A stretch of DNA of 63,970 nucleotides, the filler included, from Licmophora abbreviata (lineage: Eukaryota): NCBI GenBank assembly GCA_900291995.1. It is 8 parts of 8 records of this genome, joined end to end, with 100 filler letters (N's around TTAATTAATTAA, not from the genome) between each part and the next. Parts side by side here need not be neighbours in the genome. Positions count along the whole stretch, not along the records: positions 18,772 to 43,918 come from OLMU01004247.1; positions 44,019 to 57,097 come from OLMU01004248.1; 6 more parts are not named here. One strand, given 5' to 3'. The notes below the pieces were generated by a model that ran no database searches, had not been told where the DNA came from, and worked only from the letters and a program-made list of their open reading frames with translations. This document shows positions 1 through 63,970 of the stretch, in pieces (positions within the stretch are counted from its first letter, which is position 1; each line of letters begins with the position of its first letter). A program made the position numbers and the translations under genes.

Positions 1-2
1 CA

Positions 3-674
3 GCTTCCAAGAAATTGAAGAGCAGTCACCCAGCCAAGCCAAAGCGGCCGCTGGGCGTTGTCGTCGCTGCGTCCTCGTCCGTTCCTTCCACAAAACCTGC
101 AGCCGTGTCGACAGAGTCAGGTCCAGTGGCCAGCGAGATTCATGAATCAACCCAATCAGATATTGGCTCAGGCGGACCCTCTGCTACTTTCACCCGGGGC
201 TCGACCGCACACCCCACCATGCCCTCACACCATCAGCCCCCCACACTCGTACCACTCGCGCCACCCTTACCCCCAGGCCCACCTCCTGGGACTCAGGAAA
301 AGAAAATCCACAAGCGTGCAGCGGCTGGGACGACGTGGGTAGACCCCACACTAGACGAATGGCCCGAAAATGACTATCGAATCTTTGTCGGGAACCTCTC
401 GAAAGATGTGACAGACGAAATGCTGTTTCAGCACTTTAGTACAAAGTATACTAGTGTCGCCAAGGCCAAGCTGGTACGAGACAAGAAGTCTGGAGCCAGC
501 AAGGGATTTGGATTTGTATCCTTATTGCAGCCCTTGGAATGTGCGCGTGCGATCCGAGAACAGGATCAAACGTGGTTGAGCAGTCGGCCGATACGAGTTA
601 AACGAAGCGATTGGAAAGATCGAGAACTCAATGTCCAGCGAAAAAGGGAAAAGAAACGAAAGAAGCATCTCTGA
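3..674 (+). CDS. RBM42: RBM42-like RRM RNA-binding protein (5'-partial)
   Basis: KRAAAGTTWVDPTLDEWPENDYRIFVGNL followed by an RRM with RNP1 KGFGFVSL. The frame is open to the window edge. Confidence 0.85.
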   Translation, partial: ASKKLKSSHPAKPKRPLGVVVAASSSVPSTKPAAVSTESGPVASEIHESTQSDIGSGGPSATFTRGSTAHPTMPSHHQPPTLVPLAPPLPPGPPPGTQEKKIHKRAAAGTTWVDPTLDEWPENDYRIFVGNLSKDVTDEMLFQHFSTKYTSVAKAKLVRDKKSGASKGFGFVSLLQPLECARAIREQDQTWLSSRPIRVKRSDWKDRELNVQRKREKKRKKHL

Positions 675-694
675 GAATACAACATGTAGGCTTA

Positions 695-2080
695 TTATTG
701 ATCCAGCTGGCTCATGAATCGTCGTAGTCGTCGCAGGTATTCTGCCAACTTTCCCGGCCCTGTAGATGGAGTGAATAGTAACGACGGCGGCATATGGCGT
801 CAACATGTGAGATACGACATCAGGAAAGAGAAGCACCCAAGTGACACACGCAGGTCCACGATTTGTCACTTCAACTTACCCTCCGTAATGTCGTTGTGAC
901 CACGATCGGGTACCCACCACGGCTCTCGTTGTAGATCCGATGGTACAGCATTGTGCATCGCACGGCCATGGGATATATCGACCTCCTGATCCAAGACACC
1001 ATGAATCACCATGACGGGACACTGGACTTTGGAAATTCGGTCAATGTTGGGATATATGTCCAAACACGCCAAGGCTCGGCTGGGCGTCAAGACTCTCATG
1101 CCGCTAGTAAAGGGGCTGTGCAGAATGAGTCCTCCAGCGCCGACATTACGCTGGGCACAGAGATAGCAGCTGGGCCCGCTTCCTACAGACTGTCCATAAA
1201 GAACAATGTTCGATTCGTCCCTCTCCGGTGCCACATGCTCCTTGATGTAGTCGTACACTGTCACAATGTCTTGGTATGTATGCTTCTCCTCCGGCACACC
1301 TCCGCTAGCGCCGTATCCAGAGTAATCGTAGCTCACTACATGACAGTCCAAACTGTGAGCCAATATGGCTTGTAATGCATACATGGCGCCAATGTCCGTT
1401 GCATTTCCGTGGCTATAGACCAGCACCTTTGTATTTTCCGTCACATGATCAGGCGGAAGACGATAAACGAGCATCGCAAGGTGCGCGCCCTTCTTGGACG
1501 GCAGCTTGAGCGCCTCAACACTGGCTCCACGGACGGGTGGGGACGACAACTGTGGATCCAATCGAAACACATATGTCACTCCATTCTTCAGATCCTCTGC
1601 ATCGCGATTGTTGCGTACGTTGGCTCGCTTCCGCAGTGCCTTGCTTCGGTCCAGAAGCTGCGCCGCCGGAGACTTCTGCTTCTTTTTCTTTCTCCGTCTT
1701 CGAGATGCTTCCCTGGCATGGGAGGCCGTTCCAGACCGTGCTGCTACCTCGAATGGCTCAGCAGGCGGGGGAGGATCACTGGGACTAGCCAAATCGTCGT
1801 CGTCGACTTCACCCGTGCACGAGTCGTCGCCCTCACCTCCATGGTCGTACTCATCGTCGCCTTCTTCGTCTTCTAAAAGATGTTCATCTTCCTGCGGATC
1901 TACCGATTCATCAGACTCTTCAGGCAGCAAGTTCCCATCCTTATCACGACGTTCAAACGAGTACATGGCTGGCTCCGGGGGAAAGAAGGTGAGAGCGCCA
2001 GCGACGCTGCCTTTGCTGCAGCCGCTCTGGACCCACAAGCAAAAGAGCGCCTGAATGGCCCCTGGACAGCAACAGCACAT
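695..2080 (-). CDS. ABHD17: ABHD17-like alpha/beta hydrolase (depalmitoylase family), 2 exons, intron 760-879
   Basis: N-terminal MCCCCP...FFPPEP, SHGNATDIG, GQSVG nucleophile, HGxxD and HND motifs. Splicing G|GTAAGT...CTACAG|GG restores the C-terminus GPGKLAEYLRRLRRFMSQLDQ*. Confidence 0.88.
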
Positions 2081-2661
2081 GATCAACAGCACGCTTCTCG
2101 AGGATCACCGCACGAGCCTGATCAGCTGGGAGAATGGCGGCAATGTCACAGACACAACGCGGCAGAGCAAGCGCACACTGATGTCCGAAACGATGGCATT
2201 CATCTGTGATTTGCATTGAGGACAATCCGACGATGCTCGCTGGCTCGCACGCGGACAGAAAGCGCGCGTCGTTGAACCTCGTAGAGTCTGCACAAAGCTT
2301 GGTATCGGAGAAAATTCCTGACAAACGAATGACAGTGGCCACCTCGTCTCATAACCCGGCGGGATCTCGTTTCAAACTTCAAAGAGTGGCTGCGATCTCG
2401 CCACACGGCCCTCACCGTCTCACCGTACCCTGGTACCTGTAAGTGTTATCGGCCGGAGATCGATGGGGGTATAGTCTAATGCGGGTTCGCGCTCATTAGC
2501 GTACCGTACTATAGCTACCGGTATGCGTAGGCTTCTTCTGCACAAATGAGTCTGGAACTCGCTACATGCTGCTAGTCAGCCTATCGACCAGCTATCTACA
2601 AACTGCCGAGCGACGCATACCGGTAGATTGATTCATTTCCATACATTTCACCTTACTACAG

Positions 2662-4004
<1,343 letters not shown>

Positions 4005-5802
4005 GACAAACTTCTTTCGGTAATGCCCTACTAGAGTTGGGTTCTACAGCGAGGAGACGCAAGGGAAGTGGTTTGATCCCCTCGCAAGAAGACGCGGATA
4101 GCCAACACAAGCAGACCGAGAGCAGCCCCACACTTTGTGTGTCTCTTCTATCTTCTCTTGACACCGACACAAACACCGTCTCTTATCGGACATCAACGAC
4201 ACGCTTTTGCCGCCCGTCCGCGCGCCCCCCGACGATCATTGTCGTCACCCGGAAGTGTCGTGCTTTGACGGCACGTGCGGCGATTCGATACTACTGAGTA
4301 GACTTGACTCAACAACGCTATTCGATTCTTCTTAGTCACCACATCTGTGTGCATCAGAGCAGACTTATTTGCCTGTTTACGTGTAAGCTTGCGATGCCTG
4401 CGACGATCCTTGGTGTCTCGATGCAATCCTATCACCAAAAACTAGATGACACAGTGACGATCGCACCAGCGAGCGACTAGTAAAAATGTACTCACTCCCA
4501 TTCACGCTTTAGATACAGTTATATCTTGCGGGCACTGTACAAACAAGGAGCGGCTGCCGTAGGTTGTGTGTCCAGACTTGTCGTTGGAGTAAAATCCTAA
4601 CCGCCGCTATCACTTATTCTCCAGAGTTCTCTTTCGCCGCCTTTGCCATTAGTCTCCGGTACTCGTGGATTCGCAGGTCTCGTCGTTCCATGGCCCATCT
4701 CCACTCGTCACGTCCAGTCTTACGGTCCTATATACGGCAGAAATAAGGAAAAGGGGCGTGCTAAGCTATTAGAAACGACATGAACATTGAAAAATTCATC
4801 TCGTCTCATTACCGAGCGTAGCACCAATGGGTTATGACGCTAATACCACGAGCTCGCCAGCCTCATCGCACCGCTGTCTGGATCATGTTGATTTCTTACC
4901 TCACCATACGCCAATCGATGAATACCCCACATCGCACCTGCCGTCACATTGAATGCGCCCATGATGATCAGGAGAGAAGGGACTGCTTGCCACGGCATGT
5001 TGACGAATTCAAGCAACAATCGTCGGCGTTGACTGTGGCTCCTTGTGGAGATATTTTCTTGTGTTCAAGTGCTCAAGGGACAGGCGGCTCGGGCCAGTAC
5101 CAACAGGTTCGCAGAAGCTACATGCAGGTGCCTTAGTACAGATTCACGTGTGCAATGGACTACCTCGACTAGTTGAAACATTCGATGCAGGCTCCACTTC
5201 GCGTCACTCAAAGTCGCGTGGAGCGACATCAAGGCAACGTCGATCTCCCTACATTATGAGGCATGCGAGCAGACTTGTATGGAGGCACGAATTCATGGTA
5301 AGAGCCCTTCAGAATCGTGGCGTCCTCGTGTCTTGGCTTCCCTTTTCAAGAGTAGGGAATCTTGAAATACGGGAGTTGACAGGAATGGGCGCCTCGTCAG
5401 CTGTTCTGTTTTGAGAATTGGAATTTCCGATTCCTTTGTCCACGTGGACAGCTACGCACGCTGAATCAACGCGTACGTTTTGTACCAGCAGGTACGCCGA
5501 GTTGAACCACGCACATCGCTCACCTTGTCATTTTCCCTTTTCCCATCTCACCTGTGGCCTGAAGACAGACTACCGAGCCATCCCCCCAGTCACACCAATC
5601 CATCATTTGCAAGCGAGGACAAGCCAGTTCCTTACTTTATTTGTCGCTGCTCATCCTTCTTATAGCTGCCGTCTCGAGTTCGAATCCATCGGCAACGTCT
5701 GCACTTCCCAAATCCACACACTCTATCACTGCACTCACGCACGAGTCATCCCACGAGAATTCGGTTTGCAAGTCATCGAAATCAACTCCCTCCCTCAGAG
5801 AC

Positions 5803-7250
5803 ATGGACTCCAACCCTCAAAACAGCGCTGAACAGATCGAAAAGATATGCATTGTCGGCAGCGGGAACTGGGGATCCGCAATTGCCACTCTGGTAGGGCG
5901 CAATGCCCAGCGACTTCCAAACTGCGACGAACAGGTCAACATGTGGGTCTACGAAGAGACCGTTCAGCTCGAAGATGGCACTTCGGGGAAGCTCACGGAA
6001 GTCATAAACTCTAGACACGAGAACGTCAAGTACCTTCCGGGAATTCGCCTTCCTTCCAACATCAAGGCGGTTCCAGACTTGGCAGAAGCTTGCGATGGAG
6101 CGACGCTACTCATCTTCGTTTTGCCCCATCAGTTCCTTCCGAAACTTCTTCCGACCATCCGTGAAGCATCGCATCCATCCTGTCGCGGTGTGAGTCTCAT
6201 CAAGGGGCTTGGTACGTATTTCACATGATAGCGTTCTCAGAGTTCTTTCGAGTTCGTTTTCGCCATCATCGTCGTCAGTATGGCGAAAGCGCGTAGGGCG
6301 TAGTCTACGTGAAAGTGTACTGAGATCGGCGTAGCGATTTGAGTATATTGATGTACATTTTGGCATGATCGGAAATCCGACCTCACAGTTTTGGCGCGCC
6401 GTTCTCAATCTCAACAGACTTCGACAAGGAGACCAAGTTTCCTACTCTCATTTCGAAGTCCATTGCTGAAGCTATGGGAGATAACTTTCAGTGTGGAGTC
6501 CTCATGGGAGCCAACGTGGCTTCGGAAGTCGCACTGGGCCAAATGTGCGAATCAACCCTGGCATCGGACTTTGGGCCTCCCGCCGACGAGCTGACGCGCC
6601 TCGTGTTTGACTCTCCGACCTTTCGCGTGACCCATGTAAACGATGTGTCGGGCGCGGAAGCATGTGGTGCACTGAAGAATGTCATTGCGCTCGGAGCCGG
6701 ATTTGTCGACGGTCTTCACATGGGAAGCAACACAAAGGCAGCACTCTTGCGAGTCGGCCTCCGGGAGATGGCCAAGTTTTGCCACATGTTCTTTGACGGA
6801 GTGAAGGATTCCACATTTACAGAAAGCTGTGGTATGGCTGATCTCATCACAACGTGCTACGGCGGCCGCAACCGTCGCTGTGCTGAGGCTTTTGCACAGG
6901 AACGAAAGCATCACCACCATGGTATCCGGCTTCTGAACGACGAAGACGACGACGAGAAAAAAGACAACACCATTGATCAGCTGCACCACCTTCTCCCCGA
7001 GCACGAGGAGGAATGCGAGAAAAAGTGGGAAGAGATCGAAGCCGAGCTTTTGAATGGCCAGAAGCTCCAGGGGACCCTCACTGCCAAAGAAGTTCACGCT
7101 CTTCTCGACGCTCGAGGCCTTTTGAACGAATTCCCCTTGGTCAAGACCATCTACGAGATTGCATTCAAGGGCAAGTCCATCCAGAGCATTGTCGAAGGAA
7201 TCTCGCTTGTCCCCGAGAGCCAACGCCACGTCCATGCGTCTCATTTGTAA
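5803..7250 (+). CDS. GPDH: NAD-dependent glycerol-3-phosphate dehydrogenase, intron 6212-6417
   Basis: [47 protein letters not shown] and GQKLQG. First in-frame ATG is at 5803. Splicing gives KGLDFDKET. Confidence 0.93.
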
Positions 7251-7693
7251 ATACGCTACCAAGAGCAGCATTGGGCCACAGAGAAGCATCTCACGCAAGT
7301 ATCTATGTCTTCCGATTCAAATTGTCAAGTTCCGTTGGGTCCATGTAGGGAACCCACACAAACAAGTAATACAGCTCGCAGTGTTGTACACTTTGTGCTT
7401 TATATGCCAAAGTGACTTCATCACGGCGACACTAATCTAGCCAGAAGCTTTTGTATCAGTAGCGAGTCGTACCGGTTAGGTCTCAGCGCTTTGGGTCGAG
7501 CTGTGTATCATGTAGGGGACGAAGAGCATTGAGTCAGTCCGTACCCGAGGCAGGAATGCCATGACTACCTGCATGGGTGCATTCATCGTGACGGTCGTCG
7601 CATCATAAGCATGCAAGGAAACGCGTTTCGCACGATCACTACAACAATACGTCGGGGTATCTTTGAGAGAGACATAAGAGGCTTAAAGGATTT

Positions 7694-8941
7694 TTATATC
7701 TCGCCGACTTCGTCCCCGATTTCGATCGTATCCAGTACTTCTGAGATTCGATCTGGATCTTGATGGACAGCGAACTTTGGCACGCAGTCAGCAGGATCCA
7801 GGTGCAGCGTTTCATGCGGATGTCTTTCGTAGGGAGCTGATGAGAAGCCCGCTGAGGAGCTTGTTGTCGTTAATGTACCGTTGGGACTCAGCTTTGCACG
7901 AAAGAAATGAAAAGCTGGTAAGCACAGAAAAGACACTTTGCCGTATGCATGCAAGCAAGTGGAAATTATAAAGTATACACGTACCCTTTCGCGACTTCTC
8001 CGAGAGCTACTAGACCTAGCAGAGTCTCGTGCCATCTTCACAATGTCCCCGTGTCTTGGAGATGGCATGTCTCCAGGTTGCGTCTTGACTACGTCCTGCC
8101 AGTACTGCTGCTCGTCTTGGCGCCATGCCTGCTCGAAGTCGCCCGTATTTGTCGACTTGGTCGAACGGGTGTTGTAGGATCGACGGCTTGCTTTGCTACT
8201 CTGACTCCGTTGCCGTCCTGCAAGCGGCGTGGACCCCTCAGTCACCAGCACGCTGTCTTTGGCATCAAGGTGTTGTTCGGAAGTCCGGCTGCGAGTCGAA
8301 GGCGGAAAGAGAGAGCTGTCCGTGGTGAGATCGGACCGCACTGTCTTTAACATGTTGTGTTTGCGCAAACTGTCCTGTCGTGCCAGATCGTCCAGGGTAT
8401 GAGCAGAAATGGCCGATATTCCGTCGTCAAAGTCATGAGATGTTTCTCCTACTTGATGTTTCGACAATGGGGGCAGGAGTATAGGAGCGGGGATCTCATT
8501 GACCGGCCGCGCCAAGTTGACCCTCTTCGGAGACGAGATCGGAAATGGGTTGGGAACCGGCCGTTCTGGTGTCTTCGGAGAGGTCGAAGATGAGGATGAT
8601 GCACGGCTTTGTTTTCGTAGTAATGATACGGCTTGTACTGCTCTTGTATGTGCGTCCTTGTTGTATGCGAACATGCTGTCTGTACCCTTGACAGTTTCTG
8701 GCGTGTACGGTACTGCTTCTGGTGCAGGGTTGCTGGGCCCCGCTGCCGCCACACAAGACCCAAACATAGTCCAGACTATTGCTTCGAGTGAATTTTCAGG
8801 TTTACGTCCCCCTTGCTGCATCCTACTCTCCTCTGTCGTCATGGACCGAATGGATGACCACACGCCCTGGAACTTTTCACGAGCCGAGGCGGCCATTTTG
8901 GAGGACGCCGAATGCGACGAATTCTTGGATGAATCTGACAT
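7694..8941 (-). CDS. Hypothetical Ser-rich, low-complexity protein; probable in-frame intron 7892-7984
   Basis: Long ORF. A GTACGT...CAAAG 93-nt segment translates as an out-of-character hydrophobic block. Confidence 0.6.
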   Translation of the reverse strand: MSDSSKNSSHSASSKMAASAREKFQGVWSSIRSMTTEESRMQQGGRKPENSLEAIVWTMFGSCVAAAGPSNPAPEAVPYTPETVKGTDSMFAYNKDAHTRAVQAVSLLRKQSRASSSSSTSPKTPERPVPNPFPISSPKRVNLARPVNEIPAPILLPPLSKHQVGETSHDFDDGISAISAHTLDDLARQDSLRKHNMLKTVRSDLTTDSSLFPPSTRSRTSEQHLDAKDSVLVTEGSTPLAGRQRSQSSKASRRSYNTRSTKSTNTGDFEQAWRQDEQQYWQDVVKTQPGDMPSPRHGDIVKMARDSARSSSSRRSRERVRVYFIISTCLHAYGKVSFLCLPAFHFFRAKLSPNGTLTTTSSSAGFSSAPYERHPHETLHLDPADCVPKFAVHQDPDRISEVLDTIEIGDEVGEI

Positions 8942-9320
8942 TGCTGCTACCCAAAGCAATAAAATGTAGACGATCACTGGAGTACGATGCAGGAGCAGTG
9001 GAAATGGTTGCTACTTCCTTTCAATCTCACAGAGTTTACCCTTTCACGGCGTCGCTGGACTGTGCAGAAGCCAGCATCACCGATCGCGTTTATGTGTGGC
9101 ACCCGAAATTTGTTTGCAATCTTGTGGAGAGTGCTTCTCGTTTCAAATTTACGGGGACGGCTTTGGTATATATTATTCAGCTATGAGGCTACGTTTATGA
9201 TTGGAAAATGTATACAACTTATTCATTCCTGAATATTATCAAAAAGCATGCACATACATTGGTGCCATCACGCAATGCACAGACAGACGCTCGGCGAGCC
9301 AGCGAACGTTTCCCGCCTCT

Positions 9321-10502
9321 TCACGACTTGCGCCGCCCAGTCTCGGCAGCGGCACACGACTCGACTCGACTAACTCCATCTTGCAGTACCTGACGAACGT
9401 TAATATTAATTCGATGATGCCGCAAGTAAGCTCGCAAAGCTGGGTGGTCTGAATCTGGGATGCCTGCAGACTGAGTTGGCACCTTGCTTGCATCATCATC
9501 GTCGTCATCGGCTGTCTCAGGAGTCTCCCAACTTGCTGGTAGAGCCGCACACCTCGCATTAGATCGCATAACTTCTCTCGAAATCTCGGGTATGTTGATG
9601 CCAGCAGGTAGAACTCGAGCCATTCCATGGTATAGCAGACGGCTTTCACCTCCTAATATCATGACGTCTCCAGGACGGACGAGTATCGGAATCACTGGGG
9701 TAGCTTCTTTCGATTTGCCCCCAAGCAGAAACACTGCGGGTAGCCCCAAACTAAACGAAACGACAGGTTTGTTTAGAGCCAACTCCAAGTCATCCCTGTG
9801 TCCCCCCATGACAGATTTCGTGTTGTAGTAGTTTACAATGCAAGCCGATGCTGTAAACATAGGGCTGGCGCCGTGACCAGTACTATGGTGATGCATATTG
9901 TCTAACAAGAGGGACGTTTTCGCAAACAAAGAAGCCAGCTGAATCAGCATAGGAGGCGTGGGAGATTTTGCTTCTTCGTGATAAGCACGTGAGGTCCAGT
10001 CGTACTGATAGCCCATGGTAGACCACGAAAGTTTCGCAAAGCTTCGGTACCTTGTCCGCGTCGTGGCAATACCAGTATCGAACGAGGGTGAGAGCTGGCT
10101 TGCAAATCCATTCCTTTCTTTCCAGACTTCCCACATTGACTCGTCCAAATTTACTTGCTCTCTACCTTCCTTGGGAGGCACGCCATCAATGTTCGTTGCA
10201 TGTGGCTTCTCGCAAAACACAGACACTGCCTCATATGCCAGCCTGTTCTGCACATCGGTTGACAGCGCCTGAGGCGCATACGAGAATCCAGGAGCACTAT
10301 CGATGGTATATAGCAAGCCATTGTATGGAAGAGAGCACTGCGAAGGAACATTCAAGGGGAGTATCCGCGAATCTTCCTTTGGACGCGAAAAGTCAACGAG
10401 TTCGTTCAGGTGGTCGCAACGGTTAGGGTCATTCCCTTGTCGACGGTATCGCAGCTGCGCGCGTTTAAAGGCAGATGTTCCAGTGTCTTTGGCTGGTGTC
10501 AT
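9321..10502 (-). CDS. ALKBH1: ALKBH1-like 2OG-Fe(II) dioxygenase
   Basis: LSWSTMGYQYDW, IVNYY...GGHRDD (HxD), GDVMILGGESRLLYHG and RININVRQV. Confidence 0.88.
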   Translation of the reverse strand: MTPAKDTGTSAFKRAQLRYRRQGNDPNRCDHLNELVDFSRPKEDSRILPLNVPSQCSLPYNGLLYTIDSAPGFSYAPQALSTDVQNRLAYEAVSVFCEKPHATNIDGVPPKEGREQVNLDESMWEVWKERNGFASQLSPSFDTGIATTRTRYRSFAKLSWSTMGYQYDWTSRAYHEEAKSPTPPMLIQLASLFAKTSLLLDNMHHHSTGHGASPMFTASACIVNYYNTKSVMGGHRDDLELALNKPVVSFSLGLPAVFLLGGKSKEATPVIPILVRPGDVMILGGESRLLYHGMARVLPAGINIPEISREVMRSNARCAALPASWETPETADDDDDDASKVPTQSAGIPDSDHPALRAYLRHHRININVRQVLQDGVSRVESCAAAETGRRKS

Positions 10503-11110
10503 CGGCGAGTATTGGTTCTAGTACTTTGGCATCATGTCAAAACGATTCTGATCTTCCAGTGCTCAACGCCACCATCATGGTCGCGGAAGATTTTGCGGGC
10601 GTGTTCCTCTTCCTCTGTGCGAACCCGCGGCGCCAAAGACTTCGTAGGATAGAAAGAGCTCGTAGACGATAACTGCCACGCAGACACCAGACAGACACCT
10701 CGTCGCCACTCTCGCTTTCTACAGAGAATGAATCGTCAGTTTCTACCTTCATTTCTATGATATCGGTGTTGGATTGATTCGGCCGGCCTTAAGGGTCTGC
10801 GTCAAGATGTGGAAGCCTTACAATGCTTGTAGATGGCGACCCAGCTCTCTCCCTTTGGTGTGACACTGGACACCGATGTTCTTGCACAGCCGTCTGATGG
10901 GCGAGTGGGCCATCTAGCCATATCGTCTCCGCAATCATAGAGGGTCCGTGAGAGTCCTATGTGCAATCGTGTCTTGACGTGAGAAGTACGGAGCGGCAGT
11001 TGTAGGCGGTTAGATTAATCGACGAGCTTAAATTCCCTAGCTAATTGAAGTCCAAACTGGCACACGGTGAATACTATGCAATCTCACCCTCGTCGCGCAA
11101 CTCGACCTAC

Positions 11111-11698
11111 CTAACCAGTCCAGGTGCCAGGGGCCAACATGATTCCAACGGAGTGGATGACACCGTTGTCGCAGGCAACATCCGTGGGGAAGTCGGAGAA
11201 GCCTCCGAACGTCTTCTCTCCGACAATTGCGTCATTCACAAAATCCTTGCGAAAGCGGCGCCCGTATGTGAGAGCTTCGCCCTGGAGCGTAGTCAAAGGC
11301 GCCGAGGAGAGAGAGCCAGAGGGGATGCTTCCCGGAACGATGCAGTAGTTGAGGATGTTTGCATCGACCGGCCCAACCGTTTTCTCGTAAGATTCGATGG
11401 CAGTGTCCGTGGGGGCAAACACCGTAAAGGGTCCAGGACCCTGAAGTGTTCCAGCAACGCCCGTGGCTTGGAGGCGCTGAGAGAAGAGGCCAAAGTTGTC
11501 GTAGCCCTTGAGCTCACTCTCTTCCTTTCCAACAGCGATACCATCAGCTCCCCAGACTTGTCCCGGGCCTTCGAGCGAGGCAAGTGTATCGACAATGCTA
11601 GCGTCGAGTGCGAACGCGGCTCTGGGAGTCTTGGCCACCGGGGCGAAAGCAGAGACCGACGTAGCGGCGATAGCGAAGATGGCAGCGATAAACTTCAT
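11111..11698 (-). CDS. Fasciclin (FAS1) domain protein with bipartite plastid-type presequence
   Basis: MKFIAAIFAIAATSVSA/FAP presequence, GPFTVFAPTD (H1) and CDNGVIHSV (H2). Confidence 0.85.
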   Translation of the reverse strand: MKFIAAIFAIAATSVSAFAPVAKTPRAAFALDASIVDTLASLEGPGQVWGADGIAVGKEESELKGYDNFGLFSQRLQATGVAGTLQGPGPFTVFAPTDTAIESYEKTVGPVDANILNYCIVPGSIPSGSLSSAPLTTLQGEALTYGRRFRKDFVNDAIVGEKTFGGFSDFPTDVACDNGVIHSVGIMLAPGTWTG

Positions 11699-12282
11699 TG
11701 TGAGGTTTGGTGGATGAAGCACAAATGAGCCCCAGCAACCAGCTTGTTTTAGTGAAAGTTCAAACTACTAGTTTGAAGTCGATAGACACGCACGTAACTT
11801 TCAACCTGACACCCGCCGACTTGAAGGTGCATGATATGAAACTCCCTAGCGCTATATGACTTTACGTAGGGTGGTTTGTAATAATATCTGTTGCTCCACG
11901 ACATCTGGAAATTTTGTGTTGGAGTGTGTTTTGAAAGAGAGTTTGTTGTCATGGTGTTGTCTGCATGAAGACCAGAGAGCTGAAGCCCAAAGCACTGCCA
12001 CACGCACATCCCGGTATTCGAGCATGCTCTAATCAAATCTGAATTCACGTCTGAAATGACGTTCTGTAAGATAAGTAATTTTGAAGCTGCGTGAAGATTC
12101 TCAACGAGAGGTTCTACGCAGTACGTCCGTACTCTAGATTCGATACGCTCAGCTGGAACAGAATCCCGCTCTCGTCGCCTTGTTTCCAACCTCTCACTTT
12201 TCGACGCGGCGTTCGAGAAGTGCGGTTGACCCTTGAGGATAGCCTTCCCTTTTGATCAATTGATCTTTCCACCGTCCCAACC

Positions 12283-14272
12283 ATGCTCCGTGTCATGAAA
12301 GAAAAGGTGGGGTCGATAACGCGGTCAGAAGAGGCTGCAATGCTGACTTCTAATAGCAAGTCTGGTGATGCCAAGGGTGCCCACAGTACCGCTGCTCCCT
12401 GCGTACTGGCAAATGTCCCTCAAAGCATTTCTATCAATACCACTACCGAACTACCTAGTTCGGATAGCTCCTTATCATCTGAGGGATATCATGTAATGTC
12501 AAGCCTGACTCGAATCAGCGATGACGAGACAGTCTCCGTGGGTCTCAGGGCTCCTAAGAACGAAGCATCGAAGCATCGAATCTCGACCGAATCTTCTGTG
12601 TCGAATTCGGTTCTCAAGCGAAAGGCCACGCCCAACGCACCCAAAACTGCCTCCGAGCATGCCTCATTGGATTCTGATAAAATACACCCCTCTCCTAAGA
12701 AGCGTCGAGTCTCGGTTGACTCCCAGGCATCGCCAACTCTCCCTTCAGTTCGTTTGCTCGGCATGCTTGATGATACCAATGTCCTCAAGCCTTTGCACGC
12801 CTTTGTGCGTATGCAGATTGAAGTCTTCACGGCCACGGCCGAGGACATGGCTAAGCCCGCTCCGGGCCGGAAAAATCCTATTAAGCTACACCAAGTCGGT
12901 CTTCGCTGCATTCACTGCCGTAGCTTGTCGAGCCGTGACCGCGTCAAGCGTGCCGTGTGTTACCCCAGCAAGGTAGCGCGCGTATACCACAGTGTATCTG
13001 ATATGAAGTTTGACCACTTTAGTGCCTGTCGAGGACTTCCGGAGGTAAGCGGAGCTGGCGCAGACGTTGTGGGGTGGAGATGCACAGTTCTTAATCTTCA
13101 GCTAACACAGCCCCTCTTCGCTCGTCGTATTTTTTCTTTTTCAGGACTTGCGCGCCAAGTTCGATGAGCTCAGGACCCAGAGCAAAGGTCAAGGTGACAA
13201 GAAAGGAAGCAAATCGTCTACTGCTCTGTACTATCGGGATGCCGCCCATCGTATGGGAATGGTTGATTCGACAGACGGAATCTTCATGGCTGGCCAGATT
13301 AAGCAGCACAACCAGCTGCCCCTCTCCGGCATGCAGGTCCCAGTGATGAGCTCGGGGGCTGAACAGCCTGAAGTCGATGTTGCGTCTTTCCTCAAGGCTA
13401 GCCTTCTGTCGCTTCCATTCACGGGGGGTTTTGCCATGCCGACATTTCATCCGCTGGCGTTTTACGCCCTGTCCCAAAGGTTACCTGTGGTTCCGAGCAC
13501 CTCTGCCGGACTGGCCAAGTCGCCGACACAGCCACCGCCAGTCATAGTGAGCCGCCCTAGCAGCACTTCTGGGGGCTCTGTCGCGAGTGTCCCGAGTCCC
13601 CGCCTCCAGCCAAGGAAAGCAGTGACTGCCAGTGAGCCCAATCCAGGCAACATCCTTCTCGCTTCGACAAGCGACAAGGACTACCTGAACCCTCTACACT
13701 GCTTCATTCGCCGAAACGTTGAAGTATTTGTGGCAACCTCAGAAGACGCTTCGGCGCCGTCGCCAGGAAGGAAGACGCGAGTCACCATCGGACAAGTTGG
13801 CATTCGCTGCATTCATTGTGCGCGATTGTCTTACAAGGATCGAGTGAAACGTTCTGTATGTTATCCACCGTCAATGAATGGAATCTATCATGCAGTCTCG
13901 AACATCAAGTTTGACCACTTTCCTGTGTGCAAGGGTCTACCAGCCGAGACAAGAGTTGAGTTTGAAAGTCTCCGGAGTTCAAGCAACCGTAGGAATTGCC
14001 TCAGTGGATCGGGGGCGCATTCCAGCTCAACTTCGGAGTACTACCGCAACTCTGCTGCACGACTGGGGCTTGTTGATACACCTGCGGGCATTCGCTTTCG
14101 AGCGCAAACGCCTACGGATCGCGGTGCTTCTCCCCCTCTTCGGTCCCCGTCCAAACAGGCGGAAGCGCATGCTGGCATTTCAGCACTGATGATTGCCGCG
14201 ACAACACCAAGGGAAGAGTTTGTTCTTAATCGGGATACGCACGGACAAGCCTGTGCTTTTACTGAAGTGTAG
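12283..14272 (+). CDS. Diatom-type protein with two 'VGxRCxHC' domains, intron 13045-13144
   Basis: Two homologous copies of LxPLHxFxR...QVGxRCIHC...RVKRxVCYP...KFDHFxxCxGLP. GAG|GTAAGC...TCAG|GAC joins the two ORFs in frame. Confidence 0.8.
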
Positions 14273-14388
14273 AGATAATATGAAGAACGATTTTGTTTTT
14301 TTAGCGTGCTCTGTAGTGCGGGTATTTGGCGAGAATGTCGCTACGATTCTTTTAGACGAAATTTAGTTTTGGATTCTAGGCCATAGCG

Positions 14389-14488
14389 NNNNNNNNNNNN
14401 NNNNNNNNNNNNNNNNNNNNNNNNNNNNNNNNTTAATTAATTAANNNNNNNNNNNNNNNNNNNNNNNNNNNNNNNNNNNNNNNNNNNN
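14389..14488. other. Assembly linker N44-TTAATTAATTAA-N44
   Basis: 100-nt block with a 12-mer that gives stops in all six frames. The same block occurs 7 times. Confidence 0.97.
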
Positions 14489-14605
14489 GTCATACCAACT
14501 GTGATGAGATCTGCAGACTGTAAGCTCTCTCTAGAAAGCTCTTCCATGTTCAATTTCTATCATATTAGAAGGCTGCAGTGCTGCTGCTTACAAGCCGACC
14601 GTTGC

Positions 14606-15222
14606 TCACTTTAACCCTTTCAACTTTCCCTCGATTCGCTTCTTCATGGGCTGCAACATTTTTATGTGCTGGTCCACTGTCTTTGAAATACATCCCAGCA
14701 GTTTTTCCTCCACTTTGGCAATCTTTGCTGGATTGTTTTCCATGCCGGGCGTCAACAGATCCTTTGCTTGGTCGTTACAGTCCATCATGGCGCGACTCAG
14801 GCGGCTCTGAAACTGGTTGGCTTCCTATGACCGAAGTGATCGGGTGAAAACGAGAGCGGAGGTGTGAGACGACAAGGTATGGCTCATTCCAAAGGGCTTC
14901 AAGTTCCAAGTTCAGCTTGCCGGTTTCCTCTTAGTCCTATCCTTTGGGATCGATCTTGGTCATCTTTCTGCAACGCACTCACTTCTTGCACCATCGCGTT
15001 GGCTTGCTGATATGGAACCTGGCACTGTCGACTGCACTGTTCCAATACATCAGAGGGCCCGGTCGATCCGGCTTTGTCGAAACACTGTACCACGCAGGCG
15101 TACGACTTGCGCGCAAATGTTCGCAGCATCGTTCTCTCAACTTGGTCCAAGACGACTCGGGCTTCTCCCTCCATTTTGGAATTCAAGGCTTGCGCCTTGG
15201 CTTGCATGGCAGGGTCGGACAT
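14606..15222 (-). CDS. FAM136A: FAM136A (DUF842) family protein, intron 14825-14981
   Basis: Cys spacing CVVQC...CSRQC. Splicing gives MVQE|EANQFQSRLSRAMMDCND...CISKTVDQHI. Confidence 0.8.
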
Positions 15223-15528
15223 GGCTAGTGTAAGTATGGGAGTCACTCTGTAGAGATGTGCTGAAGAGGTGCAGTGTGTCCTGTTCGTAAGTCGTCGCCG
15301 CCGCCGCCGCGTCCATCGGCAGTTTGAAGTTTGTGGTGGCGCGCGCACTCTCTTGCTTGTGTTGCCGGGAGTTCTCAGATGACGTCAGATGATGTATCAT
15401 GGGGTCATCGGCTCGAGAGGAGCTTTTGAACTTTTGCCAACGACAAACACGGCCACTCTCGACATCAGTCAACTCAACTCCACGATGAGATTGTGCCAGT
15501 GCGCTGATTTTGAACTGTTACGATTCCC

Positions 15529-16035
15529 ATGATAGACCCATCGACCCTAGAATCTCGTCTGCTCCCCCTAGTGGGAAATCTAAATGCAAAAGACCTGTGG
15601 CCTCTCCTCAATCTCGCCATGCCCACATGGGTACTGCTGGCGCTGTTGCCGCGTTGGAACTACACTCCGATCTTAAGCTTGATTTCCCCAATAGTCCATG
15701 CTGTGTTGTATACCATCTCAATCTTTACGCTCATGATATCGACTCAAGATGAGGAACCTGCAGATTTCACGTCGCTTGAGGGACTCGTCGAAATGTTTAC
15801 AGACCCGAACGCGGTCTTTGTCGGGTGGGTTCACTATCTATCCTTCGATTTACTTGTGGGACGCTTCATTGCCATGGATGCCATTGAGAGAGGAATATCG
15901 AATGTCATGTATGCGATTTTGATTGTGCCTTGTCTCTTTATGACGCTCATGCTGGGGCCAGTGGGATTCACAATGTACATCATCCTGCGAACATTTGTGT
16001 TGCGCAAGTCACCCGCGAGCCCCAAAACGAGCTGA
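15529..16035 (+). CDS. ABA4-like (DUF4281) four-TM protein
   Basis: LLALLPRW, SLEGLVEMF...GWVHYLSFDLLVG and LTLMLGPVG-type motifs. Confidence 0.8.
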   Translation: MIDPSTLESRLLPLVGNLNAKDLWPLLNLAMPTWVLLALLPRWNYTPILSLISPIVHAVLYTISIFTLMISTQDEEPADFTSLEGLVEMFTDPNAVFVGWVHYLSFDLLVGRFIAMDAIERGISNVMYAILIVPCLFMTLMLGPVGFTMYIILRTFVLRKSPASPKTS

Positions 16036-16092
16036 GTTCTTTTCCTTTACATCTGTACTTAGCAGCATAAATCGTTCTACACTTTACTAGTC

Positions 16093-16647
16093 TTACTCTT
16101 CATTCTTGAGTTTCCACAATTCCATTTCCAGTTCGGCCGCCTCGTGTCGCGCCTGTTCTGTTTGAATCTGTGTCGTTTGCACGTGGTGCTCTTCCTCCGC
16201 CGCAATGGTGTCCTCATCCATCAATAAAATAGACAGCCGCAAAGTACGAATCAAGTCTAGTAGTTTGGTGGAAGCGACGGTAATGTTTTGGACGGCGAGC
16301 TGGGCTTGCAGTTGAGAAAGGGCGGCGTCGGCTGCGAGCGGTGGAGCAGGTTCCGAGAGGCTCGTCATGACACCACCGCCGGCTGGAAATAGAACGTGAG
16401 AACGAAAGATCGGGGATGAGGCGATAGCAGCTGTAGAGACCAACTACTTTGCACCGTGCGTGAGACGATGATATCTGGATACCGCGATACACGCACCTCG
16501 TGGATCTTGACGTCCCTCCTCCAAGGCCGACACTGATGAAGCGGCTCGTAGCAAATTCAAGTATTGAGTGGACAATCGATTGCAGGTGGCATTCAGGGAG
16601 GCCTGCCATTCTTCGGAAGGAGTCTCATCGGCTTCGACGTGGTCCAT
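16093..16647 (-). CDS. Mediator subunit Med22-like protein, intron 16383-16496
   Basis: The spliced product has YLNLLRAA...VQNITVASTKLLDLIRTLRLSILLMD, which resembles the Med22 helical pattern. Confidence 0.6.
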
Positions 16648-16786
16648 GATATGGTGAAAGGACACAGGCCGCTGCGTTGATGAAGTCAGAGTGTTGTTCC
16701 GCCATTTTCGATTTTTTTTTCCAGGAGCGTCTCGGTTCATTTTTCTAGAATTTTCCAAAAATCTTTTGACATTTCTAACAGGTTAT

Positions 16787-16886
16787 NNNNNNNNNNNNNN
16801 NNNNNNNNNNNNNNNNNNNNNNNNNNNNNNTTAATTAATTAANNNNNNNNNNNNNNNNNNNNNNNNNNNNNNNNNNNNNNNNNNNN
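16787..16886. other. Assembly linker; flanks overlap (16735-16786 = 16887-16940)
   Basis: The same ~52 nt lies on both sides and differs by two 1-nt indels. Confidence 0.97.
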
Positions 16887-16978
16887 GTTCATTTTTCTAG
16901 AATTTTCCTAAAAATCTTTTGTACATTTCTAACAGGTTATGAATTCACAATGACGTCGTCGCGCGCGCGCCCACAGCG

Positions 16979-18549
16979 ATGGAATGTGTGTTTCGAACAG
17001 ACGAGAATTTCCGCGGTGCGGTTCCACACACAAAGTCCACACTATTCCAATGCAACACGATGTGCCAACAGGACGAGATGGATTCTTCTTCCAGTAAAGG
17101 CTCTTCGGAAGTTCCGCCGCTTGTCCCTGGACGCAGCGTGGAAGGCGTTCCCATTGTCAATAGCCTCCGCCCATCAAGAACAAGTCGGTCCGATGATCGG
17201 ATTGTCATTGGAGTCCGTGGCTCGTGGTACGACGTCACGTCATTTGTACCACACCATCCCGGTGGAGATGTCATTCTCGAGTTTTGCAACAAGGATGCGA
17301 CCGCCCAGTTCTTGGCCTTCCATTCACCGGACGTCTTGAAGCATCGCAAACCGATTGGGGCGTACGAGTTTGATGAGCGTGCTCCTGGTGGTAGCAAGAT
17401 TCAGGGAGACTGGATGGCCTTGTTGGATCGCTACGAGAAAGAGGGCAAGTTCCAGACACCCCTGATCTTTGTGGCAAGTCGATTTGCCATTTTGGGGGTC
17501 TTTTTAGTGGGGTTCTTGACTTCCATATGGCTTTACAGACAAATGGTTAAGGGTGCAGCATTCTCGGGTCCCTGGTACTCATGGGTGGTGCTGGTAGTAG
17601 GCGCCGTCTTTTTAGCAGGATTTTGGCAGCAGTCAGGCGAGTAGGAATCGCGAAATTCTGGTATCTCTCTCGCATTTTTTGTGCGTCTATTCTCACAGTC
17701 TCAACATGTTGCTTCGAACTTGCGCGTTTGAACACCAGGTTTTCTCATGCACGATACGCAGCACAATCTTTTGTTTCACGACCGCAAGCGAGATCAGCGA
17801 CTTGGTTGGTGGCTTGGCAACGTCATTTTGGGTATATCCAGCAAATGGTGGCGAGACGAGCATTACGAACACCATCTGTTTACCAACACAGTTGTCGAGG
17901 GCGTTGGAGCCGCCGACCCTCAAATGTTTGAAGAAATTTGGCTTCAAGACATCATGCTTGTTCCATTAGTCTGGCGTCCCAGTGTCAAGTATATCCTGTC
18001 CTATCAACGCTACTATTTCTTCCCATGTGCATATTTGCAGGGCCCTACTTCATTAAAGTGACGGCTACGCTCAAGGAGAGACGCCCCATGGAGTTGCTGG
18101 GCGTGGGTTTATACTGGGTCTGGGTCACGATTCTTATTTCGTCCTTTCCTAATCTGGCGGAAGGACTCTTGTTTTATGCTATTGCCATGATATGCCTGGG
18201 TGTGCTATCCGTTCAGCTCCTGGTTTCGCATTTCATCACGCCGTGGGCCGAAAAGGAGACTACGAAGCAGCCGGACTCATGGGCACGTCGCCAGGTCGAG
18301 GCCGTGGTGGACATTTCATGTCCGCTATACATGGATTGGTTCCATGGAGGCTTGCATTTGCATTCGCCTCATCACCTGTTTCCTCGAATGCCAAGATGCT
18401 TCTACCGCGAGGCGCAGATGGATGTGTTGGCCATGTGCAAGGCCAACGGCATGACGCTCGACATTAGGCCGTGGTTCCCCGCCATTCGTGACACGCTTCA
18501 ACACCTTGGCAGCTTGGGAGACCAGCTGGGAAAGCAACATCAAGATTAG
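16979..18549 (+). CDS. Cytochrome b5-fused front-end desaturase (delta-8 sphingolipid desaturase-like); GC-AG intron 17637-17738; 1-nt frameshift near 18020; start may be 17060
   Basis: HPGG heme motif, HDTQH, WWRDEHYEHH, VQLLVSHF and CPLYMDWFHGGLHLHSPHHLFPRMPR. Confidence 0.88.
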
Positions 18550-18671
18550 AAAGAAACGGAGTGACCAGAGCGTTTCAAATGCTCAAATTCTAGCCACTCA
18601 TGTAGCAAGTAGGTTAACTCTAATAACAAGGCGATCGACGACTAGAGTACCGGTAGATGATTCATAGCTCA

Positions 18672-18771
18672 NNNNNNNNNNNNNNNNNNNNNNNNNNNNN
18701 NNNNNNNNNNNNNNNTTAATTAATTAANNNNNNNNNNNNNNNNNNNNNNNNNNNNNNNNNNNNNNNNNNNN
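18672..18771. other. Assembly linker; 17-nt overlap (18655-18671 = 18772-18788)
   Basis: AGATGATTCATAGCTCA lies on both sides. Confidence 0.97.
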
Positions 18772-19055
18772 AGATGATTCATAGCTCAAAGTGTGACGAA
18801 GCCTCTTCATCAGCTGACATTTCCATGGGTTATGAGTTTTGTCAGTCCGTCCGTCACACTCTCTTGCCGCGACGCCGCGATGAGATTTATTTTTTCGATC
18901 TTTAAAAAAAAAGATCCGAAATGTTGTGACTGTGTCTTTTAGGCGATAGGCGACGACTGACGACGCTCTATGACACATCAGGAGCCAACGAGAGATAGAG
19001 AGAGAGAGGGAGATAGTGATCGAGAAAGACGCAGTGTTCTGAAGTCGCTGAAGAG

Positions 19056-21200
19056 ATGTGTAGTTGTACCTGGTCCATACGGACGGCTGTCCTGATTTTG
19101 TATGTTTCGGTAATACCTTCAACTGATGCATGGCAATCGCCGTCGGGTGGTGGCTATCGCCGAGGCGGAAACCATAACGGAGGAGGGAACAACCGGCGAC
19201 CCCGCCCTGGACCGTCGTCATCGCAGGAGGATGATCAGCCTCCAAATCATGTTGTTGTGATGACCGGTCTTTCATTTTTTGGGAGCGGGGATGATGGAGA
19301 GAATGACACCCCTCTCGACACATCTTTCGACACATTGCTAACAACAACCCATCAGCCCCAGCCCGATGTGGACGACGGAACCAATTGCGCAAATGAAGAC
19401 TTGAGAGGTGGCGCATCAAGCGCAAACCCCAAAGGGCTCAAGAACTCCAAGAATTTCATTGTCGCTACCAGCTCATACTGCGCCAACGTTATTCAGAGTG
19501 CTCAAAGACAAGTCACCTCTATCTTCAAATCAAAAGAGCAGCGCGACGAAGATGCCTTGATGGCAAGATTGCGGACGACCCCCATCCAGGCTGTGGAGGC
19601 TCCGAACTCGACACTTCTTCCAAACGACGTCATCTCCGTCGCAGCCAAACGATCCGGTATGATTGGACACCCGCTTCGCATCGAGACGGTCCAGGAAATG
19701 GCATTCAATCTCAAGCAGTGGTATACTCGCAAGGGGTATGTGCTGCACGCAGTGACAGGAGCTATCCTACAACCGGATACTGCCACTGCTGAGCTGACTG
19801 TGCAGGAGCCGACAGTCTCCCCACAGCCGGTTGGAATTACATTCTGCAAGGAAATGATTGTGGACGACGATGGGAGTCTCGTGACGTACCGTCAGTACCG
19901 CGGAAAGCACGCCTCATCGAAAAAGTCGTTTCTAGAAGATAAAATTGACAAGGCCAGCTTGAATACAACGTACGTGCAAACGACGGGACGGACGGATCCA
20001 AGGCGATTGGCGAAGGTCTTGGATATGAAACCTGGCAGGCCCTTTCAATGGAATGGCGACCGATGGCAGGCAATCGCCGGCAGTGGGGTCTTCTCTAGGA
20101 TACTGCGAGCCAGTCCTGAGCCTATGCGGGATGGGACAGTACAGCTTCACATTCTAGCTACTGAAGGACCACCCCGAAACTTGGAATATGGCGTCAGCAA
20201 GTCACTTTACACGGGAAGTTGGGAAGGGGAAGTAGATTTTGAGCACAATAACCTACTTGGAGGCGGCGAGTCGCTCGAGCTGCTCGTGAGGCGTGGTGCC
20301 AAGGATACTGAGCCTAGTGTGCGACTTCAATACAGCGATGATAAGTTTGGGCTTGATGGCGGGTATAATGTGGAGCTGTTTAGCGACTTTATCGGCGATT
20401 CAGAGGACGATGGCATGGACGTTAGTGGATCTCCCAACAATGCCGCGGAGAAGGGTAGGGGCGCCCTTTTGGACAGACGTGGGGCCTCAGTTCGTCTTCG
20501 CAACCCTGTAAGCTCCAATTGGTTCTCACAAAGTACAGCAAGTGCATGTTTGGAGCGAACTTCGACAGTTTCAGGGCACCACGAGGCAATTGCCAGCACA
20601 ACAATGGGCATAGGACCTCTTCGGATGGAGCTTCCATTGGAAGCGAGGTCGAACTTGTCTCTGAAGATGACCACAGGCACTCGCGTCATGGAGGGCAACA
20701 AAGCCGTCGAAATCTCTGGAAAGGGTGAATATCGCGTGAAGCCCTATTCCACTGCCACAGGTACAACCCGCCTAGTATTTCCCGTGGCGCAGTCGACTGA
20801 AAACCGAAGACCGGTTACACTTGCGCTGCAACATTCCGCAACTGTGTCGACTTTCAATCTTCCTCGCCATGAGGCCAACGCTCTAGGACATGGTTCAACC
20901 TTACGAGGATATTCTATGAAAGCAAACGGCAGTATTTCTTCTTCTGTTACGGGAACAACGGAGATACGAGTCCCAATCACGCTGCCAACGGACAAGCTTC
21001 GACAAGATGCCAGTGTCGTCCTTTTCGGAGACTGGCTTTTCGCAAAGAAAACACCCAGCTCTCCTCTCTTTCGTAGATCGTGCGTGGGTGTCGGTATTCG
21101 AAAGAGCTTTCAAGGTATGCCAGTGAGGTATGACGTGAGCTTGACCGAAGATGGAAAGATTGGAGCGTCGTTTGGACTTGGACGAGACTTCGATGTGTAA
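19056..21200 (+). CDS. Omp85/BamA-family POTRA + beta-barrel protein with signal peptide
   Basis: POTRA-like WYTRKGY and GSGVFS motifs, barrel start HNNLLGGGESL, TLRGY lid motif, VGVGIR and a C-terminal FGLGRDF. Signal peptide ends DA/W. Confidence 0.78.
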   Translation: MCSCTWSIRTAVLILYVSVIPSTDAWQSPSGGGYRRGGNHNGGGNNRRPRPGPSSSQEDDQPPNHVVVMTGLSFFGSGDDGENDTPLDTSFDTLLTTTHQPQPDVDDGTNCANEDLRGGASSANPKGLKNSKNFIVATSSYCANVIQSAQRQVTSIFKSKEQRDEDALMARLRTTPIQAVEAPNSTLLPNDVISVAAKRSGMIGHPLRIETVQEMAFNLKQWYTRKGYVLHAVTGAILQPDTATAELTVQEPTVSPQPVGITFCKEMIVDDDGSLVTYRQYRGKHASSKKSFLEDKIDKASLNTTYVQTTGRTDPRRLAKVLDMKPGRPFQWNGDRWQAIAGSGVFSRILRASPEPMRDGTVQLHILATEGPPRNLEYGVSKSLYTGSWEGEVDFEHNNLLGGGESLELLVRRGAKDTEPSVRLQYSDDKFGLDGGYNVELFSDFIGDSEDDGMDVSGSPNNAAEKGRGALLDRRGASVRLRNPVSSNWFSQSTASACLERTSTVSGHHEAIASTTMGIGPLRMELPLEARSNLSLKMTTGTRVMEGNKAVEISGKGEYRVKPYSTATGTTRLVFPVAQSTENRRPVTLALQHSATVSTFNLPRHEANALGHGSTLRGYSMKANGSISSSVTGTTEIRVPITLPTDKLRQDASVVLFGDWLFAKKTPSSPLFRRSCVGVGIRKSFQGMPVRYDVSLTEDGKIGASFGLGRDFDV

Positions 21201-21258
21201 TTTTCTCTAGTTGTAATATGTATGTGCGCTACTTCGCCATCTGCCACTTCAACTGTTG

Positions 21259-22929
21259 CTAACTCGGCTGTGCGTCCAGAATCTTGCCAATGGCCCAGTT
21301 CAAGTGAGCCCTGAGTTGACGAGCTGCCGGCAATCTCATGTCACGAGGGACACCGACACGGTCTCTCAAGTACGCTAGAGACGCGACAATGCCATCTATG
21401 TATGCACCTTTACCATTTTCCCCGATGGTCTCTGCCAATTGTGCCATTGCAGACTCGTGCTCCCCCAGGCCTTCAAGCATAGCTAGGCACAAGACTTGCA
21501 GAACGGCGTCTACACCTACTTTGACAGCGTCGCTGGGGACTGCATTCGGATCCGCCAAAGGTGCCGAGTACGGGGGCATCCCTTTCGTTCCCGCACCTCG
21601 CGCGGCAAAATTCACGATAGCTTCGTGGTTAGCCGAGACACGTTCCACCGCCTCACGACATGCTACCGCCTCATCTCCTGCCCACTCCCAGTCAGGCTCA
21701 ACTCCTCCGTTATGTGGCTGCAGTGGAAGGTCCCAACTGCCCTGGGATCCATCCAGACCGCGCTCACCGTTGATTGCTTTCTCGTACATTTTTCCCGCAG
21801 GCTCATACACACAGCCGCCCAACTGCGGTGGCAAGTCCCAGCAATGCGTGTAATAGTCACTCTTGGTCAACCGATACGCCTCCAAACTTTCCATCCCTTC
21901 ATCGAACCACCTGTTCAGCGCTGGATAGTTCGTCGGCATATTGGGCGCAACGCGTATTTGAAAGCCCTTGAAGTACAACAGCGACGCCGCCATGCGTTCC
22001 AGAAAGGGTACAAACATGAAATCGACAATCGTCACCTCCTTTCCGAGAAAAAAAGGTCCTTTGGATTTCTTCAACGCCGCCTCGACCTCTCCCAAAACAC
22101 TCACAAACTCCTGCTTGGCCCGCTCGCCCCCGCCCGTGAGCCAATACATCCACGCCGAAAATATTTTCCGTTCCAACCGCAGCAATTCATTTGCACGCTT
22201 CTCCTGTCCCTTGGGTGGATTCGTATCCGTCGATTCTGGAAAGAGGTCTTGCAAAGCAAACATAATGTCATTCGACTGCCCATACGTCCGTCCATCGATG
22301 ACAGCCACGGGAATTTGTCCACCCGGCTGCAGTCGCATAAAGTCCCGCGTCTTCTCACCATAACAACGCATATTCACCTTTTCAATACGATAGGGAATCT
22401 TCTTGTATTCGAGCATGGTCCATACCTTTTGACAGTAAGGACACCACGAGGCTGAGTCGCGATAGAAGGTGACTCGGATGTCATGTTCGTTATTGGAATC
22501 ATCGTAGAGTCGCACTTTGTGCAAGGGAGAAGGAGGTCCGTAGCCATGTTTGAGATTGTTGCGAAACGAACGTTCCTCGTCTGTCGTTTGCTTGGACGAC
22601 AGCGTCGAACGAATGCTGTCCCAAGAAGAGGCACTCGCAATCGATGTCAGTTTCTCGTCGAGTTCAGGGCTGGAAGTAGCAGTAGGCGTGACAGCCCCAG
22701 CAATCGATCCAGCAAAATCATTCAGCATACTAGAGAAGGGATTGAATTTGCTCTCACGCAAGGAAGTTTTCGTCGTCGATGATGGTCCACTCGGCGGAAA
22801 TAGGGGAGGCTTGATGCGGCGGGGGGAACACTCTGTTCTTCTGTCCGCAGGGATGGCAAAGCCGTGTGCCAAGAGAACAACAGATCCTATCGATAGGAGC
22901 AGACACTGAAGAGAGGTGGAGTGTACCAT
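21259..22929 (-). CDS. Glutathione S-transferase (Cys-type, CPYC), probably plastid-targeted; the ORF extends to 23007
   Basis: YRDSASWCPYCQKVW, GQIPV, QSNDI, GPFFLG...VDFMFVPFLERM. Signal peptide ends HG/FAIP. Confidence 0.88.
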   Translation of the reverse strand: MVHSTSLQCLLLSIGSVVLLAHGFAIPADRRTECSPRRIKPPLFPPSGPSSTTKTSLRESKFNPFSSMLNDFAGSIAGAVTPTATSSPELDEKLTSIASASSWDSIRSTLSSKQTTDEERSFRNNLKHGYGPPSPLHKVRLYDDSNNEHDIRVTFYRDSASWCPYCQKVWTMLEYKKIPYRIEKVNMRCYGEKTRDFMRLQPGGQIPVAVIDGRTYGQSNDIMFALQDLFPESTDTNPPKGQEKRANELLRLERKIFSAWMYWLTGGGERAKQEFVSVLGEVEAALKKSKGPFFLGKEVTIVDFMFVPFLERMAASLLYFKGFQIRVAPNMPTNYPALNRWFDEGMESLEAYRLTKSDYYTHCWDLPPQLGGCVYEPAGKMYEKAINGERGLDGSQGSWDLPLQPHNGGVEPDWEWAGDEAVACREAVERVSANHEAIVNFAARGAGTKGMPPYSAPLADPNAVPSDAVKVGVDAVLQVLCLAMLEGLGEHESAMAQLAETIGENGKGAYIDGIVASLAYLRDRVGVPRDMRLPAARQLRAHLNWAIGKILDAQPS

Positions 22930-23297
22930 GAGAGTCGATCGATCGAATGCAGCGGAGCGATGTATCTGAGCAAGCACTCGTCGTCGCTGCACCATCATCA
23001 TGGTCAAAGTGTGATCTGAAAGGAATTGTGGTTTTCGATTTAATTTCGACCACGTACGCGTACGGGAATCGGGATTTGGATCTGTTGGATCTTTTATTTA
23101 CTCCTCAGCGCGATCTTTCATTTTGTATTAAAATGAAAATAAGACATTCACTTTTTGAAGCGTTGGGGTGTTCCCAGCCGCCAAAATGATGCTCCGAAGA
23201 CGTCAAGCGGAACGATGATGGCAATTGCGTCACGGGCGCCGAGGGATGGAAACCGTTCTACCCACTGTTCCAGTCACTACCACTCGTTCTACTATCG

Positions 23298-26200
23298 GTG
23301 ATGCGCTTTTTATCATTCTGCAGTTCTCTGGTGATCATATGGACGGGTCTCGATCCTCTCGCTGTGACGGCATCCATCATTCCACGGGGCCATGATGCCC
23401 CCCCGTGGCTACATCGTGCTTTCCGCTCTCCTGTAGACGCCGACGAGCATTCTGCTGCCACCACAGGAGCGAAAACGAAAAGTCCATTCATGAAACTGTT
23501 GTGGGAGCCATCCGAGTCGCCTTCTCGGCGGAGGTTTCAGTGGAGGATGTCTGAGAATCAGCAGCATAAGAGTGCCGAGGCTAACAGTACCGAGGGCGCA
23601 AACGAGGTTAAACAGAGTCCCTCCATAAAGTCAGTTTCGTCATTGGAGGCTATCAGCAAGTCCATGAAAAGTGCTGGTGCTGTCCTTAAGCGACCGAAGG
23701 GTAATGCTACTCCTGAAAAGCCCAAGAGCGACGGTGCGTCACGGATCTGGCCATCCTCGGCAGCGCTGTGGTTCTCCAAGACCAAGGGTGACGAGGAGGA
23801 ATTGATGTCGAAACAGGATAGTACGACCGGCATCCGGATACTGCAGCTGGAAGACTCACAAACAGAAACGGCAGCACCGAAGAGAGAAAAGAATTCTACG
23901 GCGACGTCCCCGCGATTGGATGGTGGTGTACATGGAGCAGTCCCGAGTCCCTTTGAAAGTCTCGGTCGATGGCAGCAGACCTGGTCTCCAAATCATGAGA
24001 GTGGGACGTCCACTGACAAAGAGGGATTGGGGCATTCTATCAAAGGGAAGAACATGTCTAATGAACAGCAGTCGGACGATGGGGGAGTTCAGATACTTCG
24101 TCTTCTAAGATCCAAGCACGGCGGCGATGACTCAGGACTGTCAGTTCCTGTGACAGACACAGGTCGCAAGCGACAAAGTGATCAAAAAGAAGCGAACAAA
24201 ACCGCAGCATCGGAGGAACAGACACAAGAACGTCGTGCGTTTGGGCTTTCGAGATTGAAAGGAGAGGTGTCAAGTGAGAAGAAAGACGGAGAGAGCAGAA
24301 AAGGCAACGGGTCTGACAAGAGTGATCCTTCGAGGCGACCGAGCTGGCTTCCAGGGAAGCCCATCGAATCAAAAGAACCACCGAAGGAGGAACAGAGTGA
24401 CAGAACACAGAAGAAGCGGAAGCGTCAGCCATTGCAGTCAGGAGAGAAGTCTGGTAGCGAGCTTGAGAAAAAGAGAGGGCCTGGCTTCTCATTGGATATA
24501 TTCCGCCATACAGTGAAAAAGAATGAAAGTTCTAGTAATTCCACGGATGAGAGATCCGAAAGAAACTCTTCCACTGCCAGAGGATCGAAGAGGGAAAATC
24601 CCGAGAGCGCCAACAAAAAAGACGATGCACCAGAGACTGGATCCGAAACAGAAGAGAAGCGACGACCGAACTTTTCTTTCGGAATGCCTCGGGGAAACGA
24701 GGAAAAGAACACAACAACGGATGCATCAGAGAAGAGTCCTTCAGGTACCGATACGTCTACCGATACCAAGCCATGGTGGCAAACATCGAAATCGAAATCA
24801 GAAGAGGAGATGGGGAGCGAAACGCTGACTCTGCATCAGAAAGAGGATGACGGGCCGGGAAGCGACACGGTTACAAAATCGTATATTCTAGATTTGGACT
24901 CAGAGGAGATCACCGATGACAGTGGCCAACAGGAGCTCGAACCAGAACCCCTCGCAGTGGAAAAACTAGAAACGCCCGAGAAAGACGCAGTGAAGAACCA
25001 AAAGGCCGTAAACGCTGAGAAACCAATGAGCGGAAGATTGACACCCCCGACCGAACCGGAACGAACCGACAATATGATCCGAAACGGGACTCTTTCTGAA
25101 GCGTCGACGCCGGTAGCGCCTGCTGTGGTGAACAATGCAACCGTGCCGGCCATCTCTCCCTCTACTGGAAGTCCTCCTGTAGGATACTTAGTCCCATCAC
25201 AACCCCACGCTCCATCGATGATTGTAGTGGGAGGGCCACCTGAAGGGCATCCGCGTGGTTCTATGCCACCAGGCGCACGGCGACACGCACATCCGACGGC
25301 GACCGGCACTATCTTGATTGAGGCTCTAGCATCAATCGTCACAGCCGGCCTAAGAATCTGGTTCTTGACGACTCTTACCAAATGGTGGTCGGAGGAGGAG
25401 AGTATGAAACCTATTCAACATTTTGTGTGGGAACAGCTCAACGACCGTTATGTCAAGGACGAAGCAGCGCTGCAGACCGTTCTACAATCCCCACCCCGGG
25501 GTGTATCGGAGCGTCGATGGAAGTCTCATTTGAACAAAGAAAGGCGAAGAGAGAGAAAGCTCGCATCGGCTCAACGCACAATCGAACGAAAACACGGACA
25601 TCTGCTGGCTGAACCAATTGCGCCATTCGAAAGAAGTGTGGTTGTGGTAGAACTCGGTGGCGAATCCTTGAACATACCGCATTTGGAGCAAGTGGTTACG
25701 TTCATTCTCACGCAGCATCGTCAAAAGGCATTTGGTTCCCATAATACGACCGCAAAGGAGCTCGAAGTCGTCTTGTTAGTCGAATCACCCGGGGGCGTCG
25801 TACAAGACTTTGGACTGGCTGCTGCACAGGTAGAGCGGCTGTCCAACGAAGTAGGCATTGCGACAACCGTCTGCGTGGACAAAGTCGCTGCATCCGGTAC
25901 GTTTGCAGATGAAGGGCTTGGCGCCCGTCTGGAGCTCCTCCATCTCACCATCTTCCCTTGTTCACTCTAAACACCTAGGAGGATACATGATTGCGAGCCA
26001 AGCAGAGCAGCTGATTGCAGCGCCCTTCGCTATTGTTGGAAGCATTGGTGTGATTCGAGAGAGCATGAACCTGCACGACGCCCTTCAGAAGTATGCCATC
26101 AAGCCTCTTGTGCTAAAAGCAGGGAAATCAAAAGCTCCGCTAACAAATATTGGCCCTGTCACGAAGCAAGACCTTAAAACGGCCCAACGAACTCTCAATA

Positions 26201-26619
26201 CGATGCACAAGGCATTTCAGAACTTGGTTGTTCGAGGACGCCCCATGCTTATTGACAGTGTCGATGAGGTGTGCAATGGAGACATCTACCTCGGACAAGA
26301 TGCGCAAGAGCTGCGATTAGTCGATCGCATTCTCACGTCTGAAGAGTATCTTTTGGAACGAATCCAAGCTGGAGACCGTGTTCTAAAGCTTCACCGATCA
26401 CACCAGCACCACTTCGCCAAACATCGACGTCTCCTTTCTCCGCTCGATTTCATTATGGACAAGGGTCGGGTGGTCCGAGCCGCCTTAACGAAATTTTGTT
26501 CATCCGGCGCCCCTGACGAGTTCCATGCAGAGTCCACGGTAGCACACCTGGTGACTGCGTCGAGTATCGTGGGCTTTCTGAACTACCTGGCTCGGAGTCG
26601 AGGCTCCCCAAGGTCCTAA
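23298..26619 (+). CDS. Peptidase S49 (SohB-like) with a very long low-complexity N-terminus, intron 25897-25978
   Basis: EVVLLVESPGG, VCVDKVAAS|GGYMIAS, APFAIVGSIGV and KAGKSK. N-terminal signal-like segment. Confidence 0.85.
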
Positions 26620-26828
26620 TCAAAGAGCACATGGCGCTTTTTTGACCATGCTAGATTCTCTATAGAACGTCGCCAGTTAGTATCATAAGTCTGTTGCGCT
26701 GCGGCAGCGCGCCGCTTGGCGTCTAAGTTTATACGTAGACGTGACGTCAATTGTCATTTCTTCCAGATCCTCTCGTGTCAATCCCACAGACCACATCCAG
26801 CATCACAGTTCATGGCGGTGACGCGACC

Positions 26829-27962
26829 ATGATAGTCTCTCCGTCCTCTTCTATCCTCCTTGTTGCTACTGGGGCTGCTGTTGGGTCACTGCTGACGCTT
26901 TTTATAGTGAGGCGACGAAATGTTTCCTCTTCACAGGCTCTGGCCCATGCAGAGGACCGACGACGGCTGCTCCCGCGATGTATCATTCTCTTGCGACACG
27001 GACAGTCCGAAGCCAATGCGGACAAAACCGTTTGGAGGTTACTGCCTGATAATCTGCTCGGGCTGACTGACAAGGGTAGAAAACAGGCGGCGGCAGTCGG
27101 AGAGCGCGTTGAGACTGTTTTGCAGCAAGATGGATGCCGAACGGTGCACCTGGTCGTTTCACCGTTTGAACGGACTTTGCAGACTGCCTCTTCGATGCGT
27201 ACTGCGTTTGAGCATCGAATTGTGAGAACCGACATTGAATCCCGCATACGAGAACAGGAGGTTGGGAACTTGCAAGGAGAAGAGTTTCAGCGGTTTCGAC
27301 AAGAACAAAAGAAAGTAGGGAGATTCTGGTATCGATTCCCGACCGGCGAATCGGGAGCCGATGTCCTTGACAGAGTCAAGTCATGGTGGTACGAGTCTGT
27401 ATTGAATGTCAATATACGTGTGGGATACCAACCGATCGATGCCTTGGTCGTCGTCACCCATGGACTGACCATGAGGTTCATACTTATGCAACTTTTTGGC
27501 TGGTCGCCCACGACGTTTCATTCCGTGTGGAACGCTGGCAACTGTGACATGTACTTGTTGCGTAAGGATCTTACCAAGGCAGGAGCATCGCCGTATGTAC
27601 TGGATGGCTACAATGGCGACGTACCACGATCATCGATTGACGTCATGGTGAAATGGAAACGTACAGGCGAGAAGCGTACGCTCAAACTCGAAAACTACCT
27701 TAGTGTTCCACCACCCCGAACCACAAGACTGGAGCTGGTAAAAGGCATGCTGGCAGAGCAATATCCGTTAGACGTGGAGGCCGATGGCATTGAAAGCGTC
27801 GTCTTTATGCCGTTCATTGAAGGAGGGATCATCAAGGGAAGGAGCACGTCGGGAGTGGCATCCTCGAAGGGTACAACTTCGGAAGCAGATCTTCGATTGT
27901 GTCCATGCACAGGAAATCGAAAGCGCCACACCGAACAAGAGAAGTCACGTCGATTCCCATAA
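26829..27962 (+). CDS. Histidine phosphatase / phosphoglycerate mutase-like protein with N-terminal TM anchor
   Basis: LLRHGQSEAN, VSPFERTLQT, IREQEVGN, FWYRFPTGESGADV and VVTHG. Confidence 0.88.
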   Translation: MIVSPSSSILLVATGAAVGSLLTLFIVRRRNVSSSQALAHAEDRRRLLPRCIILLRHGQSEANADKTVWRLLPDNLLGLTDKGRKQAAAVGERVETVLQQDGCRTVHLVVSPFERTLQTASSMRTAFEHRIVRTDIESRIREQEVGNLQGEEFQRFRQEQKKVGRFWYRFPTGESGADVLDRVKSWWYESVLNVNIRVGYQPIDALVVVTHGLTMRFILMQLFGWSPTTFHSVWNAGNCDMYLLRKDLTKAGASPYVLDGYNGDVPRSSIDVMVKWKRTGEKRTLKLENYLSVPPPRTTRLELVKGMLAEQYPLDVEADGIESVVFMPFIEGGIIKGRSTSGVASSKGTTSEADLRLCPCTGNRKRHTEQEKSRRFP

Positions 27963-28419
27963 ATTGCATTGTGATCCAATTACTTGGCGGAATGAGCTTA
28001 GTGACACCTGATATCAGTGGGCATTTATTAGAGGAGTCAGTCGATTGTATTCGGCCATTTGTTCAATGATGACTTCCAAATGGTTCAGGTATCATAGACA
28101 GCATGATATTGTTTGGATCGCCGTCAACGATCGTCAGAGGAGTGGGCCATCGGTCAGTGGTCTGGGTAAACATTGCCAGGTATGGGCATTGCCTAGATCA
28201 TGCGCCACCCAGTTAGTTCAATTCGCCTTGACGTGTGCAGTGTGGTGCAGGATCGAAACAGATTCTAAAATGTCAATGACGTCACGACTGACAACTTCCG
28301 CGGTTGTGTCGACTTGAGATGAGTTTGGCGCATCAACATGTCGATGCAAGAACGAATGTGTTGACGACCCCCTTGCTGTGGGACTGTGCTCTCTCGCAAA
28401 AATACAAGCACACCACACC

Positions 28420-29089
28420 ATGCCCCAGAAAGATACAAGAGATGAAGGCTCGCTAGGATGGCTCGCTGGATCTGCAGTCGTCGCAGGAATCGCGTACGCA
28501 ACCCACGGAACTCTTGGTGTGACTTGGCGCGGCGAACCACCACACGATGCCAAGACATATCGAACCTTGTCCGAGTTCTGTTAGTAATCAAATGTCGCTG
28601 CAGAAGTGTTGTCTGGTGGTTTGTTTGCTGGAGAAACTGACCGAGCCGATCCTCTGCCTCTTCCCCCGTGCTGCAGATCCATTCTACCTCCAGGAGCACC
28701 GAGATCCAGTATCGCGCGGTCTCCATGTGTTTGGAAGCTCTATGGTCCTTTGGATGGTACTTTCAGGAAAGTATCGTTCCCAGCTTCCAAATTTCATCTT
28801 CTCTTTTGCCGCTGGCAGTATTCTGTGCGAATACCTGTCGCCCTTGCCACATGGACTGATAGAGTTTGTTGTCATGTTGGGTTCGGCATGTGTCCTTTCG
28901 ATCCTCCGAAAGCAGCCACTTCCGTGGAAGCTTGCCGTGACAGGATATTTCTTTGCATGGGTGGGGCACTTTTTCTTTGAACACAATCGACCGGCGACAT
29001 TCATCTATCCTTCCTACTCGTTACTCTGTGACTTCAGGATGTGGTATCAAGCTCTCTCTGGGCAGTTGCCACTGTCGGAGCGGCTGTGA
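28420..29089 (+). CDS. DUF962 / Mpo1-like membrane protein, intron 28580-28676
   Basis: Splicing gives TLSEF|YPFYLQEHRDPVSRGLH. Also GYFFAWVGHFFFEHNRPATFIYP. Confidence 0.85.
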
Positions 29090-29273
29090 TGTGAACTGGC
29101 TAGACTTGATATATTATCTACTACTGGTAGATGCAAGAAATATGCTCGGACTTGAAATCACAGGTGGATACTGATTTCTTCCCGAATAATCAGAGAGACA
29201 TAGTCCCGCACCACCGCCTAGAACTACTGGCATCACCAATTCTGTGACAAACAGATTAAAGGTTAATGGTCCT

Positions 29274-29894
29274 CTACGCCAGCGTTCCCTTCTCCAACAA
29301 CTTATCTACTTTGGCGGCTGCCAGCTTTCGTGAGACACCAGCTTCCTCTGCTGCCGCCATGACTTCGGTTTCTGCCTCTTCCGAACTCAGTCCAGTCTCC
29401 TTGACCAAGATGCATCCAATCGCAACTCCCGTTCGTCCTTCTCCTCCAGAGCAGTGCACGGCAATCTTTTCGCCCTTTTCGACCGCTTCTTCATAGGCCG
29501 CAATCAGTTTCTCACCTGCGCCCTCTCCAAAGACATTCACAAGCGCCGGTGTAATGCCTCGCGCCTTGAGCAACTCCGCATAGCCCGGATCCTGATAGCA
29601 GGCCAGTTCGTCTGGTGTCAGCAGACACAGCGTGCGCTGAACCTGATTTTCCTCCAAGAAGGTCGCCCAATCATTGACGACTTCATTTGGAACACTCTTG
29701 GCATCATTGAATTTCCCACCCGGCTTCATGGGGACACCCGGGGCCTCCACCCCAAACAACAAGGGCGTCTTGGAAGATGCGGCGCCGAAATTGTACTTCA
29801 TGCTCATTGAGAACGCAGTTGTGGTACGAAAGAATTGACGCGAGGTGCTGAACAGAGCAAGCGACGTCGTGAGGACACAGCGAGACGACAGCAT
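29274..29894 (-). CDS. Dual-specificity / tyrosine phosphatase-like protein
   Basis: CX5R loop VHCSGGEGRTG. N-terminus looks like a targeting peptide. Confidence 0.8.
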   Translation of the reverse strand: MLSSRCVLTTSLALFSTSRQFFRTTTAFSMSMKYNFGAASSKTPLLFGVEAPGVPMKPGGKFNDAKSVPNEVVNDWATFLEENQVQRTLCLLTPDELACYQDPGYAELLKARGITPALVNVFGEGAGEKLIAAYEEAVEKGEKIAVHCSGGEGRTGVAIGCILVKETGLSSEEAETEVMAAAEEAGVSRKLAAAKVDKLLEKGTLA

Positions 29895-30303
29895 GATGAA
29901 GGACCAGAAAGTCACTCGAGCCGCTGCGAATTGAGAGCGAGTGGTCGGCACTCATCGCGGCGTCAGAGGCTCACACACCTCACACAAAAAACACCACATA
30001 CTTCTTCATTGTCAAGATTCGTTCCATGAATCTTGGGAGCGCCGGACAGACCGCCATCATTCAGACACCCAAGCCATATGCACTCATGTTCTTCGCGGGA
30101 AAGAGAACAAGAAGCAGCAGCCTTTCGAACATGCAGCCACATCAAAGACATCATCGCAACTGCAACGGCATCACATCCTTCGATTTGATCCATCACTGTT
30201 GCATTGGGAACTGATCATCAGCAAGCACACTGCTTGCTTTTTTGGAAACATTCGGTGAGACACATTCGCCCCCTTGATATATTTCTAAAGTGTCGACATC
30301 AGG

Positions 30304-32130
30304 ATGTTCCGTGTCGAGAGCCAACGCTCGCTTCTCGTCTTGACAGCAGCCTTTGTGCTGTTCCTGTCCGTGAGTCATGCCGCAGGCTCGTGCACCGACA
30401 ACGCTTTGTTTTTCTGTCCCAACTGTGGCGGAATCGAGTTGAAGGACTGTTTTGACTGCGATGGATACCTCAGTACCGACACCAAGCACGACATCTGCTT
30501 CGATCGAAAGCTCTTTCAGCCAAAGAACACCGACCCAACGGACCCGGACAATTACTACGACTACCTCTGGAATGACATTGTAGGCGCCATCGTCTGGTTT
30601 TTGACGGCCGGTGTCGCCATGGCGTGCGGCGTTGGAGGCGGTGGAATCTATGTGCCACTGGGTATACTGCTCTTTCAGTTTGCGCCCAAGCAAGCGTCGG
30701 GCTTGTCGCAGGCAAGTATCTTTGGTGCCAGTCTCGGAGGAATTTTGTTGAACGGCAAGGCGCGTCATCCTTACAAGAAAATTCGACAAGATCCAGGGGA
30801 ACTAGAAGAAGATGGACGGCGTACAGTTCAAGTGGATCTTAACAAGCAGCAAGAAGAATCGTATCTGGAGAACGGTGGCACATACTACCGCCGTCCTTTG
30901 ATTCACTATGACATGGCCTTGTTCTTGGCGCCCATGGAAATGGCAGGTGCCGTTTTGGGTGTCCTGATTCAAAAGATTCTTCCCAATTGGCTGTACCTTA
31001 TGATTGCTGGCCTGGTATTGAGCTTTACGTCATACAAGACTTACAAGAAATTCTTTGCGGCCCACAAGAAGGAAAAGGAAGCCAAGCAAAGGCTTGCTGA
31101 AGAACAGCAAGAAGAAGAACACGCAGAGGAATCGGGCAACGCGGAAGAGACTTTTACTGACACTCCTTCAGGTGGCACGCAAGGTGAATCTGAGGAAGAA
31201 GCCACGAAGTCTGAAGAGACTGTCGAAAACGGAACGTCCGCCGAAGAAACGCCTGTCGAAGAGGCCGCCCCCATCGAGGTCACGCTAGGGCAAGTGGAGA
31301 ACGGAGGAAAGGATGGCGTTGAGAGGTCTATCGACACGACCAAGCAAGCGACTGAGCTTCGAAAGCAGTTCCTCGAAGAAGATATGCGCCAGTTCCCCAA
31401 GGAAAAGATTTTGGCACTGATTGTGCTCTGGATCGGCCTCTTTGTACTGACACTCATGAAGGGCGGCAAGGGTGTCGAGTCGCTCGTGGGTATAACGTGC
31501 GAGTCGCCTGTGTACGGCGTGCTGATTGCTTGTCAATTTATCTGGATGTTCGGCTTCGCATCTTTCTTTGGGTACAAGCTCATGAAAAAACAACGCGAAC
31601 GTGTGGCTGTCCAATACCCGTACTTGCAAGACGATCCTGTGTGGGATGGCAAGTCGCTGCGCTTCTACAGTGGCTTTACATTCATTGCGGGCGTCGTGGC
31701 AGGCTTGATTGGCATTGGAGGAGGCATGGTCCTTGGCCCTCTCATGCTTGTTATGGGTATTCATCCAAGAGTGTCAAGTGCCACGACGGCTACTATGATT
31801 GTCTTGACAAGCAGCAGTGTGGCCGTCATCTTTGTCACATCGGGTCTCGTCCCTTGGAGCTATGCCGTCTTTTACTTTTTCGTGTGTCTCATGGGAGCCT
31901 TGGTGGGAAAGAGTATTATCGATGGATACGTAAAACGAACGGGTCGAGCGAGTATTCTCATCTTGATTCTGGCCACCATCATTGCGCTGGCGACTGTCGG
32001 ATGCTTTGTTATCCTATTTACCCGCCTCGCGGACAAGGGATGGTGCCTTGACGGCTTTAACGAATTTTGCAGCGCCAAGGACGACGAGGCGTGCGCCGCC
32101 AACAGGGTGCTTGCATTGTTTACGAGCTAG
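30304..32130 (+). CDS. TauE/SafE (sulfite exporter family) membrane protein
   Basis: GVGGGGIYVP and GLIGIGGGMVLGP repeats, SSATTATMI and multiple TM helices. Confidence 0.88.
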   Translation: MFRVESQRSLLVLTAAFVLFLSVSHAAGSCTDNALFFCPNCGGIELKDCFDCDGYLSTDTKHDICFDRKLFQPKNTDPTDPDNYYDYLWNDIVGAIVWFLTAGVAMACGVGGGGIYVPLGILLFQFAPKQASGLSQASIFGASLGGILLNGKARHPYKKIRQDPGELEEDGRRTVQVDLNKQQEESYLENGGTYYRRPLIHYDMALFLAPMEMAGAVLGVLIQKILPNWLYLMIAGLVLSFTSYKTYKKFFAAHKKEKEAKQRLAEEQQEEEHAEESGNAEETFTDTPSGGTQGESEEEATKSEETVENGTSAEETPVEEAAPIEVTLGQVENGGKDGVERSIDTTKQATELRKQFLEEDMRQFPKEKILALIVLWIGLFVLTLMKGGKGVESLVGITCESPVYGVLIACQFIWMFGFASFFGYKLMKKQRERVAVQYPYLQDDPVWDGKSLRFYSGFTFIAGVVAGLIGIGGGMVLGPLMLVMGIHPRVSSATTATMIVLTSSSVAVIFVTSGLVPWSYAVFYFFVCLMGALVGKSIIDGYVKRTGRASILILILATIIALATVGCFVILFTRLADKGWCLDGFNEFCSAKDDEACAANRVLALFTS

Positions 32131-32363
32131 ATAAGTCGGCTATCTACGTCGTCTTGATCTACTTCCACATTGCTGACTCCTGCTTTCCACGTGGCGACCT
32201 TCCTGGTGCCTTATTACCAGTCAAATGCTATCTTTGTGCGTGGCAACTGAAAGTACTATGCAAAGAAGCAAGTATACTAAGACGTAACACTAAGGCATAA
32301 ATCTAACACAGCACCAAGAGGCCGTCAGGGTCCAGGGGGATCGAGAGCCAGGGAGTCGAACGC

Positions 32364-33466
32364 TCACCGAGGTTTCACAATGGCAGACTTTCGCATGTCG
32401 ACAACGTCGGGCTCACGCATCGCCACCCACAAGCACACTTTGTTGAAGATATTGAGATACCAAGGGAGCTTTCGCGCCACGTCAAGCCAGAGCACAACGC
32501 GAATTTCGTCCGAATCATTGCGTGCATCGTGTAGATACGTATCATCAAACATGACACCTTCACCGTTATGCCAGTAGTATGTCTTAGCGGCATCAATCAT
32601 CGTCATGTCACCGGCAGCAACCTGTGCCTTGTTTTCTGGAGTGTGAGCAGGGACAGTATTGACACGCAGAAAGCTGGACATGTCCTCGTTGTCGTTTGGA
32701 ATGATGACGCCAAGGTGGTATCGAAGGTAGCCCCTCCAGTATCCCCAATGCGGAGGAATCTTCTGATGGGGCTCCATGATAGAAAAGAAAGCCGCTGAAG
32801 CAATGAAGGAGTCGAAGGTGAGAAAAAGAAAAGCATCTTGGTCATGGGATAGCACTGTTGAGTTAGGATACTCACTGTAAATGTTCGGAATGCGATGCAA
32901 CAATTCAGCCGTATGAGGGGCGAAACTACTATTCTCATCAATGAAGTCCCCCAATTTGAAGAAAAAGCTTTTCCATTTGGTATCATGGATACCTCCCTTC
33001 GTGTACTTTCCAAGTTTGTTGACTTCGACCAAGTCGTTTTGGTTAATCTGTAGAAGCTTCTCACACTCTTCGCGTATCACCTCGTAGTTGTCTTCCAATA
33101 TTTTGAGATCTGGATAATCCTTCTGATATTGCAAGTTGAATGCAGGAGCTGGCTCCAGGAGACCATGGGCTTCGGCAAAGTCCCAGGCGTCGTTCACCTT
33201 CTTTTTGATCCTCATCTTTGTGTCTTTGCCGAGCAACGAGAGACTCTTGCGAACACAACGAGCGACAGCGCAAAGAACAAGAGCTTTTGAAATGTACGGC
33301 TTCTGAGAAAGGTATTGGTGATATTGGACGGGTGCTCCTGCGTCTTGACATCGTCTCGTGTCACGGGCAGCAACGCTACATTCGACTCCGTCACGTCTTC
33401 GACAGAAGGCGGCGACGAAGAAGTGCTAGAGTTTGTTCTCTTTCGCATCCACACGCGGGTCCACAT
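32364..33466 (-). CDS. Aspartyl/asparaginyl beta-hydroxylase family dioxygenase; in-frame intron 32795-32875; probable 1-nt frameshift near 33245
   Basis: LEDNYEVIREE, FFSIMEP..KIPPH, LRYHLGV, W..GEGVMFDDTYLH and RVVLWLDV. The upstream TM anchor lies in the adjacent frame. Confidence 0.85.
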
Positions 33467-33835
33467 GCTTATTGAATACGTCGATGAGTTACAGTTCAAC
33501 GTCGAGTTGGAGTTACGTCAAGAACGAGAGAGGTGAGTGGCCTCAGTACTTCTCGGTGATGATGGATTGAAAGTAGCGTTCTCATGCGTGTCAGACTTCA
33601 ATTTGTGAGGCGCGCCACACTACGGGGCCATCTTGGTTTTCTAAAATATTCCGATCTTAATGTTTGTTTATTTTCAATAGGCCCTACGTTAAGATGCAGC
33701 TTTCATTACAGTGCAAAAAGACATTACTATTTATATGATAGTAAGCTTTGAATATTTATTTCACCGAAGCTGGAGCGACCGGGAAGGAGGAAGTACCTGG
33801 TACCGGTACGACCTTACAATCATTATTTGACTGCG

Positions 33836-34269
33836 TTAGATCCTTCCAATCCTACCTGCAGCTAACCTCTTTTTCGTCTCTTCGGCTATACGACGTTTTC
33901 CATTTCTTCAGCCTTGCGTTGTTTCTCAGCCTCGCGTTGCTGCTGCTGGGTTTGCTGCGAAGATAGCGCCTGAGTCTGACGACGAGATGCCGCCATGCTG
34001 CCGGTACTACTACCGTCCAAACTCATGTCCCCGGTGGCGGGTGCGCTGGCGAGACTCTCGTCGATGGCTGAAGCGGGTCTTGGACTGTCGATGACTGAGG
34101 ATGTAATGAAACCGACTGTAGCCGCCGATGTTCGCTCCAATAAGGAACGGCGTGAAAAGCAAGCCCGGCTTCGAGACGTCCCCATCATCATCATATGCTG
34201 CCAACCTTGTGTCCTGCTGGATAAGGCCAGTCCGAAATAGAAGAATCTTAAGTAGGTCGATCGACGCAT
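33836..34269 (-). CDS. Small hypothetical protein with signal peptide and RR/lumen-like presequence; probable 1-nt frameshift near 33897
   Basis: Signal ends QG/W, followed by SRRSLL...ASA. Adding one A gives the C-terminus EKRRIAEETKKRLAAGRIGRI*. Confidence 0.6.
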
Positions 34270-34713
34270 GAGGAGCGAGCATTCATGAAAGACAAACAAA
34301 GCACAGGTTCGGATTTTGTGAGACAGTATCAAGTTATGTTTGCTGTCGCGGTCTCGAGTTCGAAAATTAGGCCTTCGGGGGTTTTGGCGGGAAATCTTTC
34401 AAGATTCCTCCGAGTCCTATCGTGTGTACTTCACAAAGGAATCCTTCTGGAGCAGTTTGAAGTGACACAAACGTCATTCCATCGTACAAAATTTACGTAG
34501 AAATCTACTTGATTTCAAAGATTCGATTCTATCACCGAGAAACATCGCCGAGGAAGACGAGAGCGACGAAGATCGCGATCGAGATCGCCTTCTTTTTGGT
34601 TCGTGTGTTTGTGATCACAGTCACAACAGTGAGGTGCTCACTATTCCATCATCACTTATTGACCGGCGTCAAGACTCTCTCTCTCTGTCACACACACACG
34701 CATACACCAAATC

Positions 34714-35827
34714 ATGTCGACTACGAAACGCGCTGCGAGTTCTCAGCTCGATCAACTGAAGGAATACACGATTGTCGTGGCCGACACCGGTGACGTTGAT
34801 GCCATCAAACGTCTTCAGCCGCAAGATGCTACGACGAATCCTTCGCTCATCTACAAGGCTGCCAGCATGCCTCAGTATTCGAAGCTGATTGAGGACGCCA
34901 TCGAATATGGCAAGGGGGACGTTCAGACCGTCTTGGTACGTGCTTTCTAACACAGAAATTTGAAGTTTGCGCTGGTCGGTCGCATTTGCGTCGCGTCATG
35001 GTCGTCTAGAAGTATAGCTCACCAGTCCGAATCTTACTCGTTCATTCGCAACACTTGATTGTTCATTTTCCATCCAGGACAAGCTCGCGGTCAACTTCGG
35101 CACAGAAATCACGAAGATCGTTCCAGGATACGTTTCGACCGAGGTGGACGCACGCCTTTCGTTCGACACGGAAGCAACCGTTGAAAAGGCCCGAAAGCTG
35201 ATTGCCATGTACAAGGAAGTCGGCATCGACAAGAGCCGTATTCTCATCAAGGTGGCTGCCACGTGGGAAGGCATTCGTGCTGCAGAAGTTTTGGAGAAGG
35301 AAGGTATCACGTGCAATCTGACGCTGATTTTCAGTATTGCTCAGGCTATTGCGTGTGCCGAGGCGGGCTGTACGCTCATTTCCCCGTTTGTCGGACGCAT
35401 CATGGACTGGCACAAGAAAGCTGAGGGTGTCGATGGTTTCAAGGCAGAAGAAGACCCAGGAGTGCAGTCTGTGGCAAGCATTTACAGCTACTACAAAAAG
35501 TACGGCTTTGACACCATCGTCATGGGCGCATCGTTTCGCAACAAGGGTGAAATTGTCGAATTGGCGGGATGCGATCGTTTGACCATTTCTCCTGGTTTGC
35601 TGGATGAGTTGTCGGGATCCGAAGATAAGATTGAGAGGAAGCTCGACGCGAAGGCATCTGCAGCGATGGACATTGCCAAGATTGCTGTGGATGAGAAGTC
35701 GTTCCGTTGGATGATGAACGAGGACGCCATGGCAACAGAGAAACTTGCCGAGGGGATTCGCAACTTTACCAAGGATATCGTCAAGCTCGAAAGCATCATT
35801 AAGGAAAAAATGGCTGCCGAGAAGTAG
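34714..35827 (+). CDS. TAL: Transaldolase, intron 34936-35077
   Basis: [46 protein letters not shown] and ISPFVGRI. Confidence 0.96.
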
Positions 35828-36341
35828 ATCGTTTGTCACCGGCTTGCACGGGGGGTTCTGAGACACACCGATGAAAAAGGTTCATGTTGTTAGAAACTCA
35901 GGCATCCTCCATATTAATCAGACTAGTTTATTTCTTGCGAAAGAGAGACCTGTACGATGAAGGTTTCACGTAAAGCGACGTAAACCTTGCAACAGTGATT
36001 CCTATCAGTCGTAGGTGCCATCTAGCTAGCACGACTTGATGTGTGTAACCCTCAGTTAGGAGAAATATATCCAGACAAATCGCACCGTGAACTATCTGTA
36101 GAAACGACTGCACTGCGGTATATGTCAAGGATGGTATTGAAACTTTTGATGGTGCTCTGCTACCCGTTCTTCAATTGTCTACCCAGTGACTGTCATGGTC
36201 GGGGTCAAAGTGGACAAAAGTGTCGCATGCATGACTGAGTTGTGGGATTGCGCGCGCTTTCTCAATTTTCATCACCGGCGGCGTCACAGATGACATCAAC
36301 CGCAGACGGCAGACATCACAGACATCACCGGGTCGTGCACC

Positions 36342-37823
36342 ATGACGACACCAACTTCTCCCAGCAGAATTGGCATTTTGGTGGTGGGATTGGGAGGCAA
36401 CAATGGCGTGACGCTCGTAGCTGGACACATTGCAAACAATCTTGGCTTGGAATGGGAATCGGCGGCCGCTGGACGCGTGAGGGCTCCCAATTGGAATGGA
36501 TGCATCACACAGCTGGAACCGCGAGGCGGCGGGGTCGGGTACAAGGGACGCTTTGATCTGGCGGATGCTGCCAACGCAGCCATCGGTGGATGGGACATTC
36601 GACCGACACCATTGGGTGATGCGCTTTACGAATCTCGTGTGCTGGACTAGGATCTGGTCCGTCAAGTGAGGGACGAAATGAACGCCATGACAATCATGAA
36701 GGGTATCTACGACGCATCGTTTCTTGGGGAAAGTCAGCATGAGACAGCTACACACGTTGTGAAGGATGAACCAACGCTCTTTGAACAGGTGCAGCATATT
36801 CGGAACGATATTCGAGCCTTCATTCGCGAGAAGGAGGTAGACGGGCACACAACCGTCATCTGGAGCGCCAGTGTCGAGCGACCGTCCGATGTGGAGTTTC
36901 CAGATGCGTTCACCCTGCTAAAGGTTATCCTCAAGAATGACACTCGTTACGATGTTTCGCCCTCTATGATTTATGCTGTTGCCTCCGCCATGGAAGGGTG
37001 CTCGTTCGTCAATGGGGGTTCGCAGAACACAGTCTCCAAGGCAATGTGTGAACTGTACGACTGTTCCTTTCGTATCATGCAGCCATCTGCTACACTGAAA
37101 CGCTTTCCAGAAGTATCTGTGCGTTCTGCGTATATTCTCGGAACAGATTTCAAGGCAGGACAGACAAAGTTCAAGACAGCTGCTGTGGAGTACACACGGG
37201 CTCTCGGGTTGACTCCACGAGTGATCGCTAGTTCGAATCATCTCGGCAACAACGACATGCTCAACTTGACTTCCAAAAAGACTATCGAAGCCAAGATGCG
37301 TGTGAAAAAGGACATTTTCGGCCCATGGCAAGAGACAGATCTGGATCACCAAGTTCGAGTCATGTACACGCCTTTCATGGGCGACGAGAAGCGGGATGTG
37401 GTAGAGTACACTTCACTTGGCTTCTTGTCGTGTCCCCATACCATGTTGACGTATACGAGATGCATGGATTCAGTCCTTTGTGTTCCTCTTATGGTGGATG
37501 TCGCTGTGTGGTGCGACTACTTTGCTCGCCATGATATCACGTCGGACAAAGTCGCGCGGGCCACTGCGTATTTGTTCAAAGTGCCGGAGGGAGGTGCCAA
37601 GGGTGTGGATCCAGGGTTTCACCATCAGATGCAGCAACTGGAGGCTATGTTACACGAGACGGCAAACGAGGAAACAAGCGAGACAGTGACACGTCTGAGC
37701 AAGTTTCTCACGCTTGCAAAAGAAAAAGGGATCGTTAGCGCTGAACAAGTCAACGCTCTTGTTGGGTTGGCTTCGCAGCCACCGCCGCAGCAGACAGAAC
37801 TCAAAGCTCGTGATTTTACATGA
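36342..37823 (+). CDS. INO1: myo-inositol-1-phosphate synthase with in-frame TAG at 36648-36650 (pseudogene, read-through or error)
   Basis: [50 protein letters not shown] and GDEKR. The two ORFs are in the same frame. Confidence 0.88.
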
Positions 37824-38076
37824 TGGCGCATCGTAGTAGCCTTAATCACATTTATCAGATTTCACATGCTACTGTCGCAGTGACCGGTGACCCTTGTCGT
37901 CCTCAGTCTAGATCGTACTTGGAACTTTCAATGAAGGTACTAGAGTTGGCATCAGCGTTGTTTTCTGTCTTTTCGTCTGAGTTACGCTGGTTGTAGTACC
38001 GGTAGATGTACTCGATCCTTCTTAGTGGTATATGACTCCGATCTGCTCTCCCATCGGACACAGCGACACAGCCAGA

Positions 38077-39522
38077 TCAAGTCCTGTTAGTACTTTCCGG
38101 AATCTCACAAAGAGATGCGATTACTTCCCGCAAATCTGTTCGCAGTATGGTTGTGTTGACAATCAAATCTGACTGCTTATACTCCCATGCTGGACACTCA
38201 ACAACGTTAGTATGTCGGTTACACTGTTCCATCATGCCAGCCAGTCGCGTGTTGTTGTGAGGCAGATGTCCTAGCGACAGAATGTATTTCTTGGCAAATG
38301 CCTGACCATTCACCATGAAATGATCATTGGCAAAGATCGAGGCTACTTCGATGAATGCTACGTCAGGAGGACTGAAAAGCATGTTCGCAAGATGTGATCC
38401 ATGACTTGATATCAAAATATCAAACGAGTTGAAAAGTGCCATCTGCTCCTCGAAGGAAGACTCAGAGCTCAAAGTAACAACGGAGAGCGGTATATCAGAA
38501 TACTCACCAACAACCCTCTTGATATCATCCATATTGACAAGCAGCCGCAGAGCCGTTCCTTCTGTTCTCTTCCAAACTGCAATGCGTAAGCCCCTTGCGC
38601 ATACCAATTTATCCCTGCCAGGGAAAAACTTGGTCTGTATCAACGTCTGCCACTCATCCACAACTGAAGGTGGATTCGTTCCCAGATAGCGCGCTGAAGA
38701 GAAGGGCTCCTGGTACACTTCTCTTCCACATACGACAATATCATCGGTATTTACCCCTGGAGTCCCATAAGGAGGACGTGCACTTCTGTTGAAAGGTACG
38801 AAGGGCAGGTACATGCTCACTAGATCTCTTGGACCGGTTACAACTCCACGAGAAAATGCATGCTCCCACAAGAGATGGCTGATCCGATCTGCCCAATTCC
38901 AATGAGGAGGCATGCAATGGTGATACAAGAGTAGATCGAAATGGAGTGATGCATTGGTATAGAACCCACTTGACGCAACAAAAAGCTTTCCGTGCCCCAT
39001 CAAGAAGTGCGCAGGATTCACACTTGTCTGACCGTGCCGCCAACAACTCATAGTTAAGACTTTGTCAGCAAAGTAGACGTTTTTTAAAGTGCGGTACCTT
39101 TCGTAAGGAACAAGCCAAGGTCTCCTGGGAGTCGTGACTTGGTTACGTCTCGACATGAACTTGTTCCACTCAATCGAGGATTCATTTGTCTTGGAATCTG
39201 GTACGTCAAATATCATCATTCCGTCATGTTGAGAGAAGCAGACATTTGTAAAGCGGCAAAACCCCTTATCTGTGCAACCATGGAACTGTGGAGCAGGAAA
39301 ATTCTCAACTCCAAGCGCCGTTGAATGCTTTGTAAGGTAGGGCGAGTGAGATGGGTCCATCAGCGCTGTGATATTCTCAATCTGTCCCGAGCTTGACGGA
39401 GATTCTTTCTCGTGAGATTCTGGCCGTGAGTTCGGAGCGAACAGAATGATAGTAGAGAACTGACTGCCTGCCGAGACAGCAACGATCAGTGCACCAATCA
39501 CACGCCATGAAAAGGTCGTCAT
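38077..39522 (-). CDS. Glycosyltransferase family 61 (DUF563)-like type II membrane protein
   Basis: N-terminal TM, CRFTNVC, NPAHFL and SFEEQMALFNSFDILISSHGSHLANMLF...FIEV. Confidence 0.8.
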   Translation of the reverse strand: MTTFSWRVIGALIVAVSAGSQFSTIILFAPNSRPESHEKESPSSSGQIENITALMDPSHSPYLTKHSTALGVENFPAPQFHGCTDKGFCRFTNVCFSQHDGMMIFDVPDSKTNESSIEWNKFMSRRNQVTTPRRPWLVPYERYRTLKNVYFADKVLTMSCWRHGQTSVNPAHFLMGHGKLFVASSGFYTNASLHFDLLLYHHCMPPHWNWADRISHLLWEHAFSRGVVTGPRDLVSMYLPFVPFNRSARPPYGTPGVNTDDIVVCGREVYQEPFSSARYLGTNPPSVVDEWQTLIQTKFFPGRDKLVCARGLRIAVWKRTEGTALRLLVNMDDIKRVVGEYSDIPLSVVTLSSESSFEEQMALFNSFDILISSHGSHLANMLFSPPDVAFIEVASIFANDHFMVNGQAFAKKYILSLGHLPHNNTRLAGMMEQCNRHTNVVECPAWEYKQSDLIVNTTILRTDLREVIASLCEIPESTNRT

Positions 39523-39901
39523 GACGAACAAGCTACTATGCTATTTGGCTTCTGCTATTTTGCTTTTTTTGTGGTGTGATGAGAACGGGAATAAAATCTT
39601 TTTGATCTTGCGTTGGGCCCTTCTGACATTTCAGAATTAACGATCAGCGATGACTCATATGTCCATCGAGTCCCTAAGAATTAGAAAGTTGCGTAGAATA
39701 ACTACTTGGGCCTACGAGTGAGCGAAAAGACCGTTGTTCACGCACGCGAGTGTGTTGTGCCTTTTTCTTTTGCCCCGCGTCTCATTTTTTCGCGCGACCA
39801 TGCGATGACCGTGGAGCGTTGACTCTTGACTTGCTTGCCTTCCCTGCCGTCGCAATCGCCTTTCCTTCATCTTCACCCCCTTCCCCAGAGTAGTGTTGAC
39901 T

Positions 39902-40729
39902 ATGCCGTCTGGTACAAACTACGTTCTATCCTTGCTGGAGGACGTTGAGACGCAGGAATGCGCCAATTGCCTTCTGGCACTAAAGAACCCAACCGTGACT
40001 GCTCAGCACGATTCCAAGACGGATGAGATGCCTGCCCCCAAGACCGCAGATGAGGAGACGGAGTTCAAGAATGAGCGTAGGAACTCATACGATAGTCTTG
40101 ATAGTAAAGATCCTTCTCTCCTGGATGAGCAGTCTTCACACTCTTCAATGCTTTCTGATGCAGACATCGGGTCATTACTGGGTGACACCAGGCTGGTTCA
40201 CATCGAAGACCGACGCCTTGTGCCAGACTCAATCTTCATTGCCATGGCCCAAATGAAAGTCTGTAAGCTGACAGAGTCCGACAAGGTGGGGAGCTACAAG
40301 AACCGTACGACTGGGTTCATCGGCATGTGCTGTAAGCACTGCGGACAGCGCCGGTCATTCCCCAGCACACTAAGGTGCCTCGCGCAGACTACTACCTCGC
40401 AAACCATTGTGAAGCATATCTCGAGCAAATGTCAGTACAGTCCTCAAGACGTATGCGACAAGGTTCGGGAGCTGCAAATGCTGGAAGCCATGGAGTCGGA
40501 GTCTACCGATATGGTCGTGAATGGTAGGAGACGCTATGGATCACGCAAGGTCTTCTTTCAACGTATCTGGGACCGTCTCCACAACAAACCCACAGACTCG
40601 CCGAAAGAGATCTCTAGTAGTGAGGACGAGAGTTTGACTGACGCCGAGTCTGCATCGCCGAACAAGCGTAAACTACGATTCGGAACGTTGCCAACAAAGC
40701 AGAACCGCAAGCGACGAAAAATTGCTTGA
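39902..40729 (+). CDS. Diatom-type 'GxCCKHC' domain protein with basic C-terminal NLS-like motifs
   Basis: DRRLVPDSIFIAMAQM...IGMCCKHC...IVKHISSKC...YGSRKVFFQRIWDRLH. KRKLR and RKRRK near the C-terminus. Confidence 0.75.
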   Translation: MPSGTNYVLSLLEDVETQECANCLLALKNPTVTAQHDSKTDEMPAPKTADEETEFKNERRNSYDSLDSKDPSLLDEQSSHSSMLSDADIGSLLGDTRLVHIEDRRLVPDSIFIAMAQMKVCKLTESDKVGSYKNRTTGFIGMCCKHCGQRRSFPSTLRCLAQTTTSQTIVKHISSKCQYSPQDVCDKVRELQMLEAMESESTDMVVNGRRRYGSRKVFFQRIWDRLHNKPTDSPKEISSSEDESLTDAESASPNKRKLRFGTLPTKQNRKRRKIA

Positions 40730-40959
40730 CTTTAGCCGCTCTGAGAAACCTCAAGACCATATTCCCTATTTGCAAAACACCGCGTAGAGACGTCCACTCT
40801 AACGACAAGTAACTTCATATTCTAAATTATCCAGAGGAAATCGATACTGTGCCACTTGCTTCGTATGCAGGAGAGTTCGTCGTTCGGCCGGGCGCCTCCA
40901 CGTTTCGCCTGCCCTACCGATCAGAGTGCTGTGACTAAAATGGCCAACGCCTGACAAAA

Positions 40960-43900
40960 CTAGCGCTTGTCGTCCTCGATGGACTCAGTCAAAAGCTCGA
41001 GTAGCTTGTCGAAACCGATTGCTCTCCACAAGGCTTGCCAAGAGTTATCGATTTCGGGAGCGTCCACTGGTCTACGCGCAACCGTATGCATCTGTTCGGG
41101 ACTGGCACCGTAGGGATACATGCCAGCCTGTTTTGCTCGGGCATGCATGGCAGTCATCGCATCATCAGTCATGACGGGATCTCGGCTAAGAAAGTTGATC
41201 CCTTCAAAGACGCGGACACCCCCTCGCTCCAAACATTGAAACTGAATAGCTTCTTTGTAGGCTCCCGTTTCCGAGTCCTTCTTGATGTCGACAATGTAGT
41301 TGGGGAATTCCACCCCAAACCCCTTTTCTCTCAAGACACCTGGTGGGTCGTTTTCATCTACTCGACCAAATAAGAAGTAATGGGCTCCGTTGGCGACCGG
41401 CGACTTGTCCCACGACAAGGGTGCCGAATCGGGAGCAGGACCTTTCACCGCGAAATCATCGATCCACCCTTTTCCACCCTCGGTAAGCTGTGCAAATGCG
41501 AGTAATGGGGTGGGCATGGCATTAGTCAGAGAAACGCATCATGTAAAAAACAACACACCTGTCATGTACCGGACGGACCTTAATGTCTAGGGTTGTGTCA
41601 TACACCTCTTTGAACTGAGTCCAGTCATGGAACTTGTGTTCGTACCACTTTCCTTGGTACTTTTCAATGTCAAAATTGTCCATCGACGGCTGGCGTACAT
41701 CGTCGTATGCAGGACACCCCCGAACAATCGCGCCATTGTATCCGTCGTCCAGCGCAAGATTGTAGTCACCAAGACCGGCTTGTCCATCCAAACCTGCACC
41801 CACATAGGCAAAGAAAGCAGTAAGCACAGCAATATTGACAGCGTCACGGAGTTGAGAAGATAGAGTGACTGCCCCGATAAAGAGTAGATTGGCTGCAAGA
41901 AACGTTGCTGGTACAAGATCGCCAACGAGCGGGCCTGGACTACCATGCAGCAGATCACTCAAAGCAAGAACTGGAGGAAGAATCGGGTGTCCTGCAGCAA
42001 AGAAGATCCAGAACTGCAAGGCCGCCCAGAAGTCTGCGGGATCAGCCACATTGGCCTTCATCTGAGACACAGAATGAAAGAACTCTTGATAGGCTGCCGT
42101 ATGCGTTGCAATTGCACTAGTTCCAATCACAGCAGTCGCAATGGGAAAAATGTTCGATGAGAGAGGACCAGGCGATCTGACATCCTTCTGAGTCAATATG
42201 GTGTCTAGAATGGAGATAAAATCGTCCGCAAACTCCGCAGCGGTCTCGTCGGTCACAATTGGTCTGGCTGGATGGAAAGTGCATTGCATCTCGCCGCCAA
42301 CAGTCATGCAAGTCACGGGGTAGAGGCACCCTGTTCGAGAATGGGAAGATCCGGCATAGATATCGAGAACTTGGTATCTCCCGTGTTTCAACTGAAATAA
42401 CCAAATCACAAGGGAGCGTCAGCAAATCTATTTTCTTCACATGCATTGGCTCTTATTCATCAAGTGAGCAGGAAGCTTACCTGGATGAGACTCCGCTCAT
42501 TGTCGCCTTCCCGACGAACAGCTTCTTGTCGTTCGTACACACCGACATTGGTGATTCCAGCACTGTACGCTCGCCCCAGAGTATCTTTCGACAACGACGT
42601 CACATGAACTAAGTTGTTCAAATCACTTATGTTCATGGTGAAATCAAAGACGCGCGCTGCCTCTTGTGGTCCACCCGACTTAATAAACTTTTCGGTCTGT
42701 TTCTTTCCTTCTCGCGCCAACCGCCAAAACTGTGAAAGGCGTTCTTTGCTAGGCTCCTCGCACAGTGCCTTACCAGAGCGATCACGCAACGGCCCATACA
42801 TGAGATCCATACTACTTGCCATACAAGCTACCGTCTCACACTTGTCAAGTTTGTCTCCGAACCGACGCATATCTAACGACTGAAGAATCTTGTAGTTTCG
42901 TTTCTTGCCTTTTTCCACACCCCCGTCTATAAAATCAGTCGATGCCAAGGTTACTGCCGCCGACAAGGCGTTTGTGACAGAAACGCCCTGACTCCGACAC
43001 TTCTCCAGCAACATCTTCACTTTATCTTTGGACAGCTTCCGAAACTGCAAAGTGGTTGCTCGCTCCTGGTTGCTTTCTCCTCCAGCAGCCTGACCCGAAA
43101 TGACGGTAAGAGCGCCTAACGGACTGCCCCCGCCCGCTTGCAAGTCATCTGGCACTATTACTGGACTCTTAAATCCTTCCAACGCCTTGTCCAACACGTA
43201 GCGAGCGGTAGTTGGCGAGGCACCCTCTAAAATGTTCTCTCGTGAGCGATAGCCTTTTCCGAGAACAGAGTCTTCGAGCGCCAATGGCAAGCTTTTCTTG
43301 ACCGCAGGCTTGACCACACGCTTGGACGTTTCAATGCTATCAACGTTTGCAACAATTTCGTCCAATAAGACATTGACGGATCCTTGATCACTAATGGCGT
43401 GATTGAAAGCCATCAGCAAAGCACAGGGCGCGTTCTTGCTGTTACCTAGACGATGCAACTGGACCTTCCAAAGTGGGCCTGTCTCAACCTGACACCACTC
43501 ATCATCGTCGATATGAAATTGAAATGACTTTTGCCAGCTTCTATTGAGCGCATCTCGATCTGAATCCCCGCTCATTTTCTCCACATTGACAATCTCCAGT
43601 ACATCGCTACTGCTAAACCTCGATTGAGCCGGCGCCACAAAGGTAAGAGGATTCGGCTCTCCCTCGCGGACCATCTGAAAGAGATCAATGCGTTTCGTCG
43701 GTTCTCCATCACCCTCCACATACGCCCGTAAGAGTGGATGCGTCTCCATACTCAGCTCAAGGACTTGGCGAAGAGCCTCCTCCGACGGTGTCGCACTGAG
43801 GACACAGGCCATGACATGGTTCAATTGCGGAAAGGTCACGTCCTCATTGGGACCGTATTGACGGGGCAGCATGAGATTCTCTTGGGAACCCAGTACCCGC

Positions 43901-44227
43901 CGCTCCGACGTATCTTCGNNNNNNNNNNNNNNNNNNNNNNNNNNNNNNNNNNNNNNNNNNNNTTAATTAATTAANNNNNNNNNNNNNNNNNNNNNNNNNN
44001 NNNNNNNNNNNNNNNNNNAGTACCCGCCGCTCCGACGTATCTTCGGAAGAGATTCCTGAAAACGGTTCTGCAGTGTCAGTTTCGACGGCTCGCAGTACTC
44101 TAGTAGGCTGCCGGTGATGGTTGCTTGGGGAAAACGTGTTGGTGGTTGGGGTGAAGGAATTCACCCTCAACGTCGACTGAGTCGCAGCCATGAATGCTAC
44201 TATCCAAAGAGAAGCCCTACGGTTCAT
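40960..44227 (-). CDS. Fusion protein: presequence + HxxxD condensation/alcohol-acyltransferase-like domain + TM helices + lipocalin-like domain; introns 42392-42480 and 41488-41578; spans a false gap
   Basis: THPLLRA, GPLWKV and FNHAISD motifs. FDIEKYQGKWYE lipocalin SCR1. Both introns are phase-0 GT-AG. The 27-nt overlap across the linker keeps the frame. Confidence 0.78.
43919..44018. other. Assembly linker; 27-nt overlap (43892-43918 = 44019-44045)
   Basis: AGTACCCGCCGCTCCGACGTATCTTCG lies on both sides. Confidence 0.97.
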
Positions 44228-44417
44228 TTCTGAAATAGATCAAGCAACCTTGCTTCTAGAGAAGATATTCGATGCAGTCTATAGCTTTTCCGGTGATCCA
44301 ATCATGGTCGAATGATGTTGGATGATGGTCGCAAAAGCGCAAAACCTCACATTGGAAAAAAAGCGCGCAAAGCTAGTTGAAGTTTCTGGATCGCGATCCG
44401 GCCGGCGTCCGTCGACA

Positions 44418-46934
44418 ATGATTCATTCGACTCGACTCATTCCAAGTCTGGCCGTCGTCACAAGAGCATTTCACTCGCAGCACACGCACCACAACAGCGC
44501 CGCTCATTTTCGTGACACAGCAGCAAGCGAAGCGACCATGATGAGCGGAGTAAATAGCCGGCGTTTCATGTCGCCACACATCGGTGGGCCAAGGATCAAG
44601 CACTTGGCAACGGGTGTCGCTTGTTTCCCGGGAAGTCAAATTGTTTTGGATCTTTGTTCTCTGCTGGTCAGCCTGACGAAAGGCATCAGTTTGCAAGGAG
44701 GCTGAGTAGTCGAACGAAGGGCAGTGCTGGTTCCTCCTCCTGGGTGGACCAAGACGACGCCGATTCCGATTTCGGAGATGGTTTTGAAGAAAAGCGCGAA
44801 TTCACTGCGAATGAAATGGAGTTCTTTGATGACATTCAAGATGAGATGATTCAACAAAAGGAAGCGGAACATCAGGCAGAAAAAGAAGAGCGCGAACGAC
44901 AACAACAAGCACAGCAAGTTCGAGATGAGCTCGATGCCAAGAAAGGACGGCTCTGGTCCGATCCGTGGGAAATCACAGACGATGACTGGAGTAACAGGAG
45001 AACGTTTGAGGACTTGCCTGATTGGTCGCCTGACATGTGCTCTCGGATAAGCATGGAACGTGTTCAAGTGCATCCTGGTGAGTCCTGACTGCACCGATTG
45101 CGCAGTCTCCCTCCCTGGCACTGCCTACCAGTCCATTCCTCGCCCTCAATTGCCAAACTGACTAACTTTATCTCATTCCCACCTCCTAGATGGCATTCTA
45201 ACACTCGAGGTGCTTGCTAATCTGCCGTTACCTCCGCCTCCACCTCCCCACCCCGGCCACGGCGATCCCACTCCGTATGCCTCTCGTCGCACTGGCTACC
45301 TCTCGCAACGCATCAAAGACCTTGTTGTTGAACTCGCAGAACCACGCATTGCAGCCATCTTGAAACTATCAGATTGGAGTGAAAAGCAGGATCGCGTCGA
45401 TGAGCTATATGAATCCATCGAATTTCAGCTAAGAGATAGCGAGACTGTCCTTGGGAAGCACCCCATGTTTGGCGAATGGGTCGAGTCGGCCTTGGAGCAG
45501 TACTTGAAATCCATTGAGCAGAGAGAGCGTAAGACCACTGTGGCGAAGCTTATGGAAAGTGCGAAACGTGTCGCCGAAACCAAGCTCAGCGCCATGTTGG
45601 AAAATCCCAACACCCCAGAGATGGAAAAGCGAGAAGCTTTGGCAGCCGAAGTGCGAAAGGCAAATGGAGATTTGGCTTTGCTCCCTCAATTTAATTCCTT
45701 GGTGAAAAAAGCGTTGAAGCAAAATGCAAAGAATGCCACCTTGCAGGGCGAGGCTGCTGCGGCGCTCGAAACGTCCAAGTCGGAGGACGCTCCGTCGGAC
45801 TCTACAGCCACTCCTGTGTTTATGGACCTTTATGCTTCCAGCGATGGTCCAACTGTGGTTGTTCCTTCCATCCTAAATCCACTCGCACCGCACGCAAAGG
45901 ATGGGCCTGGTCGAATGGTAGAAGAGTGGGAGCTGGCGGCACACAAGGAAACGAAGCGAATCATGCTACGAAGTTGCATTCGTGAGATGGCGCGCGTCTT
46001 GCACAATGAGGTCTCCTCTCGTCTCGTCGTGACAGGACGAAGGGGAGTTGGTAAGTCGGCAGCACTGAGCGCCATTGTGGCGTCAGCGCGCAAGTCGGGT
46101 CATATCGTTCTGTTTCTTCCGGATGGAGATCGCATGAAGCGGAACTTTCATTACATTCAGCCGAACGCTCGACGAGAGGGCATCTTTGATCTTCCAGTAC
46201 TGTCAATGGAGGTATGTGGTCAGTTTCTGCAAAGTCATGAGTCCGATCTGGCTGGGATGTCGATTAATTCCGAAGGAATGGAAAAATTCTTCACGGAAGC
46301 TCAAATCAAGAAACTTCCCATCGAGTCAACAGAAAATGTTTCGCTCGTCGACCTTCTGCGGGTTGGAAGCGAAAATACCGACTTGGCTGCCATGTGCTAT
46401 TCTGTGGTGGTGCATTCGCTCATGAACCAGACAGAGAAACCATTCTTGATGGTGTTGGACGAGTTCAACAGCTATTTTGACTACAACCAGTACTTTCACA
46501 TGGAATACGATATGACGGTTCGCAAGCCGATTCCTCCTGAGCAAGTTTCGCTTTATCAACCAGCTTTGAATGCGCTTGGCTTGTCCGTATCAGATGAAGT
46601 CATCGTGAAGCCAACGCTCTCGGTCAAAAGAGGCGGGGTCCTGGTGGGAATGACGGAATCGAAGGCCGTGGCCTGTAGTGCTACCGATGCGCTTGTTGCG
46701 TCGGCAAGACGAGAAACCACGGATCCAGATTCTGAGGCGAAAATGCACATTATTGATGTACCGCGTTATTCTATTCTGGAATCACAACACATTGTCTCGA
46801 ACATGGAGGCGATAGGCATTGGCCGTCTACGATTTGATCGCGGGGATACAGTCATGAATGACAACGAGGTTGCGTATCTACGGATGGTGTCGGGTGGAGC
46901 CGGACAACATCTGTTGGACGCTTGCATTTTATAA
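44418..46934 (+). CDS. DAP3: Mitochondrial ribosomal protein mS29/DAP3-like; intron 45078-45189; probable 1-nt frameshift between 44558 and 44705
   Basis: P-loop TGRRGVGKS, IVLFLPDG, LMVLDEFN and VPRYS...SGG. The N-terminus resembles a mitochondrial presequence. Confidence 0.75.
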
Positions 46935-47025
46935 TGTAGAGGCAAGAGCATAAGCTACCTTCCAGTATATATGACATTATTGCTACTGATGTAGGACAGT
47001 GCTACGACATAAAAGAGCTTTGGAG

Positions 47026-47961
47026 TCAAAGCTCAATGTTCGCCTTCACGAGATCGGATCGAACCTGCACGACAATCAAGCCTTCCTTTTCCCATCGATC
47101 ATCACTCGTATCTTGAGGACTGACGAAGATACGAAGCCTTGGCTCAGCATAAAGGATGCGCAGATAGCCTGTCCCGGCAATAGGAATATCAAATACCGCA
47201 TTCATGAAGTGAAGGCTTCCTTTCGAAACAGTCACCACACAATCCGTTGGACAAGTGAGCATACTGCCAATAACGGAATCGCTCTTCTCAGCCTTTTCTC
47301 CGAATACCGAAAGAAGACCGTTTCGTGTCTTCTTTTCTCTTTGTGGTGGCTCCAAGTCATCTGGTGGCAGTGTGCCATCTCTTTCATACGTTCCATAGGC
47401 TCGGACATGCAAGGCTGGGTCCAATTTGAACATCTGTCAGTGTCACCGAAAAGCACCGACGTCGACGGTTGATCTCACACAAGAGTCCTTACCTTTTCCA
47501 AAGATTTCTGCATAGTTGATGACTGACTTTTCTCCGTCCTTATGGTATACATACCGCTGCCCTTGAATGTCTTCGCGGACAATTCCAAACTTCGCCCACA
47601 GTGGCGGGGGTCCTCTCTTGTAGCACACAACATACAATGGAGGATTCAAACACTCGTCTGGGTCAAAGGTCACCTTGCTATCAACTAGGACATCGACAAG
47701 GAGGTCGATTCGCTTTGTTTTGTTGTCCTCCTGTCCTCCGTTCTTCCGACGGCGCTCAATCAATAGTGACAGGAGCTCGTTGGCAGCTTCCTTGACTGTT
47801 GGCGAAACAAGTGTTGACGCGGGAGCCTGTTTCCTTAGAGCGGGTCGAGCGAAAACCTGTGTTTGACTTCGAAGCGAAGCTACTGGTCTCGTCACAAAGC
47901 CCTTTAAGAGATAGCACTGAAGTAGCAGCAAGAGCAGCGTGACCCTCAAACTATGCGACAT
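47026..47961 (-). CDS. PAP/fibrillin-like plastid protein, intron 47415-47492
   Basis: Signal ends KG/F. Spliced INYAEIFGK|ALHVRAYG. C-terminal GTGYLRILYAEPRLRIF. Confidence 0.6.
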
Positions 47962-48451
47962 CGCGGCACTAGCAGTTTTTTGGCGGGAAAGACTCGTTCG
48001 AAAAGAGCACCCGATTTTCGACTCTGAACAGATCTCCAGAAGCCACAGCCCCAGCTACTCAACGATTACAATGGGAAGGTTTGTTCTCGACGTTGTTGCG
48101 TAGGGGACGAGCCGCTCTAGGTTGCCGCCACTGCCTGCATTCCACTCGAAGGGATGTTGCTTCGAGTGAAAAAGTAGAAGTTTGAAGTTGATGAAAGAAG
48201 CGCTCGTCGCCATCGTCTCTCGTCTTCACTCACTCGTCTCTTGCGCGCGCCATTTTACCAAAGAAGGAATCCGGAATCCGTCGGCGTCAAGGCGCAATGT
48301 GTGACGCTTCCGGCCATCAACCGCTTAGCGCGCGTGATGACAGAAAGATCTGTGGCCATCAGAGCTTCGAACCATCACGGCGCTGTTGCCACTAGCCCAT
48401 TACACTAACCTCTTTTGCATTCGTCGCCGTCCGACGAGAGACGTTGCAATT

Positions 48452-49186
48452 ATGGTGAAGATCACTACACTCATCGTGCTACACGCCTTGGTCGGAGCAA
48501 CCCTGGCACTCACACCGTCGCAACCCGCGTTCTCACGGAAATTGAAAACACAATGTTCCGCCACACTGGAAGGCCGACAAATCAAGGGTGACTTCAAGCC
48601 CATCAACAACTTTTTGCTTGTCAAAGTCGCACCTGCTCAGGAAGAGACTGAAGGCGGAATCCTGCTATCGGGAAAGGCAAAGATTAAGAAGACCGAGGGT
48701 ACTGTCATCTCTGTGGGCCCTGGAAAGACTCACCAGGATTCAGGCGCTGTCTTTGAGATGCCAGTGGAAGCTGGGGAGGGTGTAGTATACGGAAAGTTTG
48801 ATGGAACTGAGGTCAAGTACAATGATGAGCCGCACACTCTCATTCGTGATGACGATATTCTGATCAAGTTCACGGGAGACGAGCTGACTCTGGAAAGTTG
48901 CGATGTCATTCGGGACTCGTGCTTGGTGCGACCCAACTTGGCGGATGAGGAGGAATCCACTGGGGGCATCCTGCTGGCCAAGAGCTCTACGAGCGAAGCC
49001 AAGCCGTCCACAGGTGAAGTAGTCAAGGTGGGACCTGGAAGAATGGCTGCCAATGGCTCGCTTATGGACATGGATGTAGGGGTTGGCGACATGATCAAGT
49101 TTCGTGATTATGCTGGCAATGAAGTCACGGTTGAAGGCGAAGAATACACGGTTGTGCGAATGATCGACATCCTTGCCAAGTTCTAG
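48452..49186 (+). CDS. cpn20: Plastid chaperonin 20/21 (tandem GroES domains)
   Basis: Two copies of T.GGILL...G.V..VGPG. N-terminal signal peptide. Confidence 0.93.
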   Translation: MVKITTLIVLHALVGATLALTPSQPAFSRKLKTQCSATLEGRQIKGDFKPINNFLLVKVAPAQEETEGGILLSGKAKIKKTEGTVISVGPGKTHQDSGAVFEMPVEAGEGVVYGKFDGTEVKYNDEPHTLIRDDDILIKFTGDELTLESCDVIRDSCLVRPNLADEEESTGGILLAKSSTSEAKPSTGEVVKVGPGRMAANGSLMDMDVGVGDMIKFRDYAGNEVTVEGEEYTVVRMIDILAKF

Positions 49187-49562
49187 GTAGCATTATCAAT
49201 CATGTCGGCAAATGTAGTGAAATTGACGTGAGTGGTGATGGAGTTTGACCGAGAGCTAGACTAGAGTTGAGAGTCGAGCCAGTATTATTCACATTCATGC
49301 CTTAACAGTCCAGCCGGCGTACGTGAAATAACCCCCAAATCGATTCGAATGAATCAACCATCATAGCTTGGAGATCTTCCAAGTGGAACGACGCCGCTAC
49401 GATGGTGAAGGCTCCGCGACGCCTCCAGCAAATCAATCAGTTGGAAAAGCAATCCATCGCAGGTGTGATGGATTCTTGAGCTGCTCTTTGCGTTGACCAT
49501 CAGCTGCTCGGTGACTTGCTAGCGTAATAGATATCTGCCACGCTAGAACAGGAACCAAGAGT

Positions 49563-50597
49563 ATGAGCCGCTCCTGCTTTCTATCCTGCCTCTTGCTGTT
49601 TTGTGGCAGCCATCACGTTGTTGTCGATGCTTCGAATGCCCCGGGACGTCTTCGTTTTGCATCCCCATTGCAGTCTCTGACTATCTGGGACTCCAGTAAT
49701 GACCCGGGTTCCTCTCGAGCGAAGTTTCTCCCTCGTTACAAGGCTGGACTCAAGGCCGAAGCTGATATACGCAAGACGCTGCGCGCCAAGCACGAACAAG
49801 CGTTGGCCACTCTGGAGGAACGTGGAGGTCCCAACTGGGCAGCGAAGGCTGCTGCGATCGAGCGACGCCAGCAAAAGGAGGAGGATCGTTTGGCAGAACT
49901 TGCTTTTGAAAGAGCACAGAAAGAGTACGATGCATCTGTGGCCTCATCGTCGGTGTCGGGCAAGACTAGCAAGACAGGGAGAGCCAAGAATCCGTATCAG
50001 TTTGTGGGCGTCGTCAATCCGTTGTCTTCCAAGAAAGCAATTTCGTGGTATGCACGGAAAAAACCTGAAAGAGCGGAGTGGTCACTACGCCTGGTGCATG
50101 TGAACCGAGATGCCATAATTAAGGACCTATTTCATCGGGGCAAGGTCGACATCTTTGCACGATACAAGAATACCGGCAAAGCGGACGAGGAGTCGCAGCA
50201 ACGGCTTGTCGAGAGTGAATACTTTGTCAAACAGCGGTCCTGGAGGTAGGTTCTTGAGTGCGATGAGTGTGGTTTTGCGAGCGAACTGGTCCTTAGGCTC
50301 ACAGCGTCCTTCGGTCGTTGCCCTGCGTGCAGAACGTTGTGGAACTTTTCTCCTAAGCATTTCTTTACGGATTCCTCAGGCATGTACTGGAGAGAGCGTC
50401 GAGTCCCTCCTGGAATGTACACCGACGGAAGCACTGTATACGAGTCGTCGTATCGCTACAGGGATGGACGGAATGGCATGCATCGAGTTTCTCGTTTTGA
50501 TCAGTTCATGGATTCCAAGACGGTCGACCCATCGTTGAAGCAGAAGATCGTGCAGCGAATGCAAACAGAAGCTCCCGATATTGTGCTTGAAGAGTGA
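49563..50597 (+). CDS. Hypothetical protein with signal peptide, intron 50246-50332
   Basis: AG|GTAGG...GCAG|A joins the ORFs to give RSWRTLWNFSPKHFF. Confidence 0.75.
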
Positions 50598-51016
50598 ATC
50601 TACTCTAGCTTTAAATGGTGTAAACGATCGGAATTTACGGTTGTTAGTATACCGTAGGTCTAGACTTATGTGGGACACTGACTGCAACGATTATGTAATG
50701 AACTATGTGCTGTACCTGTGCCGGTGTTGTGTGACACGACCGGCTGGATCGGGGCTATCGTATCAAAGTCAGCAGCTTTGATCAGCCCTAATGACCTAAT
50801 GACCAATTTATAAATGCCAAGCCGATATAGACCTGCAAACCGGTATACGATATAGCGGAGGATCTCCGTCCACAAGATTTATCGTGGCGGTGCGCGAGAA
50901 TGCCACTTTTCCGAGGTCACCCCCTCTTGCGGAAAAACAACGGGTTGATGAAGTGCATAAATTGTTGAAACCGAACGATCACATTCAAGAAAGGCTCAAT
51001 CATTGCTGCGTTGACA

Positions 51017-52269
51017 ATGAACGCTCCTCCCACGCACACCCATACAGGCTCAATCGGGGGCTACGAGAAAGAAGAAGCATCGGAGAATCAAGAAGTCAGG
51101 GAAACGGAAGAAATGCCGCCTTCGCCCGAAGAAGAGGATCTGGAATCGCCTATATCACCACAAAAGACTTCTCAGTCCGATGGTGTTACCACGGCCGTTG
51201 TGTCATCTAAACCAGGAAGTCAAGCTCCTCAGGATGCTTCGCAAACTCCCAACAGAGAAGTCAATAAGCGCTACAAGGATCTACAAGAAACAGGCCGGTG
51301 GGGAGATATCAGCAAGCGTGAGATCTACGTCGTTGCGGGACTCCTGATCCTCGTCGTGGCAGCGGTCATTGGAGTGACAGTCTACTTTGTTACCAAAGAC
51401 AACGGGTCGTCGTCTTCCTCGGACCTTCCGCCCGTCTCTCAGTCGCCTACAGCGCCGCCGACCGAGGCGGCTGTCCTATCTCCTGAGGCTGAACTGGCCT
51501 TGATTCGAGAAGCCGTGGCTGCCAATCCGTACGCCCAAGACAACTTGAGCTTGCTTCCTGATGATGCAAGTTTCTACCAGAACAAGTTCAGGGATCCAAC
51601 CGCCTCCGCCATTGTCCGTGCCGCATCCTGGGTCATCCACGAAGATCCCATCGACTCCCCATCGACTCTTCTGGAAAGATACGCTTTGGCTACGTTCTAT
51701 TTCACTACTGAAGGCGACCAGTGGTCCGACAACACCAACTGGTTGACCGCTACTCATTTTTGTGAGTGGAATGGCGTAGCGTGTGATCGTCTTCAGGAGA
51801 CGATTGTAGCTTTGGACTTGACGTCAAACAACGTGAATGGGCCTATCCCTGTGGAACTCAACTTTCTTCAGTCTATTCGAGAGATTTCGCTTACGGACAA
51901 CATCATGACTGGTATTCTTCCAGGACTTCCGCTGGGTACCCTGCCCTCGCTTACCATCCTCTATCTAAACTCCAATCAACTCACTGGGGAAGTCTCGGCA
52001 GATCTACGTGCCAACGGTGTACTCAGTAAGTCATCAGAAAAAGCCTTACAGTGCACCAATTTTTTGGTCTACAAGTGAAATGTCTAACGTCTCACCTGCC
52101 GTATTCTTTCCTCGCAGACACACTCTTCATTCAGCAGAACAATTTCACGGGAAACTTCCCATTCGAGTTCTGCCCTCGATTTGTCGGGGATCCGCCCATC
52201 CTCCAAGAATTTGGTCTCGATTGCTTTGAAGTCAGTTGCTTTTGCTGCGCGGATTTCAACTGCTTCTAG
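51017..52269 (+). CDS. Single-pass type II membrane LRR protein (diatom-expanded type), intron 52026-52117
   Basis: TM IYVVAGLLILVVAAV, ERYALATFYF...W..NTNWL...CEWNGVAC, plant-type LRRs and a Cys-rich tail. Confidence 0.88.
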
Positions 52270-52453
52270 TCTGTCTACGTGCATCATGGGAAACCAATGG
52301 ACTCCTTTCATCAACGCTTCTGCTTCAGAAGCCGGAGTGGTTGTGGCATGCACTCGGGATACAACGCAATGCGCTACGCAATTTCTATATATACCACAAT
52401 TTCATACCGTCAAATGGCGCTTTATGCTTGTACTGAACTAGAAACTAGAACCA

Positions 52454-54307
52454 TCAGCTGACAGCTCTCATAGGCGTAAGCTCGACGCCAACACCTTTCT
52501 CATTCACAGAGCGGTTGGCCGAGTTCTTGCGGGACAGCTCGATGCCCTCGCTGTCACCATCATGGCTAGTATCGCTATAGCCCGGGTTCTCTTCACTCAC
52601 TGTGCTGAGTCGAGAGTATCCTGTCAAATTGTACGAGCCTCTCCCATGTTCGAGCTCACTGTGACCGACGATCGTTCCGTCACGCACAAGGTTGTCAAAG
52701 GCAATGCCGGCGCGGTAGCAAACGTACCAAAGCGCTCCTGCCGTCAAGAGACTGGGCATCGTCCCGACTCGTACGCTTTTCTCGACCGAACCAGCGAACG
52801 TGTTGATGCTACTGCCGACGGCCTTGGCGACGCGAGCCCCCACGACGTCAATCCAGAACTTTGCACGAAACTTAATGGCGTTGGACGTTGGTAAGTACAA
52901 GAGCTCCTTGGAGGGGTCGTGAATCGAGTACGTCATGGCCTTGAGGATAGACATGGACACAAATAAGACAGTCAGGTTGCCCGGAAGGGCGCCGTAGGCC
53001 ACGACTGTAGCAACTAGCAGGAGTGATGGAAAGAGTCGTAGGGTCATGCGCAGCCCGAACTTCTGAATCAGAAATGGGAAGAGTAGGTAGGAAAACAAGA
53101 GACTGGTCACATTGGTGAGCTGCCCGTACCGCCCCATGAACTGTGTAAACGTCATGTCAGGCGTGAAAGAAGATGTGTTGTCTTCAAAGCGTTCCCACCC
53201 CAGCAGCTTCATTTGATAATCAAGACATGTCAAAGATACTTCGTAAAGACAAGACACTCCCAAGATGAGTAGCACATAATTGTGCTTCAAAATAAGATGA
53301 ACGCCAGACCAAAACACGGGTTTTTCCTTCTTGACTTCGTCTCGCGGAAAAGTGAGACTATCCGCAGTCAGTTCAAAGGCTGGCGGATATCGGCGGTCGT
53401 ACGATAGCATGACCATGACTTGCAGAGAAATGATGAGAATCGCTACACAGACTAGTGTCTGTGTCGTCCAGTAGTGCGTCGTGACCATGGAACTCCCTGC
53501 AATGGCACCAAGCTGCGCAATTGCAATAATTACCCCGTAGAATCGTTCGGCATCTCCTAGTGATAGCGTTGAGTTCGTATAGGACCAGAAAGTGGCCACC
53601 GAAAGTGAGCCAAAGGACTCAATGCTGGCATACAATACGTACGCTAGTACATGCCAGCCCGCCTTCGATGCTGATGAGAGTTGAACCGTCGTCGTGGAAG
53701 GACTGAGGTTTCCATTCGCAAAGGAGGGATGCAGATTGACTAGAAATGAAAGCAGCGCGAAGAGGACCATGTATGAAATGCCAACATAGGCAAAAATTGC
53801 CACCGGCACTCTGTCATTGGCAGCATCGGGCCTTGGGTTGCTATCGTCCATGTGCATCCGTGTCCACCGCCCTCCTCCGTCGAGTACATCTTCCTCGCTC
53901 GACGGTCGCACTTCGTCATCGTTTTGATCTCGAGCATGTGAGAGAAACTCGAGAAAGCAGACAAGGCCGAGTGTGCCGAATACGCTGAAAAGCTTTGCAG
54001 GTGGCTGGTGCTTGTCAAGGTTTCCGTTTACTAGGACTCCGAAGACTGGATCTTTCAGCGAGTCCAGCAGCCAAAACGAGAAAAGAATCAAAAACAATCC
54101 CACCCCCAGCCAATAAGGCCGCACTCTCTCAAGCCGTTGCCGCCGACGCGACGCCGGGAAAGCGGTACTGCGAGGAGAACGGCCCAAGAGACCGTCCGTG
54201 CTGTCGTCGTCAACATCTTCTTCCTCTAGTGCCGCGTGGGGGTGTTTCGGGCCTTGTACAGAATTTTTGACAAGTGCGTCACTAATTTCGTCCTCTCTGT
54301 CCACCAT
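52454..54307 (-). CDS. NTT/TLC-family nucleotide (ADP/ATP) transporter
   Basis: LLDSLKDP, FWSYTN...AERFYG and KAMTYSIHDPSKELLYLP...KFRAKFWIDVVGARVAKAVGS. About 12 TM helices. Confidence 0.88.
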   Translation of the reverse strand: MVDREDEISDALVKNSVQGPKHPHAALEEEDVDDDSTDGLLGRSPRSTAFPASRRRQRLERVRPYWLGVGLFLILFSFWLLDSLKDPVFGVLVNGNLDKHQPPAKLFSVFGTLGLVCFLEFLSHARDQNDDEVRPSSEEDVLDGGGRWTRMHMDDSNPRPDAANDRVPVAIFAYVGISYMVLFALLSFLVNLHPSFANGNLSPSTTTVQLSSASKAGWHVLAYVLYASIESFGSLSVATFWSYTNSTLSLGDAERFYGVIIAIAQLGAIAGSSMVTTHYWTTQTLVCVAILIISLQVMVMLSYDRRYPPAFELTADSLTFPRDEVKKEKPVFWSGVHLILKHNYVLLILGVSCLYEVSLTCLDYQMKLLGWERFEDNTSSFTPDMTFTQFMGRYGQLTNVTSLLFSYLLFPFLIQKFGLRMTLRLFPSLLLVATVVAYGALPGNLTVLFVSMSILKAMTYSIHDPSKELLYLPTSNAIKFRAKFWIDVVGARVAKAVGSSINTFAGSVEKSVRVGTMPSLLTAGALWYVCYRAGIAFDNLVRDGTIVGHSELEHGRGSYNLTGYSRLSTVSEENPGYSDTSHDGDSEGIELSRKNSANRSVNEKGVGVELTPMRAVS

Positions 54308-54526
54308 GGTATCACTCTTTCAGCAATGTGGTTGCAAGACGACTCTCTTTCTTCCTTCACGACCTTTGTTCCGCTCTATCGTCGTCATTGTGCTGTGTGA
54401 TGCTCATTGCGTCGCGAAAACTGGAGGAAATGACAGCGCGGTCCGAGCTTCCCAAAATATTTGCTCTCACACGTCATCGATGAGGATTGTCCTCACTTTT
54501 TTGGCCACGCGAGTTTGTGTCGGACC

Positions 54527-55581
54527 ATGCTGGTCATGAAGATTTCGGCAGCTTTCACCATCGGAGCGGCGGCCTTTATAAGAGACGTTCAATCCTTTAC
54601 AGTGATCAAAAGAAGCCATTCTTCATTTTTGTCTAGATCAGCTCGCTCGTCGGCATTTCGATTGAACACAGCCAATAGCAACTATGAGTACGCTCTCATT
54701 TTCGATTGCGATGGTGTCATTATCGAGACGGAAGAACTGCATCGAATGGCCTACAACGCAGCTTTTGATGAAGCGAACTTGAAGATAAATGGAACTCCGG
54801 TGGAATGGACCGTCGATTACTACGATATTCTCCAGAACACGGTGGGAGGTGGCAAGGGCAAAATGTTTTATCATTTTCGAAATACAACCGGTGCATTCCC
54901 TATGGCAGGCGACAAGGCGGCGCCGAGTACTCCGGAAGAAGAACAGGCACTAGTGGACGAGCTACAAGCACACAAGACAGAGCTGTACAAAGATCTCATT
55001 GCAGAAAAGGCTGTCCCTCGTCCTGGTGTCATTGAGCTGATGGACGAAGCACTTGACGATCCCACAATTGCTGTGGGCGTATGCTCGGCATCTACGAAAG
55101 CGGCCGTGAACAAGGTTCTAGATGTGACATTGGGCGAAGAGAGGCGCAGGAAACTAGACGTTTGTATTCTAGGAGACGATGTATCAAAGCTCAAACCTGA
55201 CCCGATGATTTACAATACTGCCGCCGATCGACTGCGAATTGACAAGAACAAATGTGTAGTTGTAGAGGACAGCATGGTCGGACTTCGCGCCGCCAAGGGA
55301 GCGGTACGCGTATTAGAGCAGTGGAATGTACTTGGTATATGAGGACGTGCGACTTTAATCAATGCGTCTCCTTGCCCTTCGTCTTGTCGTGAAACTTACA
55401 GGGGATGAAATGCATCATTACCTACACATCGAGCACAGAGCGAGAAGATTTCTATGGGGAGGGAGCTGACGCAAAGGTCCCTGAGCTAGGTAAACGTGAA
55501 GTCACTCTGGAATCCATATTTGGACCATTGAGAGAGAAAGGAGATGAGGCTGCAATGTTGGAAGGAATCAAGGACTCCTAA
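54527..55581 (+). CDS. cbbY: HAD-family CbbY-like phosphatase, plastid-type presequence, intron 55304-55401
   Basis: FDCDGVIIETEELHR, GGGK, RPGV, KPDP and VEDS...AAKGA|GMKCIITYT. Signal ends QS/F. Confidence 0.88.
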
Positions 55582-55877
55582 GGCGAAAGTTTAGTGCGAC
55601 ACTAATATGTTCTGACTATGGGGTCACGGCGATATATCAAGGTGATAGCTACAATGCGCGCACACACACACAACAAAACGATAATTGAGTGATAGCTCAA
55701 GTTAGTTTAGCGCGGTTGCACTCCGAGAGACAAGCGGATTAAGGCATATTGCTTGTGTTCAGTCGGTCAATGTTTTCTGGCGGACGGGAACTTTCGCTCA
55801 AGTGTACCGGTATATTTGCCAACCGACCATCATTCGGTATCAACATTTGTACTCCGTCATTGCAAGCCAGTTTTGGC

Positions 55878-56734
55878 CTATACAAAGAACTCATCGTCAG
55901 CACTCGCATCGTAGTCAGGAGAGTCAATGTCCGGGGTGATTTCCACCATTCCAAGATCTACCAATATGTTGAACGCTTTCTCTTGTAGATCCATGGCAGC
56001 GTATTTGGCCCCGAGCTCTTTTTCTACCTCAGGAGCCTTCGGCTGCTGCCTGGCCTCCACAGCAGCTTTGCGCTGTGCCTCGATGGCAGCATCGCGATCG
56101 CGAATGGCAGCTCGGGCCTTCTCTTCCCGCTCCAAGCGAGCCGACAGCAGAGCGCGCTGCTTCTGCTCAGAAGCGCGTTTCGAAGCGAGAATCTTCGCCG
56201 CTTCTTCAGCAGCCTTCTGAGAAGCTTCCTCCTCCGCAGCCTTGCGTGCAGCTTCCTCTGCAGCGGCTTTTGCATCAGCAGCTGCCTTGGCCTCCGCAGC
56301 GGCTTTTGCTTCAGAAGCTGCCTTGGCCTCAGCCTCGCGCTTTGCATCGGCAGTGTCGGCAGAAGCCTTCACCTCGGCTTCCTTCTTTGCTGTTTCATCA
56401 GCCGCCGCTACCTCTTCTTTCGCAGCCACCTCGACAGCAGCAACAGCATCGGGTGCCTCAAGAACAGCCACTGGAGAGTCTGTGGACGAAGGTGAGCGAG
56501 GAGGTATGCCATCAGGACCGTATCAATACACACCACCGCTTGGAAGGAGATATAATTCGACACCAATCTTACCGTTCACAGGTGCAGATGTGCTCTTTTT
56601 TTTACTCTTTTTCTTTTTCTTGGCCAGAAGGGCGAACGTATGTGGGGCGGAACGCTGCGGGAGGACAAACGCCGAGACGGAAGTTACAGCTCCCAGATGA
56701 GGAGAGCAGAGAATGATGCCGTAGAAAGTTTCAT
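55878..56734 (-). CDS. Ala/Glu/Lys-rich coiled-coil protein with plastid presequence; intron 56480-56572; 1-nt frameshift near 56695
   Basis: Adding one base gives MKLSTASFSALLILGAVTSVSA/FVLP. Contains EAKAAA repeats and C-terminal KYAAMDLQEKAFNILVDLGMV. Confidence 0.75.
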
Positions 56735-57097
56735 GATGAAAATGGAAAATTCTTCTTGCTTTTGAGCGAGTCTTACTGTAGAAGAGCAGTGTTGAGGGTA
56801 TATTTTGGGATCAACAAAGCGACAAGGGTGCAATGAAAAAGACGGATGGGTGACAATCAAACGTTCGCATGAAAACTTCGGGTATTTTTCGAATGTTGCG
56901 CTTGCCGGCGCAGATCTTGCGTCTTCGTGCGTCACGCTTTCTCTTCAACTTCCGGGTTTGCAAGTAGGATTGGTGAATCGACAGACAGACAGACTCTGCA
57001 GAACTTTCGGCAGAAGCACACTGCAGCTGTCACACAAAAGCCAATCGGCATCTGCCGTTGACGTGTGTGGGTTCTGGGGTTGCCAATGACGCCTTAT

Positions 57098-57197
57098 NNN
57101 NNNNNNNNNNNNNNNNNNNNNNNNNNNNNNNNNNNNNNNNNTTAATTAATTAANNNNNNNNNNNNNNNNNNNNNNNNNNNNNNNNNNNNNNNNNNNN
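57098..57197. other. Assembly linker
   Basis: N44-TTAATTAATTAA-N44. Confidence 0.97.
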
Positions 57198-57319
57198 TTG
57201 AGTTGCAGACTCCATATTTTACCGCGAAGTGTCGAGAGAGAGAGAGAGGGCACCTGTCGTGGCTCGACGGACTGGGCACAGCCAGTCTTTGCACTGTTTT
57301 CAAAAAGGCGATAGCAGCC

Positions 57320-58772
57320 ATGAAGTTTCTTTCTTCCAGGCACACGGCATCAGTGATTTGCTCGTTTGCATCGGTGTCTTTCGTAGACGCCATGGTATCT
57401 TTACGGGCACGGAAGGGGGGTTCGGACTCTCGCTATTTTACAATCGAACAGGTTTTACCCCCTCTTCAGGCTTGCACGCCTGTTGTCCCTTTTCGAAATG
57501 AAACAGCGAGCGAGGCCATCCCGTACAGCGAACCATCATCGCCAGGCATGTTTTGCAAGCCTCTGCCCGTGGTATACACGAACGACCCAGGCAGTGTAGC
57601 CAACTGGCTCTGTGACAACATTCCGACATCAGGGGGGATGCTGGGATTCGACGTGGAGGTAAGAATAGAATCGTGTCTTCTGTGTACCGGTAGTGTGACA
57701 TACAGGACGAGACTTTGTGGATCGAGCAATCATCGTCAAACTTGATCAGGTGCGAAATGTCCCCACCTTGCTTGTGGGTGTGCTTGCTGATGAAACCAAA
57801 CAAAAGGGCGATGACGACAACAACCAGCTACACTGAAATGGGTGTTAGTCTACCCTGACCCTGTAGAGTGAATCTTGTTCCAGCGATGGTGCAAGCATGA
57901 GCCCTTTTGTTTTTATAGACGGGATGATCGCAATCATGTTTCTTCCCACGAATTGCTGTTTATGGCTCACACTTTCATCGTTTCATCCCATTCTTTTGTC
58001 GTAGTCGGTCCCAAACGCACCTTGGATACAGAAAAAGGCGTCGTTCGAGGGACCCGCTACGGTTCAACTGGCTACACCTGAATCGTCGCTGGTCGTGCAC
58101 CTTACTCGTCGCAGCGGACAGCGTAGTCTTGCGTGTACTCCGATACTAGAGGCAATACTGAATGATGCCACCATAGTCAAGGCTGGCACTGGAATTGATG
58201 AGGACATGCTGGAACTCTACATGAGTTGGCAGGGACTTCGGGCGAAGTCTTATTGGGATCTGGGCCGCGTTGCGGGATGGACCCAGTCGGTTGGGCTTCA
58301 ACGTCTGACACGCAGTATTCTAGGAGTCGAGTTACCCAAATCGAGGCGACTGACCGTGAGTGACTGGAGTCAGGTCCCTTTGACGAATCAGCAACTTCGT
58401 TACAGCGCCCGCGATGCGTGGGCGGGAGCCGCTATTTCAGAAGAATTAGCAAGGCTCGACCCGCAAACGTTTGGGTCCACCGTCGTGGTAGATCGTCTGC
58501 GGCACCAACGTCCTCTGAAGGACTTACATCACAATAGAAGGAAGCGCAAGCATATCAAGGCGAGGCTGTCACAGCTTCTTGCTCCGTATGAAAAGAATGA
58601 ATCGTCGCCTCGAGCCGCGTTGCGCCTTGCACATAGATTACCGAATGATTCAGAGGACATTCCTCTGTCTGTCCAGAACAAAGTCCAGGAACTGCGAAAT
58701 GTCCTGCACGAGGCGACACCTGAGAATCGCCTGGCCCTTGACGTGGCCCAGCTTGGAATAGAAGTCCAGTAA
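57320..58772 (+). CDS. DEDDy 3'-5' exonuclease (WRN-exo/EXD2-like), intron 57659-58004
   Basis: LGFDVE|S, TVQLAT, IVKAGTGIDED and SDWSQVPLTNQQLRYSARDAW. Confidence 0.88.
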
Positions 58773-59249
58773 GCGGAGCTCCATACGTTTTTGCGATTCA
58801 AGACGTAGAAGGATCATCTAGTAAGGAAATACTATCCCAACTGCATTGTGCCGTAAGTAAACAAAGGGATGTTCTACTATAGGCGTTCGTTACAGGCAGG
58901 GCTCGTGAGAGTGAATGGTTGTTTCTTGCACACGGGTTGTTAGTGTACCAAGTACTCCGAGTAGGGCGAAACGATGACGTCTCGCTTTATCGCGCTCAGG
59001 CACCAGGTTTGTGCCCAATCCCGGGAAAATTCCACTCGGCATAATTAACTGCTAACATTTTAGTCGTAGTGACCCTGAGCGAGAGCTGTTTCTCCTTTGT
59101 TGAAGTCTGCAGCGGCAAGTCCAACGCAGAAGGAAGGTGCTGCGGTGCCAAACCTTCAGGTTGTCGCTCATCTCCCCCACAAGGCCTAATAGTTCCTCGT
59201 TGTCGACATTTCCAAGCGACGGTTTGATCAGATCTGGGAAACAAGAAAC

Positions 59250-59535
59250 ATGGAGGGAGCAGATTCGTCGATGAGTAAGAAAGACGACGTGGACGACTGT
59301 ACAAAGGAGACTGGAGCTTTGGGCGATGCCGCAGATCGCACCGAGGACGAAGGCCTTTCGAATGATGAGCAGGGGCTGGGATCTTCTCAGAAGCGCGCTC
59401 GACAAGAAGGCGAAAACGACCAGCCAGCATCATCCCGTCCTCGCGTCGGCGAGCCGACTGCTCCCGGTCAGGAAACAGATGCGTCCGCCGCGGGGGCAAA
59501 CGTGGGCGGTGGTGGGCCATTTCCTCCTGCAAGGA
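59250..59535 (+). CDS. Possible low-complexity protein N-terminus, truncated by the gap
   Basis: ATG-initiated acidic/Gly-rich ORF running into the linker. No recognisable motif. Confidence 0.3.
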
Positions 59536-59635
59536 NNNNNNNNNNNNNNNNNNNNNNNNNNNNNNNNNNNNNNNNNNNNTTAATTAATTAANNNNNNNNN
59601 NNNNNNNNNNNNNNNNNNNNNNNNNNNNNNNNNNN
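59536..59635. other. Assembly linker
   Basis: N44-TTAATTAATTAA-N44. Confidence 0.97.
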
Positions 59636-59739
59636 GGGGATCCGAATCAGTCGAAATGAGAACAAACTTGATGATCCTTACGTATGGAGACGTCGGGAAT
59701 TCGCTAGTTTCGATATGCTATAGCAAAAAGAAGTGAGTG

Positions 59740-61797
59740 TTACACTATTGGTCCGCAGTTACAGCCGGTAAACTCGTCGAAATCCAGCAGGTCGTCGATG
59801 CCACCAGATTCCTCAGTATCTTTTTCGGATATCGTGGTAATCACCCATACTTTCACTGTCCGATCAGTGGAAGACGACAGAAACACTCGGGAGTCTTGAG
59901 TCGCAGATAATGCCGTCACGGTGCCCGTGTGGCCATCGTACTCTCGGAGGCTCGACCCGGTGAGCGCGTCAAACATGCGGATGACAGCTCCCGAGGCAGT
60001 AAGGACCGTCGTTTGGTCCATGACGGCAACAGCTTGAACTGGCCCTTCGTGACCTGATAGTATTCGTAGGGAGCGCTTCCTATGGATTCCCCATATTCTT
60101 GCCGTTCCGTCGGCCGACCCACTCACAATCGCCTTCCCAGGTGCAAGACAGGCAAGACACAGCACAGGGGCAGTGTGTCCAGTGAAAGACTTCTCACACA
60201 CCATTTCTGAGAACATCGGGCTCTCGTCAACGCTCTGGGACTTGTGACGGAAAGGTTCGTTCTCAAATTGGATCTCAGCTTCGTCGGGAGGCGCAAGGGC
60301 AGAGTGGAAGTTACGCATGGCTCTGTCCGTGTGCCAGAGTCGAATGCAAGTATCGGCGTCTGACGCGCTCACAAAGGCGTTCTCGTCCTGAAGGGTACAA
60401 AGACTGGTCTTTCCCGCTCCGTGACCAGTGTAGCTCGCAATACAGATGCCGGAAAATGCTTCCCATATTCGAGCTGATCCATTGTCATAGCCACAAACAA
60501 AGGTTTCCCCACTCCTCATCGGAACCACACTAGCGACTCCACATCTAGAACCCAATGTCGATGATGGAAGAGAGTAGCTCCGAATACATTCACCATTGAG
60601 ATTCCAAAGTTTTGCTTCTCCATTCTCACAGCCGGCGACAAAGAATGTAGTGCAATCAGCAGCGTCGTCCTGCCTGTCGAGATCTTCGTTGGTCGGCGGA
60701 CGGTAAGATTTGCTAGTTCCTAGCAGCGCAACACACGTGACCCCTTTTTTATGTCCTGTCATGACTTGGGTACACTGTTCACGCCCGTCATTTTGAATTA
60801 CCGGTATGTCCCAAATTCGAATGGACTTGTCGGTCGAGGTGGTCAAGAATCGCAGTCGCGGCAGCCTCGACTCAGTCGAAACCCTCTGCGATAACGTGCC
60901 CTCGCTTTGGTCCGTCGGCAACTGGCTGTTGTTTCTCAAGGATGGACGCGAGCTCCGCACGCTCGTCATCGAAGGCCGTTTGCTCATTTCTCTTTCCAAT
61001 TGTCGAGAAGAAAGTTCAAGGAGCTCTCGTTCGGCAGAAGGAAGCAACGGAACTGCTAGGACAGATGTGACTTGATCGCGATGGGCGACGATACTTTTCT
61101 TACACCATGCCCCTGTTTCGACAACATCATTGCGCTCGTCGTATGCCTCGGCCAGCTTGATGAGAGTGTCATACAAGCTCGCTGTAAGATTACATACTGC
61201 CACATTACTCAAGTTCAACTCTTCATAGTAGTCTTCAATCAGAAATGTGAGAACGACCTGCGGAATGTCCTCGACTAAGACGCACGCCAATAAAATGTAG
61301 CCCAAGCTGAGTTTTTCCACATCCAATCGTTTCAAAAGAGGTGTCAACACCCGACCATCCGATGCCAGAACCAACCACAGTGCGGTACCCAAGATACACG
61401 TCATGAGCGTTAAACCCAGCAATACTGGAGGAATCAAGTAGGGTTTGTCTCCCTCTTGTACCGCCTCGCGGTACTCCTTGTCCGTTCTCCAAGCCTCAAA
61501 ATAGAATAACCAGTCGAAAATCACGTCGAGGTCGGACGCCAGAGAAGTCAAGGCGGCCATGGCACGAAATCTTTTACGGTGATGTTTGTATATATGTTTC
61601 TGTTGTGAACTCTGCGAGTCGTCGTCGTTGTCCATCGAACCCTCTTCTGGAATGGCCAAGTTGCGGTACTCCTTGCCATCGTAGTTTCCTCCAGACGACC
61701 AGACGCGCGCACCCGCTTCCGCCGCTTCTTCTGGGCCACTTCGTTTTAGACCCCGACTGGATGGGAAGAATTGATTTACAAGCACGGCGACGACCAT
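59740..61797 (-). CDS. Membrane protein with C-terminal WD40 repeats (possibly 5'-partial)
   Basis: Several TM helices including LVEDIPQVVLT, then GH...WD-type repeats (SGSADGTARIW, SSSTDRTVKVW). Confidence 0.85.
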   Translation of the reverse strand: MVVAVLVNQFFPSSRGLKRSGPEEAAEAGARVWSSGGNYDGKEYRNLAIPEEGSMDNDDDSQSSQQKHIYKHHRKRFRAMAALTSLASDLDVIFDWLFYFEAWRTDKEYREAVQEGDKPYLIPPVLLGLTLMTCILGTALWLVLASDGRVLTPLLKRLDVEKLSLGYILLACVLVEDIPQVVLTFLIEDYYEELNLSNVAVCNLTASLYDTLIKLAEAYDERNDVVETGAWCKKSIVAHRDQVTSVLAVPLLPSAERELLELSSRQLEREMSKRPSMTSVRSSRPSLRNNSQLPTDQSEGTLSQRVSTESRLPRLRFLTTSTDKSIRIWDIPVIQNDGREQCTQVMTGHKKGVTCVALLGTSKSYRPPTNEDLDRQDDAADCTTFFVAGCENGEAKLWNLNGECIRSYSLPSSTLGSRCGVASVVPMRSGETFVCGYDNGSARIWEAFSGICIASYTGHGAGKTSLCTLQDENAFVSASDADTCIRLWHTDRAMRNFHSALAPPDEAEIQFENEPFRHKSQSVDESPMFSEMVCEKSFTGHTAPVLCLACLAPGKAIVSGSADGTARIWGIHRKRSLRILSGHEGPVQAVAVMDQTTVLTASGAVIRMFDALTGSSLREYDGHTGTVTALSATQDSRVFLSSSTDRTVKVWVITTISEKDTEESGGIDDLLDFDEFTGCNCGPIV

Positions 61798-61802
61798 GTC
61801 TC

Positions 61803-61902
61803 NNNNNNNNNNNNNNNNNNNNNNNNNNNNNNNNNNNNNNNNNNNNTTAATTAATTAANNNNNNNNNNNNNNNNNNNNNNNNNNNNNNNNNNNNNNNNNN
61901 NN
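61803..61902. other. Assembly linker
   Basis: N44-TTAATTAATTAA-N44. Confidence 0.97.
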
Positions 61903-62565
61903 TCACCAGGCAGCATATCTCTGATTGGCTTCAAGCTCATGTACGACCAAATTCCGGATCATTTGTACAAGCCTTTCGCGGACTGGTTGAATGACAATGA
62001 CATTGTCGTGTTGCACTTGGTGCGAAAAGCGTCCGTGCTACGCTATGCATCGGGTGAAGAGAAGCGGCTGCGTATTCTCCGGGGCGGCCACGCACGGTAC
62101 AGGGACGAAGCGGAATTGAGGAGGTACAATGGAGGAAATTTGACCTCAGCCAGCAGTGTGGAGTTGAACGCTCATGCTCTTGAGGTCATCCGAAGACATG
62201 AGCACCACATGGAGGACTTTGCTACGTACATTCGGGCACATGCGCCGTTTGCACCATTTATGGAGGTAGCTTACGAGTCGCTGACGGGTCTCCACGAAGA
62301 ACGAGTCTTTCGTTCCATCGGTGGCTTCTTGGGAGTTCAGGGTTTAAGTGCAAACAAGGGCAGGACTTTGGTGAGAACCAATCCTGGTACGTGTAGCGAT
62401 CGAGTGATGAATCTTGGTGACCAGTTCGATGAGCTGCACGGGACCCGCTCGAAATTAGAATGTCGATTGATGGAGGCCGCGCACGATCCTTCATCCCGCA
62501 AGTCGATGACAGATCTGCTGCCGCCATCTACTGGTCAGAAATGTCGGTTTGTGTTTAACTGCTAG
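61903..62565 (+). CDS. Stf0/NodH-like sulfotransferase, 5'-partial
   Basis: IGFKLMYDQ, VLHLVRK...RYAS, VAYESL and FLGV. The frame is open to the gap. Confidence 0.6.
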   Translation, partial: SPGSISLIGFKLMYDQIPDHLYKPFADWLNDNDIVVLHLVRKASVLRYASGEEKRLRILRGGHARYRDEAELRRYNGGNLTSASSVELNAHALEVIRRHEHHMEDFATYIRAHAPFAPFMEVAYESLTGLHEERVFRSIGGFLGVQGLSANKGRTLVRTNPGTCSDRVMNLGDQFDELHGTRSKLECRLMEAAHDPSSRKSMTDLLPPSTGQKCRFVFNC

Positions 62566-62627
62566 GAAAATCCTGATACCTAGAAAATATAAAGGATGAG
62601 CTAGATCCCATTTGCCTTAACACTCGT

Positions 62628-63707
62628 TCATAGCTCCCGGGCGTGCTCGACGACGTCATCTCCCACGATGAGTCGGAGAACGTTCGGGTGCTTGACAAAG
62701 TTTTTTGTTCCAGCTCCGATACCGACACATCGAATCGTATAACATGGCGACCGCCCTGGGATTTTGGATTTATACGACATGGTAAGAACCTTCAAGAGTG
62801 CAGCTGCGGTCGGTGTCACCAACTCTCCCGTGACCCCGGGTGGTCCCGGGCAGGTCGGCATGTCTACAAGTAGTCGCAACGTAGCTGGTGCTGGAACTGG
62901 CAATAAGCCATGAGCAGTCCATACCGTTCCCTGTCCCATCGGCAACGGACTGCATGACACTGTCTTGATCCCCAAACAGTCCATGGCCAGCAGCGTTCCG
63001 ATGGTATCAACAATGGAATCGATCGCTCCTACCTCATGAAAGTGTACCGCATCTGGAGAGTCTGCACCGTGCGTCATGGCTTCCGCTTGGGCAAGCTCCG
63101 TAAACGCTTTAATGGCAGTATCACGAACCCATTCTGGAATGTACTCTGTCGACGCCTTTCTTAGCATGCCTCGAATCTGTGGCAAATTGCGCAAGGGCCC
63201 TGACTCATGCGCAATGGCGTGAGGATGATGGTCATGTGAATGGGGCGTGTCATCGACATCGTTCTTGTCGAAGGGTTGCGATTCGTCGTGCGTATCCTGT
63301 CCCACCGTCGACGAGCTGTGCAAATGTGCGTGCCCATGTCCGTGATCATGAGCATGCAATAACTCGGTTCTTTCCTGCTGGAATGCCGATGTCGACGGTA
63401 CTGGGGCGGCAGAATGGTTGTACCGACTGTGGACAGTCACGTAGCTAGCGGCAATGGAACCCATTTCGCTCCTCCAAACTCGTTTGACTTGCAACGAGAA
63501 GTCGCCTTTTAGCTCCGGCAAGCCTTGCTCCAAGCAAAACTGAATATAGGAAAGTAGGGAGGGGGCATTCCCACTGGCGTCGACGCAGGCGGCCAACATC
63601 ATGTCGCCAGCGGCGCCACTGAAGCAGTCCCAATGGGCGTGGTAGGAACCCCCTGGACGCTCCCACTCTGTTGTCACCGCTCCGGAGGGCGCTGATTGGT
63701 AAGACAT
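62628..63707 (-). CDS. larC: LarC (DUF111) nickel-insertion protein, N-terminal LarC1 portion only
   Basis: DCFSGAAGDMMLAA, His-rich linker, LAQAEA..HG...VHFHEVGAIDSIVD, HGLLPVPAPAT, GELVTPT and GAGTK...PNVLR. Confidence 0.9.
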   Translation of the reverse strand: MSYQSAPSGAVTTEWERPGGSYHAHWDCFSGAAGDMMLAACVDASGNAPSLLSYIQFCLEQGLPELKGDFSLQVKRVWRSEMGSIAASYVTVHSRYNHSAAPVPSTSAFQQERTELLHAHDHGHGHAHLHSSSTVGQDTHDESQPFDKNDVDDTPHSHDHHPHAIAHESGPLRNLPQIRGMLRKASTEYIPEWVRDTAIKAFTELAQAEAMTHGADSPDAVHFHEVGAIDSIVDTIGTLLAMDCLGIKTVSCSPLPMGQGTVWTAHGLLPVPAPATLRLLVDMPTCPGPPGVTGELVTPTAAALLKVLTMSYKSKIPGRSPCYTIRCVGIGAGTKNFVKHPNVLRLIVGDDVVEHAREL

Positions 63708-63970
63708 GATGACAACGAGGGCAGATGGCGTTGTTCAGGCGACGGCTGTCGGCTCATTGTGTGTTGTACTTTATCATCGCAAGGATCGTTGATGATGTGG
63801 TCGGGTTGGTGTTCGGTATCTACGAACCCTCCTAGGAGGGTTTGTGTAATGATGTGATGGTGCTGCGATGTATGTGTCTCCATATCACACGAGGACGGTC
63901 TAAAACGTCAAGTCAATGCACGCTAGGCAATACCAAAGGATGTCTGCTGCTAGAAGGCTAATTTGCTTTT

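Follow-up and report, generated by a model that had tools for sequence, protein, structure and literature searches.

A very likely xanthophyll acetyltransferase ortholog in Licmophora abbreviata and the highly conserved lipocalin module fused to it

We conclude that a gene of the diatom Licmophora abbreviata is very likely a new member of the published xanthophyll acetyltransferase (XACT) family and orthologous to PtXACT (Phatr3_J36932), which acetylates xanthophylls in the fucoxanthin synthesis of P. tricornutum (Cao et al. 2026, PMC13080032). The gene was reconstructed from the minus strand (44227..40960) of the window, by which we mean the whole 63,970-nucleotide stretch of DNA analyzed, as a single 986-amino-acid (aa) frame without an internal stop. 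Because it is an ortholog of PtXACT, its architecture and main function are already in print, and as an ortholog it is routine: a paper of April 2026 describes the family, how its members are built, and the reaction (PMC13080032). The main value lies in the C-terminal half, a lipocalin module that is better conserved than the enzyme, is a separate gene elsewhere, and probably faces the thylakoid lumen. Diadinoxanthin and the brown pigment fucoxanthin are major pigments of marine photosynthesis, and this half is a candidate enzyme for one of the few steps toward them still without an assignment, or a candidate new lumenal carotenoid carrier. We consider it worth testing because it is conserved, separately encoded, probably lumenal, and left in place by the published knockout.

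Four open pieces on the minus strand make up the gene. The first-pass annotation had joined them in one frame through two phase-0 GT-AG introns and the removal of a false gap, and that join holds, giving 986 aa. The gap separates two consecutive contigs (C4247 and C4248 of genome G000) and is flanked by a 27-nt exact overlap, 43892-43918 being repeated at 44019-44045; flank overlaps at the other six of the seven gaps in the window are 0, 0, 1, 1, 2, and 17 nt. The gene model is as follows.

43919..44018, no strand: scaffolding gap, an N44-TTAATTAATTAA-N44 linker that falsely splits exon 1
42481..44227, minus strand: exon 1, residues 1-540 (540 codons) once the gap is closed
42392..42480, minus strand: intron 1, 89 nt, GT-AG (GTAAGC..TTTCAG), phase 0
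41579..42391, minus strand: exon 2, residues 541-811 (271 codons)
41488..41578, minus strand: intron 2, 91 nt, GT-AG (GTCCGT..GCACAG), phase 0
40960..41487, minus strand: exon 3, residues 812-986 (175 codons) plus stop

The intron 2 acceptor at 41488 gives a gap-free alignment to PtXACT; an alternative at 41479 is in frame (983 aa) but loses three conserved residues, and it was rejected. Lipocalin matches end at this intron in 15 of 99 cases, 14 of the 15 homologs continuing ...IK/V, and the intron position is apparently common to other diatoms. Within the Licmophora genome, matches to either half of XACT were found at this locus only, which is a lower bound.

For comparison with PtXACT we used P0110 (1020 aa), the first 400 residues of which are, by eye, those of PtXACT in Dataset S4 of PMC13080032 and which shares a 90% cluster with UniProt B5Y425. 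The window product is collinear with it and identical at 606 of 986 positions (61.5%), with 56% identity in the acetyltransferase domain (PtXACT 93-638), 64% in the helical segment, and 88% in the lipocalin (PtXACT 805-994). Identities to PtXACT Domain 1 in Dataset S3 range from 44 to 61% for diatom orthologs and from 36 to 38% for paralogs that lack the lipocalin (PMC13080032), so that the window's acetyltransferase domain falls within the former range and above the latter. Both proteins carry a presequence, an AATase domain, a helical segment, and a lipocalin in the same order; they come from different diatoms and differ in length, chiefly through the longer presequence of PtXACT. The first-pass annotation had known of no characterized protein with this architecture, and PtXACT is one (PMC13080032); a published ortholog of known function was among the findings that the annotation had named as refuting its reading. 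A literature search, which took in few subscription papers, returned PMC13080032 alone for Phatr3_J36932 or xanthophyll acetyltransferase.

The same fusion was found elsewhere, in a search of the kind that had been proposed for checking it. A search with the exon 1 domain against proteins of 840 aa or more, a length filter that favors fusions, returned 104 homologs, of which 98 had all three segments (helical segment, 103; lipocalin, 99). Every named homolog was a diatom protein, the fused homologs included complete ORFs derived from transcripts, and four (Psemu1|297863, CAMPEP_0185733512, Fracy 183807, and A0A9K3LCY4) also appear in the supplements of PMC13080032. These data bear on an artefactual origin, in which at least two neighboring genes were merged across the gap with invented introns. 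The contig break does lie inside the join, split forms with their own presequences are known in the diatom clade (P0126, P0127, and P0131), and the Seminavis XACT is given in Dataset S3 as 599 aa without a lipocalin (PMC13080032). Against this, the product is collinear end to end with PtXACT across both splice junctions, neither a stop nor a leader separates the domains, the gap sits in the presequence region rather than between the domains, and the fusion recurs in the long homologs just described. We regard a merger as extremely unlikely: the Licmophora gene is real and the reconstruction is correct.

The protein encoded by this gene is divided as follows.

44156..44227, minus strand: putative signal peptide, residues 1-24, ending VNS/F, read by eye
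42191..43908, minus strand: acetyltransferase domain (AATase/condensation fold), residues ~65-607, spanning intron 1
43726..43740, minus strand: HPLLR motif, in which L124 corresponds to PtXACT L153
43387..43404, minus strand: NHAISD, the HxxxD catalytic motif, in which H234 and D238 correspond to PtXACT H257 and D261
41786..42145, minus strand: five-helix hydrophobic segment, residues ~623-742, from AlphaFold helices on orthologs
41073..41716, minus strand: lipocalin barrel, residues ~766-950, spanning intron 2
41653-41639, minus strand: GKWYE motif of the lipocalin, residue 787

All the motifs reported earlier lie where they had been placed (VNS/F, 22-25; HPLLR, 121; NHAISD, 233; GKWYE, 787). 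Read by eye, the signal peptide leads into a Ser/Thr-rich transit-like stretch, and the hydrophobic leader with VNS-FTP would form a bipartite plastid presequence (residues 1 to ~64), in agreement with the plastid-type protein first described; for XACT orthologs, Dataset S4 gives the cleavage motifs GHA-FAP, VQA-FSTP, and TCA-FTP (PMC13080032). Residue L124 equals the essential L153 of PtXACT, H234 and D238 equal its H257 and D261, and all 74 aligned orthologs have the H and D of HxxxD. Pfam matches of the window protein to Condensation, PapA_C, and AATase were all subthreshold (AATase E value, 0.008), and AATase passed its cutoff for the orthologs P0110 and P0001. Pfam gave no match on the lipocalin exons of the window gene and weak Lipocalin_2 matches at best on the lipocalins of orthologs.

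In AlphaFold models of orthologs, a condensation-fold domain and five helices are accompanied by a lipocalin barrel of eight strands. Condensation-fold structures, among them the trichothecene 15-O-acetyltransferase TRI3, match the N-terminal model of an ortholog (Foldseek E values, 1e-21 to 5e-15; 11 to 17% identity), bearing out the CoA-dependent HxxxD acyltransferase fold that had been predicted. TRI3, PapA5, NRPS C domains, and AzeD thus share the N-terminal fold and HxxxD with XACT but have neither membrane segment nor lipocalin. The predicted lipocalin fold was likewise confirmed on ortholog models, that of P0126 matching known lipocalins with Z scores of up to 17.0, and sequence searches of the PDB with the lipocalin half gave weak SCR1 matches to Blc and nothing stronger.

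What the N-terminal domain does is known from PtXACT, which is predicted to be plastidic and uses acetyl-CoA as the sole donor to acetylate allenoxanthin, phaneroxanthinol, and fucoxanthinol; loss of XACT in P. tricornutum yields green cells with fucoxanthinol, and loss of L153 abolishes activity (PMC13080032). The Licmophora protein probably catalyzes the same reaction, to judge from its similarity to PtXACT. It would be imported into the plastid, where its HxxxD domain would transfer the acetyl group of acetyl-CoA to the 3-hydroxyl of these three xanthophylls, the acetylation step of fucoxanthin synthesis. Of the substrates proposed in the first-pass annotation, xanthophyll is thus supported by PtXACT, and general acylation of phytol or oxidized lipid is contradicted by it, the enzyme strictly acetylating allenic xanthophylls (PMC13080032). 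A wax-ester or phytol acyltransferase role was ruled out on the same acetyl-CoA specificity (PMC13080032). Acetylation activity has been shown for PtXACT and four other orthologs (PMC13080032). The assays of PtXACT and the dinoflagellate enzyme targeted acetylation and used protein made in E. coli (PMC13080032). A C-terminal lipocalin is a feature of the XACTs of Diatomista and dinoflagellates. The XACTs of Nannochloropsis, Ectocarpus, and Isochrysis belong to the same acetyltransferase family and share the reaction type but lack a fused lipocalin, with ~26 to 28% identity to Domain 1 of PtXACT (PMC13080032).

In PtXACT, the lipocalin is dispensable for acetylation: residues 1-640 (Domain 1) alone complement the mutant and retain the substrate profile and ranking in vitro, with altered apparent Km values (Table 1, PMC13080032). 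The coupling of ligand binding to acylation that had been suggested for the fusion is therefore unneeded.

Between the two domains, the accessible main text of PMC13080032 does not discuss a helical segment or a topology and takes residues 641-1020 to be a single lipocalin domain; in Dataset S1, DeepLoc calls PtXACT "Transmembrane." The several transmembrane helices described earlier are less clear-cut than they had been presented: in the window protein itself only two hydropathy windows pass a Kyte-Doolittle value of 1.5. Over 74 orthologs, four helices average a hydropathy of 1.35 to 1.94, and we infer that the five-helix segment probably crosses the membrane with three helices, the others lying at its surface. 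The density of K/R is 0.21 per residue in the loop that precedes the last helix, where all 74 orthologs have at least one such residue, and 0.02 to 0.09 in the other loops of the segment. Under the positive-inside rule, positively charged loops indicate the stromal side here; this loop would therefore be stromal and the lipocalin lumenal, and three spans would therefore leave the acetyltransferase in the stroma, where acetyl-CoA is located. All 71 lipocalin domains have two cysteines in common, C766 and C896, which would suit a disulfide in the lumen.

Our best reading is that the acetyltransferase of XACT works in the stroma, that the helical segment anchors the protein in the thylakoid membrane, and that a xanthophyll-binding module lies on the lumen side. 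That module would be separable, acting as a carrier or regulator, and would lie near the VDL enzymes that produce the allenic substrates and are predicted to be lumenal (PMC7056318). The placement of the two domains on opposite membrane faces, first raised as a possibility from the Licmophora sequence, is thus plausible from the loop charge and hydropathy of its orthologs. With hydrophobicity this moderate, the segment may have three spans or four, or may be a monotopic anchor; were the spans even in number, the two domains would share a side, and a monotopic anchor would likewise undo the opposite-face model.

The C-terminal half is more strongly conserved than the enzyme. In every one of 73 orthologs, identity to PtXACT is higher in the lipocalin than in the acetyltransferase (medians, 85% versus 57%), and invariant columns number 69 of 190 in the lipocalin versus 41 of 543 in the acetyltransferase. 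Across 71 lipocalin domains of two subfamilies, 15 residues are invariant, and seven of these are polar (D796, T798, Q799, E865, Q893, Q895, and R913, in 71 of 71 rows); H795, D821, N874, and N909 are conserved in at least 90% of the rows. Such conservation, together with invariant polar residues, would be expected of an enzyme more than of a passive carrier.

The module also occurs on its own. A search with the C-terminal half among shorter proteins gave 617 matches, and among the best 120 of these at least 35 lacked any match to the acetyltransferase and carried over 40 residues ahead of the helices. Most of the 35 have leaders that by eye resemble signal plus transit peptides, and at least one looks chimeric; many further matches are fragments of fused genes. 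The named stand-alone modules are from Phaeocystis antarctica (a complete ORF) and Prymnesium parvum (partial), and the assignment of the others to haptophytes is provisional. In Dataset S3, XACT of the Phaeocystis/Prymnesium class is scored lipocalin negative and that of Diacronema lipocalin positive; the accessible text of that paper treats the lipocalin as present or absent within XACT, with no mention of stand-alone relatives (PMC13080032). Three stand-alone proteins with their own leaders (P0126, P0127, and P0131) fall within the diatom clade of a quick tree of the 71 lipocalin domains, in which long-branch warnings were raised and the haptophyte-like rows are unresolved. P0135 (433, class "no AT"), chimeric in appearance, was left out.

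A profile search of 1.84 billion representatives returned 378 proteins at E ≤ 0.001, and among the best 150 of these we found a second lipocalin subfamily (B) that lacks the helices and is ~33% identical to the first (inter-subfamily profile E value, 2e-48). Subfamily B occurs as a stand-alone protein in Vaucheria, Tribonema, Phaeothamnion, and brown algae (9 matches among 161 candidates), the brown-algal relatives being from Ectocarpus, Pylaiella, and Discosporangium, and is fused to XACT in dinoflagellates (P0403/P0459), Breviolum included. The named matches to the stand-alone lipocalin include Ectocarpus sp., Pylaiella, Phaeocystis, and Prymnesium; Nannochloropsis and Isochrysis were absent among them. 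Lumen transfer peptides carry an Arg motif and an AxA-like cleavage site. The leaders of stand-alone members have an Arg motif in 7 of 13 cases and an AxA-like site before the mature start in 9 of 13, both patterns having been defined after the sequences were seen; brown-algal leaders have one Arg, not two. Atlas searches with the lipocalin half returned generic lipocalin clusters and none of the XACT lipocalin family, and a pattern scan of prokaryote genomes built on the module alignment, which detects close relatives only, confirmed none of 72 pattern matches as a relative.

The one characterized mutant, S32, carries a frameshift allele and a -3-bp in-frame allele that loses L153 and has H154N (PMC13080032). 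The latter should still yield a protein of full length whose C-terminal half is intact. Because S32 retains this in-frame allele, the C-terminal half has never been deleted in vivo, and the dispensability of the lipocalin applies to acetylation only; the authors themselves allow that the lipocalin domain may have an in vivo role (PMC13080032). Our literature search, covering mainly papers outside subscription, found no function assigned to the lipocalin half.

These observations leave room for a bifunctional enzyme, in which the module itself would catalyze a step of the allenic pathway, most attractively as a lumenal neoxanthin-to-diadinoxanthin dehydratase. Catalysis by the module is plausible because the pathway already includes lipocalin enzymes, VDE and VDL, and the excess of invariant columns, the conserved polar residues, and the retention of the module in both fused and split form all agree with such a role. 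The neoxanthin-to-diadinoxanthin step is described without an enzyme in the accessible parts of three papers (PMC9499517, PMC11880063, and PMC11857680), and our search, with most subscription papers beyond its coverage, found none identified. However, full-length recombinant PtXACT was inactive on all-trans-neoxanthin, and the dinoflagellate XACT made dinoxanthin, with diadinoxanthin not reported in the accessible text (PMC13080032). Brown algae, too, have related lipocalins; PMC9499517 describes these algae as lacking diadinoxanthin, and a table in PMC11857680 lists it there as low. One mutant line is also weak ground for judging essentiality. We think it unlikely that the module is such a catalyst, and equally unlikely that XACT spans the thylakoid as a two-enzyme protein whose second half was overlooked because the mutant still makes it.

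The idea that the lipocalin family strictly accompanies diadinoxanthin was rejected, since brown algae have the family. Euglena has diadinoxanthin, and Nannochloropsis does not.

A further alternative keeps the two halves in one reaction, the lipocalin binding the hydrophobic substrate and passing it to the acyltransferase site on the same membrane face. Two distinct lipocalin subfamilies have been fused to XACT, in diatoms and in the dinoflagellate, and the shift in apparent Km on removal of the module would fit such a hand-over. The XACT of Breviolum minutum (908 aa) combines an acetyltransferase with a homologous lipocalin (35% identical to that of PtXACT) but, unlike diatom XACT, has no match to the helical segment, so both of its domains may share a side. 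Its lipocalin clusters with the brown-algal and xanthophyte subfamily in the quick tree, under a long-branch warning, and has an extra CGC motif. Set against a hand-over are the full complementation and unchanged substrate ranking of Domain 1, the several lineages in which the module is encoded on its own, the loop charge that favors opposite faces in diatoms, and the full-length ortholog model, which has a pTM of 0.60 and a low-confidence linker (638-651). We judge a hand-over improbable and continue to favor a separable lumen-side module.

The lipocalin of XACT resembles VDE, VDL1, and VDL2 in its barrel and its pathway. Against the P0126 model, VDE (3cqn) ranked 9th with a Z score of 15.4 and 14% structural identity, the best lipocalin reaching the 17.0 given above, and ApoD, crustacyanin, TIL, and Blc scored as high as VDE or higher. 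PF07137, the VDE lipocalin family, had no match in the 4 window pieces, 5 orthologs, or 12 subfamily B proteins. For the haptophyte module, the top Atlas lead was a VDE cluster at 0.83, which we treat as a lead only. Subfamily B has a CxCT-like motif that may be shared with the chloroplast lipocalin CHL/LCNP.

The genes around XACT, the minus-strand xanthophyll acetyltransferase gene, are as follows.

Features flanking XACT in the window
36294-37823, plus strand: myo-inositol-1-phosphate synthase reading frame (Pfam match in two parts)
38077-39540, minus strand: glycosyltransferase 61 (Pfam match)
39830-40729, plus strand: 299-aa ORF with a CCKHC motif (ORF reading), with zero matches in Pfam
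44558-46934, plus strand: divergent neighbor of XACT, two ORFs, the second with a Pfam match to DAP3 (mitochondrial ribosomal S29)
48341-49186, plus strand: two-domain Cpn10, chloroplast Cpn20-like (Pfam match)

Among these window neighbors, no sign of a pigment gene cluster was seen around XACT. The divergent neighbor lies ~300 bp from the XACT start, and its two ORFs are probably linked via an intron near 45080-45190. The myo-inositol-1-phosphate synthase frame is broken by a single in-frame TAG (36648-36650), directly either side of which fall Pfam positions 1-100 and 102-319; a premature stop, an allele, and a sequencing error are all candidate readings.

The UniProt model of the Phaeodactylum ortholog, PtXACT (P0105; B5Y425), has 987 aa versus 1,020 aa in the longer form, and the 33 missing residues lie inside the acetyltransferase domain. 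In Dataset S4 of PMC13080032 as parsed, the row for Thalassiosira pseudonana 1 (B8BUF6) contains a 908-aa sequence whose start resembles the dinoflagellate-type XACT-lipocalin fusion P0403, and a Breviolum cluster member is likewise 908 aa; swapped rows or a parsing effect are possible. Within the diatom clade of our quick lipocalin-domain tree, which carried long-branch warnings, P0126, P0127, and P0131 are separate XACT C-terminal halves, each with its own leader; a faster-evolving stand-alone paralog group (P0195, P0227, and P0300) was likewise placed there.

An identical N44-TTAATTAATTAA-N44 linker fills all seven window gaps (starting at 14389, 16787, 18672, 43919, 57098, 59536, and 61803). 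Besides the overlap at the 43919 gap, the flanks of gap 18672-18771 overlap exactly by 17 nt, and this gap may conceal a further split gene.
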